The position numbers and the translations under genes were made by a program. DNA of 63,947 nucleotides from a virus (taxonomy: Duplodnaviria; Caudoviricetes), in the IMG/VR virus record IMGVR_UViG_3300045932_000268, positions 1 through 63,947 of that record; one strand, 5' to 3'. Below, piece after piece: positions 1 through 63,947 of this stretch. Each line of letters opens with the position of its first letter. Position 1 is the stretch's first letter. The notes beneath the pieces were generated by a model. The model worked only from the letters and a program-made list of their open reading frames with translations, was not told the DNA's origin and made no database searches.

Positions 1-127
1 CAACTGCCGCCAAAGCCCCGGAGGAGGCCCGCGAAAAAGCTGTTGCCTTCCATCGTCGTGCGACTCTAGAAGCCGAGATGGAGGCTCTGCGTCTGCCACG
101 GGGGCGGATCCCAGATGCCGCCGCCCC
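1..127. repeat. Terminal direct repeat, copy 1 (circular assembly overlap)
   Basis: Bases 1-127 are identical to 63821-63947, and the late gene order continues across the junction. Confidence 0.95.
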
Positions 128-815
128 AGCCCCCGCCGCCCCCGCCGCCCCCGCCGCCCTTCCGCCGGAGCAGGTCGAGGAGCGTCCCCGATCCCGGCGC
201 GAACAGGTTCGCCGCCATCATGCCGATTCCCACGCCGAGGTCGGTCCACATCTTCCGGCGGCTCTCCGCCTCCTGGAGCGCCCCCTGCGTGGTGACGCCG
301 AGGCCCCGCATGCCGGTCTCTCCTCGGTTCAGCCCGATCTGCGCCAGTTCCCCGACCGCACTCCGCCGCGCCAGCGAGCGCAGCATGGCGACGTCGCTCG
401 CCGCCTGCAACCGGCTCTGCGCCAGCGCCCCGGCCTGCCCGCCGCCCCGCGGGGCGAATTCGGAAATCGCCCGCCGCGCCGTGTCGTACTGTGTCAGCAC
501 GCTCTCGGTTTCCGGCAGCATCGCTTCATCGATCGCCTGCGCGTCCCCGCCGAGCAGCTTCAGCAGGTGCGCCAGTACCGGCTGCAGCGCCGTCTGACTC
601 TGGCGCAGCGCCTCCTGGCTCTCGCCCCCCATCAGTGCGAGCATGGCTTTGGGGTCGCTGTAGTTCACCCCGGGCGTCGTGGCAATCCCCGGTGAGGGCG
701 GCAGCACATAGCGGCCCGGCAAACCGGGCTGGCCCCCACCGCTTGACACCATCGGGGACCGACTCGGCTCCCGTTGGTACTGCGGCATCAGCAGCGCACT
801 GGTTGGCGGTGGCAT
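66..815 (-). CDS. Putative DNA ejection/pilot protein
   Basis: Start MPPPTS at 815; Gly/Ala/Gln-rich helical protein with a C-terminal hydrophobic segment; first of three genes after the tail fibre. Confidence 0.5.
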   Translation of the reverse strand: MPPPTSALLMPQYQREPSRSPMVSSGGGQPGLPGRYVLPPSPGIATTPGVNYSDPKAMLALMGGESQEALRQSQTALQPVLAHLLKLLGGDAQAIDEAMLPETESVLTQYDTARRAISEFAPRGGGQAGALAQSRLQAASDVAMLRSLARRSAVGELAQIGLNRGETGMRGLGVTTQGALQEAESRRKMWTDLGVGIGMMAANLFAPGSGTLLDLLRRKGGGGGGGGGGWGGGIWDPPPWQTQSLHLGF

Positions 816-843
816 GGGCGCGAGTCTACTCCTTTCCGCACGG

Positions 844-1062
844 TCACGGCGCGGGGGTTCCAGCCGGACTCTCGTGCAGCGTACAGTCCTCGTCCCGCGC
901 GGCGTAGCTGGCCGTGGCGTCGAGCGCGTACTTCTGGGCGAGCTGCGTCCAGACGGCCTGGCGGCGCGTGCGCAGCGCCTCGACCCGCACCTGCGCCGCA
1001 TCGAGGTCGGCGGTGAGCGCGCGGAGCTGCCAGTAGTCGATCGGGTCGAGCGTGGTACTCAT
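844..1062 (-). CDS. Small coiled-coil hypothetical protein
   Basis: 72-aa ORF overlapping the upstream stop, in operon orientation. Confidence 0.6.
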   Translation of the reverse strand: MSTTLDPIDYWQLRALTADLDAAQVRVEALRTRRQAVWTQLAQKYALDATASYAARDEDCTLHESPAGTPAP

Positions 1063-1400
1063 GGCTGGGTGTCCAGGCCCGACAGGGCATTCCAGTAGGC
1101 GGAGACTTGCGAGAAGAGCGCCGCGTCGCTCACCGTGGTCACCGGACCCGAGTCTTCAAGCGTCACGGTGCCAATGACGTTTGGACCCCCGACGACCATG
1201 ACGGCCGACGACTGCGCCGCGCCGGACGGATTGTTGATCACCGTCGTGGCGTAGCTGGAGCGCTGCGTGTGGCCCGGCGTACTCGACGGCTCCTCCTTGA
1301 CCCCGCGCGCAACCTGCACGAGGACGTACTGCAGGCGTGTCTGGAAGTTGGCGTCCCGGGCGAGCGTCATCTGCAGGAAGCCTTCACTGAGCGGCGGCAT
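1059..1400 (-). CDS. Hypothetical protein (tail-fibre associated)
   Basis: Start MPPLSEGF at 1400 with an AAGGAG SD; directly follows the fibre gene. Confidence 0.65.
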   Translation of the reverse strand: MPPLSEGFLQMTLARDANFQTRLQYVLVQVARGVKEEPSSTPGHTQRSSYATTVINNPSGAAQSSAVMVVGGPNVIGTVTLEDSGPVTTVSDAALFSQVSAYWNALSGLDTQP

Positions 1401-4400
1401 GAGCACTCCTTTCGAGGCGGTCGAGGCGGGCGTGCAGGTCTTGAATCGCGGCGATGAGCGGGGCGGTGAGATGCGCGTAGCACACTTCCTCAGGACGGCC
1501 ATCCGCGCCACACACCGCCAGCCGGGGATCAACCGCCGCCACGTCTTCAGCAAGCAGGCCGACGCGGCGGACGCCCGCCTCGCTGATGTGCTCGAAGCTG
1601 ACCGGCTGCAGCGCCAGTAACGGCCGCCAGTCAGCGAGCGGCGCAATGGCGCGCTTGTAGCGCCGCGACGAGGACGACCGGCGGAGCAGCCCGCTGTTGT
1701 CGATGACGACGTTCGCCGCCACCCCATACGTGTTGTTGTAGATGTCGGGCGCGACGATCTCGGCGATGTCGCTCTTGAGCACCAGCTTGCTCGCCGAGCG
1801 GACGCAGAGACAGGCGTTGACGTAGGTCGTCGAGATGAGCGTGGCGGCGGTGCCGATCCAGCCGGTAGCGGCGCTCGATGTCAGGAACGTCACGTAGCCA
1901 CCGTTGGCGGAGGTTGAGTTGAACTGCCCCATGACGAAGTTGGTGGTGTCGAAATTGAAGTTGCCGTCGCTGCCACGCAGGTAGAACCAGACGCGGCTGG
2001 CGTTGGAGTTGAAGATGCGGAAGTAGGCGCTGGCGTGGTTGGAGAGCAGCGCATTGATCGAGCCGGGATAGGAGGCATGTTGATTGCCGCAGACCCAGAA
2101 GTAGGCCGCGCGGTTGCCGTCGGCGCCGCTGCAGCCAGAGAGCAGGATGTGCCCGGAGTCCGCGCCGGCGGCGGTGTTCGCGAACAGCTGCCCCAACACG
2201 TTCATGTAGATCGTGTTGCCGCCCGGATTCAGCATGGAGATGTAGCCGCTGGACGAGCCCACATAGAGGACGCCCGTCACGTTGACGGTGCCCCCGCTCA
2301 TCGACACGTTGTTGTAGAAGGTCGTGGCCCCCGTGTTGTCCATGTACAGCGCCCAGTTGGCGTCCGCCCTGACGATGCCGAAGTAGGAGCCGGCGACGTT
2401 GCCCATCTCGATGCGGACGCTGCCGGGATAGGCGCTGGTGTTGCCGCCGACGAGCAGCCACGCCCCGGTCGCCCGGTCGGCGGTATAACTCCCGCACAGC
2501 GTCAGGAAGCTGGTGCTGTTGGGCGTCGAGATGTAATTGGACCCGGCGGCCTTGCTCAGGCGAATGTCGTAGTAGAAGGTCGCCAGCCCGGTCGCGCCGT
2601 CAATCGTCTGCGCGACGATGCCGTCCCCTCTGTACAACTGGATGGCGGACCCGGCGACGTTGCCGGCGATGATCTGCGCGACGCCGGCCGCAGCACCCTC
2701 GTTGCCGTAGACGCGCACGATCGCGCCGCGGTCGCGCGGTGAGCCGGCGGCCTGATAGCCGCCGCCATGGAGCGTGATCGAGGCGTTGTCGGCCCCGTCG
2801 AGCGTCTCGGGGTTGATGCTCACCGCGGTGCCGCTGAGGAGCAGGCGATCGGCGAGGCGCGTGATGCCCGCCGAAACGTAGAGCGCATAGTTGTTCACGC
2901 CGCCGGTCGGGGCGCCCGTGATGTTCAGCGACGCGGCGTTGGTCACCGCGGCCGCGCCTCCGGCGATCACGGGCGGGAGGATCAGAAGTCCCGCGACGTT
3001 CGGGTGCGTGCCACTCGCGGCCTTCGTGACGGTGATGTACGACGCGATGCCATACGCCGCCTGGCCGACGACCGGCGCAATCGTCTGATTCTGGTAGAAC
3101 CCGGTCGCGCCGTAGCCGCCGACGCCGTCCGGCGTGCTGTGCGTGCCGTTCATCCACAGGGCGATGTTGGGATTGCGCGCTGGCCCGATGGCGTGGTAGC
3201 CGGGCGCGAGGACCTGCAGGCTGCCGGTCGTGAGCAGGTCGGTCGTCTTGTCGAAGGTCAGCCCGCTGTCGCCGCCGAACGCCCCGCCGTCGTTGAACTG
3301 CACCTGCGTCGTGAGCCCGCCGGGCGTGCCGCCGCCACCACCCGGCGGGGCGGCAAACGTCCCGTCGGCGCGCAGGTAGGTCGTCGTGCCGCCCGGGTAG
3401 CCGCCGGTGTGCTTTAGGACGTTGCCGGAGAGGCGCGCGTCGGGAACTGTGCCGGTCGCCAGGTCGTTGGCGTCGAGGTTGGTGAGATTCGCGCCGGAGA
3501 CCGCCGGCAAGGTCGCCGGGAAGCGCGCATCGGGCAGCGTGCCGGAGGTGAGCACCGCGGCGCTGAGCGCATCGATCGGGTCGCTGCCCCCGGTCTCGTG
3601 CGTCGTGGCGTGCGCACCGCCGCTGCCGGCCGCCGCCCAGGTGCGATCGGCGCTGAGGAAGAGCGCCTCGCCGGTGCGCAGCGCCGGGGGGTAGCCGGCC
3701 AGCGCGGTGATGTCGACTTCGTCGATCGCGCCGTCGTAGTGCGTCGAGGCGTGCGGAGCCAGCGCACTGGTCCCGCCGCCCGCAAACTGCAGCGCCACCT
3801 CTTCGCCGTCGGCAATCGCCGCCCCGTTGGCGACCCAGACCACCGGGAAGGCAAAGTAGTCCCCGATCTCCGTGCCCTCCGCCGTCGTGCGGACCTTGGC
3901 GAAGCGGGTGGCGTCCGCGCGCTGCTGCACGTAGATCGTGGCACCGGCGGGTTGCGCGGCCAGGCCGGCGTGGACGTCGGTGCCCCCGCGCGTGTAGCGG
4001 CTGATCCACACCGTCGTGACGGCGGTATAGGGATGCCCCGCGTTGAAGCGAATCTCCTGCGCGGCCGGGGGCGCGGTGGTCGCCGCGTCGAAGTCGTAGC
4101 TGAAGATCGGCGAGCCGGTCGGCGGCAGCACCCACGCGCCCTCACCGTTCAGCATGTGCGCCGGGTTCCCGGACAGCTTCGGCAAAAACCCGTGGGCGTC
4201 GATCGTGGCGTTGTTGTCCTCGATGTCGAAGACCGCCAAGTGGGCGTCTTCCACCGGCGCGAATGCCGGCAGGGCCGCGCCGTTCAGATAGAGCGTCGGA
4301 TCGTTGGGACTCGGCGGCAGCGTGCCGACCGCGTCGGTGATCGTGACCGGCGCCACGCCGCCCGTGGAGAGCGCGCGGCTGATCGCCTGCACCTGCTGCT

Positions 4401-4560
4401 CGCTCGGGGGACTCGTGGTCGCGTGCTCCATCCGGTCCTCGAGCGCGGTGAGGCCGGCGGACACATGCTCGTGCGCGCGGCGCAGGAGCTCGACGGCGAC
4501 CGCCGCGTCGTGCGGCACCTGCCCGTGCAGCGTCGGCAGTTTCAGCGTCTGATGCGGCAT
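1384..4560 (-). CDS. Tail fibre with C-terminal intramolecular chaperone (peptidase S74)
   Basis: SSSRRYKRAI...LQPVSF...VGLLAEDVAAVDP...LIAAIQDL is the S74 signature; Gly/Ala/Thr-rich repetitive shaft. Confidence 0.85.
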   Translation of the reverse strand: MPHQTLKLPTLHGQVPHDAAVAVELLRRAHEHVSAGLTALEDRMEHATTSPPSEQQVQAISRALSTGGVAPVTITDAVGTLPPSPNDPTLYLNGAALPAFAPVEDAHLAVFDIEDNNATIDAHGFLPKLSGNPAHMLNGEGAWVLPPTGSPIFSYDFDAATTAPPAAQEIRFNAGHPYTAVTTVWISRYTRGGTDVHAGLAAQPAGATIYVQQRADATRFAKVRTTAEGTEIGDYFAFPVVWVANGAAIADGEEVALQFAGGGTSALAPHASTHYDGAIDEVDITALAGYPPALRTGEALFLSADRTWAAAGSGGAHATTHETGGSDPIDALSAAVLTSGTLPDARFPATLPAVSGANLTNLDANDLATGTVPDARLSGNVLKHTGGYPGGTTTYLRADGTFAAPPGGGGGTPGGLTTQVQFNDGGAFGGDSGLTFDKTTDLLTTGSLQVLAPGYHAIGPARNPNIALWMNGTHSTPDGVGGYGATGFYQNQTIAPVVGQAAYGIASYITVTKAASGTHPNVAGLLILPPVIAGGAAAVTNAASLNITGAPTGGVNNYALYVSAGITRLADRLLLSGTAVSINPETLDGADNASITLHGGGYQAAGSPRDRGAIVRVYGNEGAAAGVAQIIAGNVAGSAIQLYRGDGIVAQTIDGATGLATFYYDIRLSKAAGSNYISTPNSTSFLTLCGSYTADRATGAWLLVGGNTSAYPGSVRIEMGNVAGSYFGIVRADANWALYMDNTGATTFYNNVSMSGGTVNVTGVLYVGSSSGYISMLNPGGNTIYMNVLGQLFANTAAGADSGHILLSGCSGADGNRAAYFWVCGNQHASYPGSINALLSNHASAYFRIFNSNASRVWFYLRGSDGNFNFDTTNFVMGQFNSTSANGGYVTFLTSSAATGWIGTAATLISTTYVNACLCVRSASKLVLKSDIAEIVAPDIYNNTYGVAANVVIDNSGLLRRSSSSRRYKRAIAPLADWRPLLALQPVSFEHISEAGVRRVGLLAEDVAAVDPRLAVCGADGRPEEVCYAHLTAPLIAAIQDLHARLDRLERSAHAAAQ

Positions 4561-4564
4561 GCCC

Positions 4565-4756
4565 TTAGTCCACGGTCTCCTCGTCCGGGTCGAGCGGGAC
4601 GCCCGCCCGCGACAACCGGGCCACAAACGAGGCCCACGCCCGTTCACTCAGCACGAGCGTGCCATTCAGCTTCCACGTCGCCTCGGCATTGGGCGCTTCG
4701 AACCAGCGCACGTGGTAGTGCGCCCCCGCGTGCCGATACAGTGCCTTGAATTCCAT
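4565..4756 (-). CDS. Small hypothetical protein
   Basis: MEFKALYRH... fills the gap between nozzle and fibre genes. Confidence 0.5.
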   Translation of the reverse strand: MEFKALYRHAGAHYHVRWFEAPNAEATWKLNGTLVLSERAWASFVARLSRAGVPLDPDEETVD

Positions 4757-4766
4757 CGCGCCGATC

Positions 4767-7700
4767 CTAAATCCGCGCGCCACCGAATTCCCGGCTCAGA
4801 TCCCCGAAGGGTCGCAGAATCTGATACGGCTCCGGATGCCCCCACGGCTTCGCCCGGACCTCGATGTCCTTGAGGAAGATCCGCATGCGCTCGCTACCAT
4901 CCACGCTGCGCAGCGCGTACTGGTAGACCTTGCCCTTGTTCGGGCGCTGCAGGATCTCCGTCTTGACAAACGCGTTGGCTGAGGACGCAATCCGGTAGCT
5001 CTCGGGCTTGCCGTCCGCCGTCACGATCAGATCGAAATCGACGAGGGACATGTGCGCAATCAGCACGCGTTCGACGTGCCCGTAACCGGGGAAGTCGTGC
5101 GTGGTCGGCTGCGTGATCCAGTAGGCGGCCAGCTCCGGCGACGGCTCCCACACCCAGCGGTGCCGATAGTAAATCCAGTCGGCATCGCCCTCCGGCACCA
5201 GCCGCAGCAGATGCGCGATGAAGGGGGTTGAGAAACTGTGCGCCGTCTGCAGTTGCTGATCCCCGCCATTCACCGTCATCGTGGCCCCGACCTGGCCCCC
5301 GTCGTACTCCACCCGGACCGTGCGCGGGTCCCCGTTGGTGTCGGCCTCGACGAGCACGCCCTGCATGAACTTGGCGCCGAAGTAGCCGGCGTCGTCCCAG
5401 TCGGTCGCCCGCTTCCCCGTGAGGTCGCCCTTGGGAATGATCGAGGCGCTCCACCAGTAGAACGACGGCACGACGACATCGGCCCCCTGGAGGTCAAGGC
5501 CGACGTTCTTGGCCATCTCGCCCTCGCCGTTGTCGAGGTCGAGCACGAAGGTCTCGCGGCCGATGGCCCCCGCCCCGACCACCTGCGCGGGCGCGGTGCG
5601 CGTGAAGTCGTCGAATCCGGCAATCACCGTCACGCCGTTTCCCCCGGCGGCATCGACCCCGAGTGCCAGATCCCCGACGAGCTTCTCCTTGCGCGGATCC
5701 CCGCCATCGGGCCGCGGCGTCTGGATGTGGTAGGCAATGGCCGCCCCGTCATCGCCGGTGCCGTGCGCGTAGTGGGCAATCACGCCGTCCGTGTGACCGA
5801 TCAGGACGTCGTGCACCCCGGTCCCCGGCTCGCCCACGTGCACGAGCGCCGCGTCCGGATAGCGGTCGAGGAACCACCGGTCGGCTTTCAGGTCGTAGAC
5901 GAGCGTGCGGTCGTTGCCCGTCCCCGCCGCCTGGTAATCGAAGTAGACATACCCGTCGGCATAGCCGAGCCGCAGGCCGGTGCGGTGGGTCATGTCGGGC
6001 GGCGGCACGCCGTTGACCGTCCGGCCCGGCTGGCCCTGGTGCGGGAAGAGCGCGTAGAGATCCTTGTCGGTCAGCGACACCGCCGGGGCGCCGGCGTTGG
6101 TCAGGTAGATGCCGTCCTTGGCGAGGAACACCGGCCCCTGCGGCGTCAGGCACCACGCCCACCGCGTCCACAGCCCGCGCCCGCACGGCAGCACGTTGGT
6201 CGTGAACAGGTTCGGGCGCCCGAAGTCCGGCAGGATGCGGTAGAGATCCTCGCTGCTCCAGACAAACGCAGCGTTGTCCCACACGAACCCGTTCAGGAGC
6301 GGGGTCGAGGGACTGGTGACGGAGAGGCTGTGCGTCTCGCGCGTCAGATCGGGGTTGTGCGCCACGGTCCACTGCAGCTCGCCGGGATTGACCGGATCCC
6401 CGACCGCGAAGTAGTAGCCTTCGAACGGCCCCCAGAGCGTCGGGAGCCACGTCCCCATCACCGTCGGCGACGGCAGTTCGACCGTCGTGCTGGCCACCGG
6501 CCGCATGCTGTCGACGACCTCGAGGAAGTCCGCCGAGGCGGGCTGCTTGTAGAGTTGCGTCGTGATGCCGTTGACGAGCACCACCGATCCGGGGGCCCAC
6601 GCCGGATTGAAGGCATCGCCGGAGAGCCGCCGCACGGCGGTGCCGACGACCTGCACGGTCGCCACCCGCGGCACATCGCCCAGGGGCCACGGCTGGAAGT
6701 CGGTGTAGTCCGGCAGGAGCGTCTTGTCGAGCGCCTGATCCGGAAAGTCGTCCAGGAAGGGCGCGGTCGTATTCGGGGTCGATCCCAGATACGCCCCCTT
6801 CGTAAGCGTGGCCCCGATCCGGAAGTAATCGATCGTATCGACCTGCGGATCCGGCGAGACCGGACAGGTCAGTTCGATCCGCTGCCGCCGCGGGAGCACG
6901 CCGCCGCGGCTCATCGGCCCCGGCCGACTGGTGGCGCCGGTGGCCTTGGAGCGATAGCGGGCCGCATAGATGTAGGGCGTCCCCAGGTCCCCGACATCCG
7001 CGCCGAAGCCCCCGCCGATCCACGCGCTGTCGTAGGCCACGGTGATCGCCCCGTACTTGGAGGTCGCATTCACCAGCACCTGCATGGCCTTGACGTGGCG
7101 CAGGCTGCGTGTCGGGTCGGTGCCGATCCGGATCATGTCCTTGACGCGCCAGCGCAGTTCAATCCACTGGTGGTTGCCGAGCGAGAGTTGCGTGGTCGTC
7201 TCCGGCCCCATCTGCCGCGGCCCCTCCCGCGGCACCGCCGTGCTCCGCCCGGCATCCACGACCGGCACCGTCGCCGTGCCCGTGAAGTCCCGGATCGCCG
7301 CGATGAGGTCGTTGGCTTCGAAGGCCGCGAAGTAGATGTTGCGGGTGAAATCGGTCACCGTGGCATCGCAGTCGAAGAGCACCCGGATCTCCTTCACCCC
7401 GTCGAGCCGGTCGATGTTGACCGAGACGTGCAGTTCATCGTCGGGCTGCGTCATCCGGTCCCCGATCTCGGAGAGGTCGTAGGTGGCGACGGCCGACTGC
7501 GCGCCGGCGGTGATGTCGACCTGCTTGTCGATCATGGTCGAGGTCGGCGTCAGCACGTGCTGAATAGCCTTGGACACGACCGTCTCGCCCGCACTGTGCG
7601 CGTCCTCGAGCCAGACGCGGCACGTCGGCACGCCGACCAGCGCCTCGCCCACGCTATGCACCGTCGTGGTCGCGCAGCGGAACGAGAGCAGCCCATCCTT

Positions 7701-8705
7701 GCCGCTGGCGATCGACAGGATGCGGACGTATTCGGTGTCGATCCGCACGAGGCCATCGACGACGAAGGCCTGCCGCGCCGTCACCGTCGCCACCGCCTCG
7801 GGATCGATACTGCTGCCGAGCGGCGGGGCCCCGCTCGGTTGCGTCACATAGCGGGCGTGGATGTACTGCCAGTCCACGGTCCGCACATGCGCGAGGAGAT
7901 TGCCGGCTGCTTGAATCGTGCAGAGGCCCGGCCCGACGCCATCATCGTAGAGAATGCCGTCGATCGTGGTGTCGGCGACCGCCAGCTTGACATCCTGGAC
8001 GAGCGTTTCTTCGGTGCCGATCGTCAGCAGCATGCCGATGCCGACGTTGACGGTGGAGGCGAGGGCCACCCCGGCATGGCCCGTCGTCCCCGCGTCGTAG
8101 ACCACCGCGGTCGCCGTGGTGTTGACGCGATTGATGACCGAGAGGGGCCCCGCCACGACGCCCATCGGGATCCAGGTAATGGGTCCTTCAAAGCTCTCGA
8201 TCACGCGTAGGCGCGGGGCTGCCAGCCGCACCGTCGGCGGATCGCGTGGCGGGGCAATGCCGGTCTCATAGAGGAGACCGAGAACGTTCAGTTTCCGCTG
8301 CCGCAGCCGGTCCGCCACGTAGAGCCAGGGCTGCGGGGTGCCGATGGGTTGCGCCGCCAACACCGTCAGCGGCTCGCCCGAATAGCCGCTATCGACGGCG
8401 GTCAGCGTGGCCCCGGCGGTGGTCGGCCCCACAAAGAGCTGATCCCCGGCGCCGGCGACGCGCCGGTTCGGGATGCCGCCGTTGAAGGGCGTGGCATCGT
8501 TGAGCCGGGCGATGGTGTGGACCTCGGTCTCCCCGGGCGTCGTCGCCACCGACACGGTGCCCGGCCGCACGTGCAGCGTGCCTTCGACGTAGCTGCGCAC
8601 GTTGAGCAGGAACGGATACTTCCCCTCCGGCAGCAGGTCGGGCGGCAGGACGAGCGACAGCCCGCGGCAGAGGAACCGCATGACTTGGTTGACAAACTCA
8701 GCCAC
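4767..8705 (-). CDS. Tail nozzle / tubular protein B-like (P22 gp10-like) with insertions
   Basis: 1312 aa, beta-rich; propeller-like C-terminal half (VFLAKDGIY, TLVYDLKADRW); position after the adaptor. Confidence 0.6.
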   Translation of the reverse strand: MAEFVNQVMRFLCRGLSLVLPPDLLPEGKYPFLLNVRSYVEGTLHVRPGTVSVATTPGETEVHTIARLNDATPFNGGIPNRRVAGAGDQLFVGPTTAGATLTAVDSGYSGEPLTVLAAQPIGTPQPWLYVADRLRQRKLNVLGLLYETGIAPPRDPPTVRLAAPRLRVIESFEGPITWIPMGVVAGPLSVINRVNTTATAVVYDAGTTGHAGVALASTVNVGIGMLLTIGTEETLVQDVKLAVADTTIDGILYDDGVGPGLCTIQAAGNLLAHVRTVDWQYIHARYVTQPSGAPPLGSSIDPEAVATVTARQAFVVDGLVRIDTEYVRILSIASGKDGLLSFRCATTTVHSVGEALVGVPTCRVWLEDAHSAGETVVSKAIQHVLTPTSTMIDKQVDITAGAQSAVATYDLSEIGDRMTQPDDELHVSVNIDRLDGVKEIRVLFDCDATVTDFTRNIYFAAFEANDLIAAIRDFTGTATVPVVDAGRSTAVPREGPRQMGPETTTQLSLGNHQWIELRWRVKDMIRIGTDPTRSLRHVKAMQVLVNATSKYGAITVAYDSAWIGGGFGADVGDLGTPYIYAARYRSKATGATSRPGPMSRGGVLPRRQRIELTCPVSPDPQVDTIDYFRIGATLTKGAYLGSTPNTTAPFLDDFPDQALDKTLLPDYTDFQPWPLGDVPRVATVQVVGTAVRRLSGDAFNPAWAPGSVVLVNGITTQLYKQPASADFLEVVDSMRPVASTTVELPSPTVMGTWLPTLWGPFEGYYFAVGDPVNPGELQWTVAHNPDLTRETHSLSVTSPSTPLLNGFVWDNAAFVWSSEDLYRILPDFGRPNLFTTNVLPCGRGLWTRWAWCLTPQGPVFLAKDGIYLTNAGAPAVSLTDKDLYALFPHQGQPGRTVNGVPPPDMTHRTGLRLGYADGYVYFDYQAAGTGNDRTLVYDLKADRWFLDRYPDAALVHVGEPGTGVHDVLIGHTDGVIAHYAHGTGDDGAAIAYHIQTPRPDGGDPRKEKLVGDLALGVDAAGGNGVTVIAGFDDFTRTAPAQVVGAGAIGRETFVLDLDNGEGEMAKNVGLDLQGADVVVPSFYWWSASIIPKGDLTGKRATDWDDAGYFGAKFMQGVLVEADTNGDPRTVRVEYDGGQVGATMTVNGGDQQLQTAHSFSTPFIAHLLRLVPEGDADWIYYRHRWVWEPSPELAAYWITQPTTHDFPGYGHVERVLIAHMSLVDFDLIVTADGKPESYRIASSANAFVKTEILQRPNKGKVYQYALRSVDGSERMRIFLKDIEVRAKPWGHPEPYQILRPFGDLSREFGGARI

Positions 8706-10029
8706 GCGCCGGCTCCGTGAGGCGCGGCGTCTCCGCCTCGTCGCGCGCCGATTGACTCACCAGGTGCGGCCGCCGCGCCGTCTGGCCCCAGTCGAGCGCA
8801 TCGGTCACCCCCGCCATGCGCAGGAACCGCTCGAGCAGCGGCTGCGTACTCGTCACCCCGTCCGGGCCTTCCTTGAAGAGCGCCAGATGCTCGGCGTAGT
8901 CGTAGAGCATGTCGAGCAGCTCGGGCCCCACCTGCAGCGACTGGTCCGGGGTCGGGGGCATCGGGGCCCGCCGCACGACGTCGAGGGTCACACTGTAGTT
9001 GGTCGCGCCGGCATTGGGCACCGGCGTCAGCGCCACCAGATCGCCGGCGATCAGGACGAGCTCGGGAACGCCGGTGCCGGTCTGCCAGCGCGGGAGATAG
9101 CGGTCCGCTTCGGAGAGCGTATCGATCGGGACGACGACGTTGTTGATGCGCGCCGCCCACACCGTGGAGCGCGCCTTGGCTGCCGTCACGCCTTGCTGCC
9201 ACCGCGCCTCGCAGTAGGCCCCGCGCGTCACGTCGAGCGCCAGCCCGTCCTTGCCGAGCAGGTCCGCCAGCGCCCCGAACTTCACCACCCACGCCCAGTC
9301 ATCGGGCACGCCGAGCACGGTCAACGGCACCAGCGTCAGCTTCGGGCCGCGCGTCACCACGACCAGATCGAGGATCCCGGTATCGAGCGGCGGGGGCACC
9401 ACTTGGAGCACCAACGGCGGCGTCTCCCCAACCGAATAGGTCACCGGATCGGCGGGGGGCCGCATCGGGCGCTGTACCCAATCGGGCGCGTAATGGTTGG
9501 CGGTCCAGACATCCTCGCGCAGGAGCGGGATCACGGTGCCGTCGGTGCGCTGCCACGCCCCGCGCCGCACGGTCATGACCGCTTCGTCGAGCGGCACACG
9601 CCCGTCCGGTGGCGGCGCAATGGGATAGCGCACCCACTGCTGCACCAGTCCCGTCTCCAGCCGGAACTGATCGCGGCGCCGGAGGAGGGCACTGAGCACG
9701 TCGTCCAGCGTGAACTGATCCGTGCCGGTCCAGCTCAGGCCCGGCGGCTCGAGCAGGTGCCGCTGGATCTGCTGCACCACGTCCGCCACGGTGACCGATT
9801 GGCCGCAGAGCTGTGCCAGTGTCGTCGTCAGGTCGTAGAACGGCTGGCCCGCTGTGGTTTCGAAGGTGCCGTGATCGCGAAAGTGGCCGGTGAGCGCGTT
9901 CCACGTCCGGAGCGCCTCGCGCACGTAGTCGGTCACTTCGGCCTGGCTGAAGCGGACGAAGCCCGGATCGGCGAGCCGCGCCGCCACGTCCTGGACCGCC
10001 CGGGTCAGCGAGGTCGTCTGGTAGGCCAC
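8698..10029 (-). CDS. Head-tail adaptor-like protein (internally duplicated)
   Basis: N-terminal helical hairpin (VAARLADP..RFSQAEVTDYVREAL), AGQPFYDL motif, C-terminal helix; precedes the nozzle. Confidence 0.6.
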   Translation of the reverse strand: MAYQTTSLTRAVQDVAARLADPGFVRFSQAEVTDYVREALRTWNALTGHFRDHGTFETTAGQPFYDLTTTLAQLCGQSVTVADVVQQIQRHLLEPPGLSWTGTDQFTLDDVLSALLRRRDQFRLETGLVQQWVRYPIAPPPDGRVPLDEAVMTVRRGAWQRTDGTVIPLLREDVWTANHYAPDWVQRPMRPPADPVTYSVGETPPLVLQVVPPPLDTGILDLVVVTRGPKLTLVPLTVLGVPDDWAWVVKFGALADLLGKDGLALDVTRGAYCEARWQQGVTAAKARSTVWAARINNVVVPIDTLSEADRYLPRWQTGTGVPELVLIAGDLVALTPVPNAGATNYSVTLDVVRRAPMPPTPDQSLQVGPELLDMLYDYAEHLALFKEGPDGVTSTQPLLERFLRMAGVTDALDWGQTARRPHLVSQSARDEAETPRLTEPARG

Positions 10030-10167
10030 TTACGCTCTCGTCTTGCCCCGGCCCCGCGCTTTGCCGCCACGCCGTTTCGGGAGCACCGGCACGGGCTTCT
10101 GTTCGAACGCCCGGCGGTGCGGACTCTTCCCGGCGGGATCGGCTGCCGCAAATTTCCGCGTCTTCAT
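10030..10167 (-). CDS. Small basic peptide (45 aa)
   Basis: MKTRKF...KRRGGKARGRGKTRA with a GGAGGAG SD; fills the intergenic gap exactly. Confidence 0.55.
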   Translation of the reverse strand: MKTRKFAAADPAGKSPHRRAFEQKPVPVLPKRRGGKARGRGKTRA

Positions 10168-10859
10168 CACTCCTCCTCCTGCGGCGTGGCCGCCATGACC
10201 GCCGCCGCCGCTTCCAGTTGCGCCACCGCCGCCTCGAGTGGCGGAATCCGGGGATCGAGCGGCACGGCATCGCCAATGGTGTAGGGCGTCAGAATGCCTC
10301 CGCCGGCAAACTGCACATCGACCGGCACCGGCACCAGATAGACACTGAAGTAGCCGTTCTCGTCGGCGAGGAACGGATTGAGATGGGGTGTCGAGGCTTG
10401 GTCCGCGAAGAGCTCGACCAGCGCGGTCGTGCCCGATTCGAGCACGGTGACGGTCGCGCCCGGGGCCAGCCCGAGCGGCGCGTTGGTCAGATTCGGCGTC
10501 AGGGGCCGGACGTAGGCGTAGCCGTAGTAGTGGATGTAGCCGACCACCGGACGCAGGATCACCCCCGGCATGCCCATCTGGAACGTCAGCGCCGGTGAGA
10601 TCTCGCCGCCCGGATTCTGCACCTTCACGCTGTACGTGCCGGGCGTCGCCACCAGCGGCTGCGTCGTCAGTACGCGCACCACGTCCGGGGTCACGCTGAG
10701 GATGTCGGCGTCGTGCAGGATGACCTCTTCGTTCGAGGGGATCGTCCACAGCACCCAGGCCCCCGGCTCGAAGTCGGACCCGAAGAGCGCGAAGGTCCAC
10801 GTCGGCGGGGACAGCGTGACGTTGACGAGCATGAGGCTCGACACAAGGGGCGTGGCCAT
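10167..10859 (-). CDS. Virion accessory protein: Ig/TIG-like domain, head-binding-like beta domain and short coiled coil
   Basis: GSDFEPGA...GTYSVKVQNPGG (TIG-like); PGATVTV...NPFLADENGYFSVY; DPRIPPLEAAVAQLE. Confidence 0.6.
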   Translation of the reverse strand: MATPLVSSLMLVNVTLSPPTWTFALFGSDFEPGAWVLWTIPSNEEVILHDADILSVTPDVVRVLTTQPLVATPGTYSVKVQNPGGEISPALTFQMGMPGVILRPVVGYIHYYGYAYVRPLTPNLTNAPLGLAPGATVTVLESGTTALVELFADQASTPHLNPFLADENGYFSVYLVPVPVDVQFAGGGILTPYTIGDAVPLDPRIPPLEAAVAQLEAAAAVMAATPQEEE

Positions 10860-11162
10860 TTACGCGCCCTCCGCCGCGAGGAACAGCGCTGACACCCGCT
10901 GCTCGAGATCTGCGACGCGCGGATCGAGCACGAGCACGTCGGACAGCGTGTAGGTGCGGCCGTCGGCCTCCCGCACGACGAGATCGATCGCGGCGGGCAC
11001 CACATACAGGCTGTAATAGCCGTCGCGGTCGGCGACGAAGGGATTGCCGAGGGGTTGGCTGCTGTCGATTTTGACGCCCAGCATCTGGTGCTCAGGCTGC
11101 TGGTGCAGCCGGATGTCCAGCCGGGCACCGGGTGTCACCCCCAGCACCTCAGGAGTCGGCAT
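10860..11162 (-). CDS. Virion accessory protein, N-terminally truncated paralog of the 10167-10859 C-terminal domain
   Basis: LGVTPGA...NPFVADRDGYYSLY...DPRVADLE aligns by eye with the neighbour; own GGAGGTG SD. Confidence 0.7.
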   Translation of the reverse strand: MPTPEVLGVTPGARLDIRLHQQPEHQMLGVKIDSSQPLGNPFVADRDGYYSLYVVPAAIDLVVREADGRTYTLSDVLVLDPRVADLEQRVSALFLAAEGA

Positions 11163-12438
11163 CGGTCACCTCCACCTCGTCTGCGGGTCGTCGGACAGCA
11201 TACCCGTAATAGTGGATCTTGGGGCCAGAAACCGGGCGCCGGATGTCGATCGGCTCGATCGGCACCGCCAGCGGCGCCACGAGGATCTCCAGCGGGATCT
11301 GCGACAGGCGGACTTCGGGAATGAGCCGACGGATGATCTCGATCAGCACCTGGCTGACGCTGGCCACGCCCGGGTGCCCGCGCTTGTCGCGGGCCAGTTC
11401 GATGACGGCCTGCGTCGTGTCAATGGCGGAGTCGAGTTGCTGATGGGCGATCTCGAGCGGGGCCTGCGTAACAGTGAGGACGGAGGCCTGACGAGCGGCC
11501 AGCTCCAGGGACAGTTGCGTAGCCGAGACATCCTCCGAGGGGAGCGTCTCGCGGAGCACTTCGAGCGGAAGTTGCGAGAGCCGCGCGTCGACCGGTCCGA
11601 CCGGAACGAGGAGGAGCACTTCGATGGGGAGTTGCGAGAGCTGTGCGAGGATCGGGGCGGCACTGGACGAGTGCAGCACCTCGAGCGGCGCTTGCGACAC
11701 CCGCAGCGCAACTGGCTGGTCGGAGAGGACGAGCACCTCGAGCGGCGCTTGCGAGAGCTGTGCGGTGGTGACGACCGCCGTCGTGGCGAACGCCGCGAGC
11801 ACGGCCGACCACGGCCCACTCACGCTGTTCGTCCAGCTACCGCTGGTCGTCGTGCCGGAGGCGGACGTCAGGATTCGGCGGTCGGCTTCACCCGCGATCC
11901 GATCGTAGGGCAGTTCCTCGAACACCTCCGTCCAGGGGGGACTGACCGCAGCCACCGTGATCGCGGACTGTGCTGCCGACACGGCGTGCTGCACGACGAC
12001 GAAGACCTCGCTGGCGGTGAGCGCCGCCGTGCTGCCGGTCGCTGGGGCGGCGGAACTCCCGGTCGCGGACACGGTTGTGTCCGTCGCCAACGACCCGCCG
12101 CCGAGACCGCCGACCTCGATCGCCGCCCCGACCCAGAAGGGACCGCCGGTCAGCGACGAGATGGTGATCGTGAAGGTGCCCGCACTGGTAGCGACGAGCG
12201 GGCAGAGAAAGATGACGGCCTCGTTGACGCCACTCGTGTTGCTCGCGCGCACGACCTGGGCGTAGGCGGCATGGCCCTGGTTGTCGGTGCAGGTGAGCGA
12301 GCTTTCGAACGCGCCCCACTTGTTGATACAGACGAGGAGGGCATTGCCGATGGTGGGCAGGGTCGCGAAGGTGATCGTGAAGGTGCCGCTTTGGTTGCTG
12401 GTGTGCTTCGCGGTGGTCTGGACGTGGGTGAGCGCCAT
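11149..12438 (-). CDS. Fibre-like virion protein with about 9 SQxPxE repeats
   Basis: Ser/Thr/Ala-rich beta N-domain, repeat shaft, C-terminal IHYYGYAVRRP. Confidence 0.65.
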   Translation of the reverse strand: MALTHVQTTAKHTSNQSGTFTITFATLPTIGNALLVCINKWGAFESSLTCTDNQGHAAYAQVVRASNTSGVNEAVIFLCPLVATSAGTFTITISSLTGGPFWVGAAIEVGGLGGGSLATDTTVSATGSSAAPATGSTAALTASEVFVVVQHAVSAAQSAITVAAVSPPWTEVFEELPYDRIAGEADRRILTSASGTTTSGSWTNSVSGPWSAVLAAFATTAVVTTAQLSQAPLEVLVLSDQPVALRVSQAPLEVLHSSSAAPILAQLSQLPIEVLLLVPVGPVDARLSQLPLEVLRETLPSEDVSATQLSLELAARQASVLTVTQAPLEIAHQQLDSAIDTTQAVIELARDKRGHPGVASVSQVLIEIIRRLIPEVRLSQIPLEILVAPLAVPIEPIDIRRPVSGPKIHYYGYAVRRPADEVEVTDADS

Positions 12439-12460
12439 CGCCGAATCCGACCCCGCCCGA

Positions 12461-13501
12461 TCAGGCGGTGACTTTCATCCCCGCTTCGAGCGCCGCGAGA
12501 TCGGCCGCCGTCCAAGCCACGCCGGTCGCCGGGTTGACCGCCCGCACCTCGGAGAAGTACCCGAAGGTCGTGCTGGGCGCGACGTTCGCCCCGTCGTAGT
12601 CGGTGCCACTGGCGCGCACGACCGCGCAGACCTGGCGGGTGGCGGCGTCCGACTTGGCGACGTAAAGGTTGGTCTGGATGCCGAGGATCGCGCCAGTGAG
12701 CGAGAGGGACGGGTAGTGGTAGGTGTCCTTGGCGCCGACGGTCGCCGAGCTGTTGTAGTCGGTGATATTCGGCGGGTTCTCATCGACCAGCGCGCCGTGG
12801 TCGGTGCCGGTCGAGGGCGTCAGGCCGAGGTTGGTGCCGTTGCCGGTCTGCGGCAGCAGCGTCTCCACTTTCACCGGACCGAGGAAGTCGTTGTTGGTCG
12901 AGCCGGAGGTATCGCAGACGTAGACGTCGTCAACTGCGGACTCGCCGCCACTCCCGCCCAGCAGGATTCGATCCCATTGCCCGGTCGCCCCCGCGTTGTT
13001 GGTATCCACCCCGCTGGCCGTGAGGCCGGGGACGGCGACGCCATCGACCCGCACCTCGTAGGTGCCGGTCGTGTCGTGAATCACGGTCTTCAGCTCCACG
13101 TATTGCCAGCTCGCGGTCACGATGGCCGGGCTGCTGCTGGTGGCGAGCGTCGTGGCCCCGCGCTTGACGATGAGGGTGCCGCCGCTCCCCACACTCAGCT
13201 CGATGTGGACGGTGGTCCCTTCGCGCACCTGGAAGAGCACGGCGCCGATCTGGATCGTGGTCGTGCGGAACGCCGCGCCTACGATGGCGCCTCCGGAGGC
13301 GGGCAGCACCTTGGTGATGGCGTGGTTCCCGCTGGAACTGCCCCCATTGACGAACCGGACCGCGCCGACGCCGGTCCGCGTAAACCAGGGATTGAGGAAC
13401 AGGGAGTTGGTGGTCTCGTACTTCGTGGCCAGCGCCGCGGAGTCGTTCGGCCCCTCGCGCGGCCCGCAGTGATCGAAGCCGTCCATGAAGCGCAGCGCCA
13501 T
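12461..13501 (-). CDS. Virion protein, concanavalin/LamG-like (paralog A)
   Basis: MALRFMDGFD; WQYVELK...YEVRVDG...VDDVYV pattern. Confidence 0.6.
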   Translation of the reverse strand: MALRFMDGFDHCGPREGPNDSAALATKYETTNSLFLNPWFTRTGVGAVRFVNGGSSSGNHAITKVLPASGGAIVGAAFRTTTIQIGAVLFQVREGTTVHIELSVGSGGTLIVKRGATTLATSSSPAIVTASWQYVELKTVIHDTTGTYEVRVDGVAVPGLTASGVDTNNAGATGQWDRILLGGSGGESAVDDVYVCDTSGSTNNDFLGPVKVETLLPQTGNGTNLGLTPSTGTDHGALVDENPPNITDYNSSATVGAKDTYHYPSLSLTGAILGIQTNLYVAKSDAATRQVCAVVRASGTDYDGANVAPSTTFGYFSEVRAVNPATGVAWTAADLAALEAGMKVTA

Positions 13502-14530
13502 CTACGCATCCCTCCTGACACCCGCCTGCAGCGCGTTGACGTTGGCATCGGTGAGCGGGTCGCCGTTCGGCATGGTCACGAAGCAGTCGCGGTTGCGGTA
13601 GAAGTAAGTCGAGGCGAGCGAGCGCGTGACGAGCGGCGTCGTCGTGCCGGCATGGCGCAGGAGCGGCGTCAGGGTGGCGTAGCCTTCCTCCGTGCGGCGG
13701 GCGTCGATCAAGAGCTGGGCGCCGATGATGCCGTTGTTCGTGTTGAGGTCTTCCATCTCGTAGAGGTCGGAGAGGCCCGCGGTCGCGGCGGTCACCTTCG
13801 TGGCCTCGTCATCGGGCGTCTGGTCGTTGACCGCGTCCCAGTTGGCCGCCGCGCCCGCCGGCGTCCACTGAGTGACCGCGCCGACGCCGTTCGGTCGAAT
13901 CACGCTGATCTCGACGTCCCCGAGCGGGGCGTTCCACGGTGCCGGGCCGGAGCCATCCAGGATGTAGACGTCATCGATCCCCGCCGCATTGGTCGCGCCG
14001 CCGATGACGACCTGCGTCCAGCCGTAGGGCGAGAGCCCATAGGGCGAGGCGGGGGTGGTTCCCAAGCCCGTCGGGATGTCGAGGACGAGCAGCCCATCGA
14101 TCCAGGCTCGCGCGCTGAGGACGGCGACACTGGCGGGCGGCACGGGCGCGACGAGGGTCTCGACTTCGAGATACACCCACTGACTGGTGTGCAGCGTGTC
14201 CACGGCGGAGAGATGCCCGACGCCATCCGGTCCAGTGATCCGGAGTCGGCCGGCGCCGATCGCGTCCACACCGTAATAGGTGCCGTGGATGTCGCCGAGC
14301 GCCAGGCCGGTGGCGCCGCCGAAGCCGCTGAAGTTGATCGCCATCCCGACGACGGCGGTGGAACTCGCGATATTCGGGAGTCCGATCACCCCGGTGCCGT
14401 TCATTCCGTTGCCGTGGCGGCCATAGAGACTGTGGATCGACAGGGCGTGGGTGGTGGTGTACTTCCGGTCGGCGCCCCCGAAGACCGCCGTGTCGTAGTG
14501 ATCGAAGCTGTCGAGGAAGAGCAGCGCCAT
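13502..14530 (-). CDS. Virion protein, concanavalin/LamG-like (paralog B)
   Basis: MALLFLDSFD; WVYLEVE...IDDVYI; C-terminus NALQAGV resembles AALEAGM of paralog A. Confidence 0.6.
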   Translation of the reverse strand: MALLFLDSFDHYDTAVFGGADRKYTTTHALSIHSLYGRHGNGMNGTGVIGLPNIASSTAVVGMAINFSGFGGATGLALGDIHGTYYGVDAIGAGRLRITGPDGVGHLSAVDTLHTSQWVYLEVETLVAPVPPASVAVLSARAWIDGLLVLDIPTGLGTTPASPYGLSPYGWTQVVIGGATNAAGIDDVYILDGSGPAPWNAPLGDVEISVIRPNGVGAVTQWTPAGAAANWDAVNDQTPDDEATKVTAATAGLSDLYEMEDLNTNNGIIGAQLLIDARRTEEGYATLTPLLRHAGTTTPLVTRSLASTYFYRNRDCFVTMPNGDPLTDANVNALQAGVRRDA

Positions 14531-14537
14531 CAGATCC

Positions 14538-14702
14538 TCACGTCGTGGTCGGCCGCACCGCGTAGCCATAGTGGTGGAGCGTGGTGCCCCACGCGCGCAC
14601 CGGCGCGGGAGCAGGCGCGGGAGCGTCCCGTGAGGCAGGCGGTGGGTCAGGTGCCTCCTTTGGGGGCGGTACCGCCGGAGGCGAGGAGAGCGCGTCCGTC
14701 AT
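14538..14702 (-). CDS. 54-aa Pro-rich peptide ending in LHHYGYAVRP (not in the ORF track)
   Basis: Translated by hand: MTDALSSPPAVPPPKEAPDPPPASRDAPAPAPAPVRAWGTTLHHYGYAVRPTTT*; fills the gap between flanking genes. Confidence 0.6.
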   Translation of the reverse strand: MTDALSSPPAVPPPKEAPDPPPASRDAPAPAPAPVRAWGTTLHHYGYAVRPTTT

Positions 14703-14706
14703 CCGC

Positions 14707-14928
14707 TTACGCTTTCTCCGCCTTGGCCGGCGTCGGCTCCATGCTCGGCCCCTCCGGCATGGTGCCTTTGATCGACTCGTCAGTGAATTTGAGCGGCAGG
14801 CCGCCGTCCACGCCGGCCGGGCCGACGTTCGGATGCTTGGTGTAGGACCCGGGCGCCTCGGTATATGAGGTCACGGTCTTGAACGGGGTCAAGGGCGACT
14901 CAATGCGCCCTTTGCCTTTGTCTGGCAT
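14707..14928 (-). CDS. Small hypothetical protein
   Basis: MPDKGKGRIE... preceded by a GGAGGT SD. Confidence 0.65.
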   Translation of the reverse strand: MPDKGKGRIESPLTPFKTVTSYTEAPGSYTKHPNVGPAGVDGGLPLKFTDESIKGTMPEGPSMEPTPAKAEKA

Positions 14929-14930
14929 GA

Positions 14931-15938
14931 CTACCTCCACCAGTAGTATTCCGATCCCATGCTGTGACTTTGGAGAAATTTCGAATCGACCGGCCCGAAC
15001 GCCGGCCAGAGCCGTTTCGGTCCGACCATGCTCTGCAGATAGACGTTATCGTCCTGGAGCTTCGCCGCTTGCAGGTCCAACAAATAGTCGCCGCGCGCCT
15101 CGCGAATCAGATACTGCCAGTTGGTGCGCTGGAGCGCCGGGAACCGCCCCGCATTCGCCGCCGCCCATGGATACGCCGAGCGGTAGAGCGCCCGGTTGAG
15201 CAGCAGCCCATCGGGCAGCATCTGCGGCAGCGCCTGCGTCCCCTGCGTGAAGGGCAGGCCCTGCCGCTTGTAGAGACAGATGAAGGTCTGCCCGCCGGTC
15301 GGGTGCGGCCAGAATTCATAGCGCGGCACCCCGGTCACCGTCGGCGCGTAGTCCGCGATGTAGTACGCGAGATCGCCGGCCGCCCGTTGCGGGTCGCGCA
15401 CATCGAGCCACGCCTTGCTCCGGTCCAGCTTCAGCTCAATGCCGTTGATGGGATCGAGCACCGAGAGCCACCGGTTGAAGTCGAATTCCCCCGGCAGCGT
15501 GTTGACGAGCGCCTCCGCCGGCGGCAGGAAGTAGCACTGGAAGAGCCGATACCCGAGGCCGGTCCCGGAGGCCTCCACCACGGGGCGATCGAGGGTGAGC
15601 GGGCCGGTGGGCGTCGTCCAGCCCACGATGTTGTAAATCCCGCCCTCGGCGGCGACCCGAAACTGACGCTGCAGGAGACTCGCCTGGGGCACGGCGGCCC
15701 ACGCCGCGGCCGCCGTCGCATCGGGCACAACGGTGGGTGATCCCTGCGTGAGCGTGACCGTGCCCGCCGTGATCAGCGGCGGCGCCGTGACGGTGCCCTC
15801 GGCGACGAGGAAGGACCAGGTGCGTTTGTCGAGCAGGTCGCGCCAGGCGCGCGAGAGATCCCGCCGCGCCTTGAGCGCCGAGTAATCGGGGATCAGCCCG
15901 GTGATCTCGCTGACCAGTTCGTGGACGGTGAGCGGCAC
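14931..15938 (-). CDS. Head-tail adaptor / tubular protein A-like
   Basis: N-terminal helices, WSFL motif, FWPHP motif, C-terminal helix; located after the capsid genes. Confidence 0.6.
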   Translation of the reverse strand: MPLTVHELVSEITGLIPDYSALKARRDLSRAWRDLLDKRTWSFLVAEGTVTAPPLITAGTVTLTQGSPTVVPDATAAAAWAAVPQASLLQRQFRVAAEGGIYNIVGWTTPTGPLTLDRPVVEASGTGLGYRLFQCYFLPPAEALVNTLPGEFDFNRWLSVLDPINGIELKLDRSKAWLDVRDPQRAAGDLAYYIADYAPTVTGVPRYEFWPHPTGGQTFICLYKRQGLPFTQGTQALPQMLPDGLLLNRALYRSAYPWAAANAGRFPALQRTNWQYLIREARGDYLLDLQAAKLQDDNVYLQSMVGPKRLWPAFGPVDSKFLQSHSMGSEYYWWR

Positions 15939-15944
15939 ACGCCC

Positions 15945-16289
15945 TTACTCCCCCAGCGCCAGCACACTGACCGTCGAGGCCGACAGGTCCGCGGAGGCGG
16001 CGGCTTCGGCGCCGGTCGCCACCACGATCCACTTCAGTTGCACGCTGGTGGCGGGGCCAACCGAGGAGAGCGTCGCCACGACGGAATGCGTCCCGTTGCT
16101 GCCCCCGTTCACGTAGTCGAGATACTTGAGGCCGAACGCGGCGGCCGACACCATCTGCCCCCCGGTCGTCGGATTCGACACCTGCGTGTAGGAGGCGGGG
16201 CCGCTGATCCCGTTCGGGGCCATGGCCACGCGCTTGCCCCCGACGCTGATCGGGTAGCCGACGAAATTCTGCACACCGGGATACGCCAT
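15945..16289 (-). CDS. Putative capsid decoration protein
   Basis: 114-aa beta-rich protein two genes after the MCP. Confidence 0.45.
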   Translation of the reverse strand: MAYPGVQNFVGYPISVGGKRVAMAPNGISGPASYTQVSNPTTGGQMVSAAAFGLKYLDYVNGGSNGTHSVVATLSSVGPATSVQLKWIVVATGAEAAASADLSASTVSVLALGE

Positions 16290-16319
16290 AACATCTGCTC
16301 CGTCGCCGGGGCGCCCGGC

Positions 16320-17018
16320 TTAGCGGTCCGTCTTGTTCCCCGCGCGGCCCGTCGCCTTCCGCTCCTCGCCCTTGTCCTCCGCCTCGGCCTCCTTCGCCTC
16401 CTTCGCGGTCTTGGCCGCCGTGGCCTCCTTCGCGTCCTTGGCGGCCTTGGCGGCCTTGGCCTTTTCCTTGGCGTCCGCCTCGGCCTCTTGGGCGACCTTG
16501 GCCTTTTCCTTGGCCTGCGCCTCGGCCTCCTGGGCTTCCCCGGCCTTCGCTTGGGCCAGCGCCTCCGCCTCTTGCGCGTCCTGGGCCTTGGCCTCGGCCT
16601 CGTCCTCCGGGGCCTTCATCAGCAGAGGCGTAATCGTGCCCGTCGGCGGCAGACTCGACGTCTGGATGAGCGTGTAGTTGCCCGGGGTCACGCTGGGCGT
16701 CAGGTTGGTGCCCGCGGCCGTCCCGGCGCCGGTCGTCACCTGATACAGGTGCCGCGACACGCTCGCGTCCCAGTTGAGCGTGGCCCCCGCCGCCGGGGAG
16801 CTCGCCCCCGGCGCGAGGCGCACGTACATGAACTTGCCCGGCCCGACTGGCGTCGAGGGCGTCTTGAGCTTGATCATCTGCTGGGTGAGTTCGACTTCCA
16901 TGCCGAGCTGCCCGGCGAATTTCGACAGCCCGGTCGGACTCGCCGTCCCGCCCCCGATGACCGCGTCGTTGACGTCGTCGACATAGCCGCTGGCAATGCG
17001 CAGAATCTGTGAGAGCAT
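16320..17018 (-). CDS. Putative capsid cement/decoration protein with Ala/Lys/Glu-rich tail
   Basis: Directly after the MCP; GKFMYVR beta domain followed by EAEAKAK-type repeats. Confidence 0.5.
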   Translation of the reverse strand: MLSQILRIASGYVDDVNDAVIGGGTASPTGLSKFAGQLGMEVELTQQMIKLKTPSTPVGPGKFMYVRLAPGASSPAAGATLNWDASVSRHLYQVTTGAGTAAGTNLTPSVTPGNYTLIQTSSLPPTGTITPLLMKAPEDEAEAKAQDAQEAEALAQAKAGEAQEAEAQAKEKAKVAQEAEADAKEKAKAAKAAKDAKEATAAKTAKEAKEAEAEDKGEERKATGRAGNKTDR

Positions 17019-17076
17019 GATCGATCCTCAACCTGCGTGGTACATCATCCGTTGCGGTACCAAGTAACTGGTTAGG

Positions 17077-18231
17077 TCAACCCCCGAAACCGTATGCCTG
17101 CACGTTGGTCCGCGGCGAGGTGCACTGCAGTTGCTGCATCGCCTTCACCGTGCCGACGACCCGCGAATTGTCCTGCGCGGGAATGAACCCGCTGAAGCCG
17201 TAGCCGTAGACCGGGTTGTCCGCAATGCGGAAGAGCCAGTCGCTCATCCGGAACATGCCCAGCACTTCCGCCACCGTTACCGTAGTCCCGGAGGGCGGCA
17301 GATTGGACTGCGCCGACGCCGTCCCGCCGTTGGCGGTCGTGCCCGGCGAGGTGAACGTCCCGGTCAGGTAGTTGCCGAGGTCGGGATCGTTGACGCCAAA
17401 CTTCAAGGACGGGAAGTAATCGTCCTTGAGGAACATGGCGTTGTTGATCTTCATCCCGCTGGTGCCCCAGTAGGGATCCCGCTCTTGGGCAAACCGCTGC
17501 TGCGGCTGAATCTTCTCTTTGATGTAGGCGTACAGCGCCTTGTTGCAGGTGATCAGATCCGGCTCCTTGTTGCCGACGCTCGCCGTCTGATAGAGCTCCT
17601 CGACCACCGCGTAGGAGATCGGCGCGGCCGCCCCGGTCGTCGGGTTGCCGCCGAAGTAGGGAATCGAGTTGAGCGTCGAGCCCACGAAGCCGTTGCGCAC
17701 CTGCGTGCCGTAGCTCGTGAAGATCGAGCCGTCCCACCCGGGCGTCTTGCCGTCGTTGAGCGCCTCGGGCCAGCCGTTGAGGCTGTTGGGCCGGGTGCCG
17801 ATGACGCCGCCGCCGGCCGTCTGCCCGTGCCGCGCCAGATCCACCGCCACGATCGCCGTAATGGTGTTCATGGCGTTGGTGAGATCGGTGTTGACGAGCG
17901 AGAAGGCCGCCAGCTCGCCGACGTTCTCGACCAGGATCTGCTCGAGGTACTCGGGCACCGCCACCTCGTAGTACTTCGGATCGAAGAAGGTCGCCGTCAG
18001 CGTCTGCCGCTTGGTGATGTTCCAGGTGGCGCCGGGCGCGTAGGCGCCGCCGATCATCGGCCGCACGATGTGCGTGTTCTGCATGAAGGCGCCGCCGCTG
18101 AAGGGCGCCAGCGACTTCGCGCGCAGATACGCCGCAAACGGCGTGGCCTTGAAGAACTGGTCGAAGATGACGCGCGGCCAGATCTCCTTCAAGGTCGTAA
18201 CGTTAAGCTCATCCAACACGGGATCTGGCAT
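17077..18231 (-). CDS. Major capsid protein
   Basis: 384 aa after the scaffold; PDLITCN...QPQQRF pattern typical of HK97-fold capsids. Confidence 0.8.
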   Translation of the reverse strand: MPDPVLDELNVTTLKEIWPRVIFDQFFKATPFAAYLRAKSLAPFSGGAFMQNTHIVRPMIGGAYAPGATWNITKRQTLTATFFDPKYYEVAVPEYLEQILVENVGELAAFSLVNTDLTNAMNTITAIVAVDLARHGQTAGGGVIGTRPNSLNGWPEALNDGKTPGWDGSIFTSYGTQVRNGFVGSTLNSIPYFGGNPTTGAAAPISYAVVEELYQTASVGNKEPDLITCNKALYAYIKEKIQPQQRFAQERDPYWGTSGMKINNAMFLKDDYFPSLKFGVNDPDLGNYLTGTFTSPGTTANGGTASAQSNLPPSGTTVTVAEVLGMFRMSDWLFRIADNPVYGYGFSGFIPAQDNSRVVGTVKAMQQLQCTSPRTNVQAYGFGG

Positions 18232-18246
18232 GACGCACTCCTCGTC

Positions 18247-19155
18247 TTACGCCGGTTTCGCGTTCAACCGCCGCTGCCGGTAATCGCTGATGGCGGCGAG
18301 CACCCCTTCGGGCACCCCGGCGACATGCGCGGGCGTGTCCTTCGTCAACTGGGCGAGCACCGGGGATTGCACGAACGGGGGCGGCGCGGCGTTGTGCTGC
18401 GTGCCCAGCGCCGCCGCATCCGCCGCTTCCCGCTTGCCCCGTTCGTAGGCGTCGGTCTCGCGGCGCTTGATGTCGGCTTCCTGCAGCTCGCGCTGCTTGT
18501 CGACGACCTTGTATTCCTCCTGCCAGATCTCGCGCAGGGTCAGGTTGCCGTTGCCGGTGCGCTTGACGCGGTCCTGGAGGCGGTCGAGCAGGCCGAGCTG
18601 ATTCGGCAGCGGCGTGCCGAAAATCTTGGCGTGCTCGGTCGCGATGTCGTTGAGTTCGGCACCGCTGCGCAGGGCGTTCCACGCCTGGAGGCCGGCGGTG
18701 GCTAAAATGCGCTGGGCGTCCATCGGCGACTCCACGGGGGCGGGGCCGGCGGCGGGCACGGCGGGTTTGTGCGGCGGCGTGCCCGCCCCCGGCACCTCAA
18801 TGTCTTTGCTCCACGCCTCGGGATCGGCGCCGAAATCGGTGGCCATGCGGCGCAGGCGCTCCCGCGCCGTCGTCACCGCCGCGACGGCCTGCTCGACGCG
18901 GCGGTTGGCGGCCTCGAGCGTGGCGGCATCGCCCCCGCGCACCGAGTCGAGCGTCGCAAACTGGTCGTCGAGGTCCTTGCTCTTGCGCGCGAGGTCGGCC
19001 TTGAGCGGCGTGAGCGCCGCTTCGACCTGCGTGGTCATCAGCCCGGTCAGCTTGTCGCCGACGCCGGGGTTCTTGTCGAAGAGGCCGAAGAGCGTGGCCT
19101 GATCCTCGGGGCTGAGGCCGAGCTCGGCGGCGAATTGCTTGACGTCCAGCGCCAT
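18247..19155 (-). CDS. Capsid scaffolding protein
   Basis: Charged helical protein immediately upstream of the MCP. Confidence 0.6.
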
Positions 19156-19166
19156 CCGTCACTCCG

Positions 19167-19547
19167 TCAATGAATCGTGGCTGGAGCCGGCGGCTCCGGG
19201 GCCTGCAGCGTCATGAGGATGGTGCGCACGATGTCCCCGACGCCCTTGTCGATCATCAGCATCAGTTGCTGGGTGCTCTGCGAGGCCCCGGGGAACTGAC
19301 TGACGAGGGCTTCCATCTGGCTCTGGAAGGTGGCTTTGGCCTGGCTGACCAGTTCGACGGCGCCGCGCGCCTGCGCGCGGGGATCCGCCTGAGGCAGCGT
19401 CCCGGGTGTGCCCGCCGGGGGACCGACCATCGCGCCCGGCGGCGGCGGCGCGCCCTGCGTCGGGTCCACCCCAGGCGGCGGACCGCCCATCATGCCCGGC
19501 TGCAGCAGCATCCCGGCCGGGTCCCCGGCCATCATCGGCAACGGCAT
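19167..19547 (-). CDS. Pro/Gly/Gln-rich head-module protein
   Basis: 126-aa ORF in operon with the scaffold. Confidence 0.6.
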
Positions 19548-19550
19548 CGC

Positions 19551-19643
19551 TTACGCCCGCTTCTTGCCGCGCCCCTTGCCGCGCCCCTTGATGAAGGGCG
19601 TGTAGGTGGTCTTGATCGTGGTTTTCTTCCCGCCCTTGGCCAT
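19551..19643 (-). CDS. 30-aa highly basic peptide (not in the ORF track)
   Basis: GGAGG SD, then MAKGGKKTTIKTTYTPFIKGRGKGRGKKRA*. Confidence 0.6.
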   Translation of the reverse strand: MAKGGKKTTIKTTYTPFIKGRGKGRGKKRA

Positions 19644-19670
19644 GTGCTGCCTCCACGGGTACAAAACAAA

Positions 19671-19712
19671 AGGCCCGATCACCGATCCCCACGTTGGAAT
19701 CGGGTCGGGCCT
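19671..19712. promoter_or_regulatory. Stem-loop in the leader of the scaffold/capsid genes
   Basis: AGGCCCGA...TCGGGCCT with inner CCGAT/ATCGG pairing; followed on the minus strand by TTTTGTTTTGT, so terminator/attenuator-like. Confidence 0.55.
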
Positions 19713-19772
19713 CTGCGGTCCCTGAGCCTCCCCCCGGATCTCAGGTCGCCTGATTGGCCGTACTGGTGGGAC

Positions 19773-19803
19773 AGTCTGCGGCCGAGGTGCCCCCGGTTGT
19801 CAA
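19773..19803 (-). promoter_or_regulatory. Putative promoter for head genes
   Basis: TTGACA on the minus strand with an A-tract upstream; weak -10 (CAGACT) at long spacing. Confidence 0.35.
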
Positions 19804-19810
19804 GCGTTTT

Positions 19811-20125
19811 TTACGGGGCGGGGCCCGGCGGGCCTCCATCGAAGATGGCATCCTGCCCCTTGCGCCAGCAATCACCGCACAGTTCCGCCCCTTTCAACGG
19901 TCCCTCCCACCGATACCCGCACCCACTGCACCGATGCATCAGAGGAACGGCGGATCCCAATCCCTGCGCCTCGAGAATGACGCGAGCAAACGTCTGAAGA
20001 TTGAATTCCACGGTTTCCTGAGTTGTCCACAGTCGATCATCCGCCGCCCAGAGCGTGATCGCCTTCAACTGTTCCGCGTTCAACGGGATTGGACCTCCCA
20101 TCGTCGGTAGATCGTCAGTCGCCAT
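19811..20125 (-). CDS. Hypothetical protein with Zn ribbon
   Basis: CSGC...CGDC. Confidence 0.6.
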   Translation of the reverse strand: MATDDLPTMGGPIPLNAEQLKAITLWAADDRLWTTQETVEFNLQTFARVILEAQGLGSAVPLMHRCSGCGYRWEGPLKGAELCGDCWRKGQDAIFDGGPPGPAP

Positions 20126-20137
20126 CGTGGACCCCTC

Positions 20138-20233
20138 TCAGGCGTGGCGCGGCGGTCGTTTCGGCTCCTTCCACCCGCAGGCCGCGCACTGCTTTTCGTT
20201 CCAGACGTGACCGCACATCGGGCAATTCGCCAT
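20138..20233 (-). CDS. 31-aa CPxCG micro zinc-finger peptide
   Basis: MANCPMCGHVWNEKQCAACGWKEPKRPPRHA* translated by hand. Confidence 0.45.
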   Translation of the reverse strand: MANCPMCGHVWNEKQCAACGWKEPKRPPRHA

Positions 20234-20246
20234 CAGGCGCCTCAGA

Positions 20247-20282
20247 AGTCTGAAGGAAACTGTCCCGAGTCTGAAGGAAACT
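20247..20282. repeat. 15-bp tandem direct repeat AGTCTGAAGGAAACT, 21-bp period
   Basis: Copies at 20247-20261 and 20268-20282, intergenic. Confidence 0.8.
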
Positions 20283-20284
20283 TT

Positions 20285-20488
20285 TCAGCGCGGGGACAGT
20301 TCCTCGCGCACCATTTGGTGGATCGCCTCAGAGACATCGGCGAGGGCCCGCCAGCGGTCACTGGACGGATCGAGCGGCATGCGCTCGTCCACGAGCCAGG
20401 CCGACAACCGGTTGAGAATCAACACGTGCGCCTGCGCCCACGCGAGGTCGTTCGGCGGTTCCGCAACGATGTGCTGCTCAGTCGTCAT
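20285..20488 (-). CDS. Hypothetical protein
   Basis: 67 aa, coupled to the upstream gene. Confidence 0.55.
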   Translation of the reverse strand: MTTEQHIVAEPPNDLAWAQAHVLILNRLSAWLVDERMPLDPSSDRWRALADVSEAIHQMVREELSPR

Positions 20489-20985
20489 TACTGGGTGTTC
20501 CGCGCGATGAATTCTTTCATGGCTTGGACCATGTCCTCGCGCCGGGCGCTGCTGATGTAGAACAGCGAGCCGGCCTTGCCTTCCTTCGCTAACCCCGTTT
20601 GCCCGTAGCTGAAGATCAGGAGCGTAAAGCCGAAGCCGCTCGGCACCTGCGGCTTGATCTGGCCGGCCAGGTCACGGAGCGTCGCTTCCACGTCGGCACT
20701 GCGCACGTTGTAGCCGTGTTGCTCCACCACCGGCGGCGCCGCAGCGGGCACCTCACGGCCCTGCTGCCGAATGTAGGCCTCGCACTCCGCCTTGAGCGCA
20801 TCCAGGAAGGCCACGCCCTCCTCCTCCGGCGTGTCCTCCTCGATCGAGGTGGCCACGTTCATGAGCATGCTGTAGGAACCGGCGTAGAACGCCCGCTCGC
20901 ATTCCTGCACCTGCACCGCCGAGGCATCGTCCGGGATCACCACCCGGCGGTAACTCGCAAAGGCCTCCGCGACAGTCGGCATCAT
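20488..20985 (-). CDS. Hypothetical protein
   Basis: 165 aa with a GAGGAG SD. Confidence 0.7.
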   Translation of the reverse strand: MMPTVAEAFASYRRVVIPDDASAVQVQECERAFYAGSYSMLMNVATSIEEDTPEEEGVAFLDALKAECEAYIRQQGREVPAAAPPVVEQHGYNVRSADVEATLRDLAGQIKPQVPSGFGFTLLIFSYGQTGLAKEGKAGSLFYISSARREDMVQAMKEFIARNTQ

Positions 20986-20991
20986 CGCTCC

Positions 20992-21234
20992 TCAGTTGGG
21001 CCGGCGCTGATCGCGCACCGTGCTCGGGCCAATCAACGTGGCCATCTGCTGCTCCATCTCTGCTTCCGTCTCGCCTGCGAAGATCATGATCCGCAGGCCG
21101 GCCGGCACGGTCAGGCCATGCGTGTCCTGCGACAGGTCAATCGGCTGGCCCGCTTCGAGCCGCTCCCGATTCGCCCGCGAGAGGCCAATGATGAGCAGTT
21201 CCCCCACTTCAATGGTCGCCCGGGCCAGAAACAT
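20992..21234 (-). CDS. Hypothetical protein
   Basis: 80 aa with a GAGGAGG SD. Confidence 0.65.
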   Translation of the reverse strand: MFLARATIEVGELLIIGLSRANRERLEAGQPIDLSQDTHGLTVPAGLRIMIFAGETEAEMEQQMATLIGPSTVRDQRRPN

Positions 21235-21243
21235 ACGACCTCC

Positions 21244-21426
21244 TCAGCGCAGGCGCGGCAACGGAATGTCGCCGACGAACAGTTGCAGCAGCCACAGGAT
21301 CAGCACCAGCACGATGACCACCCGCAACACCAGCTTGATCGGCGGGGACATCGGCACATAAGTCTCGATGAGGTACAGCACGAGGCCGACGATGACCAGG
21401 ACGACGATGAGGGTAATCAAGCCCAT
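21244..21426 (-). CDS. Small 2-TM membrane protein (Thivi_2564-like)
   Basis: Two hydrophobic helices separated by YVPMSPPIK. Confidence 0.7.
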   Translation of the reverse strand: MGLITLIVVLVIVGLVLYLIETYVPMSPPIKLVLRVVIVLVLILWLLQLFVGDIPLPRLR

Positions 21427-21442
21427 CGCGAGGCTCCTCCCG

Positions 21443-21706
21443 TCAGCAGACGTCCCGCGTCTCTTCCCAGGTGATCCAGACCTCCTGGCCTTGGGAATAA
21501 TCGACCAGCAGGCGTCCGGATTTGCCGTAGCGGTGGATCCACCGTTCGAGCTCCGTCCAGCAGCGGGCCGGCAACCGCACCGTCACCCGCTCCGCCACCG
21601 TCTGCCCGAACGACCACGCAATGCGTTCGATGCTCTCGGTGCGATAGAACGTGGGCACCCCGTCGTCAGCCTGGGGGTGGGCGCCGTGGCCGTTGGTACT
21701 GCTCAT
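21443..21706 (-). CDS. Hypothetical protein
   Basis: MSSTNGHG... overlaps the portal stop (ATGA). Confidence 0.55.
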   Translation of the reverse strand: MSSTNGHGAHPQADDGVPTFYRTESIERIAWSFGQTVAERVTVRLPARCWTELERWIHRYGKSGRLLVDYSQGQEVWITWEETRDVC

Positions 21707-23754
21707 GAGGTGGCAATCGTGCTGCGTGTCCCGCCGTCCTTCTGCTGAATGTGCGGCGTCCGTTGATAGGTCGGCGGGCGCCCGCGGGGAGCGCCGGTAG
21801 ACACGCCGCCGCCGTTGGACGGAGCGCCCGTCGTCGGCCCCATCTGCTGCTGCGCCTCCGCCGCGAGGTCGGCCAGCAGGTGCTGCCACGCCACCCACCG
21901 CTCGATGATGTTGTTGGCGCCCTTGGGCGGCGGGCCGAAGTTGTCGATCTCGTAGAGCTCGGCTTTCGTCCACGGATCCATCGGGAAGCCGGTCTTCTCC
22001 AGTTGGAGCAGCAACAGTTTCTGGCTCATCGTCTGCAGCCGCGCCATCGAGTTCGGCACGACGTAGTACTCGAAATTGGCGGCGTGGCGGCGGGCCCGTT
22101 CGACCAGCGTGTAGCGGGACGGCCCCTGCTCGGCGTTTTCCCCCGGCAGGTGCGACGGCACGAGCGTCCCCGGATCCCAGTCGAAATCTTCCTCAACGGC
22201 GCCGTCGGGGCCGAGAATCTCCATGCGCTTGCGCAGCGGCCGAAACTGCAGGTTGAGGTAGCGGCGGAGTTCGCCGAGATCCCGCATGCCGCGCTCCATG
22301 CTGCGCGTCATGTCCTGCGCGAGCGGCCCGGCCATCTCCAGAATCTTCTCGATGGTGCCTTCCGAGGGGATCTGCCGCGCCTTGGCCATCGCCACCAGAT
22401 CGCGCACGCCCATCATGTGGTCCTGGCGCTCCTCCATCTGCTGCACCCAGACCGGAATGTAGGCGGGGAGGTCGGCGTAGTTGACCGGCAGGATCGGCCG
22501 GATCGGCTCGCCCATCTGCATGTTGAGCCGGTACATCTGGCGCGGCTGCCGCGGGTTCCACCGCCCCGCGAGCCGTTCGCTGACGAGGTTTTCGTCGGCC
22601 GCCATCGGCGGCGCGAGGCGAATCATGGCGGCGTCGGTGATCCCGCGCATCAGGGCGTTGTTGTCCTCTTCGATCGCCTTCACGTCGTGGATGAGCGAGA
22701 AGCCGAGCGCCTCCCACGGCCAGTCATCGAAGCGGAAGCGGGTGAGCGGCACCAGGCCGTGCCACCACGGCGAGCTGTCATCCTCGAGGAGCACGCGCGA
22801 GGTCGCCACCATGCGCCGGCGCAGCGGATAGAGCCGCGCATCGTCGAAGGTTGCCTTGCGGTAGAGCGGCACCCCCTCCCAGCCGAAGGTCCCGGTCGGA
22901 ATGTCGCTTCCGAGCGAGGGGACCGTATACGCCCACGACGTGCCCGGCTTGCCCATCAGGACGTCGTGCCCGGTCGTGTTGATCGACTGGTCAAAGATGT
23001 AGGCCTCATAGACGTCGCAGGTGGGGAAGATGTCGTCGCGCCCCTCGCGCTCAGCCGTCACCCCGGAGAGCGCCCGCAGCGGGGAGGTCATGAACGACTG
23101 CACGTAATCGAGCCCCTTGCGCGTCCACGCCTTGGCCCCGTGATCGGGCGCCACCTCCGCCGCCCGCGTCGGATACTTCGCCCAGATCAGGTGAATCGGC
23201 ACCCGCGACAGCGTGATCACCGCGTAGCAGCGTTGCAGGTCGTGATCACGCGGCGGGTTGATGAGATAGACCTCGCGCGCCCCCCACACATCGGTACGAA
23301 TGTCGCCCCGGCCCGGCCCGTGGAAGTCCGGATCCCACACGTGGCCGATGTAGCCAGTCCCGGTGACGGCCGTCTCCTGAAACCCCTCACGAAACGACCG
23401 GTCGGCAAACGTGTTGTACCACCACCACTTGTCCAACTTGTTGAGGATGACCGCCTGGTTGTAGAAGTCCGGGTTGTCGGTCTTGTTGGCGGCGGTCGGG
23501 CGCAGGTTGGAGAGAATCGACACCAGTTCGCGGATCTGGCGCTTGCTGCGCGGCACGCGCACGCGCGACATGTCTTCGGGAATGGCTTCGGTGGTGGGGG
23601 AGAGGATGAGATCGAGCGCCTCGTCGATCGAGCCATACGGGCGCTGCTGTTTCAGCCACTGCTCGCCCTGGCTGATGATCTCGCGCAGCCACCCGACCTT
23701 GGTGTCCTCGCTCGACGCCGCCATCGGGGCCCGGTAGTCGCTCAGTCCGGTCAT
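21703..23754 (-). CDS. Portal protein
   Basis: 683 aa downstream of terL; TGTGYI..WDP and PWWHGLVPL..F motifs typical of podovirus portals. Confidence 0.8.
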   Translation of the reverse strand: MTGLSDYRAPMAASSEDTKVGWLREIISQGEQWLKQQRPYGSIDEALDLILSPTTEAIPEDMSRVRVPRSKRQIRELVSILSNLRPTAANKTDNPDFYNQAVILNKLDKWWWYNTFADRSFREGFQETAVTGTGYIGHVWDPDFHGPGRGDIRTDVWGAREVYLINPPRDHDLQRCYAVITLSRVPIHLIWAKYPTRAAEVAPDHGAKAWTRKGLDYVQSFMTSPLRALSGVTAEREGRDDIFPTCDVYEAYIFDQSINTTGHDVLMGKPGTSWAYTVPSLGSDIPTGTFGWEGVPLYRKATFDDARLYPLRRRMVATSRVLLEDDSSPWWHGLVPLTRFRFDDWPWEALGFSLIHDVKAIEEDNNALMRGITDAAMIRLAPPMAADENLVSERLAGRWNPRQPRQMYRLNMQMGEPIRPILPVNYADLPAYIPVWVQQMEERQDHMMGVRDLVAMAKARQIPSEGTIEKILEMAGPLAQDMTRSMERGMRDLGELRRYLNLQFRPLRKRMEILGPDGAVEEDFDWDPGTLVPSHLPGENAEQGPSRYTLVERARRHAANFEYYVVPNSMARLQTMSQKLLLLQLEKTGFPMDPWTKAELYEIDNFGPPPKGANNIIERWVAWQHLLADLAAEAQQQMGPTTGAPSNGGGVSTGAPRGRPPTYQRTPHIQQKDGGTRSTIATS

Positions 23755-23928
23755 GACCGTCCGTCCTTCCGCTGCATGCGCACGATGACGGCACGCTGAG
23801 CGCGCACGTCAGGGCAGATCTGCCGGTGGAGCTCCGCACACGTTCGGCAAAAGTGGAGCATCGGCACATCAAGGCCGGCACAACAGTGCGTGGCCGGGGC
23901 GAGGCAGACTTCGCAGCCCGTCCATCGC

Positions 23929-24489
23929 CTAGCTCCGGCGGCGCTGCCACTTCGTGCGCGCATCCCGGTAGGCCTCGCGGTTGCTCGCATCGTTTTCAAA
24001 CGGCTCGACGTAGAAGCCGGCCTCCCCGCTGGTCGGTCGCCGCTGATTATGCTGAGCCAGGGCCACTTCCGCAAACGCCCGCCCGGCGGGGGACATCTGC
24101 GCCATCGCCGCCCGGAGGTCACTGCGGTTCTTCGCTTCGACCGTTTCCAGCCATGCGCACTCGCGTTCGACCTGTTGGCGGATCTTGCTGTTTTCCGCCG
24201 CGTTGACCCGCGCCTGAAAGCGCCGGACCTCGCCGATCGTGCGCAGTTCGCGCCGTTCGTAGCCCACCGGTACCGGGGCGTCGGTCGCGCCGGGGAAGCG
24301 CACCTCCCCTTTGGCGTTGACGTGGTAGACGACGGGGTCGAAGTGTTGCGCGGCCTGCTCGTAGACGGCACCGTGCGGGCAGAAGGGCCACTCGGCGATT
24401 CCGTAGTGCGTGTGACACCGGGGGCATTCGACGGTCGGTGGCTCCGGACCGAGCTGCAGATCGGCGGTGAGGGTGTCAAGGTCTTTCAT
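23929..24489 (-). CDS. Hypothetical protein with N-terminal Zn-binding motif
   Basis: Start MKDLDT; CPRC...CPH. Confidence 0.65.
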   Translation of the reverse strand: MKDLDTLTADLQLGPEPPTVECPRCHTHYGIAEWPFCPHGAVYEQAAQHFDPVVYHVNAKGEVRFPGATDAPVPVGYERRELRTIGEVRRFQARVNAAENSKIRQQVERECAWLETVEAKNRSDLRAAMAQMSPAGRAFAEVALAQHNQRRPTSGEAGFYVEPFENDASNREAYRDARTKWQRRRS

Positions 24490-24851
24490 GAGGTCCTCAC
24501 GCGCGGCTCGAGGGCGGTCCGACATGTAACGCAGATCCACATCTTGAACCGGCGGGACCGACGCAACGAGAACGGACTCCCGCAGCCGCACCGGGCCCCC
24601 AGCGGTGCCACATTCGGATCGCCGTCGAGCGCCCGCTGCTGCCACAGCGCGACGGCGCGGACAATCATCGCTTCGAGTGATTCACCGGTTCGGCGCCGGG
24701 CCCGAACGGCCGCCCAGTTGTGCGCCGGGCCAGAACCAGCCAAGGCGATGCTGCGCGAGCCAATTCGAACGTGGAGTCTGGGGTGGCGCTCAAGGTAGGC
24801 GAGCGCCGCAGTAATGGTGACGGTCGGCGGCTCCGGACCGAGCTGGAGATC
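24430..24851. repeat. 33-bp direct repeat (24430-24462 and 24819-24851) encoding DLQLGPEPPTV in two adjacent genes
   Basis: Two synonymous mismatches between the copies. Confidence 0.85.
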
Positions 24852-24866
24852 AGGCTCAGCGGTCAT
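24486..24866 (-). CDS. Hypothetical protein with C-terminal Zn ribbon
   Basis: Start MTAEPD; CGCG...CVTC. Confidence 0.55.
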   Translation of the reverse strand: MTAEPDLQLGPEPPTVTITAALAYLERHPRLHVRIGSRSIALAGSGPAHNWAAVRARRRTGESLEAMIVRAVALWQQRALDGDPNVAPLGARCGCGSPFSLRRSRRFKMWICVTCRTALEPRVRTS

Positions 24867-25062
24867 GGAGCCGTTCCAGCAGATGGCGGCGCCAGCCGTC
24901 GAAGGCGATGTCGGCGGACACCTCACCCACGGCCCCCGCGAATTGGGTCGCGCTGAGCCGCGCCTCGGTCAGCACCCCCTCGACGCGGAGGTCAAACTCA
25001 TGCCGCGCGGCGGTAATCATCGCCCGCATGTCGATCAGTTCCGGCGTCTCATTCCTGCTCAT
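24856..25062 (-). CDS. Hypothetical protein
   Basis: 68-aa ORF in operon orientation. Confidence 0.5.
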   Translation of the reverse strand: MSRNETPELIDMRAMITAARHEFDLRVEGVLTEARLSATQFAGAVGEVSADIAFDGWRRHLLERLHDR

Positions 25063-25115
25063 GCACGCCTCATCTGACGGTATGACCGCCGGTCATCCGA
25101 TGGTAGACTGGCGGT

Positions 25116-25355
25116 ATGAAAACGGCCATCTCGCTCCCCGATCCCCTCTTTGCGCGAGTTACGCGGCTCGCGCGCCAGACCCGGCGCACGCGCAGCGCCG
25201 TGGTCGCGGCGGCGCTGGAAGAATATGTCGCGCGCCATGCCCCCGACGAAATCACCGAGAGCATCAATCGCGTCATCGCCGCGCTCGGCGGCGACACCGT
25301 CGATCCGGTCCTCCAAGCGGCGGCCGATGAGATGCTGCGGACGGTCGAATGGTAA
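25116..25355 (+). CDS. Ribbon-helix-helix antitoxin
   Basis: MKTAISLPDPLF...RSAVVAAALEEY; directly upstream of the toxin; TAGACT -10 shortly before the ATG. Confidence 0.85.
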   Translation: MKTAISLPDPLFARVTRLARQTRRTRSAVVAAALEEYVARHAPDEITESINRVIAALGGDTVDPVLQAAADEMLRTVEW

Positions 25356-25702
25356 TGACCCAGGGCGACATCTGGTGGGCCGAGTTGCCCGCCCCGGCCG
25401 GATCGACGGCGGGCTTTCGGCGACCGGTCATCGTCGTGCAGAGCGACAGCTTCAACCGCAGTCAGATCGGCACGATCGTCTGCGTCCCCTTGACCAGTCA
25501 ACTGCGCTGGGCCGACGCGGCCGGGAACATCCGCCTGACACCGCGCCAGACGGCCTTGCCAAAGGAGTCGGTGGCTCAGGCGACCTTGATCCTCGCGGTT
25601 GATCGCCGCCGCTTGACCGAACGCGTCGGTCGGCTGTCCGGCCCGACGCTCGCGCTGGTGCTCGCGGGCGTGGATCTGGTGCTCGGACGCACGCGCGGGT
25701 AG
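25349..25702 (+). CDS. mazF: PemK/MazF-family endoribonuclease toxin
   Basis: QGDIWWAEL...GFRRPVIVVQSDSFN...VPLTS. Confidence 0.9.
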   Translation: MVMTQGDIWWAELPAPAGSTAGFRRPVIVVQSDSFNRSQIGTIVCVPLTSQLRWADAAGNIRLTPRQTALPKESVAQATLILAVDRRRLTERVGRLSGPTLALVLAGVDLVLGRTRG

Positions 25703-25722
25703 CGCCCCGATCGCCATGCCGT

Positions 25723-27885
25723 TCACGCTCCCCGCCGCCACCGGCGCCGCGCCTCGCGCGCCACCTGCGCGTAGACGGCATCAAACCGCGGCGGCATCCC
25801 GTGCGGACTCACGTCCCGCCCCTGCCACCCCGGATCCCACACCGGATCCTCGCGCGCCAGCGTCGTCCGCCGGTCCGTTGCGGTCTGCCGCGGCCCGCGT
25901 GTCTCGTTCACATACCAGGAGAAGAGCAGCATGCCGGCGGCGACGATCCGATCATCGTGCCCGCCGTAGGCGGCCCGCGCCGATTGCGCCGCTTCGTCCT
26001 TTTCGAGCGATTCCATCTCCGCCACGAACATCGGCGAGGCCAGATCGATCCAGCCGTTGTTGATGTAGGTCTGCACCATGTCGAGCATCCAGGCGCGGGC
26101 CCACTGGTTGGAGAAGAAGCCGATCTTGTTGCTGCGCGTCCGCTGCATGCGTTGGTCGTAGCGTTGCCAGACGTGGAAGTTCCACCAGCCGCGCTTCTTC
26201 ATTTCGTACTGGACGGCTTCCCCCGAGCGCAGACAGTCGATCGACACCCGCGGTTGCCGCCGTTCCCCGTCGATCTCGGTCGCAAACAGGCTCCCGAGCG
26301 CATACGCCCACGGCCAGAAGCCCTGGCTGTTGATGTAGGGCGAGCACATCTCGACCACCTGCCCGTCGATCCGCGTCAGGCTCCCTTTGCGCAGGCCTTC
26401 GATCACCGAGGCGTCCAGCCCGATGCCGTCGCCGGTATCGACGCCGAAGCCGTACTCCTCGTCGGGCGCCGGCCACTCCCAGACGAAGATTTTGCCGTCG
26501 GTCGAGGCCCCGTAGCCGTCGTAGCGCACCGGCACCAGCTCGTAGCGCAGGTCGTGCGCGCCCCACTGCGCCCGAATCGGGATCGGGGGCAACCGGCTCT
26601 CGGTTTCCACCGACGTCGGCCGGTGTTCGATCGGCACATCCTCGCGCGCCGGCCCGAACCCCTGCAGTTTGTAGACGCCGATCGGCTCTTTCACCTGCTC
26701 GCGGCAGCGCGTGACGACCTCGACGCTGAACACCGAGTGATTCGTCGACTGAAACGCCTCGAAATCGTCCGCCGGACACTCCTGCAGGAAGCGATTGAGC
26801 TCGTTGCTCTGCTTGTACTCGTCGCGCGTGACCTCGTACCACCAGAGTTGCTCGCGCGGCAGCACCCAGCCCCGGCCGAGGTGCTGGCGGAGGCGCGGAT
26901 TGGCCTCCACGTAGGCGGCGGCCCGCGCCGCATACAGCTGGAGCGGCTCATCCGCACGCCAGTCGGGCGGGATCGGGTGTTTCCGCAACCACCCCTCGTC
27001 GGGATAGATGTCCCGGCCCACATACCACGGCAGGAAGATGGGGCAGAGGCGGGCCCGGCCGCGCGCCCAGCCCTCTTTGGAGAGCCGCCACTTGGCGTGC
27101 CACCAGTTATCGCGCCCGAGCGCCGTCGATTCGAGGATCGCGAACACGTAGGGCGTCTCGTGCACGGCGTTGAGGAAGCTGGCGTCGATGTCCTCGGCGG
27201 GATTGCTCCATTCGCACAGCTCGGAGAAGTGCGCGACGTTCGGGGTCGAGCCACGGCTGACGCCGCTGAACTGGTTCCCCGACTGCGAACAGTCGAGCGC
27301 CGAATTGTGGCCGCCGAATTCGGCCGGCATCAGCTTGGACACCTTGGTGACGCGCGGCATCAGCCACCACGGCGTGTGCTCCCACACCGTGCGGATCATC
27401 TTGGAGAGCTTTTCGGTCTTGATCGGCGTCGAGGAGGCGACGACCGCATCGACATCCGCCCAGAACTGCACGCGGTGCGCGACGGCGAGCTCGGTCAGCG
27501 TGGAGACGCCCAACTGGCGAGCCTTCAGTTGGATCATCATGATCGCCCACCGCTTGGCGTCCATCTCCGCCCAGAGATCGAGCACGATCTCCTGCGCCGC
27601 ATTCGGCCGGAAGGGCGTCAGGACCTTTTCGAAGCTGACGATCTTGGCGTAGCGCGTCGCCCAATAGCGGAAGTCGTGCGTGCAGATCAGGCGCTCGTGA
27701 TCGATGAAGGCGATCTCGTCGGGGGTCAAGCCGCGCGTGAGGTCTTTCGTCTCGGGATCCCACGCGTCGGCGAGGATCCCGGTCATGTGGGCGACGTCGG
27801 CCGCCTCCAAGTAGGTCGGATCGAAGCTGGGGGTGGCGCGGGCCTGCGCCGCAAGGAAGCGCCGTGTCGTGGCCGGGTCATACAT
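25723..27885 (-). CDS. terL: Terminase large subunit
   Basis: Walker A LKARQLGVST, AHFSE (Walker B), ILEST, nuclease motifs FGVDTG and HDDRI. Confidence 0.92.
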   Translation of the reverse strand: MYDPATTRRFLAAQARATPSFDPTYLEAADVAHMTGILADAWDPETKDLTRGLTPDEIAFIDHERLICTHDFRYWATRYAKIVSFEKVLTPFRPNAAQEIVLDLWAEMDAKRWAIMMIQLKARQLGVSTLTELAVAHRVQFWADVDAVVASSTPIKTEKLSKMIRTVWEHTPWWLMPRVTKVSKLMPAEFGGHNSALDCSQSGNQFSGVSRGSTPNVAHFSELCEWSNPAEDIDASFLNAVHETPYVFAILESTALGRDNWWHAKWRLSKEGWARGRARLCPIFLPWYVGRDIYPDEGWLRKHPIPPDWRADEPLQLYAARAAAYVEANPRLRQHLGRGWVLPREQLWWYEVTRDEYKQSNELNRFLQECPADDFEAFQSTNHSVFSVEVVTRCREQVKEPIGVYKLQGFGPAREDVPIEHRPTSVETESRLPPIPIRAQWGAHDLRYELVPVRYDGYGASTDGKIFVWEWPAPDEEYGFGVDTGDGIGLDASVIEGLRKGSLTRIDGQVVEMCSPYINSQGFWPWAYALGSLFATEIDGERRQPRVSIDCLRSGEAVQYEMKKRGWWNFHVWQRYDQRMQRTRSNKIGFFSNQWARAWMLDMVQTYINNGWIDLASPMFVAEMESLEKDEAAQSARAAYGGHDDRIVAAGMLLFSWYVNETRGPRQTATDRRTTLAREDPVWDPGWQGRDVSPHGMPPRFDAVYAQVAREARRRWRRGA

Positions 27886-27891
27886 GGGCGA

Positions 27892-28095
27892 TCAGGCCTC
27901 GCCTTCCTCGTCATCCCACGGAAAGACATCCGGCTCCCATTCCGCTGCCGGGAGGGCGGCCGTCCTGTGCGTCTCTGCGTCAGGTGGCCGGGCATGGACA
28001 GCGCAGTAGGGTGAGTGCTCGAGCGCCTCCGCCACACAGCGCAGCAGATGGCTGCCATCGATCGCCATGATCTGCATGCACAGGCGTCTCGGCAT
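27892..28095 (-). CDS. Small Cys/His-containing hypothetical protein
   Basis: GAAGGAG SD; C..C..CAVH. Confidence 0.5.
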   Translation of the reverse strand: MPRRLCMQIMAIDGSHLLRCVAEALEHSPYCAVHARPPDAETHRTAALPAAEWEPDVFPWDDEEGEA

Positions 28096-28128
28096 GGCAG
28101 CTCCTTCGCGCGGCCTCGCGGGCATCCG

Positions 28129-28737
28129 CTACTCGCCTGGCAGGGTCCGCACGACCTGGCGCGCGGTCCGGTCAAAGGAGGCCGGGCGCCCCGGCTCCGG
28201 CGGCCGATCATCGGGCAGCGCCGTCGCGTGATTGACAATCCCGACCTGAATCCCCTTCGCCGTCGGCAGATACCCGGTGGCCTGGAAGTGCATCTTCCGT
28301 TCGTCGGTCGCCTCCGCTTCGAGCGCCCGCTTCACCGACGCCTTCATCAGCTTCGGGTAGTGCATCGCCGCGATCGTCTTGCCCATCGCAATGTTGAAGT
28401 CGAACGCGCAGCGACTGACCATCCCGACAAAGTCGCGCGCCTGCATCTGGGCTTCCTGCAGCACCTCGGCGATGGCGACGTCGCCCCCGACCTCGTGGGA
28501 CAAGCGGCGGTGGACGGCGACAAAGTGCTGCGCCTCGGGATCGGTCGTCGACAACTGCAGCAAGCGCAACACGGCACGCATCCCCCCGGGAATCTGCCGT
28601 ACCGTCCACGCCAGCGGGTCCCCCTGAATCCCGCCGTAGGCCCGCACCAGTCCGCGGATGCTGACCGGCATCGTCTGCAGCGCCGGCTTCTCGTCGACCG
28701 GCTCTGCCGGCACGAGGGGCCGCACGTCGGTTACCAC
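28129..28737 (-). CDS. Hypothetical protein, candidate terminase small subunit
   Basis: About 200-aa helical protein two genes upstream of terL; positional evidence only. Confidence 0.4.
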   Translation of the reverse strand: MVTDVRPLVPAEPVDEKPALQTMPVSIRGLVRAYGGIQGDPLAWTVRQIPGGMRAVLRLLQLSTTDPEAQHFVAVHRRLSHEVGGDVAIAEVLQEAQMQARDFVGMVSRCAFDFNIAMGKTIAAMHYPKLMKASVKRALEAEATDERKMHFQATGYLPTAKGIQVGIVNHATALPDDRPPEPGRPASFDRTARQVVRTLPGE

Positions 28738-28922
28738 TGATCCCGGTGGTCGTCTTTTTCCCATTGCGCCAGGTCCTCCAGACGCGGCCGCGTCAAGGCC
28801 CGCTCGCCGGCGGGCGTCACCGTCGTGGGATCCGGCCGGGGCGGATAGACGCGCTCGGCGACCGTCGCCAGCCGATCGAGCGCCTGGGCGATCGCGCGGA
28901 GCGCCTCGGCCTCGTCGCTCAC
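28731..28922 (-). CDS. Hypothetical protein
   Basis: 63 aa, overlapping both neighbours. Confidence 0.55.
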   Translation of the reverse strand: MSDEAEALRAIAQALDRLATVAERVYPPRPDPTTVTPAGERALTRPRLEDLAQWEKDDHRDQW

Positions 28923-29071
28923 AGCCGCCGCTTCGCCCGCCGCTTGGCCGGCGCCCCGGAGGCGATCGCGCCGAAAAAGCGCCGCTGCTTCTCACTCAGC
29001 GGGTGCCCCTGCACCGTCTTATCCGAGAGGATCTGCCGGGCCTTGACCCGGCTCACCGGTCGTTTGGCCAT
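28919..29071 (-). CDS. Small basic peptide (50 aa)
   Basis: GAGGAGG SD; MAKRPVSRVKAR...KRRAKRRL. Confidence 0.6.
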   Translation of the reverse strand: MAKRPVSRVKARQILSDKTVQGHPLSEKQRRFFGAIASGAPAKRRAKRRL

Positions 29072-29108
29072 AGGCCCTCCTCGCGCAGCCCGATCCCGCT
29101 GCACACAC

Positions 29109-29618
29109 TCAGGTCGCGCACGCCGTGACCGTCGACAGCGCCGACGCCGGGAGCCGGCCGGTGGCCTGCGGGTGGAGCACCCGCACCGCCCAGCGGTGCG
29201 CGTGGGCGTCCGGCAGGCGAAACCCTAACGAGGTGCGTGTCCCATTTTCGCGAATGTCGTAGTACCGGCTGTCCTGCAGCGCCTGCAGATGCCGCTTCGC
29301 AAACAGGAAGACGGTGTCGTAATTGCCGATCACATAGAGCCACGTGTTGTCGTCCCGCCGGATGCCGGAGGCGACGTAGTTCCCGTCGCGGGGATGGGCC
29401 TTTTCGGCAATCTCAATCCACAGGTGCCCGGTGTCGGCGTACTTCTGATCCAACTTGATCTCGACGCCGGTGCGCGATTCCCCGACCGTGTGTTGATAGA
29501 GCCGGCTGCTGTAGGGCACGACGACGAGGCCGAGCGGGTACAGGAGATCCGCGATGAAGTCCTGATACTGCAGCCCCGCCTCCGTCGTGGCGACCCGATA
29601 GGCGGCGTAGTCCGTCAT
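29109..29618 (-). CDS. Putative PD-(D/E)XK endonuclease
   Basis: VEIKLD....TGHLWIE motif; overlaps the methylase stop. Confidence 0.6.
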   Translation of the reverse strand: MTDYAAYRVATTEAGLQYQDFIADLLYPLGLVVVPYSSRLYQHTVGESRTGVEIKLDQKYADTGHLWIEIAEKAHPRDGNYVASGIRRDDNTWLYVIGNYDTVFLFAKRHLQALQDSRYYDIRENGTRTSLGFRLPDAHAHRWAVRVLHPQATGRLPASALSTVTACAT

Positions 29619-30664
29619 GCGGACGCCTCGGCCACCTGATCGCCCCACGTCGCCCAGCCGTCCGCCGGCGCACGCGCAAACAGTTCCAGCCGCGGGCCGT
29701 CATAGAGCTGTTCGATCAAGGCGCGGAATTCCGGCGGCTTCTGGCTGTGGACCGGCGATCGCGGAATCGTCTGGACCGAATCTGGCATCGGCGTCGGCCG
29801 GTCCGGCAGACAGGACCCGCGCGTGCCGATCAACAGCAGCTCATGCCGGACGGAGACGTAATGCCCGAAGTTGTGCGCGACCTTGTCCCAGATGATCGAC
29901 GCCTTGTAGGTGAAGCCCCAGGCCTCGAACACCGGCCAGCATTCCGCCAGCAGCGGCGAGGTCACCCACAGGAACAGCACGGCATCGTCCCTCGCATGCG
30001 GCTGCACCGGCAGCGCGCACAGATCCGCGATGGACAGCGTGGCGTAATGCCGGTCCGCGCGCCCGTAGCCATCGGCGTCGTTGATGACGCCGTGGTTGTC
30101 GTACGCCCACGGCGGGTCGGCATAGATCACGCGGTACTGCCCGGCGATCGGCGCCGGGGCCTGCACGGGGCGCCGCTTGAGCTGCCGGTCCCCTTCGCGC
30201 AACAGATGCACGGTGACCCGTTCGTGTTCTTCGAGCACGCGCACGCGCCATTCGTCCACGATCTGTTCAAATGCCGGCGCCGGGATGGCCGCCAGCTTCC
30301 GCGCCCGGTCCGCCAGATGCTTGTCGATGTCGGCTTCAGTCAGTGTGGCCATAGAAACTGGGTCCACATCGGACCCGGTTTTCTTCGGTCGTCCGCCTTT
30401 TGCGAGGCCGATCCTGTCCCGCTGCGCCGCGATCAGTTCCCCGACGCGCCGTTCCGCCCGGAACCGGATCTCCGCCGCATCGACCTCGAGCTCGCGGTTC
30501 TTCGCCGACTTCGCCCACGCCCGCCAGGCGTCCGCGTGGGCCGCCGCCGCGCGCGCGCCGCCGACGGTGGACACGGTCACGAGGTCCCGCCGCAGCCGCG
30601 TGATCGCCTGACACGCCGCCGCATAGTGCGCGAGCGCCCGTGGCAGCAGGTCAGGCCGCGGCAT
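29615..30664 (-). CDS. MT-A70-family N6-adenine methyltransferase with N-terminal helical domain
   Basis: VIYADPPW, LFLWVT, WGFTY, HELLLIG, HSQKP, RLELFAR, WGDQ. Confidence 0.92.
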   Translation of the reverse strand: MPRPDLLPRALAHYAAACQAITRLRRDLVTVSTVGGARAAAAHADAWRAWAKSAKNRELEVDAAEIRFRAERRVGELIAAQRDRIGLAKGGRPKKTGSDVDPVSMATLTEADIDKHLADRARKLAAIPAPAFEQIVDEWRVRVLEEHERVTVHLLREGDRQLKRRPVQAPAPIAGQYRVIYADPPWAYDNHGVINDADGYGRADRHYATLSIADLCALPVQPHARDDAVLFLWVTSPLLAECWPVFEAWGFTYKASIIWDKVAHNFGHYVSVRHELLLIGTRGSCLPDRPTPMPDSVQTIPRSPVHSQKPPEFRALIEQLYDGPRLELFARAPADGWATWGDQVAEASA

Positions 30665-31485
30665 CAGAAACTCCCGGCCGGCAAATCGACAATCCCGCCG
30701 GCCGTCTGCTGCATCTGCGGCACCGGCAACCCCGCCTCCCGCCGCACCGCATCGGGCGGCCCCACCCCGCCCTCCGTCAACGGCGGATGCGCCATGCCGT
30801 AGGTGGCGACCCGCGTCGCGGCCTCCGCCGTCTGCACCACCCCGACCGAGGAGCCGCTCCCGTAACTGTCAGCCAGCCCCGCCCCCGGCGACGGCCGCGC
30901 GCCACCGGTAATCGGCAAGCCCGTCCCGGTGTGCATCGCCACATCGGGGTGCTGCGCCGCCGGCGGCAGCGCCCCCTCCGGCTCGACCACCGCGGCGGGC
31001 GGCCGCGCCCCCTGCGTCTCCAGTACCCGCGTGATCAGCGCCTCCAACCGTCCGAGTCGGTCTTCCACCGCCGCCGGGAGGGATACCGCCGCACGGGGTC
31101 GCTCCACCGCCGCTGGCCCCAGGGCCGAGCCGCGAAACGGTTCCGCGGGACGCACGACCTCCGGCGGCCGCCCCAGCCCCCGCGGATCCGCCAGCACGAC
31201 GTCCCCGCGCGCCGCCCCCAGATCCGTCCCGCCCGCCAGCGTCACCCGCCCCGCCGTCTCGACCTTGAGCGGCCCCTCCGTCGTCGGCCCGACCACCCCA
31301 CTCGGCGGATGCGCCTGCAGCTCCAAGCTCCAGGCCCACGTCACGACGGGAAAGACGAGATGCCCCGCCAGCCGCGTGTCCCCGTCCAGCTTCTGCTGCA
31401 CCTCCTGCAGAATCCGCGTCCGAATCTCCGCCCCGTTCAACCCGTGAAAGGCCCGCGTCGTCGGCGGCACCCCCGGCATCGTCAT
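30664..31485 (-). CDS. Hypothetical protein
   Basis: 273 aa, coupled to both neighbours. Confidence 0.65.
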   Translation of the reverse strand: MTMPGVPPTTRAFHGLNGAEIRTRILQEVQQKLDGDTRLAGHLVFPVVTWAWSLELQAHPPSGVVGPTTEGPLKVETAGRVTLAGGTDLGAARGDVVLADPRGLGRPPEVVRPAEPFRGSALGPAAVERPRAAVSLPAAVEDRLGRLEALITRVLETQGARPPAAVVEPEGALPPAAQHPDVAMHTGTGLPITGGARPSPGAGLADSYGSGSSVGVVQTAEAATRVATYGMAHPPLTEGGVGPPDAVRREAGLPVPQMQQTAGGIVDLPAGSF

Positions 31486-32114
31486 CGTGTCCTCCGTCTC
31501 GTCGCCGCCTTCACCGGCGGTTGGTTGAACGCGTCATACCCATGGATGGGCTGCGGCGGCGTCACATCCCCGACCCGCCGCCGATACAACTCCTCGGTGT
31601 AGTCCCGGTCGACCGCGTAGGCCTCGTCCTCCATCGCCCGGTGCAGCCGGGGATCGAGCGTCTGCCAGAACGTCCAGCCCGCCTCGCCCATCCGCCGATA
31701 CTGATCCTGATGCTGCGCCTCGTGCCGCAAGGTCTCGTCGAACGCATACGACGGCGGATGAAGCGCCAGACTGTCCTCCATCATCGCGTCGTGCTGCAGC
31801 GGATCGACCACCACGGTGCCCCGCGGGTACTCCAGCGAGGTTTGCCCCAAGACGTCCGGCTGCAACGTCCGCAGCAGAATCTGCCGCAGCAACGCCGCCT
31901 CCCGCGGCGCATACTTCAACAACCGCTGATACGCCCGATCCACCCCCGGATGCCCCGCCACCACCGGCACGTCGAGCCGCGGCGACGCCGGCAACCGCGG
32001 CTGCCCCGCCAACAGCAAAATCAACTGCCCGAGCCACCCCTGCAACGCCGGCCCCGCCGCCGGCGCCCCCCCCGCCGCCTTGGCCAACGCCCCCGCCGCC
32101 GCCCCGGTCGCCAC
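31482..32114 (-). CDS. HExxH zincin-like protein
   Basis: TLRHEAQHQDQY...MEDEAY. Confidence 0.55.
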   Translation of the reverse strand: MATGAAAGALAKAAGGAPAAGPALQGWLGQLILLLAGQPRLPASPRLDVPVVAGHPGVDRAYQRLLKYAPREAALLRQILLRTLQPDVLGQTSLEYPRGTVVVDPLQHDAMMEDSLALHPPSYAFDETLRHEAQHQDQYRRMGEAGWTFWQTLDPRLHRAMEDEAYAVDRDYTEELYRRRVGDVTPPQPIHGYDAFNQPPVKAATRRRTR

Positions 32115-32118
32115 CGCC

Positions 32119-32331
32119 CTACCCCCGCCCCCCCACCGCGACCGCCCGCTCCTCCCCCTCCGCCGCCTCCTCCTCCGTCCCCCGCGCCGCGGCCGACACC
32201 GCCGCCTGCCGCCGCACCGCCCACCCCACCCAGGTCTGCAACGTCACCCCCTCCTGCGCCGCACACACCTTCGCCACCCGCCAATCCCCCTCCCGCATCC
32301 GCACCGGCCGCGTCGTCTGCGCCCTCGTCAC
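32119..32331 (-). CDS. Putative RHH DNA-binding protein, first gene of the late operon
   Basis: RPVRM....WRVAKVCAAQEGVTLQTWV..AV pattern. Confidence 0.45.
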   Translation of the reverse strand: MTRAQTTRPVRMREGDWRVAKVCAAQEGVTLQTWVGWAVRRQAAVSAAARGTEEEAAEGEERAVAVGGRG

Positions 32332-32375
32332 CCCCCCGCCCCCCTTCCCTGCCGCTACTTCGCTACCGGCCCCAG

Positions 32376-32405
32376 ACCCTACCCCCAACCCTGCCGCACT
32401 GTCAA
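32376..32405 (-). promoter_or_regulatory. Putative leftward promoter
   Basis: TTGACA-18 bp-TAGGGT on the minus strand. Confidence 0.5.
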
Positions 32406-32565
32406 ACCCCTCGTCTCCCGCCGTCTCCCCCGTCCGGCCCACTGACCGCCCGCGGCCGCCCGAGACCTCCCCCCTCCGCCCACAGGACAAAACTTGCGGT
32501 TTCCGTCTATGGACGCCACGCCCCAGGTGTGCTAGGCCCCCCCCCGCACGCCGTATACTCCCCCC

Positions 32566-32826
32566 ATGACCGTCTCCGACCTCCTCGCCGAACTCCAGCG
32601 CCTCGTCGCCGCCGGCTACGGCACCCGCCTCGTCCGCATGGGTGACCCCACCACCTCCGACTACGCCGAAGTCACCGGCCTCTGGATCCCCACCGACGAA
32701 CCCGTCATCGACCTCGAAGCCGCTGAGTGGACCCCCGCCCCAGACGCCCGCCTCCCGCCTCGTCGTAGCCCCCCCCGCCTCCGACGCCCCGCCCCGTCCC
32801 AAAGAGCCAGACCACCCACCCCGTAG
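32566..32826 (+). CDS. Hypothetical protein (probably leaderless)
   Basis: MTVSDLLAELQ; TATACT at 32554-32559. Confidence 0.55.
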   Translation: MTVSDLLAELQRLVAAGYGTRLVRMGDPTTSDYAEVTGLWIPTDEPVIDLEAAEWTPAPDARLPPRRSPPRLRRPAPSQRARPPTP

Positions 32827-32994
32827 GCTCCCGTGAGGCTCGGTGCTCCCCCCAGGCCCGGGAACCGCCGGGCCCACACCCCCACCCCACAAAAAACACC
32901 CACCAAAAAAAGACGGGTCCGGTCAAGCGCCTGCGCTCGCCGCGGGGGGCGGACCCCGTGACAATGCCGGCCTACTCGGTCGCCTTGGCCACGG

Positions 32995-33078
32995 CTCGAG
33001 CTCGGCACTCGAGCTCGTTGCGCGGTCTCGAGCTCGTTGCGGGGGGGACTCGAGCTCGTTGCGCTCGAGCTCGTTGCG
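32995..33078. repeat. Five copies of CTCGAGCTCG(TTGCG)
   Basis: Copies start at 32995, 33008, 33027, 33049 and 33064. Confidence 0.9.
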
Positions 33079-33136
33079 GACCGTGGGCCCGTGTCGCCCG
33101 GCGGCCGCCTAATCCTGCCGTGCGACACAGTCAGAC

Positions 33137-33164
33137 TTGACTTTCCCGCAACATACCGTATACT
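33137..33164 (+). promoter_or_regulatory. Early promoter
   Basis: TTGACT-16 bp-TATACT. Confidence 0.7.
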
Positions 33165-33399
33165 TCACCATATGCGTATCCCTCCCGCGGCCGCGGCGCG
33201 TTCACTGCTCCAATCTGCGGATTTGCTCATGAATGTTCGTGCGGGTGCGCAACCGTCCGCGTTCGAGCTCGGCTCCCGCGTGGGTGAGCTCGATTTATCG
33301 CGCCCGTGCCTGGCGAGACCGGCCACGGGCCCAAACGAGCTCGATTCGGACTCTCTCTCTCGATAGTTCGGTCTCTAGCGTCTCTTGCGAGGTAACCCT

Positions 33400-33846
33400 A
33401 TGTCACTAGTAACAGTTGAGCTTTCGCAGGATCCCGTGCTAAAGCGGGTCGTACTTGCCGCATTTCCCAACTACCGCAAACGCCGGGCGTTTGTGTCCCC
33501 GTTCGGCGACCGTGGCCAGAGCATTAACAGCTATTGGGACGGTGGATCGCGCGATGTGCACGCGATCGTGGAGCTGTCCACCTTGCGGCAGAAAAGCCTC
33601 CCGACGTCGACACATCCGTACTTTGACGTCGCGCGACAGGGCTTAGCGAACGTCGCCGATCCCTACGTCACGATCGATCGGGTCGGCAACGTGACACTCC
33701 GCGCCATACCGCCGGGTTTTGTGCTCGTAACGGCGGGTACGTTCTGCGGGAAACCGGCGACCGCCCACCTACATTTTCATCCGGCCGATCTGCCGCGGTA
33801 TCTGCCGGCGGCCGCGGACCGTCCCGCGTTGACGTCGGGCCAGTAA
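33400..33846 (+). CDS. Early hypothetical protein
   Basis: GAGG SD; NSYWDGGSR and GTFCGK motifs. Confidence 0.7.
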   Translation: MSLVTVELSQDPVLKRVVLAAFPNYRKRRAFVSPFGDRGQSINSYWDGGSRDVHAIVELSTLRQKSLPTSTHPYFDVARQGLANVADPYVTIDRVGNVTLRAIPPGFVLVTAGTFCGKPATAHLHFHPADLPRYLPAAADRPALTSGQ

Positions 33847-33916
33847 CACGCGGACTCGAGCTCGGTTGCCCGCAATGGGTGCCGAGCTCGTTTCCCTTTT
33901 CCTAATGGAGCTCCCT

Positions 33917-34132
33917 ATGCGCGGATTACTGGCGGATGTGAAAGCCCGTGGTTTTGACCGATCGCGACTCTATAACTCCCGGTCGGTTACGGTTGCCTGC
34001 AGTCAATGCGAAGCGATCGTCATTTGTGGCGTTCCCACGCATGAGACCGGCTGCCCGAATGCTCTTCATGAGTGCCACGGTTGCAACGCGTTGATCCCGG
34101 TCCGGCAACGGTACTGTGGGGAATGTGAGTAA
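33917..34132 (+). CDS. Cys-rich Zn-binding protein
   Basis: CSQC...HETGCP...CHGC...CGEC. Confidence 0.65.
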   Translation: MRGLLADVKARGFDRSRLYNSRSVTVACSQCEAIVICGVPTHETGCPNALHECHGCNALIPVRQRYCGECE

Positions 34133-34328
34133 CCGTATGCGGTCCCGACGTCGCATCAACGAATACCTCATTCCCGATCGGCATTTCATCGCGACTGTGA
34201 CGTTCGCGGACGGTCGCAAGATTACCGCGAGCTTGTACGGTCGCAACTGCAGCGAAGCGGAGCTCCGCTATTCCCGGGAACATCCGGACGTGCGATCGAT
34301 CGTTGTCCATCAAGAGTGCTGGCGCTAG
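34125..34328 (+). CDS. Early hypothetical protein
   Basis: Overlaps the upstream stop. Confidence 0.45.
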   Translation: MSNRMRSRRRINEYLIPDRHFIATVTFADGRKITASLYGRNCSEAELRYSREHPDVRSIVVHQECWR

Positions 34329-34353
34329 ACCGTTTTGCCTTAGGGGACACCTA

Positions 34354-34698
34354 ATGACGAAAGCACAGGAAACCGCATTATTGGCCCGAACGATTGAAAC
34401 GTTCGGGCCGAGCTCATACCTGGGCCCGTGGCTCGCTGAATACCGGGCCGAGCTCGAGACCACGATCGCGCAAGACTTGCCACCGGCCGCCATGTTACCC
34501 GCGGCCGCCTATGCCGAGGCCCGGGCCATCCTCGAGACCGCCCGGCAGGATGCCGAGCGGATCCGGACCGAAGCACGAACCGCGGCCGCGGCCGAGCTCG
34601 AGCGCGCACGGGTGGAAGCACGCCGCTTGATTGATGAGACGTTCGCCACGATCGGCCGTGCCCAATCGACACTCGAGCGGTTACTAGACCATATGTGA
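34354..34698 (+). CDS. Coiled-coil hypothetical protein
   Basis: MTKAQE...SYLGPWL; Ala/Glu/Arg heptads. Confidence 0.65.
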   Translation: MTKAQETALLARTIETFGPSSYLGPWLAEYRAELETTIAQDLPPAAMLPAAAYAEARAILETARQDAERIRTEARTAAAAELERARVEARRLIDETFATIGRAQSTLERLLDHM

Positions 34699-34727
34699 AT
34701 CTGCCGCACGTGTGCGACGTTCGCCCG

Positions 34728-34759
34728 ACGGCGCCCAACTCCATGGGCGCCGTTTTTTT
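34728..34759 (+). terminator. Rho-independent terminator
   Basis: ACGGCGCCCA-loop-TGGGCGCCGT followed by a T run. Confidence 0.8.
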
Positions 34760-34780
34760 GGCGTAACGTCTCTTTTGCTC

Positions 34781-34807
34781 TTGCGTTCCCACACTATACC
34801 GTATACT
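34781..34807 (+). promoter_or_regulatory. Early promoter (paralog of 33137-33164)
   Basis: TTCCCACACTATACCGTATACT matches 33143-33164 at 19/22 positions. Confidence 0.65.
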
Positions 34808-34840
34808 GTTACATATACGTTTTGACTTGGAGCATACCCT

Positions 34841-35182
34841 ATGCAGATCCGCATTGCCCCCACGATCGATCATGCGAGCAATCCGCCCGGCAAATTGGCG
34901 GACGCTGAGCTTTGGTTTACGGACGGTCCGTTAGCTGGACTCAAGTTAATCGGCTTTTCTGTTTGGGAACGTCGCACAGGGAACGGCCGAAATGTGACGT
35001 TTCCCGCTCGGCAGTATGCCGTGAATGGTGAGCGGCGAACCTTCGCGTTACTGCGCCCGAACGGGACCACCGGCGACGTCGACGGACAGGATCGGGTACG
35101 CGCGTTGATCTTGGAAGCCTTCGACGCGTTCGAAGCCTACACGGGACCGGTCAACGGTCCGTTTGCATACGCGATCGCGTAA
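34841..35182 (+). CDS. SpoVG-like nucleic-acid-binding protein
   Basis: KLADAEL.F....GLKLIGFSVWE....RNVTFPARQY pattern. Confidence 0.6.
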   Translation: MQIRIAPTIDHASNPPGKLADAELWFTDGPLAGLKLIGFSVWERRTGNGRNVTFPARQYAVNGERRTFALLRPNGTTGDVDGQDRVRALILEAFDAFEAYTGPVNGPFAYAIA

Positions 35183-35265
35183 GTGTCCGCCCGTGTCCAG
35201 GATGCCAGCCCGGACACGGGCGTAACCTCTAACCCGGCCGTTACCCACGATTCGAGGTTTACCCT

Positions 35266-36006
35266 ATGTTACTCAAACGTGAGCTCTTGTCGACGGTCCG
35301 CCCGGCCGTAACCGATGCGGACACGCGGTATACCCTCAGCTCGATTCAAATTAACCCGAATGGCGCCGTGGTCGCCACAAACGGGCACATTCTGATCAAG
35401 GCAACCGAGCTCCACCCGATCCCGAACGCTGATTTTCCCGTTGTCCCGGGCGTTCCGGAGTGCGTAACCGACCCGACGGCGCCGATCCTTCTGCCGGCGG
35501 ACCTTGCCGATCGGCTGATCAAGGCCATGCCGAAACGGTCTAGCCTGCCTGCGCTGTATACGGTGTCCGTTACCGTTAACGGCGACGGGAGCGCGTATGC
35601 GGCCGCCACCGATCTTCAGGCGCCCACGGTGGCGAAATTGACGCCGGAAGAGGGGCAAACCTTCCCCGCGTACGATCGCGTGTTTCCGGACAAGGATCGC
35701 CCGGTCGTTTCGATCCTCCTCGGGATCCCCGTGCTGGAAGTACTGATCAAGAGCGCCAAAGCTGCCGGCGCGAAAGGGATCAAGCTGGCTCTGCCGACCC
35801 AGGCGAAGTATCAGGAAACGGACACTGACGGGAAGGATCACGCGTTTAACCCGGTCGACTACCGCGATCGGGATCATTGCAACGTGTGCGGCGAATCGCG
35901 CAAGGCGCACGAACGCCCAACCGGTCTGATCTCGAGCCAGATCACGGCGACCTATCGCGGATCGGACGTCGACGCGATCGCGGTAGTAATGCCGATGCGC
36001 GAGTAA
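35266..36006 (+). CDS. Beta-clamp (DnaN)-like protein, partial
   Basis: RYTLSSI....VATNGHIL and EGQTFPAYDRVFP resemble DnaN middle-domain motifs. Confidence 0.6.
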   Translation: MLLKRELLSTVRPAVTDADTRYTLSSIQINPNGAVVATNGHILIKATELHPIPNADFPVVPGVPECVTDPTAPILLPADLADRLIKAMPKRSSLPALYTVSVTVNGDGSAYAAATDLQAPTVAKLTPEEGQTFPAYDRVFPDKDRPVVSILLGIPVLEVLIKSAKAAGAKGIKLALPTQAKYQETDTDGKDHAFNPVDYRDRDHCNVCGESRKAHERPTGLISSQITATYRGSDVDAIAVVMPMRE

Positions 36007-36086
36007 TCCCCCCCCGCGGGCCGAGCTCGAGACGTCGTCGCCCGGACGTCTCGAGACGCCCCGCCCATCCTGGAGCGCAAAAAGCC

Positions 36087-36338
36087 ATGCATGAGTTAAC
36101 GGTAATCGCCTTGCGCGATCTACTGCTCCGCGCCGCGGCCGAGCTCGCCACACATCCGCAAGCCGGCATGTCGTGGTGTCGATCGCTTCGGGCCGAGCTC
36201 GAAGCGGCCGCCGATCTGGCAAATGCCGTGATCCACGCGTCGCACATGGGAACCGCGGCGCACGAGCCGATCTTGATGTCGCCTGGTGTCGTCGACAACT
36301 CGCCTTCTGTCGTCGACAACTCGCTTGACATTACATAA
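36087..36338 (+). CDS. Early hypothetical protein
   Basis: Start MHELTV; GGAG upstream. Confidence 0.45.
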   Translation: MHELTVIALRDLLLRAAAELATHPQAGMSWCRSLRAELEAAADLANAVIHASHMGTAAHEPILMSPGVVDNSPSVVDNSLDIT

Positions 36339-36364
36339 TGCCTGGTATTATGATTGGCATTATG
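36287..36364 (+). promoter_or_regulatory. Promoter with upstream 17-bp tandem repeat and an operator-like inverted repeat
   Basis: TGTCGTCGACAACTCGC x2 (21-bp period) abuts TTGACA; CATAATGCC/GGCATTATG flank the -10. Confidence 0.65.
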
Positions 36365-36535
36365 AACGAACGAGACAGGCAGACCGGACGCTATACGGAC
36401 ACCCGCTTAACGAAACTGTGTGTCTGTGGCCATGCGCTCGGCCAGCACACAGCAGACAAACAAGGGCCGGTCCAGCCGTGCTTAGCGCCAGAGTGCGAGT
36501 GCGAATGCTTCACGACGCCCAAGAAACGAGCCTAG
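36362..36535 (+). CDS. Small Zn-binding protein
   Basis: CVCGH....H...C....CECECF. Confidence 0.6.
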   Translation: MNERDRQTGRYTDTRLTKLCVCGHALGQHTADKQGPVQPCLAPECECECFTTPKKRA

Positions 36536-36570
36536 TAAATCCCACCCGAACCCCCACGAGGATCCCGATC

Positions 36571-37515
36571 ATGAGTGCCGACATTCACCCGTTTCCCACA
36601 CCCGCAGAGCCTGCCGAGCCGGCGCCGACCCTAACGCCGGCGGACCGCTGGCGCATTGGCGAAGCCAAAGCCAAAGCGATCGAAGCCACCCGCCCCGCCT
36701 GGGCGCAAGCCGTGATCGTCGCCGAGCTCGAGGAGAGCCGTTGCGACTCCATGAGCGACTATTTCAACTCCGAAACCATGCGCCGCGTGGTGCTCGCCTG
36801 GTCAAAGCACAAGCGCGATCTGTTTCCGGAGCTCCGCGCGGCCGCGGCCACGTTCGAAGAGACCGCCGACCTCGGCCCGGGCTGCGACATCTACCGCGCC
36901 CGAATCGTGCTCGGCGCCGACGTCGTAACGCACGGTACCTATTACTCAAAGGGCCAGCATTCACCCTGGCATACGGAACCGTTCGCGGACGATGAGAAGT
37001 ACGGCCGCGGCAAACGGTTTACCACCCGAGCAGCCGCGGACGCGTTTGTGAGCGCGAACGCGGCCGCCGCGCACCCGATCGAAATGCAGACGGCCGCCGG
37101 TCCCGTCGTCGTCCCGTTCGAATGGCAGATCACCCACGAATCGATCGAACACCGTGAGAAGTACTCGATGGGACACGGGTACTACCTAAGCGCCGGCGGG
37201 CGGTACTCCGGCTGGCAGGTGCGCAAGACCTGGACCGTCGACGGGCATCCGAACCTCGAGAGCCGGATCGGCGCCTCGGCGCCGGCCCCCGCGGCCGCCC
37301 CGGTCGCCGGCGCCGTTGACGGGATCACCGTGAGCCGAAACGCCGAGCGGAGCGGCCTCGAGATCCGCTTTCCGTCCAAGCCCGACGACGCCACCCGCGA
37401 TCGCCTCAAGGCCGCCGGCTGGCGGTGGTCGCGGTTTTCTTCCTGCTGGTATACGCGCGACTCGGCCGCGGCGCGGACGTTTGCCGCCGAGCTCACGGGC
37501 AGAGCGATCGAATAA
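36571..37515 (+). CDS. Polyvalent-protein-type early protein
   Basis: DSMSDYF...EHREKYSMGHGYYL plus C-terminal GLEIRFPSKPD...LKAAGWRWS...WY, motifs recalled from conjugative-element and phage leading-region proteins. Confidence 0.6.
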   Translation: MSADIHPFPTPAEPAEPAPTLTPADRWRIGEAKAKAIEATRPAWAQAVIVAELEESRCDSMSDYFNSETMRRVVLAWSKHKRDLFPELRAAAATFEETADLGPGCDIYRARIVLGADVVTHGTYYSKGQHSPWHTEPFADDEKYGRGKRFTTRAAADAFVSANAAAAHPIEMQTAAGPVVVPFEWQITHESIEHREKYSMGHGYYLSAGGRYSGWQVRKTWTVDGHPNLESRIGASAPAPAAAPVAGAVDGITVSRNAERSGLEIRFPSKPDDATRDRLKAAGWRWSRFSSCWYTRDSAAARTFAAELTGRAIE

Positions 37516-37574
37516 CCCCCGGGCCGGCGTGCACGTGGGCGCCGGCCCCCGTTGCCCCTTTCGAGGAGGGCGCC

Positions 37575-37781
37575 ATGCCGACCCGTTACGACCGGATGAA
37601 GACCGAAGACTTCGATCGGCTGCTCGCCGAAGAGATGGATCGCGCCAATGCCAAAGCAAGCGATCTCCTGACGATCCCCGGGATCTACGACATCGTCAGC
37701 GAGTACTACAACAACGCGGTGCTCGAAGCCTGGGATCTCGAGCAGGAACGCGACGAGGAGGAAACCCGCGATGAGGCCTGA
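37575..37781 (+). CDS. Small acidic protein
   Basis: GAGGAGG SD; LLTIPGIYDIVSEYYNNAVLEAW. Confidence 0.65.
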   Translation: MPTRYDRMKTEDFDRLLAEEMDRANAKASDLLTIPGIYDIVSEYYNNAVLEAWDLEQERDEEETRDEA

Positions 37782-38025
37782 TCCCCTGGTCGTGCTGCTC
37801 GGCGCCGAGGGGGTGTCCGAGCTCGAGGGCCAGTCCTGGTTGCGGGAGGCGTCCGCCGACGAAACGGCCGCCTTTGTCGCCGGGCTCGGCCTGGCGCCCG
37901 AGGCCAATCCGTTTCTCGATCGGCTCGGCCGCCCGTACTGGGCCATGGTCCTGATGCCGGACGCGCCCGAACCGCTGCGCGCGAAAGCTCGACGGTATCA
38001 GCGCCTCGTACGGCTCACGGACTAG
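37771..38025 (+). CDS. Hypothetical protein
   Basis: 84 aa overlapping the upstream gene. Confidence 0.55.
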   Translation: MRPDPLVVLLGAEGVSELEGQSWLREASADETAAFVAGLGLAPEANPFLDRLGRPYWAMVLMPDAPEPLRAKARRYQRLVRLTD

Positions 38026-38116
38026 CGGGAGGGCTCCCTAGCCTTGCCCCCGCGACGATCGCATCACCTGGGCGTCGGCATGGCCCGCCGGCGCCCATTT
38101 CATAGGAGATGGCCCA

Positions 38117-38293
38117 ATGGACGACCACGAACGCGAATTAGCACGCAAGCTGTACGACCTGCACTTGGAATTGTTCACCCAGCAAGGCGAGGAAATAGCC
38201 GCCTTGCGGCAGGCCATCGCGGCACTCGCCCGCAGTCACGACACCTTAGGCGAAGTGTTCAAGATCGTCGGCCAACTGGTACGCCCGAGCTAA
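38117..38293 (+). CDS. 58-aa helical protein (not in the ORF track)
   Basis: AGGAG SD; MDDHERELARKLY...IAALRQAIAALARSHDTLGEVFKIV. Confidence 0.55.
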   Translation: MDDHERELARKLYDLHLELFTQQGEEIAALRQAIAALARSHDTLGEVFKIVGQLVRPS

Positions 38294-38320
38294 CCCCAAC
38301 CCCAAGGAGACCCCGCCGCC

Positions 38321-38932
38321 ATGAGCTACCGAGACCGCCGTTTACGCCGCGCCGCGCGCCTCCGTGATTGGGCCGAGCGCCGGCAGAACAAAGCCGCGGC
38401 CGCCTTCGCGACCGCCAAACAGACCGCCGACGGGATCCCGTTCGGGCAACCGATCCTGGTCGGGCACCATTCCGAGCGCCACGCGCGCCGCGATCAAGAC
38501 CGCATCCACCGCAACATGACCGCCGGCCTCGAGCACGAACGCAAGGCCGCGGACATGAGCCGCCGCGCCGACGAAATCGAGCGCCAGGCTGACGCCGCCA
38601 TCTACGACGACGACCCCGACGCGATCGATCGCCTGAAAGCCCGCATTGCCGAGCTCGAGGCCGAGCGCGCCCGCTGTAAAGCCATTAACGCCATGCTGCG
38701 CAAGCACGGCCCCGCGGCGTTGACCGCCGGCACCCACCTCGATCCGCCGCTGACCGCCGCGGAGCGAGACGAGATCCTCATGATTGCGCGCGTGCAGCCC
38801 TGGACGGATGCGATCCGTAAGGGCTTCCCGCCGTATCACCTGCAAAACCTTGGCGGGACCATCAACCGGCAGAAAAAGCGCCTGGCCGCGCTCGAGGCCC
38901 AGCCCGCCCCGACGCCTAGTGACGAGAATTAG
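38321..38932 (+). CDS. DUF3560-domain protein
   Basis: IPFGQPILVGHHSERHARRD and IYDDDPDAIDRLK. Confidence 0.85.
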   Translation: MSYRDRRLRRAARLRDWAERRQNKAAAAFATAKQTADGIPFGQPILVGHHSERHARRDQDRIHRNMTAGLEHERKAADMSRRADEIERQADAAIYDDDPDAIDRLKARIAELEAERARCKAINAMLRKHGPAALTAGTHLDPPLTAAERDEILMIARVQPWTDAIRKGFPPYHLQNLGGTINRQKKRLAALEAQPAPTPSDEN

Positions 38933-38961
38933 GTTTTACCGTATAATGTGAGAGAGGACCC

Positions 38962-39228
38962 ATGCCCGCTCCGATCAACATGGCGTTGTATCGCGTGCTG
39001 ATCCAGACAGGTGCCTCCGAGGCGGACGCCGAACAAGCGGCCCGCCTCGAGGCCGGCGATCTCGTCACCAAAGCCGATCTGTTGGCCACGGGGGCCGATC
39101 TGCGAGCCGAGATCCTGAGCCTAGAAGCGCGACTGTCGAAGCACATTACACAAAGTTTGATCTGGCTCACCGCCATTTACGCCGGGCTGACGACGATGAT
39201 TCTGGCGCTGTTTCAGTGGGCCCGATGA
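38962..39228 (+). CDS. DUF1640/CCDC90-like coiled coil with C-terminal TM
   Basis: LYRVL..TGASEADAE...LVTKADL...TM; own promoter ACCGTATAAT near 38938. Confidence 0.6.
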   Translation: MPAPINMALYRVLIQTGASEADAEQAARLEAGDLVTKADLLATGADLRAEILSLEARLSKHITQSLIWLTAIYAGLTTMILALFQWAR

Positions 39229-39239
39229 GGACACCGTAA

Positions 39240-39413
39240 ATGCCACACCCGAAGATGTCGCCCGAAAAAATGACGTACCTGTGGGAAGACGTCCCCCGCG
39301 AGCTCATGCAGAAGGCCAAAGCCAAGGGCCGCGCGCAGGATCCGCCCGTCAGCGTGAAATGGGTGCTCGTCAAGCTGCTGCAACAGTGGGTCGACGGATC
39401 CCGCCGGCTGTAA
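39240..39413 (+). CDS. Small RHH-like protein (not in the ORF track)
   Basis: YLWEDVPRELMQKAKAK...SVKWVLVKLLQQWV. Confidence 0.5.
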   Translation: MPHPKMSPEKMTYLWEDVPRELMQKAKAKGRAQDPPVSVKWVLVKLLQQWVDGSRRL

Positions 39414-39420
39414 GGACGTC

Positions 39421-39516
39421 ATGACCGAGCACACGTGGAACCTCTCATTAGCCGTGCTGCAGGTGCTCGTGGCCCTGGCACTGCTCCTCGTGGCGCTCTA
39501 CCAGTGGATGCGCTAA
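39421..39516 (+). CDS. 31-aa single-TM peptide
   Basis: AAGGA SD; MTEHTWNLSLAVLQVLVALALLLVALYQWMR*. Confidence 0.5.
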   Translation: MTEHTWNLSLAVLQVLVALALLLVALYQWMR

Positions 39517-39576
39517 CGCTCAAGCGGCTCCTGCGGGAGAACCGCCCATGATCTGTCGCGTGTCGCCGCTCGTCGC

Positions 39577-40131
39577 GTGCCCCTCGATCGGTTAACCGCT
39601 GAGCGGCTCGCGTTGGTGTACGCCCTGATGATGGAGTCTGATCCCACGGCGCTTCGTACCGCCCGCCAACTACTCGCCCGGGCCGAGGGGTTATTGACCC
39701 GCAGTGCCCAGGCCCACCAAGAAGCCCAAGACACTGTCTCGGCGCTCCGCGCCCAGATCCCCCAGGCGGCCATGCGCCGCCCACCCGTTACGACGACACG
39801 AGGAGTACCACCCATGACCGATGCCCCGAGTTGTCCCCCCACCGATCCGCTGCCGCCGGCAGAACTCCTGACCTTACTGGAGCAAACGGCGAGCAGCGTA
39901 CGCGACGTCACGATCGAACTCCTCCACGGGGAGGAACCTTATAAGGACACCGCCGCCGCGCTCCGGGAGTTGATCGCCGGCCTCCATGCGACCTTCACGA
40001 GCCACGATCAGCGCATGGCCATCGCTCGCCAAGCGATCCTCGTGCTGAATGAAATGCACGCGCGTCTGCTTCAGGTCATTCCGACGACCGAAGAGCCGGC
40101 CGCGACGCCTGATCCTGCGTCCGACCGCTAA
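39577..40131 (+). CDS. Hypothetical helical protein (possible internal start at 39814)
   Basis: 184-aa ORF; GAGGAG SD before MTDAP. Confidence 0.5.
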   Translation: MPLDRLTAERLALVYALMMESDPTALRTARQLLARAEGLLTRSAQAHQEAQDTVSALRAQIPQAAMRRPPVTTTRGVPPMTDAPSCPPTDPLPPAELLTLLEQTASSVRDVTIELLHGEEPYKDTAAALRELIAGLHATFTSHDQRMAIARQAILVLNEMHARLLQVIPTTEEPAATPDPASDR

Positions 40132-40430
40132 CCCGCCCAGCCACCGACCGGCGTCCGACGGAGATGTTCGTTAGACCGGCGCGCATCTTCGATCGGCGCC
40201 TGGGCCCCGACGTGGAGCAACCGATGCTCCACCGCAAACAGCGTCGCGGCCGCCCGGCTCGACACCCCGATCTTGTCGTAAATGTGCTGGATGTGGTGGC
40301 CCACGGTTTTGGGCGTAATGCCGAGCGCCGCGGCCATCGCGCGGTTGGACCCGCCCCGCACGAGCAGCCGTAAGACCTCGAGCTCACGACCGGTGAGCCG
40401 CCGCGGCACGCTGGACGTCCCTACTGCCAT
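40128..40430 (-). CDS. Stand-alone LuxR-type HTH regulator
   Basis: LTGRELEVLRLLVRGGSNRAMAAALGITPKTVGHHIQHIYDKIGV. Confidence 0.85.
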   Translation of the reverse strand: MAVGTSSVPRRLTGRELEVLRLLVRGGSNRAMAAALGITPKTVGHHIQHIYDKIGVSSRAAATLFAVEHRLLHVGAQAPIEDARRSNEHLRRTPVGGWAG

Positions 40431-40455
40431 TGCCGCACGGCATTATACGGTCGAC

Positions 40456-40629
40456 TTAGGACAACCGAATGTCCCCGAGGAGCCCGCGCGCCAGCCAGAG
40501 CAGCAGGATCACGAGCACGGCGCCCTGGACCCGGCGCTTGATCGGCCGCTCCGCGATCGGATCGGTCTGAACGAGGTAAAGCACCACGCCCACCACGACA
40601 AGCGCCATCAGCAATTCGAGCAGGCCCAT
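40456..40629 (-). CDS. Small 2-TM protein, paralog of 21244-21426
   Basis: MGLLELLMALVVVGVVLYLV...PIK...LVILLLWL...GDI. Confidence 0.65.
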   Translation of the reverse strand: MGLLELLMALVVVGVVLYLVQTDPIAERPIKRRVQGAVLVILLLWLARGLLGDIRLS

Positions 40630-40643
40630 TCCCTCGGCTCCTT

Positions 40644-41063
40644 TCAGTGCCACCGGTCCGCGTCGACGACGCGCGCCGCCAGCGCCGCCCACTCCTCGTA
40701 GAGGCGCCGCGTCGCCGCCTGATCCTCGAGCGACCGGCAGCGCAGCGGCCGCCAATACCGCAGGTAGTGCCACAGGTCCCGTAACAACTCTTGGGCGTCG
40801 CCGACCTCGGGCACGCTGACCGAGTAGTAGCGACCGTACAAATCGCGCCCGTTGCGCTTCCGCTCGAGCCGCACCTGCGGCACGAACAAGAGCCGGACGT
40901 ACCCAAACTGGCGATGGGCGAGGGCCAACCGCTCCTCGTTGATACGCTGGCTCTCCGCGGCCTTGGCCGCCATCCGCCGCTCATGGTTGCGCTTCGCGAT
41001 CGCTTTGACCCGGGCCCACCCGGCGGCGTCCAGCGTTCTCTTCGGTCGGCCCGCGGTGGCCAT
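40644..41063 (-). CDS. Hypothetical protein
   Basis: 139 aa with a GAAGGAG SD. Confidence 0.6.
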   Translation of the reverse strand: MATAGRPKRTLDAAGWARVKAIAKRNHERRMAAKAAESQRINEERLALAHRQFGYVRLLFVPQVRLERKRNGRDLYGRYYSVSVPEVGDAQELLRDLWHYLRYWRPLRCRSLEDQAATRRLYEEWAALAARVVDADRWH

Positions 41064-41124
41064 ACGGCCGTCTCCTTCTCCTGATCGCGATAATGGATCA
41101 GCTTCTAGTACTTCTTCTTCTTAC

Positions 41125-41380
41125 CCGGTTACACCGGGTGACACAGTGACAGGGGGATCTAAAGATCCCCCCCTGTCATGTCACCTGTCACGTGACAAGA
41201 GATCATGACATCGCGTGACAAAGTGTCACGATGTACCGAAGTCCTTGCCGGTGTACCACTTCCGGCGAGAATACCCGTTGAAAATTCGTATACGGTTCAT
41301 GGGGTGTCACGCTCGGATCCCGTGCCTGAGCTTACACGACGCCCGAGACCGTCTCAGACTGTGTCACGCGCGGTGTCACG
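41125..41380. other. Putative replication origin (TGTCAC/GTGACA iterons and inverted repeat)
   Basis: About 10 TGTCAC/GTGACA hexamers and the TGACAGGGGGATCT/AGATCCCCCCCTGTCA imperfect inverted repeat, directly downstream of the primase-helicase. Confidence 0.6.
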
Positions 41381-43383
41381 AGCCGGACCCGGGTCACCTT
41401 GTCGGGGCCCTGGAACCGTTCGAACACCCCGCGGCGCCGTCGGGTGATCTGGATCACGGTGTTCGGTTTCGCGCCGAGCTCCTCCGCCAGGCTGGGGACC
41501 GACATCGCGCCCTGCGTCCGTAACAGCGTCTGCATCCGGTGCCACAACGGCAGGCCGGCGGCCAAGTCGGCCACCGCCTCGACGGCTTGCGGCGTGACCT
41601 GGGTCCGGCGGCCGTCGAAGTCAAAGGTAAATCCCGCCGGCGGGAGCAGGGGGCCCAGATTCGCCTTCCGGTTGAAGAGGCCGATCGTCATCCGGTCCGC
41701 CACGTCCTCGTCAGATCGCTGCACGAACCACGTGGCCCGCGCGAGGTTGTGCCAGAAACTCGAGCCGAAGGGTTTGCGGTCGGCCTGCTCGCTGCGGTTG
41801 GTGTGCGCCAAGTGCAACGAGCCGACGCCGAAACTGCGAATCGCCCGGAAGTAGGCCGTGGTCACTTCGGCGGCTTCCGGCGGCCCGTCACACGCCACGG
41901 CCACCGAATCCACAATCAGGTAGGTAATCCGCTCGCTGCGGATGATCTTGAGCAGCCGGTCCGCCTCGGCGACCAGGGGCCGCTCGCAGGTCACATACCA
42001 AATCGGCGGCTTCTGGGAGCCGAAGAGGCGTGTGAGTCGATCAACGTGCTCGTCCGGCAGGAGTTCCCAATCGGCATAGAGCACCCGCTGGCCTTGTTGC
42101 GCGAGGCGGCCCGCGAGGTAGAGGCTGAGATAACTTTTCGCGCTCCCGCCGTCCCCGAACAGGATCACCGGGTGATGGCAGAGCAGCGCGAGACCCTCGA
42201 TCCGGATCGCGCTGTGGTCGGCCTCGACGTGCGCCGTGGTATCGAGGCGAATCGCCGGTGCCCCAAGGCGCTCCGCTTCGAACACCCGTTCGCAGAATTC
42301 CTCGAGCGCCCCCATCCAATCGATCTCGTCACCGGTCTTGGCTCGCTGGGCGAGCAGTTTGGCGCGCTCGGTCCGCGCCCGGGCGGAGGAGAGATTGAAT
42401 TCCGCCGTCAGCAAGGCCCCGCCCGGCGTCCGACTGGTGCCGGCCACGTCGCAGCGCACCGTCAGCTCGCCGGTCAATTCGTGGTGGTCACGCCGCACCC
42501 GACCCAGTTCGAAGGTAATCCCGGGCGGCAGCCGCGCCCAGAGATAGCCGGTGCCGTCGTCGGTGCGACGAAATGTCGTCAGCGCCGTGTCGGCGACAAC
42601 CGGATCCGGCGGGGCGGCACTTGTCGGCGTCCACCGCGTGGCGGCCCGCGCCAGGGCCAGCACATCCACGGCGGTATGCCCCGCCGCCAGATACACGCTG
42701 AGGTCACCCTTCGGGGGCACACCGGGCAGCACGACGATCCGCGCCTCGAGGCCCGCGCTGTGCACGCTGGCGGCCACCTGTTCGGCATGTGCGCGGCCGG
42801 GCACATCGTTGTCCGGAATGATCGCCACGCGCCGCACCCCCGCGGCGACGAGCTGCGCGGTCAGGTCCTGCGTCCATTTGCCGCAGCCGCCGGCGTTGGT
42901 GGTGGCCGGCAAGCCCACGCTCCACGCCCGGTCGACGTCCTTCTCGCCTTCGAGGGCAAAGATCGCCGTCCGGCCCTTGAGCTCCGGGAGGCGATAGCAG
43001 ACGCGGCGCACGCCGCTCAGGTTGTAGATCCACCCGCCGGCCCCGTCCGGGCGCCGTTGGCGGAAGTCTTTCGGCACGAGCCGGACCGCTTGAGAGAGGA
43101 GGGTGCCCTGCTCGTCGCGATAGTCGTACAGGTCGGTGATCGCCGCTTTGGGCGTGCCGTTCGGCGGGAACAAGGTCGATACGTCCAAGCTGAGGGCGCT
43201 GACAATCGCCTCCGGCGTACACCCCGCATGACAGTGCACGAGCACCCGCCCGTCGTCCCCCTCCCGGACCGCCAGCGAGGCGTGGCGGTCGTCATGGGCG
43301 GGGCACCGGGCCAGCCACTGGCCGCCACTCGGTTTCGCCGTCGACAGGTGCCTCAAGAACGCGTGCAGGGTCTCGCTGGACAT
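41332..43383 (-). CDS. DNA primase-helicase (Zn finger, TOPRIM, RecA/AAA-type ATPase)
   Basis: CPAHDD...CHAGC; EGEKD, PDND; GDGGSAKS, LIVDS. Confidence 0.9.
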   Translation of the reverse strand: MSSETLHAFLRHLSTAKPSGGQWLARCPAHDDRHASLAVREGDDGRVLVHCHAGCTPEAIVSALSLDVSTLFPPNGTPKAAITDLYDYRDEQGTLLSQAVRLVPKDFRQRRPDGAGGWIYNLSGVRRVCYRLPELKGRTAIFALEGEKDVDRAWSVGLPATTNAGGCGKWTQDLTAQLVAAGVRRVAIIPDNDVPGRAHAEQVAASVHSAGLEARIVVLPGVPPKGDLSVYLAAGHTAVDVLALARAATRWTPTSAAPPDPVVADTALTTFRRTDDGTGYLWARLPPGITFELGRVRRDHHELTGELTVRCDVAGTSRTPGGALLTAEFNLSSARARTERAKLLAQRAKTGDEIDWMGALEEFCERVFEAERLGAPAIRLDTTAHVEADHSAIRIEGLALLCHHPVILFGDGGSAKSYLSLYLAGRLAQQGQRVLYADWELLPDEHVDRLTRLFGSQKPPIWYVTCERPLVAEADRLLKIIRSERITYLIVDSVAVACDGPPEAAEVTTAYFRAIRSFGVGSLHLAHTNRSEQADRKPFGSSFWHNLARATWFVQRSDEDVADRMTIGLFNRKANLGPLLPPAGFTFDFDGRRTQVTPQAVEAVADLAAGLPLWHRMQTLLRTQGAMSVPSLAEELGAKPNTVIQITRRRRGVFERFQGPDKVTRVRLVTPRVTQSETVSGVV

Positions 43384-43705
43384 GCGGCCGCCACCTCACG
43401 ACGTCCCGCTGTGCGGGCGGCAATGTAACGCGAATCGGTAAGGCCACGTGCCCACTTCCCAGCGGCGTGACGGTCCACCGCACGGCCTCGTCCGCGTTCC
43501 CCGCGGCCGTCACCCAGCGGCGATCATGCAACCACGTGTGGTGCTCGTGACAGAGCCCGAGAACATTGGTCGGGTCGGTGCGCCGCGCCGGGGCGCGCGA
43601 GCGGAAGACGACATGGTGATGGTCGGTGATCGGCCGGGCACAGAGCGGAAAGCGGCAGGTGCCGTCCCGGCGATCCACGAGCGCATAGCAGCGGGCGAGC
43701 GTCAT
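43292..43705 (-). CDS. HNH endonuclease
   Basis: RDGTCRFPLC...DHHHVVFRS...NVLGLCHEHH. Confidence 0.8.
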   Translation of the reverse strand: MTLARCYALVDRRDGTCRFPLCARPITDHHHVVFRSRAPARRTDPTNVLGLCHEHHTWLHDRRWVTAAGNADEAVRWTVTPLGSGHVALPIRVTLPPAQRDVVRWRPHVQRDPARVLEAPVDGETEWRPVAGPVPRP

Positions 43706-43708
43706 GGC

Positions 43709-44011
43709 TCAGTGCCGGGTACTCGCGGCGTCGGGGTCGATCATCCGTTCGGCGAGCTGCTCCAACAAGTCGCGCAACTGTGCGAGCTCCGGGAGCGGCC
43801 GGCGCGCGTGGTATTCCAGATCCTGGGTCAGCCAGTGCAAGAGGGGGACGAGCACGAGGATGGCGTCCTGTCGGTTGCGCGGCAACAGGTCGATGATCTC
43901 GAGCAGCGCCTCCGCGAGACCATGGTTCCAGACCAGCAGCAGGGCCAGTCGACACGCCTCCGGGGGCGGCGGGGACGGGGACAGGACCGGGGTCCGGCGG
44001 CGGCGGCTCAT
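43709..44011 (-). CDS. Hypothetical protein
   Basis: Start MSRRRR overlapping the upstream stop. Confidence 0.5.
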   Translation of the reverse strand: MSRRRRTPVLSPSPPPPEACRLALLLVWNHGLAEALLEIIDLLPRNRQDAILVLVPLLHWLTQDLEYHARRPLPELAQLRDLLEQLAERMIDPDAASTRH

Positions 44012-44706
44012 GGCACCTCGACCGGTGCCTCGACCGGGTAGAGCGCCTTGAGGGCCACCAGGCGCCGCCGCAGCTCCGCTCGGGCCTCCACGGGGTCCAG
44101 GTCCTGATCGCACAACGCCTCGAGCGCCGGCAGCCCGCCGGCCACGCTGGCCTCGATCTCCGCGCGGGTCGCCGGTCGGCCCGCGGCATACCACGCGACA
44201 CGGTGCGGCGGCCCCATTTCGACCAGCCGCCCGCCGTTGCCGTTGCCCCCCGCGTCCGCCACAAAGACCTGATAGCTCGTCGTGACCCAGACGAGCGTCA
44301 CGCCCGGATTGCGCCGCAGGCCGAAGCCGGCCATCTCCTTCGTCGACTCCGCATTGACCGTCGCATCCTCGCGCCGCACCATGTGCGGGCGGGAGAGGAA
44401 GGGGCAGTTGATCGCCGCCCACGTCGCACAGTCCCGGTGACTGGGCGGTTCGCTCGACGTGCGGTTGACGCCGCACATCGGCCCCACGACGAAGGCCAGA
44501 AACCGTCCGAGCGGCCCGCCGCAGATCCAGCACCGCCGATCCCGGACCGCCAGACTCCACTTAACAACGTCCATGCCCCGGAATTCCGGCGTCCCGTCAG
44601 CCAGCCACGGCACGAACCACGGCACCGGGTAGCCGCGCGCCTCGATCGGGAGCGTGGCGATCCGCTTCGGCAGCGGCCGGGTCAGTTCCGGGCGTAAGCT
44701 CGGCAT
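44008..44706 (-). CDS. Phage hypothetical protein (Zn-binding)
   Basis: YPVPWFV, CWICG, EPPSHRDCA...CPFL. Confidence 0.7.
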   Translation of the reverse strand: MPSLRPELTRPLPKRIATLPIEARGYPVPWFVPWLADGTPEFRGMDVVKWSLAVRDRRCWICGGPLGRFLAFVVGPMCGVNRTSSEPPSHRDCATWAAINCPFLSRPHMVRREDATVNAESTKEMAGFGLRRNPGVTLVWVTTSYQVFVADAGGNGNGGRLVEMGPPHRVAWYAAGRPATRAEIEASVAGGLPALEALCDQDLDPVEARAELRRRLVALKALYPVEAPVEVP

Positions 44707-44827
44707 CAGGTCGTTCTCCTATGGCCAGGCGGCCGAATAGTGCACCACGAGGCGGACGCACCGCCAGAACACCCAGCCGGCGAGCAGCCACGCGCCCACG
44801 CGGAGCAGGACGCGCACCGGGTGCGCC

Positions 44828-45451
44828 TCACAGCACCCGGTCGTCGACCCAGCCGCCCGGCACTTGGCGGTAGATGACCAGCCGCCCGTCGTCCAGCAGG
44901 TTCAACTGCCGGGTGCCGTTGATCGACAGCAGCTTATCGGTCGGCAGGGGCTGCGCGCCGCCGCCGCCCGCCTCCCCGGTGCTGCCCTTGAGCGCGACAT
45001 GCGGCTCGTAATAGTTGGTCGTGATGCGCCAGCATCGGATCATGTTCGCGTCGTCGTCAGTGTCGGGGCGCTGCAAGAAGATCTCGACGCAGCCGCCGTC
45101 GTGGCCGAGCGTGTCGTCGTCCTCGCGGTAGAGGATGAGCACCTTCTCCCGCTGCACGTTGCTGCTGTCGACGCGGCCGGCGGACTGCGACCCGTAGATC
45201 GTGTGGGTGCCGGTCACGCCCTGCCGCAGCTTGGTCGGGTCGTCGATGGTCGAAATGAGGCTGACTTCATTCACGCCGCGACTGATGTAGCCGCCGTCCA
45301 AGTACTCGACCTGACCAGTGGTGCTGTAGGGCACGGGCGCGGCGGTCGGCGTGGCCGTCGCCACCGGGAGCGGCAGGGTGCCCTGCCCGACCATCAGGCG
45401 CAGGCCGCGGGCGCCCAGGTCCCGCTTCAAATCCGCGAGTGAATAGGGCAT
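44828..45451 (-). CDS. Hypothetical protein with C-terminal B-lectin-like motif
   Basis: GGGAGG SD; LNLLDDGRLVIY resembles QxDxNxVxY. Confidence 0.55.
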   Translation of the reverse strand: MPYSLADLKRDLGARGLRLMVGQGTLPLPVATATPTAAPVPYSTTGQVEYLDGGYISRGVNEVSLISTIDDPTKLRQGVTGTHTIYGSQSAGRVDSSNVQREKVLILYREDDDTLGHDGGCVEIFLQRPDTDDDANMIRCWRITTNYYEPHVALKGSTGEAGGGGAQPLPTDKLLSINGTRQLNLLDDGRLVIYRQVPGGWVDDRVL

Positions 45452-45470
45452 CGCTGTCCTCCCGTTCCGT

Positions 45471-47273
45471 TTACGCCGCGACCGCCGCCCCGCTCTGTTC
45501 GAGCACGACGGTTCGCCCGCCGTGTTGCCCCAGCCGGTAGGCAATCACCCCCGGCGTCTTCGGCAACGGCGTCCCGGCTTCGCGCGTCCCGAGCACGATC
45601 ACCTGTTCGAGCGGCGACTGCAGCACCATCTGGGTCACGATCCCCCGGTTGGCCACGTCGAGCATGTCGAGCTCGTCGATGACGGCGAAGTGGAGGCCCG
45701 ACAGGGTGGCAATGGCCAACTGCACCGCAATCCCGATCCGGAACTGCTCGGAGCGCGAATAGGTTTCGACCGGCCGGTCATTGACCACCACGCCCCACGG
45801 GTCGAGCACGAACCGCACGGTCCAGCCGAACTGGCTCGTCGACAGGTTGACCAGGGTTTCAAACCGCCCGATCGCCTCCTGCAGCGCCTGCACGCGCACG
45901 CCGTTCGGCCCGAGGGTCGTGCACAGCGTTTCGAGCCGCTCGACCTCCTGCCGCCGCTCGCTGCGCTGGCGCTCCTGCTCCTCGTAGGCGGCGACCGCCG
46001 TCCAGTGCGCCTGCGCCTGCCGCAGGATCGTCTCGCCCTTCTGAATGCGAGACCGCAAGGTGGCAATCTGCGCATCCTGGGCGCTCGTGTCGGGCAAGGT
46101 GGCGAGCTCGGCTTCGACGGCGGCGAGGTCCGCCTGGCGGCGGGTGTCCCCCTGCTGCCACGCCTGCAGTGCCGCCAATTGCTGCGTCTGCTGGGCGAGC
46201 ATCTGCCGCACGGCCGTCAACGGGGACGCCGGGGACGCCGGCACCGCGTCGTCGGCCCGCAGACTGATCTCCGCTTTGATCTGCTTCGCCGCCTGCTTGA
46301 ACTCGGTTGCCGGCGTCTTGCATGGCACGCTGGGATCCAGCACACACCCCTTGGGCGGCTTGTGCGCCGCCAGGGCCTCGGCCCGGTGCCGCAGCAGCAT
46401 GACCGGCTGCGCCGTGTCGCCCGCCGGCGCGGGGGGCAAGGCGTCCCCCGCTTCCGTCTCCATGATCGCCAGCCGCTCCTCGAGGTCCCCGATCTGGACG
46501 ATCAACTCGTCCTCGCCGCGGGGCGTCGGCCGCGGCGCGGCCCCCCGCAGGCTCTCCCGCCGGGACTCGAGCAGCCCCCGCCGGCCGGTGGTTTCCCCGA
46601 TGGCGGTGCGCGCGGCCTCCATCTGCGCCCGCAGCTTCCGCAACTGTTCGTCGACGGCGGCGACGGTGGGCTGGGGCTCCTCCGAGGGCTTCTGCGCCGT
46701 GCCGAGCGCCGCCAGCACCTTCTTGGCGATCTTCCGGTCCTCGAAGGCCTGCTGATAGAGGCTATCGAGCTCCGTCAGGGAGTAGGTCGGGCTGTCCGGC
46801 GCCTCGCCCAAGGTAATGTGAACGTTGAGCAGCCCCAGCACCAGTGCCTTGGCGTCGGCATGGTGCAGGTCGAGGAACGCCCGCGTGTCGAGCACCGCGT
46901 CCAGTAGCCCCGCCTGCGTGCCCAGCTTGGCGTACAGCGCGAGTTGTTGCGTCTGGCTAGTGCCGGTGAACCCGGCCACCGTGAGGCCCCCAGAGCCGTT
47001 GGTGGCGCTCCTGGCGACCCGTCCCACTCCGGCCACCGTCGCCGCCGCTTCGACGGCGGACGATCCCGGTGGGACCAGCACCTCGGTGCCGTGGCCCTTG
47101 CCGTCGAGCCCCTGGCAGCGCCCGGTCAGGATCCACTTGAGCGCCTCCCGGATGGTGGTCTTGCCCGTCCCGTTCACGCCCGCCACGAGCACCCGGCTCG
47201 CCGGCAGGGCCAAGCTCACGTTGACGAACGAGCGAAAGGCCGTCAGGTCGAGTGATTCGATCCGCACCGTCAT
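45471..47273 (-). CDS. SbcC/Rad50-like SMC ATPase
   Basis: AFRSF, GVNGTGKT, coiled coil with a central Cys pair, YSRSEQ, VIDELDMLD. Confidence 0.85.
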   Translation of the reverse strand: MTVRIESLDLTAFRSFVNVSLALPASRVLVAGVNGTGKTTIREALKWILTGRCQGLDGKGHGTEVLVPPGSSAVEAAATVAGVGRVARSATNGSGGLTVAGFTGTSQTQQLALYAKLGTQAGLLDAVLDTRAFLDLHHADAKALVLGLLNVHITLGEAPDSPTYSLTELDSLYQQAFEDRKIAKKVLAALGTAQKPSEEPQPTVAAVDEQLRKLRAQMEAARTAIGETTGRRGLLESRRESLRGAAPRPTPRGEDELIVQIGDLEERLAIMETEAGDALPPAPAGDTAQPVMLLRHRAEALAAHKPPKGCVLDPSVPCKTPATEFKQAAKQIKAEISLRADDAVPASPASPLTAVRQMLAQQTQQLAALQAWQQGDTRRQADLAAVEAELATLPDTSAQDAQIATLRSRIQKGETILRQAQAHWTAVAAYEEQERQRSERRQEVERLETLCTTLGPNGVRVQALQEAIGRFETLVNLSTSQFGWTVRFVLDPWGVVVNDRPVETYSRSEQFRIGIAVQLAIATLSGLHFAVIDELDMLDVANRGIVTQMVLQSPLEQVIVLGTREAGTPLPKTPGVIAYRLGQHGGRTVVLEQSGAAVAA

Positions 47274-47427
47274 CTCCCTTGGTGGCCCAGCCACCGGTTG
47301 TGCTTCCACACCGCCGACATTCCAGATAAATCCCGCCGGGGCTGTAGTGGTGGAGCCACTGATGCCCCGCCCAGCCGCACCAGGTGCGGTGCAGCCGCAC
47401 CGCGTAGTCGAGCATCGTGGCCATGGC

Positions 47428-48558
47428 TCAGGCCTCGTCCTCCTCGTCCTCGCCGCCCGGCTTCTGCGCCGAAAACCGCCACGTTTCCTTTTCCTGCACG
47501 ATGCTGGCGAGGTCGTCCTCGAGCGCCGGAAACTGCTTGAAGAGCGGCGCCAGCGCCGAATGGCTGATCGTCAGCCCGCGCTGCGTGGCCTCGTCGAACG
47601 CCCCGAAGATGCTCCGGCGTTTCAGGATGTCCAGCACCTGATCGATCGGATACCGCCGCTCCACCCGCGGCCGGTTCGCCCAGACGACGCCCTTGATGCT
47701 GATCGGCCCGTGCGAGGCGCAGTAGGTCTTGAGCGCCTTCTTGGCGACCCGCACCATCTGCTCGCCGGCGAGGATCCAGCCCCCGAGCTGCTCGGCGTGC
47801 GCCTGCGTCAGCAACCGCTTCGGCAGGTTCACCGGCTGGTCGACCGCCGGGCAGCGGAGCTCGCAGTAGCCGCAGGCCGGCCCCGGCGTGGCGGGCCACT
47901 CGCCCGAGGTTTCCGCTTCGCTGATCGCCGCCTGCACCGCCGCCACCTGGCGACTGAGCACCGGCAGCATGTCGGGCGTGTAGGGAATGGAGAGCGTCGT
48001 GCCGAGCCGCACGAACGCGAACGTGAAGCGGTACTGCGGAAAGCCGGGCCACTCGATCATGGCGTTCCGCAGATACCACTGCGCCTGAAAGTCCGCCTTG
48101 GCCTGCGCCTCGGTCAGCCCGTGCCAGAAGGTCTTGAAGTCGATGATCTCCAGACAGTCCGGGCGCGCGTAGACCAAGTCCGGCGTGAACGCCTGATCGC
48201 TGCGCTCCTGCCGCTCCTCGGCGGCGAGGAACCACGGCAACTCCAGTTCGAAGTGCTCGGCCCAGCGGTCGAAGAGCTCGCGCACCTCGGTGACGAGCCG
48301 CCCCGGCACGCGCCCGACCGAGGCAATCCCCTCGAGGAAGGCCGTCTCCGCCTCCTCCGCGTCGGCGGGGAGCTGCGCTTCGACCAGCCGCAGGATGTAG
48401 CGGTGCGCGCAGGCATGAAAGGCAATGCCGCGCAGGGCGTAGTCCGACATGTCATCGACGCCCTCGACCCAGATCTTCCGGTAGCGGTACAGACAGTGGC
48501 CGGCCGCCTCGATGGCGGACCGGCGCAGGATCGGGAGCGCGGTGGGGGAGGTCGCCAT
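47428..48558 (-). CDS. PD-(D/E)XK RecB-family exonuclease
   Basis: RGIAFH, PDLV...IIDFKT, Q..WY, CGYC...CP. Confidence 0.85.
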   Translation of the reverse strand: MATSPTALPILRRSAIEAAGHCLYRYRKIWVEGVDDMSDYALRGIAFHACAHRYILRLVEAQLPADAEEAETAFLEGIASVGRVPGRLVTEVRELFDRWAEHFELELPWFLAAEERQERSDQAFTPDLVYARPDCLEIIDFKTFWHGLTEAQAKADFQAQWYLRNAMIEWPGFPQYRFTFAFVRLGTTLSIPYTPDMLPVLSRQVAAVQAAISEAETSGEWPATPGPACGYCELRCPAVDQPVNLPKRLLTQAHAEQLGGWILAGEQMVRVAKKALKTYCASHGPISIKGVVWANRPRVERRYPIDQVLDILKRRSIFGAFDEATQRGLTISHSALAPLFKQFPALEDDLASIVQEKETWRFSAQKPGGEDEEDEA

Positions 48559-48559
48559 G

Positions 48560-49693
48560 TCAGAAGAGGTCTCCGGAATCGGGCACCGTGGCGGCCGGGG
48601 GCACCGTGGGGGCCGGGGCGGGCGCCGGAACGGCCGGCGGCGGCGGAACCGGGGGCGACGGCGTCGGCGGCTCCGGTGAGATCACCGGCACCGGAGTCGA
48701 CTCCGCGACCGGCGTCGGCGGGGCCGTGGCGGGCCCCAGGGTGCCCTTCGCCTTGTCGTTGGTCGGTTTCGCCTTCGCCCGCGGCATCCCGGTCTTCCGC
48801 TTCGCAAACTCGTCCCGGCACCAGTCGAGCAGTTGCGCGGCCCCCGCGGCCGGATCGACGCCGTCGCCACCCAGATACTCGTGCAGCTTGGCAATGCGGA
48901 GCCCCGGCGCCAGGTTCAGCGTCGCAAACGCTTTCTCGATCTGGTCCCGCACCGCCTCCGGCAACGCCTCGAATGCACTCGACGAGGGCGGCGAGCCGAC
49001 CGACACCGACACGCTAGTGTCGAGGTCCATGGCCTCCTCGGCGAGGATCAGCCCGAGCAGCCGGTCGGCGGCCGCGTCGCGCAGCGCAAACCCGCGCGCC
49101 CGCATCTGCAGCATGCGCGACGGGTAGGTGATCCACGGCGTCGGCTGGCCATCCCGGCCCGTCTTGCCCCAGAGCCGGGCGACCTTCGCATCGGCAATCG
49201 AAAACGTGCGCCGGATCTCGTCGGGGAAGCCCTTGCGCTTGACAATGCAGACGGCGGTGTAGGCGTCGGTGTTGGGCTGGCCTTCGAAAAACTCGTGGCA
49301 CCGTTCGAGCACGCCGCCGCCCTGCACCAGCGCCAGCGCCGCATCGCCCCAGATCGCCGGGCGCCCGTTGATGACCGCAATGTTCTGCAGCGCCTGCATC
49401 GGGGAGAGCCCGACATCGGCCCCCATCTGAATCGCGATCACGACGTTGGCCGGCTTGCCCCGGTAGTCCTTGGGCGCGAATTCCGATTCCGCGATCAGCT
49501 TGGCAATCTCCATCGCCTCGCCGAAGGTGTTCGGCAACAGGCTCCAGTTCCGGGGCGCGCGGGTGATCGTACGCATGGGCATCAGCCCTTGGGTGTCGGG
49601 GAGCTCAGGGGTCAGCGTGGGCATTTCCAGTACCTTGGCGCGGTCCTGCATGGGATCCTCCGGGGTCGGCTCAGGGGTCACGGGTTGGCCCAC
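48560..49693 (-). CDS. recT: RecT-like ssDNA annealing protein
   Basis: GLSPMQALQNIAVINGRPAIW...W..YPSRML..RA..FALRD. Confidence 0.8.
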   Translation of the reverse strand: MGQPVTPEPTPEDPMQDRAKVLEMPTLTPELPDTQGLMPMRTITRAPRNWSLLPNTFGEAMEIAKLIAESEFAPKDYRGKPANVVIAIQMGADVGLSPMQALQNIAVINGRPAIWGDAALALVQGGGVLERCHEFFEGQPNTDAYTAVCIVKRKGFPDEIRRTFSIADAKVARLWGKTGRDGQPTPWITYPSRMLQMRARGFALRDAAADRLLGLILAEEAMDLDTSVSVSVGSPPSSSAFEALPEAVRDQIEKAFATLNLAPGLRIAKLHEYLGGDGVDPAAGAAQLLDWCRDEFAKRKTGMPRAKAKPTNDKAKGTLGPATAPPTPVAESTPVPVISPEPPTPSPPVPPPPAVPAPAPAPTVPPAATVPDSGDLF

Positions 49694-50091
49694 TCGTCCT
49701 GGCTCAAGCCGTCGGGCGTCCAGTAGCCGAGGACGCCCACAATGAAGTTCTGCACGAGCGCATCCGGATCGAGGTCCGGGTACTTGCCGTGCAGCGTCGA
49801 GGCGCGGTAGGCATAGCGGGCCGCCAGCCGCAGCAGCCCCGCCAGCTCCTCGCGCGTGTAGGTGCGCGGTTCATCGTCCGCGAACCGGATCTCGACGGTC
49901 TTGTCCGTGCCCAGCCGCAGCCCCATCGGCGGCGGTTCGAACTGCCCGTCGTCCTGGAGCGCCCAGTGATCCGGCGGCAGCGGAAAGGTGCCCAGCATGA
50001 AACTGGAGCCGTCATCGAGCACGGGGCCGCGCTCCTCGACCTGGCCCCCGAGGTCCTTGATCAACTTCTCGACGTCGTCATGGGAGGGCAT
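49678..50091 (-). CDS. Hypothetical protein
   Basis: GAGGTG SD, start MPSHDD. Confidence 0.6.
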   Translation of the reverse strand: MPSHDDVEKLIKDLGGQVEERGPVLDDGSSFMLGTFPLPPDHWALQDDGQFEPPPMGLRLGTDKTVEIRFADDEPRTYTREELAGLLRLAARYAYRASTLHGKYPDLDPDALVQNFIVGVLGYWTPDGLSQDEWANP

Positions 50092-50102
50092 ACGCTCACC
50101 TC

Positions 50103-50753
50103 TCAGAACAGCACGGTCTCCGCGTGCTGCGTCTCCGCCGTCTCCGGCGTGAACCGATCCGGACACGCGGCAATGTCACACCACGCGCATTCCCGTTCAC
50201 TCGGCACGGTCGGCGGCGCCGTGGTCGCCGTCGCCAGCCCGCGAATCAACGTGAAGAGGCGATCCTTGACGGTGGTTGCGGCCTCCTCCTGTGTGACTGG
50301 GACGGTGTGGGTCTTGTAAACCAGCTCGCCCTCGACCAGCAGGCCCGTGCGCTTCCACGCCAGCGGCAGCGCCAGCAGGTAGGTCGCCACCTGCACGAGG
50401 TCCTTGTGATTCGGTTGTCCGGTCTTGCAGTCGACGACCCGGAGCCGCCCCTCTTTGCGCGCCACGATGTCCGGCTTGCCGGCGAGCACCGCCGTCTGCC
50501 CCGTGAGGCGGAAGCCGTTCTGATCCTCGAGGGTGGTCGTCCACCCGTCGGCCTGCAGGGCCTGCGCCGTGGCGCGCACCAGATCGGTGTGCTCCAGTTG
50601 CCACGCGGCGAGGTCCTTGGGCAGCTTGTCGTAGGTGTGGTGCCCCTTGAACCACGCGGCGTAGTGGCACTGGGCTTCGCCGGCGATCAGCGACACCAAC
50701 CAGGTAACCCAAAAATATACGGTGGGACGTGGAGTGGTGCCCATGTCGCTCAC
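50103..50753 (-). CDS. Cas4-like PD-(D/E)XK nuclease
   Basis: GKPDIV...VVDCKTG...QVATY...CAWC....C. Confidence 0.8.
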   Translation of the reverse strand: MSDMGTTPRPTVYFWVTWLVSLIAGEAQCHYAAWFKGHHTYDKLPKDLAAWQLEHTDLVRATAQALQADGWTTTLEDQNGFRLTGQTAVLAGKPDIVARKEGRLRVVDCKTGQPNHKDLVQVATYLLALPLAWKRTGLLVEGELVYKTHTVPVTQEEAATTVKDRLFTLIRGLATATTAPPTVPSERECAWCDIAACPDRFTPETAETQHAETVLF

Positions 50754-50950
50754 CCGTGCACGCGGTGGCGTTCGATCAGCAGCGACGGCACCCGGTCACA
50801 CGCCCAGTGGTCCACCGCCACCTGCTCCCACAGACCCCCGTAACTCGTCATCACGCTCTCGGCCTCGGTCCGGGCCCGCGCCAAGGTGCGGCACGCCCCG
50901 AGCACCACGTCGTTCATCCGGAGCAGAAACACCTCATCGCCCTCGCTCAA
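50750..50950 (-). CDS. Small hypothetical protein
   Basis: Fills the gap with 4-bp overlaps on both sides. Confidence 0.4.
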   Translation of the reverse strand: MSEGDEVFLLRMNDVVLGACRTLARARTEAESVMTSYGGLWEQVAVDHWACDRVPSLLIERHRVHG

Positions 50951-51441
50951 AAGACGTCCACCGCCACGGGCGCCCCCCTCGTGTCGAGGAACGTCACCGC
51001 CAAAGCCAAGGCGGCCCACTGATGGCTCGTGATCCGGTAGAGCGGCCCCGGTGCCTTCTTGGTGCCAATCGCCTGCGCCGTCGTCGGCCCGTAGCGGTCG
51101 ATCAGCGCCTGCCGCACGTTCGCATCGGTTGCCCGGCTGCTGTGACACAGGTGCACCTTGACCGTGCGGCGCGGCAGCCGCTCCGTGTGGTGCGGCCACC
51201 ACGCTTCGACACAGCGGCCCGAGAAGAACACCGTCTCCAGCACTTCCCGGCCCACCGGCATCCCGTAGTGCTCGATCTGCTCCAGCACCAACGGGCCGTC
51301 CGCCAACGGGGCCGCCGTCCGCAGCCACGCCAGCAGCGACTCGTTGGGCAGCAGGTCGTGCCGGATGACCGTCCCCGTCAGGCTCAGGCACACCACGGCG
51401 CTCTGCTCGTAGCCGGGATCCACCGCCGTAATCGCGGGCAC
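50947..51441 (-). CDS. RuvC-like Holliday junction resolvase
   Basis: ITAVDPG, LVLEQ, C-terminal ALALA helix. Confidence 0.7.
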   Translation of the reverse strand: MPAITAVDPGYEQSAVVCLSLTGTVIRHDLLPNESLLAWLRTAAPLADGPLVLEQIEHYGMPVGREVLETVFFSGRCVEAWWPHHTERLPRRTVKVHLCHSSRATDANVRQALIDRYGPTTAQAIGTKKAPGPLYRITSHQWAALALAVTFLDTRGAPVAVDVF

Positions 51442-51444
51442 CCA

Positions 51445-51693
51445 TTACCCCCGGCGCCGCCGGTCCTCCTCAGGCACGACTTCCGCCCGCGACACCGCCG
51501 CCTCGAGGTCCTCTTCCAGAAACCGCAACGACCGCCCCAGCCGATAGGGCCGGATGCCAAGTTTGGGATACGCACAGATGAAGGCGTGGAGCGTCGCGTA
51601 CCCGAGGAACCGCTGCGCCTCGCGCGAATTGAGATACCGCTTGTCGAGGCCCCCGGGCCGCACGGTAAAGCGACTGATCGTGCTTTTCGTCAT
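51445..51693 (-). CDS. Excisionase-like HTH protein
   Basis: YLNSREAQRFLG...YRLGRSLRFLEEDLE. Confidence 0.7.
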   Translation of the reverse strand: MTKSTISRFTVRPGGLDKRYLNSREAQRFLGYATLHAFICAYPKLGIRPYRLGRSLRFLEEDLEAAVSRAEVVPEEDRRRRG

Positions 51694-51905
51694 GGTTGCC
51701 TCTTGCGGCTCGATCGCCGCCGCCGCCCGTGCCGCACGATGAACCGCTGAATCTTGGCGCGGGTCGTGGCGTGCATGGTCGCCTGCGGATAGCGAAAGAG
51801 CCGGAACAAATTGCGCCGGGAAATGCCAATGCGCAGGGCCAAGGCATCGAACGTCCAGTTCTGCGCCAGCCGGATCCGGTGCAGGTCGAACACCTCATGG
51901 TTCAT
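51690..51905 (-). CDS. Cro-like HTH regulator
   Basis: LHRIRLAQNWTFDALALRIGISRRNLFRL; divergent from the repressor. Confidence 0.75.
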   Translation of the reverse strand: MNHEVFDLHRIRLAQNWTFDALALRIGISRRNLFRLFRYPQATMHATTRAKIQRFIVRHGRRRRSSRKRQP

Positions 51906-51932
51906 GGGGAGCCTAGGGTTGTGTCCTGCAGC

Positions 51933-51961
51933 ACAGTAGACCGAACGTGCGGCAGTGTCAA
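51933..51961 (-). promoter_or_regulatory. Lytic promoter for the cro/replication operon
   Basis: TTGACA-17 bp-TACTGT on the minus strand. Confidence 0.65.
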
Positions 51962-52089
51962 GTTGGATTTGGCACTAAATTGCACTCGCCGCACAGTGCC
52001 AGATCGTGCTACCGTGCAGCACCGTCGTTAACATGAGCGTGCGGTAAGAGCAGTAGAGCAGTAGATCAGACAAGGCCAGCGACGTCTCT

Positions 52090-52674
52090 ATGAGTACACC
52101 ACCCACACTCGCGGAGATCATTCGCATGGGCACGTTGAAGTTTGGATCCAAGAGCGCCCTGGCCCAGGCCATGGGCATCAATTCCACGCGCCTGAGTCGA
52201 CTCGCCCGCCACACCGATCAGCATTCCCTCGGTACCGCGAACTGTCTCCGACTCGCCAAACATACCGATCATCCTGCGTCGGACGTGTTGCGCGCCGCCG
52301 GCAAAGCCGACGTCGCCGATCTCATTGAATCGCTCTACGGCGAGGATCGCACGCATGAAAGATCAGCGCACGGTCGTCTCGGGACGCTTCTCACGGACCT
52401 GCGCGCCGAAATGCGCGAGATCGCGTCCGCCACGCTCCTGCTCCAAGTCGAGCTCAGCACTCATCTCCAGCAATTCAACGCCCTCTACGTCAAGGTCGAA
52501 GCCATTACCGACATCATCCGGGAGTACGTCCCCGATGAGCACGACACCGACGACGACGGCGATCACCAGTCAGCCGACCCCGTTTCACCCGATGCGCGCC
52601 GGACGCCAGAGCGATCACCCCGACGAGCGCCGACGGACGTTCGGCGACAAGCTCCACGCACTGGCACTGATTGA
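52090..52674 (+). CDS. CI-like HTH repressor
   Basis: SKSALAQAMGINSTRLSRL...CLRLA...VLRAAG; lies between cro and int. Confidence 0.7.
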   Translation: MSTPPTLAEIIRMGTLKFGSKSALAQAMGINSTRLSRLARHTDQHSLGTANCLRLAKHTDHPASDVLRAAGKADVADLIESLYGEDRTHERSAHGRLGTLLTDLRAEMREIASATLLLQVELSTHLQQFNALYVKVEAITDIIREYVPDEHDTDDDGDHQSADPVSPDARRTPERSPRRAPTDVRRQAPRTGTD

Positions 52675-52817
52675 TCCGACCTGGGTGCGCCAGTTGGAAT
52701 TGCAAGTGGACCGGCGCCTCGCGGAACTGGCGTGCGCCCACGCGCCGATGCTCAAAGCCACGACCTTGCCCTCACGTACGACGTTCTACGCCCCACCAGC
52801 CCGACGGTGACCCACCG

Positions 52818-53936
52818 ATGAGCCTCTTTCAACGTCCGCACAGCCCCTTTTGGTGGATGTACCTGGCCCGGCCCGGCCGCGCCGGCCTGCGCAAGAGCAC
52901 CGGCGTGCGCATCGACGCCGCCACGCCCGGCCAGCGCCGCGATCAGAAACTGCTCGCCCAGCAGATCTGCGACACCGAACAAGCCACACTCGCCGCCACG
53001 CAGTACCAGGAGCTCGCCACCCGCAAGCCGGTGATCACGTTCGCGGAGTACGCCGAGTGGTACACCGCGCATGTGATCCCGACCCACGCCCGCCGCGGGC
53101 AGGCCAAGGATCGATCCCGGCTCCGCGTGCTCGTCGCCTATTTCACGGACACCCCGCTGCATCTGATCGATGCGGCGGGGACGCAGGAATTCATCACGTG
53201 GCGGCGGCAGCAGGGCCTCTCCAACAATTCGATCAACCGGGAGCTCGATGACCTCAAGGTGCTGCTCACGCGGGCCGTGCCCATGTATCTGGCGGCGAGT
53301 CCGCTCGTCGGCTTCCGCCGGCTGCGCCCGCAGGAGTTCGAGGCGCGGGTGCTGACCCGGGAGGAATTCGATCGCCTGCTGGCGGCGTGCGCCACGACCG
53401 AAGAGGTGGCGCTGCTCGAGACGGCGGTCAATACCTTGCTGCGGCTCAGTAGTCTCGTCACGCTGAAACCCGAGCATGACAAGCGCACCTACTTCGTGAC
53501 GCTCAACGCCAAGGTCCGCCAGGCCGGGGCGCCGATTCCGCCGGTGCTGCGCGAGGCGCTCGACGCCATGCCGCCGCCGACCGGGCCGTATCTCTTCTTC
53601 AATCACATCGGGCGCCGCGGTGGCGGTGAGACAGCCCGCGAGAACGCCATCATCCGCTGGTTTGCGAAACTCTGCGCTAAGGCGTCCGTGCCGCACGGCC
53701 GTCACGTCGAGGGGGTCACCTTCCACGGACTGCGCCACACCGGGGCCACGTGGGCGCTGCGGCGGGGCACCCCGCTACCGGACGTCCTCAAGCTCGGCGG
53801 CTGGCGCACCGTGCCGCAATGCCTCCGCTATGCGGCCCACACGAATGTCGCCGCCGTCCACGCAGCGGCGGCCAACATCCGGGGCACGCACCCGCGCCTG
53901 CTGAAACTGCAGGAGCGTCGTCGAGGGTCCCGATGA
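52818..53936 (+). CDS. int: Tyrosine integrase
   Basis: SINREL..LK, TLLRLSSL, TFHGLRHTGATW, LGGW, LRYA. Confidence 0.92.
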   Translation: MSLFQRPHSPFWWMYLARPGRAGLRKSTGVRIDAATPGQRRDQKLLAQQICDTEQATLAATQYQELATRKPVITFAEYAEWYTAHVIPTHARRGQAKDRSRLRVLVAYFTDTPLHLIDAAGTQEFITWRRQQGLSNNSINRELDDLKVLLTRAVPMYLAASPLVGFRRLRPQEFEARVLTREEFDRLLAACATTEEVALLETAVNTLLRLSSLVTLKPEHDKRTYFVTLNAKVRQAGAPIPPVLREALDAMPPPTGPYLFFNHIGRRGGGETARENAIIRWFAKLCAKASVPHGRHVEGVTFHGLRHTGATWALRRGTPLPDVLKLGGWRTVPQCLRYAAHTNVAAVHAAAANIRGTHPRLLKLQERRRGSR

Positions 53937-54190
53937 CGCGACGCAGCAGACAGCCCAAGACTCCGCCCAAGGAACACACCACCATTGGAACACTCCACGA
54001 ACTGGCGCTCATCCTGTTGGAAAAGTTCGACCTCGACGATACAGATCCGGTCGTCCTCAACGGCATCGAAAAGATGCTGTCTGATCTCTTGCGGACAAGA
54101 AAAGACTTCGAATTCGGCAAGGAAGACATATGGTGTCTCATTGACGTCTACGTTGCCCGTGAACGAGGAATGAAGCCACCGGTCCAGTGA
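53933..54190 (+). CDS. Hypothetical protein
   Basis: ATGA overlap with int. Confidence 0.55.
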   Translation: MTRRSRQPKTPPKEHTTIGTLHELALILLEKFDLDDTDPVVLNGIEKMLSDLLRTRKDFEFGKEDIWCLIDVYVARERGMKPPVQ

Positions 54191-54212
54191 TCGACACCTC
54201 ACGACGCACAGG

Positions 54213-55094
54213 GTGGACATGACAATGAGCGTCACCGACATCGCGGTGGATCGGCAGTACGACCTACTCACCACAATCCGCAACGCCCCGTTGAACCCAG
54301 ATGCGATCCGGATCGCCAGCAGATTGCCGAAGCTGTTACAAGACGCCGTCCCCTGTTACTGGAGTTGGCCAGCCGTCCGTGTGGCCGTGGCAGACGCCAA
54401 GACGTACCCGCTCGAGGCGCACGTCATGCGGGCCGATCTCATTGCACCCGTGCAGTGGTGGTACTTCGATAATCCCGCGCTGCCGCTCGTGGCGCTGCGC
54501 GCGGAAGCCGAAATCGCGGAAGCTGTACTGGTCGTCGATGGAACCCGCCTCCACAGCAGCTACGCCAACCATCTCATCGCGTTCTTCTTCGTGCGCGTCA
54601 AGCTCAATGACAACAAGGAGCCGTATCGTGTCCCGCTGCCCGCCTGGGTGGCGTACGTACCCTTCCACGCGCCCTGGAGCAGTGCCTGCACTTTCGATTC
54701 GATCCTCACCAGCCATCCGATGGACGAGCACGAGATCGAACAAGCCTCAGCCGTCATGATGTTCGTCGTGTCCGCGATCTGCTGGTTGCGATCCACGGTG
54801 CCCCAGCGCGAGCGCACGATCGTGTCGCGTGGAACACGGCGGCGGTTGGGCCTCAGCACGGACCATCCCTCTGCCAGCACGCACGTCATCACGTTGCGCG
54901 CGAGCGAACACACCGCCCCCGCCACCGCCCATCACGAGGTGGAGTGGTCCTGCCGCTGGAGCGTGCGATCACACTGGCGCAAGCAAGCCGTCAAAGACGG
55001 CCATCGCCTGACCCTGATCCCAAGTTACGTCAAAGGCCCAGAGGGCAAACCCTTCCGCCCACCGGGCGATATTCGGTACAAGATCGACCGCTGA
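54213..55094 (+). CDS. Phage hypothetical protein
   Basis: C-terminal WSVRSHWRKQ...IPSYVKGP motif seen in many phage proteins. Confidence 0.7.
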   Translation: MDMTMSVTDIAVDRQYDLLTTIRNAPLNPDAIRIASRLPKLLQDAVPCYWSWPAVRVAVADAKTYPLEAHVMRADLIAPVQWWYFDNPALPLVALRAEAEIAEAVLVVDGTRLHSSYANHLIAFFFVRVKLNDNKEPYRVPLPAWVAYVPFHAPWSSACTFDSILTSHPMDEHEIEQASAVMMFVVSAICWLRSTVPQRERTIVSRGTRRRLGLSTDHPSASTHVITLRASEHTAPATAHHEVEWSCRWSVRSHWRKQAVKDGHRLTLIPSYVKGPEGKPFRPPGDIRYKIDR

Positions 55095-55117
55095 CCAGTC
55101 TCCTGCGGCAGGAAGCG

Positions 55118-55873
55118 ATGACACAGAAGCCGGATCCCCTCGCACACGCCGCCCGGAAGTATGAGTTTCGCCCTCGTGGACCCTTCGAAGGGGCGCAGCA
55201 GTACAAGGCGGCGCTGATCGCCCACGTCGCAGACCGCGACCTGGCCGCCGCCGAGGAGCTCCGCCTCGGGCGACCGCAAGCGGAGTGGACGCCAGCCGAG
55301 GTGACGGCCTTTCGCGAGCACCTGTTCGCCATCCACCGCGGCCCGCGCGAGCAGTTGCCCCCAGGCACACCGATTCCGATGATCGATGGCGGACAACATC
55401 CGGTCAGCGAAGACAGCCTGCTGACCCTGGCGGCGCGCGGCGTCGCGGCATTCGTGGAGAAGCGGCAGGTGGACGCCACGCAACCGCTGTTCATCATGGC
55501 GAACGTCCTACTCACGACCGGCCACGTGTGGATCGCGCCCATCGTCGAGCGCGGTGATCGCGTGGCGGTGATCAAGACCCTCGCGCAGGAGATGCCGGTG
55601 TTTGGATTCTTCGTGGTCTTCGATGCGTTCCTGCATCGTATCTCCGCTGCCGGGCAACCCACCCAGCGCGCGGAGAAGATCGACACGATCCTGGCGCATG
55701 TGGGCACGCGTGATCTGCGGCGCCTGATCACGCGGCCGTATCGAATCGTGCGCGGGCGGGCGATCTTCGACGACCCGCCGCCGGCCGATCTCGACAAACG
55801 CGGGCCTGAAACTAAGTTCGATCCCTACGCCAGCATCTTCGTGTCGGTGCCGCCGTCGGCGAAGCCACAGTAA
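55118..55873 (+). CDS. Hypothetical protein
   Basis: Start MTQKPD with an AGGA SD. Confidence 0.65.
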   Translation: MTQKPDPLAHAARKYEFRPRGPFEGAQQYKAALIAHVADRDLAAAEELRLGRPQAEWTPAEVTAFREHLFAIHRGPREQLPPGTPIPMIDGGQHPVSEDSLLTLAARGVAAFVEKRQVDATQPLFIMANVLLTTGHVWIAPIVERGDRVAVIKTLAQEMPVFGFFVVFDAFLHRISAAGQPTQRAEKIDTILAHVGTRDLRRLITRPYRIVRGRAIFDDPPPADLDKRGPETKFDPYASIFVSVPPSAKPQ

Positions 55874-55898
55874 GGTATTGACGAGCACGCCGGAGACG

Positions 55899-56393
55899 AT
55901 GACGATGCCCTACTACGACACCATCGAAGAAGACCTCGCGCGGGCGAAGGCGATTCTGGACAAAGTGAACGCGACGCGGCGACGGGTGGAGGGCGGAGCG
56001 ATCAGCGTCGAGGATGTCTCCGCCGCCTACCAACTGCTGGAGCGCTTCGTCGCGGAGATTGAGCGGCTGCGCGAAGAACGCGATGCCGCGATCAACATCA
56101 GCAACATGGCAGTGACCGCACGGCGGGAGTTGGAGCGCGAGGTGAGCGCGGCTGAAGAAGGGGGAGAGTCGATCACTGACGACCCGGACGACGCGCTACG
56201 AAGGTGGGAACAGTGGTGGAAGCTCGACGCCGTGATGGACACGTTCACCGCCGACGACTTCGCCCGCGTCACGACCAAGTTCTTCGCCGGGCTGCTGGCC
56301 TTGCAGAAGGGCTTTGCGACGCGCTACCCCGACGAGTGGCGCCGCTGGGAACGTGAATACTACGGTGACAACGACGACGAGGAAGGACGTTAA
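55899..56393 (+). CDS. Coiled-coil hypothetical protein
   Basis: GGAG SD; acidic and helical. Confidence 0.6.
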   Translation: MTMPYYDTIEEDLARAKAILDKVNATRRRVEGGAISVEDVSAAYQLLERFVAEIERLREERDAAINISNMAVTARRELEREVSAAEEGGESITDDPDDALRRWEQWWKLDAVMDTFTADDFARVTTKFFAGLLALQKGFATRYPDEWRRWEREYYGDNDDEEGR

Positions 56394-56406
56394 CGGAATC
56401 ACGGTT

Positions 56407-56613
56407 ATGCGATCCTGCAACGTCGAGTATTCGCCTCATGTGCGGTGCGTGCTTCCCGAGGGGCATTCCGGGGAGCACCTGACGAAGGGCAATCTTCGAT
56501 TCACTGTGCCAGAACACCGCTGCGGCGTGCGAGGCTTCGCGGAGAGCGGGGACCGCTGCCCCGCGTGTGTGTGGCACAACCGCTTCGCGAAGCGTGACGG
56601 GCACCCCCGATGA
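56407..56613 (+). CDS. Small Cys/His-rich protein
   Basis: C...CVLPEGHSGEH...C...CPAC. Confidence 0.5.
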   Translation: MRSCNVEYSPHVRCVLPEGHSGEHLTKGNLRFTVPEHRCGVRGFAESGDRCPACVWHNRFAKRDGHPR

Positions 56614-56970
56614 CCGCCCCTGACCGCCCCATGAACTACATCCTTGACGAGCACGGCAACCCGCAGCCGTGCGACGACCTGATGACGTGGGCGCGCTGGT
56701 TTAAGACGGCCGACCGCACCGTGAGCAACGACTACGACGAGGGCGACGAGGGCAAGACGATCCGCGTCTCGACGGTGTTTCTCGGACTCGACCACAACTT
56801 CATCGGCAGCGGCCCGCCGATTCTCTACGAGACGATGGTGTTCGGCGGCGTGCTCGACGGCGAGATGGACCGCTACGCCACGCGCGAGGAAGCGATGATC
56901 GGACATCAGGAGATGTGCCGGCGTGTCTGCGAGACGCTGGAGAAGCGTGACGGGCACCCCCGATGACCGC
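56589..56970. repeat. 29-bp perfect direct repeat (56589-56617 and 56942-56970) at two successive gene junctions
   Basis: GAAGCGTGACGGGCACCCCCGATGACCGC; encodes KRDGHPR* and MTA. Confidence 0.9.
56610..56966 (+). CDS. Phage hypothetical protein
   Basis: VSTVFLGLDHNF...LYETMVFGG...RYATREEA..GH. Confidence 0.75.
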   Translation: MTAPDRPMNYILDEHGNPQPCDDLMTWARWFKTADRTVSNDYDEGDEGKTIRVSTVFLGLDHNFIGSGPPILYETMVFGGVLDGEMDRYATREEAMIGHQEMCRRVCETLEKRDGHPR

Positions 56971-57361
56971 ACCTGAGCCTGGACCGCAGCCCTACGTGAT
57001 CTGGTCGTTCGAACACGACGCGTGGTGGCGCCCCGGACGCATGGGCTACACGCCCGTGTTCGCTGAGGCCGGGCACTACGACGCGGCCGAGGCCCAGCAC
57101 ATCGTTCTGAACGCGAACCGCTACGCGAAAGACGTCCACGAGCAGGCGCTGCCGCTCGACGTCGCCAAGACCTACGAGGCGCTCGGGTGGCACCGCCTGG
57201 CGCCCGGCGCCTATGACGACCAGGACGGTGGTCTGCACCTCGTCGTGAGCGAAATGCTCGCCGGCTATGGGTATCCCGACACGCCGGAGAACCGGGCCAC
57301 GCTGATCAAGGCGGCGCACGTCGTCGCCGGGGATCGCCCGATCGTCAGCGTCTTGGACTAG
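56963..57361 (+). CDS. Hypothetical protein
   Basis: YVIWSFEHDAWWRPGRMGYT. Confidence 0.7.
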   Translation: MTAPEPGPQPYVIWSFEHDAWWRPGRMGYTPVFAEAGHYDAAEAQHIVLNANRYAKDVHEQALPLDVAKTYEALGWHRLAPGAYDDQDGGLHLVVSEMLAGYGYPDTPENRATLIKAAHVVAGDRPIVSVLD

Positions 57362-57463
57362 GGTCTGCTCGTCGCAGGCGGTCATACCGAAGCGCCGATT
57401 TTCTGCACACTACACGACACACTCTGGGCGATCCGCGCGAATCTGTTCGGGAATTGACGTGAA

Positions 57464-57483
57464 GAATCCCGGTGGGGACGCCA
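57464..57483 (+). other. attP core: 3' end of a tRNA-Glu gene
   Basis: GAATCCCGGTGGGGACGCCA reads as a T-arm 3' side, acceptor stem and CCA, like bacterial tRNA-Glu (..GGGGACGCCA); non-coding context with flanking GCACA repeats. Confidence 0.7.
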
Positions 57484-57996
57484 CTACCATTTGGGCGATC
57501 TGCGGGTTTTCCTGAGCAAATCCGCGTGGTTTCGGTCATTCAGGCGAAAGGAGCGAGGTCTCAAAAAGTCTAAGGAAATCGCCGATCGTCATTTTTTGTC
57601 TGCACATTCCATCGCACACTGCCCCCCACTGTGCACACGGCCTCGAGGAACGGGATTCGTCAGCGTCGAAAACTCTCGATGATTGTTGATCGAATTACGT
57701 GCGCGCCGGACTTTCGTTTCCCGTTCGTATGGGGGTGGCCGTGCAAACAGGCTAGCTTACTCAGCATTCTGCGCGGCTTGATCCGTTGCCGCACAAGTGT
57801 GCGATGCGAATCCTGGTTCGAGCCCTTGTGGTCTAGGTGCTGGCACCGTCACACCGCCGTGGGCGGATCGAGGACGCAATGGCGAGCACAATCGAACCAC
57901 GCTCCGTCTCGTCTCTCACCCACCCTGTGCAGGGTGGGCCTCCCGGAGGCCCACCTGAAACACGACGATATCTTGCCTATTTGCCACATTCTGTGG

Positions 57997-58026
57997 TTGA
58001 CACCCCGCAGTCGGCTTCTGTACTGT
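57997..58026 (+). promoter_or_regulatory. Putative promoter (near-leaderless) for 58033
   Basis: TTGACA-18 bp-TACTGT. Confidence 0.55.
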
Positions 58027-58032
58027 TGAGGT

Positions 58033-58368
58033 ATGCCATACACCGATCCCATCAAACAGAACGAAGCCAAGCAACGATCCCGCGCCCGTGAGATCACCGC
58101 CGGGCGCTGCATCCGTTGCCCACGCAAGAATGACCATCCTGAGATCAACGCCCGACTCTGCTCAGAGTGTCGGAAGAAAAGCTCTGCCGAGAAAAGAATC
58201 GCCCGGGTCACCCGCGCTGAGGAACTCTTGGAAGCCCGTCTTGAACTTGCCTCGTTGCGTGCACAAGTCCTTCGCAAGGCTGCGTATTCCTCGACGACCG
58301 TCCGCAGCCGCGAGATCCTCGGCACACCACCGCGTCCACATCTGAGTACCGCGAACAAGCAACGGTGA
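58033..58368 (+). CDS. Basic Zn-finger protein
   Basis: GRCIRC...LCSECR. Confidence 0.6.
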   Translation: MPYTDPIKQNEAKQRSRAREITAGRCIRCPRKNDHPEINARLCSECRKKSSAEKRIARVTRAEELLEARLELASLRAQVLRKAAYSSTTVRSREILGTPPRPHLSTANKQR

Positions 58369-58384
58369 CTCCACTCACTCCAAA

Positions 58385-58789
58385 ATGGGTATCTACATTC
58401 GTCCCAAATCGCCCTACTACTGGATGTATCTCTCATGCCCTGGACAGCGCAGCCTTCGCCGCTCCACGGGCATTCTCATCGACGCTCTGACTCAGGCGGA
58501 TCGACAGCAGCAACGACGCATCGCCGTGGAGGTCTACCGTCGCACCGTCAATCAGTTCTCAACCCAACAGGAGCCACCTCCCATGACCCTCCAGGACGTG
58601 CTCAGCCAGCTCTCGGCGGCCCAGCAGGCCCTGCGCCATTCCTCCGCCGCCTTCGACACCGCTATCGCAGGCCTGCGGCAGACGCTCGACGCCGTGGCCC
58701 ACGCCAATCACGCACAAGGCGAAGCGATGGATGCCGTCATCCTCGCGACCGAGGAGGCGTTGCGGCTGTATCACGCCAAGGAACAGTGA
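58385..58789 (+). CDS. Integrase N-terminal (arm-binding) domain paralog fused to a helical domain
   Basis: RPKSPYYWMYLSCPGQRSLRRSTGILID versus Int RPHSPFWWMYLARPGRAGLRKSTGVRID; internal SD and ATG at 58583. Confidence 0.7.
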   Translation: MGIYIRPKSPYYWMYLSCPGQRSLRRSTGILIDALTQADRQQQRRIAVEVYRRTVNQFSTQQEPPPMTLQDVLSQLSAAQQALRHSSAAFDTAIAGLRQTLDAVAHANHAQGEAMDAVILATEEALRLYHAKEQ

Positions 58790-58853
58790 CCGAAGATGTT
58801 GATCGCAATCAAACCGGCCACCGGACCCGGTCCGCTACGCTACCCGTATCCTG

Positions 58854-59093
58854 ATGAGTGTCTATACGGACCTCGTGAAGCTCGGTGTCACTGAAGACAC
58901 CGCCCGCGCCCTTGCGGAAGTGGTTGCTCGCCCGCAGCCGGTCACCACGGACTATCTCGACAAGCGCCTCGCGGAACTGGAAGCGCGGCTGCTGCGCCAC
59001 ACGACGACGGTGCTGCTCGGCGTCACCGGCATCTTTGCGTTCTTTGTCGTCGCTAGTAGCGCGTGGCTTGGCTGGCTGATCGCCACGCGCTAA
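58854..59093 (+). CDS. DUF1640/CCDC90-like coiled coil with TM
   Basis: VYTDLVKLGVTEDTARALA...VTTDYLD..LAELEARL...TM. Confidence 0.55.
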   Translation: MSVYTDLVKLGVTEDTARALAEVVARPQPVTTDYLDKRLAELEARLLRHTTTVLLGVTGIFAFFVVASSAWLGWLIATR

Positions 59094-59130
59094 CCCATTA
59101 CCCATCAGGACGAACTCTCAAGGAGTCCGC

Positions 59131-59370
59131 ATGCCCACACCCACCCCTGCGACATCGAAACTGTTTCCGGATCCGCCGCCCCTGCAGTACCACTGGGGCT
59201 GGGACTACTACGAAGACGATGGCAGCCTCGCGGGCAAATTCCACCCCGGCTACCTGACGATGATCTGCTACTGGATCTTTATCGGGTTGCCCGGTCTGCT
59301 CTTCGTCGCCGGGGTGCTGATCTACACGCTGATCTTCTGGGGATCGCTGTTCTGGCGATTGGGATCGTAA
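59131..59370 (+). CDS. Small membrane protein (candidate superinfection exclusion)
   Basis: AAGGAG SD; long hydrophobic C-terminus; convergent with the ejection genes. Confidence 0.5.
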   Translation: MPTPTPATSKLFPDPPPLQYHWGWDYYEDDGSLAGKFHPGYLTMICYWIFIGLPGLLFVAGVLIYTLIFWGSLFWRLGS

Positions 59371-59378
59371 GCGACCGG

Positions 59379-61904
59379 TTACGGAGGCGTGGCTGGTGCA
59401 CCGAGCGGCGCCGGCTGCGCCTGCACGCGAGGGACGACGGGTGGCGTCTCACGCTGCGCTTCAATCTCGTTCAGGTCTCGCGTCAGTTGCAGCCCCAACG
59501 TCATGGCCAATGGGCGGTTGCCCCGTGACACCGCGCCGGCAAACCGCCGCCAGGTTTTGAATCCCTCCGGATGCGTCATGAGCTGGGACAGCGCCCAGAA
59601 GCTCCCGCCCGTGCCCGCACTGTAGGGCCAACTGATCCAGTTCCCCAGCGGCCCGAGAAATGGGGCCATGATCGTGCCATTGACGCCCGCCGCCATCAGT
59701 CCCTGCGTGATCGTGGCGCCCTGCGCCGGGGCAATCAGTTTGCCTTCGGCCACGACCTGCATCAGATCATCGAAGGCCTGCGGTCCGAACAGCGTGTCGA
59801 TCTTTTCGCGGCCGAGGCGCTCTAAGGCTTTCTCAAAGGCGTTGACTTGGAGATGCGGCGTAATGGCGGGCCGGAGGGTGCCATGCGTGGCCAGCCGCGA
59901 GGCGACTTGTGACCCGCTCAGCATCTCCCCACGTGTGGACTCCTCGAAGAGATCCTGCATGATGCGCGCTTGCACGGCTTGCCATTGTTGGGGTTGCAAC
60001 AACCCACGGACGGAGCTGATCTCCGCAATATCCATCCCCCGGATCATGTCCGGCACTCGTTCCGCCCCGGCGGTCTCGACCAGTTTCTTGATGAAGGCCT
60101 CGTTGAACACTTCCGCATCGGCGCGGAAGGCATTGGCGGCGCGCACGTCGGCCTCGAGTCCGGGAATGCCTGAGCTCCGGGCCGCCTCGATCATGGCGTT
60201 GTCGGTTTCCTCGACGAGTTGCTTGGCAATGCCCGCCGCCTTGCCCGGCAACAGATCTCCGTGCGAGCGCACGATCTTCAACAGGTCACTGCGGGCATCC
60301 TGATAGACCCCGAAGGGCAACCGCTTCGGGGATCGAATGATAGTTTCCAGGAGATCCGCGGATCGTTTCAGTTCGGTCGGTGAGATCAGTTGCGCTTCGT
60401 CCCGGATCCGGCGTAGCAGCCCAATAGCGACTTTCTTGAGCGGCGTGCTCGAGGCAAACGCCGGCCCAACGGTCTGTGTGACGAGCTTCCGCACGGGCAC
60501 CGTCAGCGGTTGCCCTTGCGGTCCCACCAGCAGTGACGGCTGCTGCGTGACCTGTGGTACCCGAATGCGGTGCGTTTGCACCTGCTGATCAATGGCGCCA
60601 TACATCGCGCGCAGCGTGGCCTGCACCTGATCCCGCGCTTGCGTCAACCCCCGTTCGACGAGCATCCCGATGTCGCGCGACGGCAACGCGCCACCCTGGT
60701 TGAGGCGCTGCACGATCCGGTCACCCATGCCCTGCAAGGCCTGCTGCTGGATCATCCTGAATTGCTGGAATCGGCTGGACCCGGTGACGGTGCGCTCTGT
60801 CAGGCGCTCGAGGAACCGCATCGGGGTCGAGCCGGTGCGTTCTCCATAGGTCTTAGGTACCCCCACAATCGTCCGTTGGGACGGCAGAAACTTGAAGGCC
60901 TTGAGCAGATTCGGCCCGAAGGTGCCGGTCAGTTCCCCGGTGGCCGTGGACCAGTCGCCGCTCTGCTGGCCTTTCTCGATGATCTCCGCGGCGGCGGGGC
61001 CCAGAAACGGGATCACCGTGCCCGCGCCGTGCAGGATCACATCGCCCCAGCGCCCCTCGTCGTAGGCCTGCTTCGCCTGGACGGCTTGATTCCAGTGCGC
61101 TTGGAGGCCTCCCTTGAGCAGCTCCGCCGCCATGGGAGCGAGCGGGCCACCGGGGAGGCTCCGGGCCACTCGTTCCTGCGGCGTCAGTCGGGCGAGCGCC
61201 TCCGGGCGGTTCTCCTCGATCAGCCGCTGCCCCATGGCGAGGACGCCCTGCGCGGGCTCGACTACGCCCGTGCGCCACGCGCCTTCGGCGAAGCCGCTGA
61301 CGAGTCCCGTCGCTGGTTCTGGCTCGAGGCCGGTCGGTGGCTTGTAGCGCGCGTAGTCCACCGGGGGCCCTTGGCCACGGCCGGGGATCCGGTACGGGGC
61401 GAAGCCCGGCCCCGGTCCCGCCCCCGTCCCGCGGCCCCGGGCAGGGGGCACAAGGTCCGTCTCCTGACTCGGGAAGCGCGTCAGGTACTGCCGATAGAGA
61501 CGCATGACGGCCGGGACATAGGCCTGCGTTTCGGCAAACGGCGGAATGCCACCGTGCTTGTCCACGGCCCCCTCCCCGGCGTTGTAGGCGGCGAGGGTCT
61601 TCTCCCAGTCGTTCTGATAGCGGTCCAGCAGAAAGCGGAGATGCGCCACGCCGGCTTGGACGTTCTGCACGATGTCGGTGGGATCTTTCCCGTAACGCCG
61701 GGCGGTGTCCGGCATGAGCTGCATCAGTCCGATGGCGCCCTTCGGGGACCGGGCATTGACATCGAACTTGGATTCCCGATCCGTCACCGCCAGCGCGAGG
61801 GCGATCGGCACCTTGACTTTGGTGGCTTCGCTGCCGATCAGCTCTTCGTACGTGACGGGCGTCGGTGCGGTCGGCTCGGGCGCCGGTCCGGTCTGGCGCG
61901 GCAT
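59379..61904 (-). CDS. Ejection/internal virion protein with N-terminal lytic transglycosylase (SLT)
   Basis: RESKFDVNARSPKGAIGLMQLMPDTA...LAAYNAG...ETQAYV. Confidence 0.85.
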   Translation of the reverse strand: MPRQTGPAPEPTAPTPVTYEELIGSEATKVKVPIALALAVTDRESKFDVNARSPKGAIGLMQLMPDTARRYGKDPTDIVQNVQAGVAHLRFLLDRYQNDWEKTLAAYNAGEGAVDKHGGIPPFAETQAYVPAVMRLYRQYLTRFPSQETDLVPPARGRGTGAGPGPGFAPYRIPGRGQGPPVDYARYKPPTGLEPEPATGLVSGFAEGAWRTGVVEPAQGVLAMGQRLIEENRPEALARLTPQERVARSLPGGPLAPMAAELLKGGLQAHWNQAVQAKQAYDEGRWGDVILHGAGTVIPFLGPAAAEIIEKGQQSGDWSTATGELTGTFGPNLLKAFKFLPSQRTIVGVPKTYGERTGSTPMRFLERLTERTVTGSSRFQQFRMIQQQALQGMGDRIVQRLNQGGALPSRDIGMLVERGLTQARDQVQATLRAMYGAIDQQVQTHRIRVPQVTQQPSLLVGPQGQPLTVPVRKLVTQTVGPAFASSTPLKKVAIGLLRRIRDEAQLISPTELKRSADLLETIIRSPKRLPFGVYQDARSDLLKIVRSHGDLLPGKAAGIAKQLVEETDNAMIEAARSSGIPGLEADVRAANAFRADAEVFNEAFIKKLVETAGAERVPDMIRGMDIAEISSVRGLLQPQQWQAVQARIMQDLFEESTRGEMLSGSQVASRLATHGTLRPAITPHLQVNAFEKALERLGREKIDTLFGPQAFDDLMQVVAEGKLIAPAQGATITQGLMAAGVNGTIMAPFLGPLGNWISWPYSAGTGGSFWALSQLMTHPEGFKTWRRFAGAVSRGNRPLAMTLGLQLTRDLNEIEAQRETPPVVPRVQAQPAPLGAPATPP

Positions 61905-61908
61905 CGTC

Positions 61909-63873
61909 TCACCTCGGCACGGTCACGATGTTGCCGTTGGCGTCCCGGGTGAGGCCGGGGACCACGCCCTGCGATCCAGTGCCCCCGCCGCCTGGCGTCG
62001 TGGTGTTGGGCGTCTGCGGCGGCGCTGGTGTCTCGTAGAGCGTGATCGGGCGCGTCACGAAGTTGACGTTCAGTCCGTACTCCTTCGCGAAGTCCTCGAA
62101 CTCCTGCCGAATGCCGGCCGCTGACGCAATCTGATTCTGCGCGAAGCCCTCAGCCAGATTGACGTATTGCTCCAGCACCTCGTCCGGCACCGATAGCCCG
62201 CCCTGACTGATCTTCGTCCACAACCCTTCCAGTTGCTGGCGCAGGGCCAAGCCGTACTCCGACCGGGCGAATTCCGACACCATCACGACGGAATACGGGT
62301 CCAGGATCTTGTTGAACGTGGTAATCAACGCAATCCCGCCGGGCGCCCGCGCCCCCTTCTTCAACGCATCAAACGCGGTCTTCATGTTCAGGAACTGCGT
62401 CTTGACCGTCTGCGCCGCTTGCGTCTCCCGGTTGAAGTCATTGCGCAACAGGCGGCTCTGGGTCACGACTTGGTTCGCGTTCAGCTCCCCCTTCCGCGAT
62501 TCGGCGCGTTGCCGCTCGGCTTCCAATTCCTTGGCGGCGAAGATGTAGGCCTGCGCTTTCTGCTCCTTGGTCGCTTGGGTGGGATCACCGCCGCCCCGAG
62601 CCAGGATCTCCTGCGCCCGGGCTTCCAACGCCGGCGCCGCGTTCGGATCTTGCGCGATCCGCGTGAGCCGCGTGTGATCCTCCAAGGCCTTGTCCATCAG
62701 CGTCCGTTGTTCGGTGGGATCGGGATCACGGCCGTTGGTCTGACGAAAGTTCGCCAGATCCGTTTCGTAGAGGGACCGCGCACTGAGGGTGCGCTCCGCC
62801 TCGGTGGGCGCCGGGAACCCGGCGAGCCGCTTGGCTTCCTCCATCGTCTTGGCTTGACCGGTTTCCAAGAACTGCTGCGCAGCCGCCATCCGGCCCGCCA
62901 ACGTGGCCTGCGTCGTCGCCGCCGTCTCTTGCGCTTGCGTTTGCAGGCGGCGCTGTTGCCGCTGGGCCGCCGTCGTCCACAGCCGCGGGCGCGGTGTCAC
63001 CGCTGCCAGCGGGGGGAACGTGGCCTGCGTAGCGGGGGCGGCCGTGCCCGGTTCGAGTCCCCGTGGAAATTCCGGGAAGAGATCGAGCTGCGCTTCCCCG
63101 GGGCCGGCAAAGGGCGATTGACCGGCGGCGAGGCGCTGCTGGGCAAAGGCGCTGGCCTTGTCGGCAATGGCTTTCGGGATCGGCTGATCGTCCGGCAGAT
63201 TCAGGAGCGTCTGCACGTCCTCGGCGGTCAGCGTCGGCACCAGGGTCGGGATCTCGGTTTCCCCCTGACCGAAATCGACGCCGATGGACAGTTCGCTCGA
63301 CACCCCACCATCGGGGCGGCGCAGGGCACCCAAAAAGCCTTCGCCCTTCGGCGTGCCATCGGCGCGGACGCCCCATGGCGTGGCGGGTGCCGGCGCAGCG
63401 GGTTGGGCCGACGCCTGATCGGCGGCCTGAGCCGGGGCCATGTTGGGGCGCGGGACGAGGTGGCCAGCCGACCACTGTGACATCACGTCCGGTTCTGCTT
63501 GGCGCTTGCCACCGTATCCGCTGAACGCCCGGTGTGCTCCTTGGAGCAGGGGCGCAAGATTCTCCGGATCCCCTAACGCATCCATGACCGACTGCGTGGC
63601 GGCACTACGGGCTGGGCGTCGTCCTCCGCGCGTTTTCCGTGGGGCGAAGAGGCCTTCCGGATCCGTGAGCATCCGGGAAATCAGCACGTTGCCGTAATCC
63701 GGATCGAGCGTCTGATTTTCGACGCCCTGCACCAGGAAATTGAAGAGTTGTTTCTGGCCCTCCATTTCCTGTTGTTCGCCCAGCAAGGCTTCGCGGCGTT
63801 GCTGCTGCTGCTGCTCAAGCCAACTGCCGCCAAAGCCCCGGAGGAGGCCCGCGAAAAAGCTGTTGCCTTCCAT
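61909..63873 (-). CDS. Ejection/internal virion protein
   Basis: 654 aa, Gln/Ala-rich and helical; lies between the pilot-like and SLT genes. Confidence 0.6.
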   Translation of the reverse strand: MEGNSFFAGLLRGFGGSWLEQQQQQRREALLGEQQEMEGQKQLFNFLVQGVENQTLDPDYGNVLISRMLTDPEGLFAPRKTRGGRRPARSAATQSVMDALGDPENLAPLLQGAHRAFSGYGGKRQAEPDVMSQWSAGHLVPRPNMAPAQAADQASAQPAAPAPATPWGVRADGTPKGEGFLGALRRPDGGVSSELSIGVDFGQGETEIPTLVPTLTAEDVQTLLNLPDDQPIPKAIADKASAFAQQRLAAGQSPFAGPGEAQLDLFPEFPRGLEPGTAAPATQATFPPLAAVTPRPRLWTTAAQRQQRRLQTQAQETAATTQATLAGRMAAAQQFLETGQAKTMEEAKRLAGFPAPTEAERTLSARSLYETDLANFRQTNGRDPDPTEQRTLMDKALEDHTRLTRIAQDPNAAPALEARAQEILARGGGDPTQATKEQKAQAYIFAAKELEAERQRAESRKGELNANQVVTQSRLLRNDFNRETQAAQTVKTQFLNMKTAFDALKKGARAPGGIALITTFNKILDPYSVVMVSEFARSEYGLALRQQLEGLWTKISQGGLSVPDEVLEQYVNLAEGFAQNQIASAAGIRQEFEDFAKEYGLNVNFVTRPITLYETPAPPQTPNTTTPGGGGTGSQGVVPGLTRDANGNIVTVPR

Positions 63874-63947
63874 CGTCGTGCGACTCTAGAAGCCGAGATG
63901 GAGGCTCTGCGTCTGCCACGGGGGCGGATCCCAGATGCCGCCGCCCC
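63821..63947. repeat. Terminal direct repeat, copy 2
   Basis: Identical to 1-127. Confidence 0.95.

Follow-up and report, generated by a model that had tools for sequence, protein, structure and literature searches.

A phage fibre protein and its small downstream neighbour carry the two parts of a predicted tailspike-type anchor domain, cut after its first beta-strand

In chaperone-usher pili, a second polypeptide donates the strand that a beta-sandwich lacks: the last (G) strand of the pilin is missing, and the following subunit supplies it through its N-terminal extension, in a pathway with a periplasmic chaperone and an usher. The engineered split CnaB2 pair, SpyTag/SpyCatcher, also combines a short peptide with a strand-less sandwich and is locked by a Lys-Asp isopeptide, with a catalytic Glu in CnaB. 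On podovirus tails, a small beta-sandwich followed by a helix forms the head-binding domain of tailspikes, as in the N-domains of P22 gp9 (1lkt, 2vky), Pam1 (7eeq) and Pan3 (9vyg), and the head-binding domains of the cyanophage A4 fibre trimer touch the adaptor and the nozzle (excerpt of PMC12002296). The K1-5/SP6 gp37 adapter, the KP32- and KP34-type Klebsiella phages and G7C use a small virion-bound module that bears interchangeable spikes through a short conserved peptide of the receptor-binding protein, 7-11 or more residues long (excerpt of PMC6872550; see also PMC13352976). In these systems, the peptide sits at the N-terminus and docks on a T4gp10-like branching domain that needs no completion; current "plug-and-play" engineering of host range builds on such docking through short conserved peptides. 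Strand filling is also described for the Pseudomonas podophage A1002: in its split nozzle, one tail protein provides strands that another lacks, and its rope-docked fibre dimers attach by beta-sheet augmentation (excerpt of PMC13730344). The locus described here is a new version of this known modular docking of fibres, with the anchor domain cut after its first strand.

The window, i.e. the whole 63,947-bp stretch of soil-phage DNA that was analysed, carries four ORFs of interest on its minus strand, which ORF listing and a six-frame regular-expression search found, together with their peptide strings, where a first-pass annotation had placed them. The 230-aa protein (10167..10859) has three parts: an N-terminal Ig-like domain, an intact anchor (head-binding-like) domain opening with IHYYGYAYVRP (10503..10535), and a C-terminal helix. 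When this protein is modelled in full with AF2, beta strands appear over residues 10-96, at moderate confidence. Five orthologues share 62-73% identity with it, and the H, Y, G, Y, A, R and P of the opening segment are invariant in 6/6 orthologues. The adjacent 100-aa protein (10860..11162; LDPRVADLEQRVSAL) aligns to residues 122-219 of the 230-aa protein (36% identity, E 2.8e-12) and holds the same domain and C-terminal helix without the opening segment. Its frame (open over 101 aa) is closed by a TGA one codon (CCG) ahead of the ATG, so that this gene cannot encode the segment, as the first-pass annotation had it. The missing segment lies, in line with that annotation, at the extreme C-terminus of the fibre-like protein encoded upstream: this 429-aa protein (11149..12438) has an N-terminal globular part, 8 repeats of [ST]Q.P[LI]E[VI]L at residues 229-386 and the tag IHYYGYAVRRP (11185..11217), followed by 11 residues. 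The 429-aa gene overlaps the 100-aa gene by 14 nt in a different frame, and its 3' end contains the Shine-Dalgarno site of the latter, GGAGGTGA (11166..11173), 3 nt 5' of the ATG. A third copy of the segment, LHHYGYAVRP (14550..14579), forms an orphan tag behind a Pro/Ala-rich linker in a 54-aa ORF (14538..14702) of doubtful coding status. H[HY]YGYA has three matches in the six-frame translation of the 63,947 bp, one in each of the 230-, 429- and 54-aa ORFs, and the back-translated DNA pattern likewise has three matches, versus a mean of 0.00 in 100 shuffles. At the DNA level, many synonymous positions vary between the three copies, so that their likeness is at the protein level and does not reflect a recent DNA repeat.

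From profile and model comparisons, the domain common to the 230- and 100-aa proteins is identified as the head-binding (virion-anchor) domain of podovirus tailspikes, and not as a new fold. Compared to the PDB, profile A2 gave weak but specific matches to the Pan3 tailspike N-domain (9vyg chains, E 6.9e-4 to 9.1e-4) and to the Pam1 "Tailspike head-binding domain" (7eeq_A, E 1.3e-3), the other five matches with E ≤ 1 being unrelated designed proteins at E ≥ 0.08. An AF2 model of the C-terminal 124 residues of the 230-aa protein (pLDDT 89.7) retrieved with Foldseek, as its top four PDB entries, the Pan3 and Pam1 tailspike N-domains (prob 1.00, E 8.7e-4 to 6e-3), with TM values of 0.38-0.54 that are modest in part owing to the long terminal helix; P22 head-binding domain entries (2vky, 1lkt) followed at ranks 5, 9 and 12. 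In this model, the H[HY]YGYA..RP motif is the first beta-strand (strand A) of the anchor domain, predicted as a beta strand at E3-8 (pLDDT about 91 over residues 1-10), and the alignment shows xGYAxxRP conserved throughout the domain family. A fold search of BFVD returned 38 matches at E ≤ 1e-3, the named ones including pectate-lyase proteins, tail spike and tail fibre proteins and depolymerases. Both profile and fold thus speak for the first-pass idea of a docking module, and by homology to the solved head-binding domains (E about 1e-3, TM 0.4-0.54) we infer that the anchor would dock on the tail; the tail hub proteins of this phage had no PDB match.

The family is widespread and uncharacterised, with 700 relatives at E ≤ 1e-3, and its identification as tailspike head-binding domain would make many "hypothetical" phage proteins annotatable. 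The domain is N-terminal, beginning at residue ≤ 62, in 136/150 relatives among the matches listed, and is directly followed by a Pect-lyase_RHGA_epim beta-helix in 2/10 relatives scanned (P0017, P0022). The window domain is remote from those of P22, Pam1 and Pan3 (E about 1e-3, 21-24% identity) and differs from them in its setting: the window lineage places the anchor behind variable fibre bodies, at their C-terminal end and after a proline-rich linker, and in three cases strand A of the domain comes from the gene before it.

We then compared split and fused arrangements. Homologues always forming one ORF had been named beforehand as a reason to give up the tag/catcher proposal; among the copies in relatives, four are fused (806 aa in L003, 1075 aa in P0012 and both copies in L005) and three are split, namely the window, L004 (1025 aa + 98 aa) and P0013 (100-aa form, its upstream context unseen). 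In addition, P0010 has a body orthologous to the 429-aa type fused to tag and domain. As fused forms exist in other relatives, the two pieces make one domain, and the sequences identify the 429- and 100-aa genes as the fission products of a fibre-anchor gene, cut in the loop after strand A (between strands A and B). On the L004 contig, the split falls at the matching place, behind a 1025-aa body unrelated to the 429-aa fibre; the 1025- and 98-aa ORFs are in one frame, separated by a single TGA, and the 98-aa gene has GAGGAGG 5 nt 5' of its ATG, at the place matching the Shine-Dalgarno site of the window. All three short forms start 4-6 residues ahead of LG[LV]xxGA. The split may have had a single origin or several, either being compatible with the tree; a fourth strand-less member, P0155 from another subfamily, hints that the strand-less format arose more than once.

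Synonymous sites are saturated between the split genes of the window and L004 (dS 1.3 for the 100-aa gene versus the 98-aa gene), with a dN/dS of 0.147. The tags of the 429-aa and 1025-aa proteins are identical at 12/14 residues, which is the sole significant match between these two proteins. These comparisons indicate purifying selection on both halves.

The explanation that we favour as a whole, with a confidence a little above even, is that the anchor was split and is reassembled in trans on the fibre. The fibre-anchor gene has been cut in the loop between strands A and B, such that the 429-aa fibre retains strand A only, at its C-terminus; the 100-aa protein, made from its own strong ribosome site overlapping the end of the fibre gene, carries the remainder of the sandwich together with the C-terminal helix. 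Produced side by side from one mRNA, the two would rejoin by beta-strand complementation, thus rebuilding the anchor and tying the fibre to the tail. The 230-aa protein is a second appendage with its anchor intact, and the 54-aa ORF most likely the leftover linker and strand of an earlier fibre gene. With both halves under purifying selection, non-covalent strand complementation is the likeliest mechanism, and attachment of the fibre probably comes about as its two anchor pieces snap together; the strand filling and fibre docking of A1002 offer a precedent.

Reassembly in trans has to be weighed against other readings of the same junction. The 100-aa protein could act alone, for example by helping fibre assembly or by sitting on the tail as a bare plug or anchor, with the strand of the 429-aa protein serving another role, such as fibre oligomerisation or the binding of another tail protein. 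Small free anchors are a known format of the family, stand-alone intact domains being present in P0021 (104 aa), P0027 and P0031; the split form is rare (three short forms found in a search of 5.8 billion clusters), and the binding of the 429-aa tag to the 100-aa protein is a prediction. We nevertheless find this reading rather unlikely: two proteins that are otherwise unrelated both retain the tag at their very end despite the saturation of synonymous sites, the tag stands directly upstream of the strand-less domain in both the window and L004, and in every fused relative the same strand belongs to the same domain. The split might also be only apparent if ribosomes joined the two ORFs by recoding, through a +1 frameshift in the case of the window and through read-through of the UGA in L004, where the common frame may indeed allow some read-through fusion; programmed frameshifts reportedly add C-terminal Ig-like domains to phage structural proteins (Fraser et al., 2006). 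Recoding is nonetheless very improbable in our view, as the window would need a +1 shift at UCC-UGA-G, which is no known slippery site, the two genomes would require two different devices, and each carries, at the matching place, an ATG with a strong Shine-Dalgarno site, where all three short forms begin. Practically negligible, lastly, is an artefact or decay, with a frameshift introduced by assembly or sequencing or a gene that is degenerating, even though the sequence comes from a metagenomic assembly and the fused state is the commoner one among relatives (4/7). A contig from an independent soil DNA run is identical over 10829-11207, spanning the 429/100 junction, and the 100-aa protein was seen on 6 contigs, which together argue against an assembly slip; the low dN/dS and the recurrence of the split in L004 and P0013 also speak against this reading.

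The first-pass annotation had gone further and proposed that the 100-aa protein is a free catcher whose partners are either the 429-aa fibre or the 54-aa peptide, with competing or regulated loading of appendages. The 54-aa ORF, the sole second candidate, follows the preceding stop codon at a distance of 4 nt, combines the Pro-rich linker typical of the family with a strand A that is nearest to the 429-type tag, and is uninterrupted by stops; moreover, contigs from RNA libraries (X14 at 14573-14882, X10 at 14634-14935) extend into it from the 77-aa gene, reporting transcript only, with translation putative. Against this, its GC content is flat over codon positions (0.727/0.727/0.764, compared to a GC3 of 0.83-0.91 in 12 neighbouring genes), its GGAG is 13 nt from the ATG versus 3-8 nt for the clear sites nearby, no counterpart exists in 2/2 relatives covering the place (L003 and L004, with gaps of 192 and 70 nt), and the motif search detected no orphan tags in L003-L005. 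Alternative or competing partners thus find no support, and the model as a whole is unlikely in our view. The 54-aa ORF is more likely a leftover linker and strand than a second partner, and it may have a function of its own. We give a similarly low probability to the broader notion of the 100-aa protein as a free socket on the tail and of strand A as a portable plug, such that any plug-ended protein, including the body-less 54-aa peptide, would load onto the virion post-translationally. If true, the phage could tune or cap the number of sockets bearing a fibre, and fibre bodies would be exchangeable between phages with the anchor untouched.

How does the proposed reassembly in trans compare with the described systems? 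The chaperone-usher analogy drawn by the first-pass annotation holds in principle and fails in polarity: in the window, it is the first strand that the domain lacks, and a C-terminal tail would donate it, with no sign of a chaperone and no polymerisation implied. A Pfam scan of 9 neighbouring proteins gave no pilin, chaperone, usher or T4gp10-like family, and a T4gp10-like domain was also absent from the PDB fold matches listed. Membership in the anchor/adapter systems of the K1-5 and KP32 type was rejected on this ground and because the peptide is C-terminal here; it would itself be a strand of the anchor fold, in contrast to the N-terminal peptides that bind a complete domain. A1002 and GP4 have strand filling or sheet augmentation in common with our proposal, yet in different proteins and folds (nozzle beta-propeller, fibre dock), and no sequence likeness was found between their tail proteins and those of the window. 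The SpyTag analogy, also drawn earlier, finds no backing, and nothing in the data points to a covalent link. CnaB2 appears in the Foldseek PDB matches at rank 15 only (E 0.17). The motif core H[HY]YGYA has no Lys, Asp or Asn in the three window copies, and a Lys ahead of the core occurs in 429-type tags only.

Should the proposal be true, this natural case would represent a new docking format, with a polarity opposite to that of the known N-terminal peptides: an anchor domain cut after its first strand, with exchangeable fibre bodies carrying that strand at their C-terminus. Such a case would, in addition, provide a small testable pair, a tag of 11-14 residues and a partner of 100. Should the pieces fail to bind each other, what is left is an ordinary gene fission.

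Between the 77-aa gene and the anchor, the locus harbours a variable cassette, which in the window contains a 346-aa protein of phrog_2448 (12461..13501, minus strand; E 4.8e-39) and its 342-aa paralogue (13502..14530, minus strand; E 5.9e-24). The true start of the paralogue is probably the ATG at 14530, with GAGGA 5 nt 5' of it, giving 342 aa and not 355 aa.

ORF calls and a six-frame motif scan of the window bore out the genes and peptides described in the first-pass annotation, at exactly the positions it reported. The H[HY]YGYA motif occurs three times in the six-frame translation, confined to the ORFs encoding the 230-aa (10167-10859), 429-aa (11149-12438) and 54-aa (14538-14702) proteins, all on the minus strand, and the back-translated DNA pattern likewise gives three matches, against 0.00 expected from 100 shuffles. 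The three DNA copies diverge at many synonymous sites, indicating old protein-level homologues rather than a recent repeat. The 100-aa protein (10860-11162, minus strand) aligns to residues 122-219 of the 230-aa protein (36% identity, E 2.8e-12) and cannot itself hold the motif segment, since a TGA lies one codon (CCG) ahead of its ATG. Within five orthologues of the 230-aa protein (62-73% identity), the H, Y, G, Y, A, R and P of this segment are invariant. The orthologue on the related metagenome contig L004 (P0003; L004:5970-6821, plus strand) ends in an additional Gly-, Thr-, Ala-, Trp- and Cys-rich segment of ~60 residues, which the other five orthologues do not have.

Neither Pfam nor PHROGs holds a family for the domain shared by the 230- and 100-aa proteins, referred to below as the anchor domain. 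A profile (A2) built on eight copies of the domain, drawn from the window and from three related metagenome contigs, retrieved 700 proteins at E<=1e-3, 36 of them at E<=1e-10, from 1.84 billion representatives. The domain match starts no later than residue 62 in 136 of the 150 listed relatives. It is followed by a pectate-lyase-type beta-helix in two of the ten relatives scanned with Pfam (P0017 and P0022), and by a coiled coil and a small tip domain in P0016, P0018, P0020 and others; it is C-terminal behind a poly-proline linker in P0024, P0029 and P0012, internal in P0014 and P0015, and stands alone in P0021 (104 aa). In the PDB, the profile picked out N-terminal spike domains from Pan3 (9vyg, E about 7e-4) and Pam1, the latter entered as "Tailspike head-binding domain" (7eeq_A, E 1.3e-3). 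AlphaFold2 modelled the C-terminal 124 residues of the 230-aa protein at pLDDT 89.7 from a 32-row alignment; this domain-only model supersedes one of the whole protein made from six sequences (pLDDT 59.2). Foldseek placed the same Pan3 and Pam1 entries first, then the P22 tailspike head-binding domain, and BFVD returned 38 viral matches at E<=1e-3, with spikes, fibres and depolymerases among the named ones. From these profile and structure matches, together with its placement in the relatives, the anchor domain belongs, if distantly, to the tailspike head-binding (virion-anchor) class. The idea that the weaker profile matches were CarboxypepD_reg-type N-domains of TonB receptors was rejected, that Pfam family being absent from all ten scanned relatives and the named relatives being phage spikes. 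In cyanophage A4, the head-binding domains of a fibre trimer are described as touching adaptor and nozzle (PMC12002296). The motif is predicted to form the first beta-strand of the domain (modelled strand E3-8, pLDDT about 91 for residues 1-10), hereafter strand A; its consensus across the family is xGYAxxRP, followed by TPNTTNAPLGLAPGA.

We read three related contigs for gene layout and found the anchor domain both fused and split. In L003, a single 806-aa ORF joins an unrelated body, a Pro-rich linker, MHYYGYA and a 100-aa-type domain. In L005 (1-1416, plus strand), two body-linker-strand-anchor modules follow in tandem within one uninterrupted frame, with no stop between the first anchor and the second body; the upstream module is an orthologue of the window 429-aa body fused to its anchor (P0010). 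A further fused form, P0012 (1075 aa), lies on a 67,469-bp contig, the same figure being recorded for the contig of P0002, the closest 230-aa orthologue. L004 is split like the window: a 1025-aa protein ending in GPKIHVYGYAWRRPRS is followed by TGA, GAGGAGG, 5 nt and the ATG of a 98-aa protein. In the window, GGAGGTGA stands 3 nt before the ATG of the 100-aa gene; this gene, in the +1 frame, shares 14 nt with the end of the 429-aa gene. A search for proteins of 55-175 aa found only these two short forms and a third, P0013 (100 aa), so that the subfamily counts three split forms (the context of one unseen) against four fused. It is the A-B loop that is interrupted; among the fused forms this loop measures 8-14 residues. 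The window and L004 junctions, with Shine-Dalgarno site and ATG in matching positions, look homologous, and the tree resolves the L003/P0012 pair and the three short forms no further than a trichotomy; a single fission event would therefore be the simplest, though not a proven, reading. In another subfamily, with anchor, coiled coil and tip domain, P0155 (212 aa) begins at MPQPLVVLAPGATV, directly after the expected strand A, and may represent a second, independent split or a mis-called start. Searches for relatives with single proteins and alignments in IMG/VR, and in the genome contigs collection, found none; an IMG/VR scan with the back-translated HxYGYAx[R]2P tag gave four loci, all chance matches outside ORFs, and Pfam returned nothing on the fibre bodies P0007, P0008, P0010, P0014 and P0029 or on P0003.

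We propose a gene fission inside the anchor domain whose two products would still make one domain. The 100-aa protein would take up strand A from the fibre C-terminus into its open sheet, which translation of the overlapping genes side by side would favour. The anchor restored in this way, C-terminal helix included, would be seated on the tail. A complex prediction without controls, in which the 100-aa protein (alignment A4) was paired with the C-terminal 45 residues of the fibre (alignment A5), returned no call at a score of 0.02 and weighs neither for nor against such reassembly. Related arrangements are described in other phages: in A1002, strands of one protein complete another in a split nozzle, and a further sheet is augmented where fibre dimers dock (PMC13730344), while in K1-5, SP6 and Klebsiella phages short conserved N-terminal peptides dock spikes onto adapter or anchor proteins (PMC6872550). 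Unlike the N-terminal peptides of the latter account, the window peptide is C-terminal and itself a structural strand of the anchor. The anchor domain is of a known kind, a tailspike head-binding anchor; what is new within modular fibre docking is its natural split after the first strand, with that strand as a C-terminal tag on exchangeable bodies.

The separate existence of the two halves could be explained otherwise. That the split is an artefact or a decaying gene is hardly credible: the junction is no assembly slip, since 10829-11207, which spans it, recurs without a difference in a contig of another soil DNA run and the 100-aa protein is present on six contigs, and a dN/dS of 0.147 (dS 1.3) between the window 100-aa gene and the L004 98-aa gene indicates purifying selection on the strand-less protein as a separate gene. 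Recoding that joins the 429- and 100-aa ORFs during translation is very improbable, as two different devices would be needed in two genomes, both with good start signals. An independent role for the 100-aa protein, which we consider unlikely, is weakened by the conserved tag. The sole significant similarity between the 429- and 1025-aa proteins is a 14-residue tag (12/14 identical, E 6e-5), whose DNA shows six synonymous differences. The tag thus goes along with the 100-aa gene rather than with the body, and it is retained though cut off from the rest of its domain.

The first-pass annotation went further, taking the 100-aa protein as a catcher completed in trans by alternative tagged partners, the 429-aa fibre and the 54-aa peptide. 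This reading is supported in part; competition between partners depends on the doubtful 54-aa ORF, and the full model is quite unlikely. This ORF has the usual family layout, a Pro-rich linker and then strand A (compare P0024, P0029, L003 and L005), with a tag nearest to the 429 type. The case against its being a gene has four parts: its GC3 is 0.764, against 0.83-0.91 in 12 neighbouring genes, with GC content flat across codon positions; a GGAG stands 13 nt from its ATG; no such ORF occurs at the matching place in L003 (192 nt) or L004 (70 nt); and L003-L005 contain no orphan tags. It is somewhat likelier than even to be the remnant of a former fibre gene after cassette exchange; a small functional tagged peptide is possible. 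RNA-library contigs extend from the 77-aa gene into the 54-aa ORF, but the whole block is probably one operon and RNA libraries can contain DNA. The 429/100 junction and the tag of the 54-aa ORF fall in a coverage gap of these contigs. The 54-aa frame is also open for 56 codons upstream of its ATG (14703-14873, minus strand), where it overlaps the 77-aa gene as a +1 frame without a visible slippery site; open alternative frames are common at 68% G+C. At 14531-14569 (minus strand), calling the 342-aa gene at its longest (355 aa) would put its ATG inside the codons for YGYA in the orphan tag; a start at the 14530 ATG is likelier, since GAGGA lies 5 nt upstream and the resulting N-terminus resembles that of the paralogue (MAL.F.D.FDH).

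The 63,947-bp window, with ~68% G+C and direct terminal repeats, is a complete viral record, and blastn against the phage collection gave no DNA match. Weak-to-moderate PHROG matches mark the large terminase (25723-27885), portal (21703-23754) and major head protein (17077-18231); on this minus strand follow genes for 232-, 114-, 335- and 77-aa proteins, the block carrying the split anchor, and genes for a 443-aa protein (phrog_399, "structural protein") and for 1312- and 1087-aa proteins of "tail protein/minor head protein" families. No tape-measure, tube or sheath family was matched among the 20 window proteins scanned with PHROG, which, with the tailspike-type anchor, suggests from gene content that the phage is short-tailed. 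PDB sequence searches with the 443-, 1312- and 335-aa proteins gave nothing at E<=0.1. The 232-aa protein (16320-17018, minus strand), whose gene adjoins that of the major head protein, matches no PHROG family and has a long, low-complexity, Ala/Glu/Lys-rich C-terminal half (AEAKAQDAQEAEA...). The window is fully present in six soil-metagenome runs, with 70% of its sampled words recovered from a seventh. Three soil metatranscriptome libraries contain contigs 99-100% identical to parts of 10100-14960, which is not proof of transcription; they cover the 77-aa gene, both phrog_2448 genes and parts of the 429- and 230-aa genes.

Residues 229-386 of the 429-aa protein comprise eight repeats of [ST]Q.P[LI]E[VI]L, 17-36 residues apart, and its orthologue P0010 has five looser ones; a tandem-repeat search of the 429-aa gene found three trivial DNA repeats only. 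By analogy with the "rope" proteins of phages A1002 and GP4, described as bearing serial docking sites (PMC13730344), these repeats might offer the two phrog_2448 proteins a series of docking sites. This idea is without sequence support, the 346- and 429-aa proteins matching PDB sequences only at E>=0.06, taken as chance. The adjacent phrog_2448 paralogues (346 aa, 12461-13501; 342 aa, 13502-14530; both minus strand) have relatives in 199 phage records, all annotated as hypothetical and often at two places per record, mostly in phages of Salmonella (92), Proteus (21), Caulobacter (17) and Brevundimonas (12). These include the iEPS5/Utah-type and phiCbK-type groups, which are among the flagellum-dependent phages.
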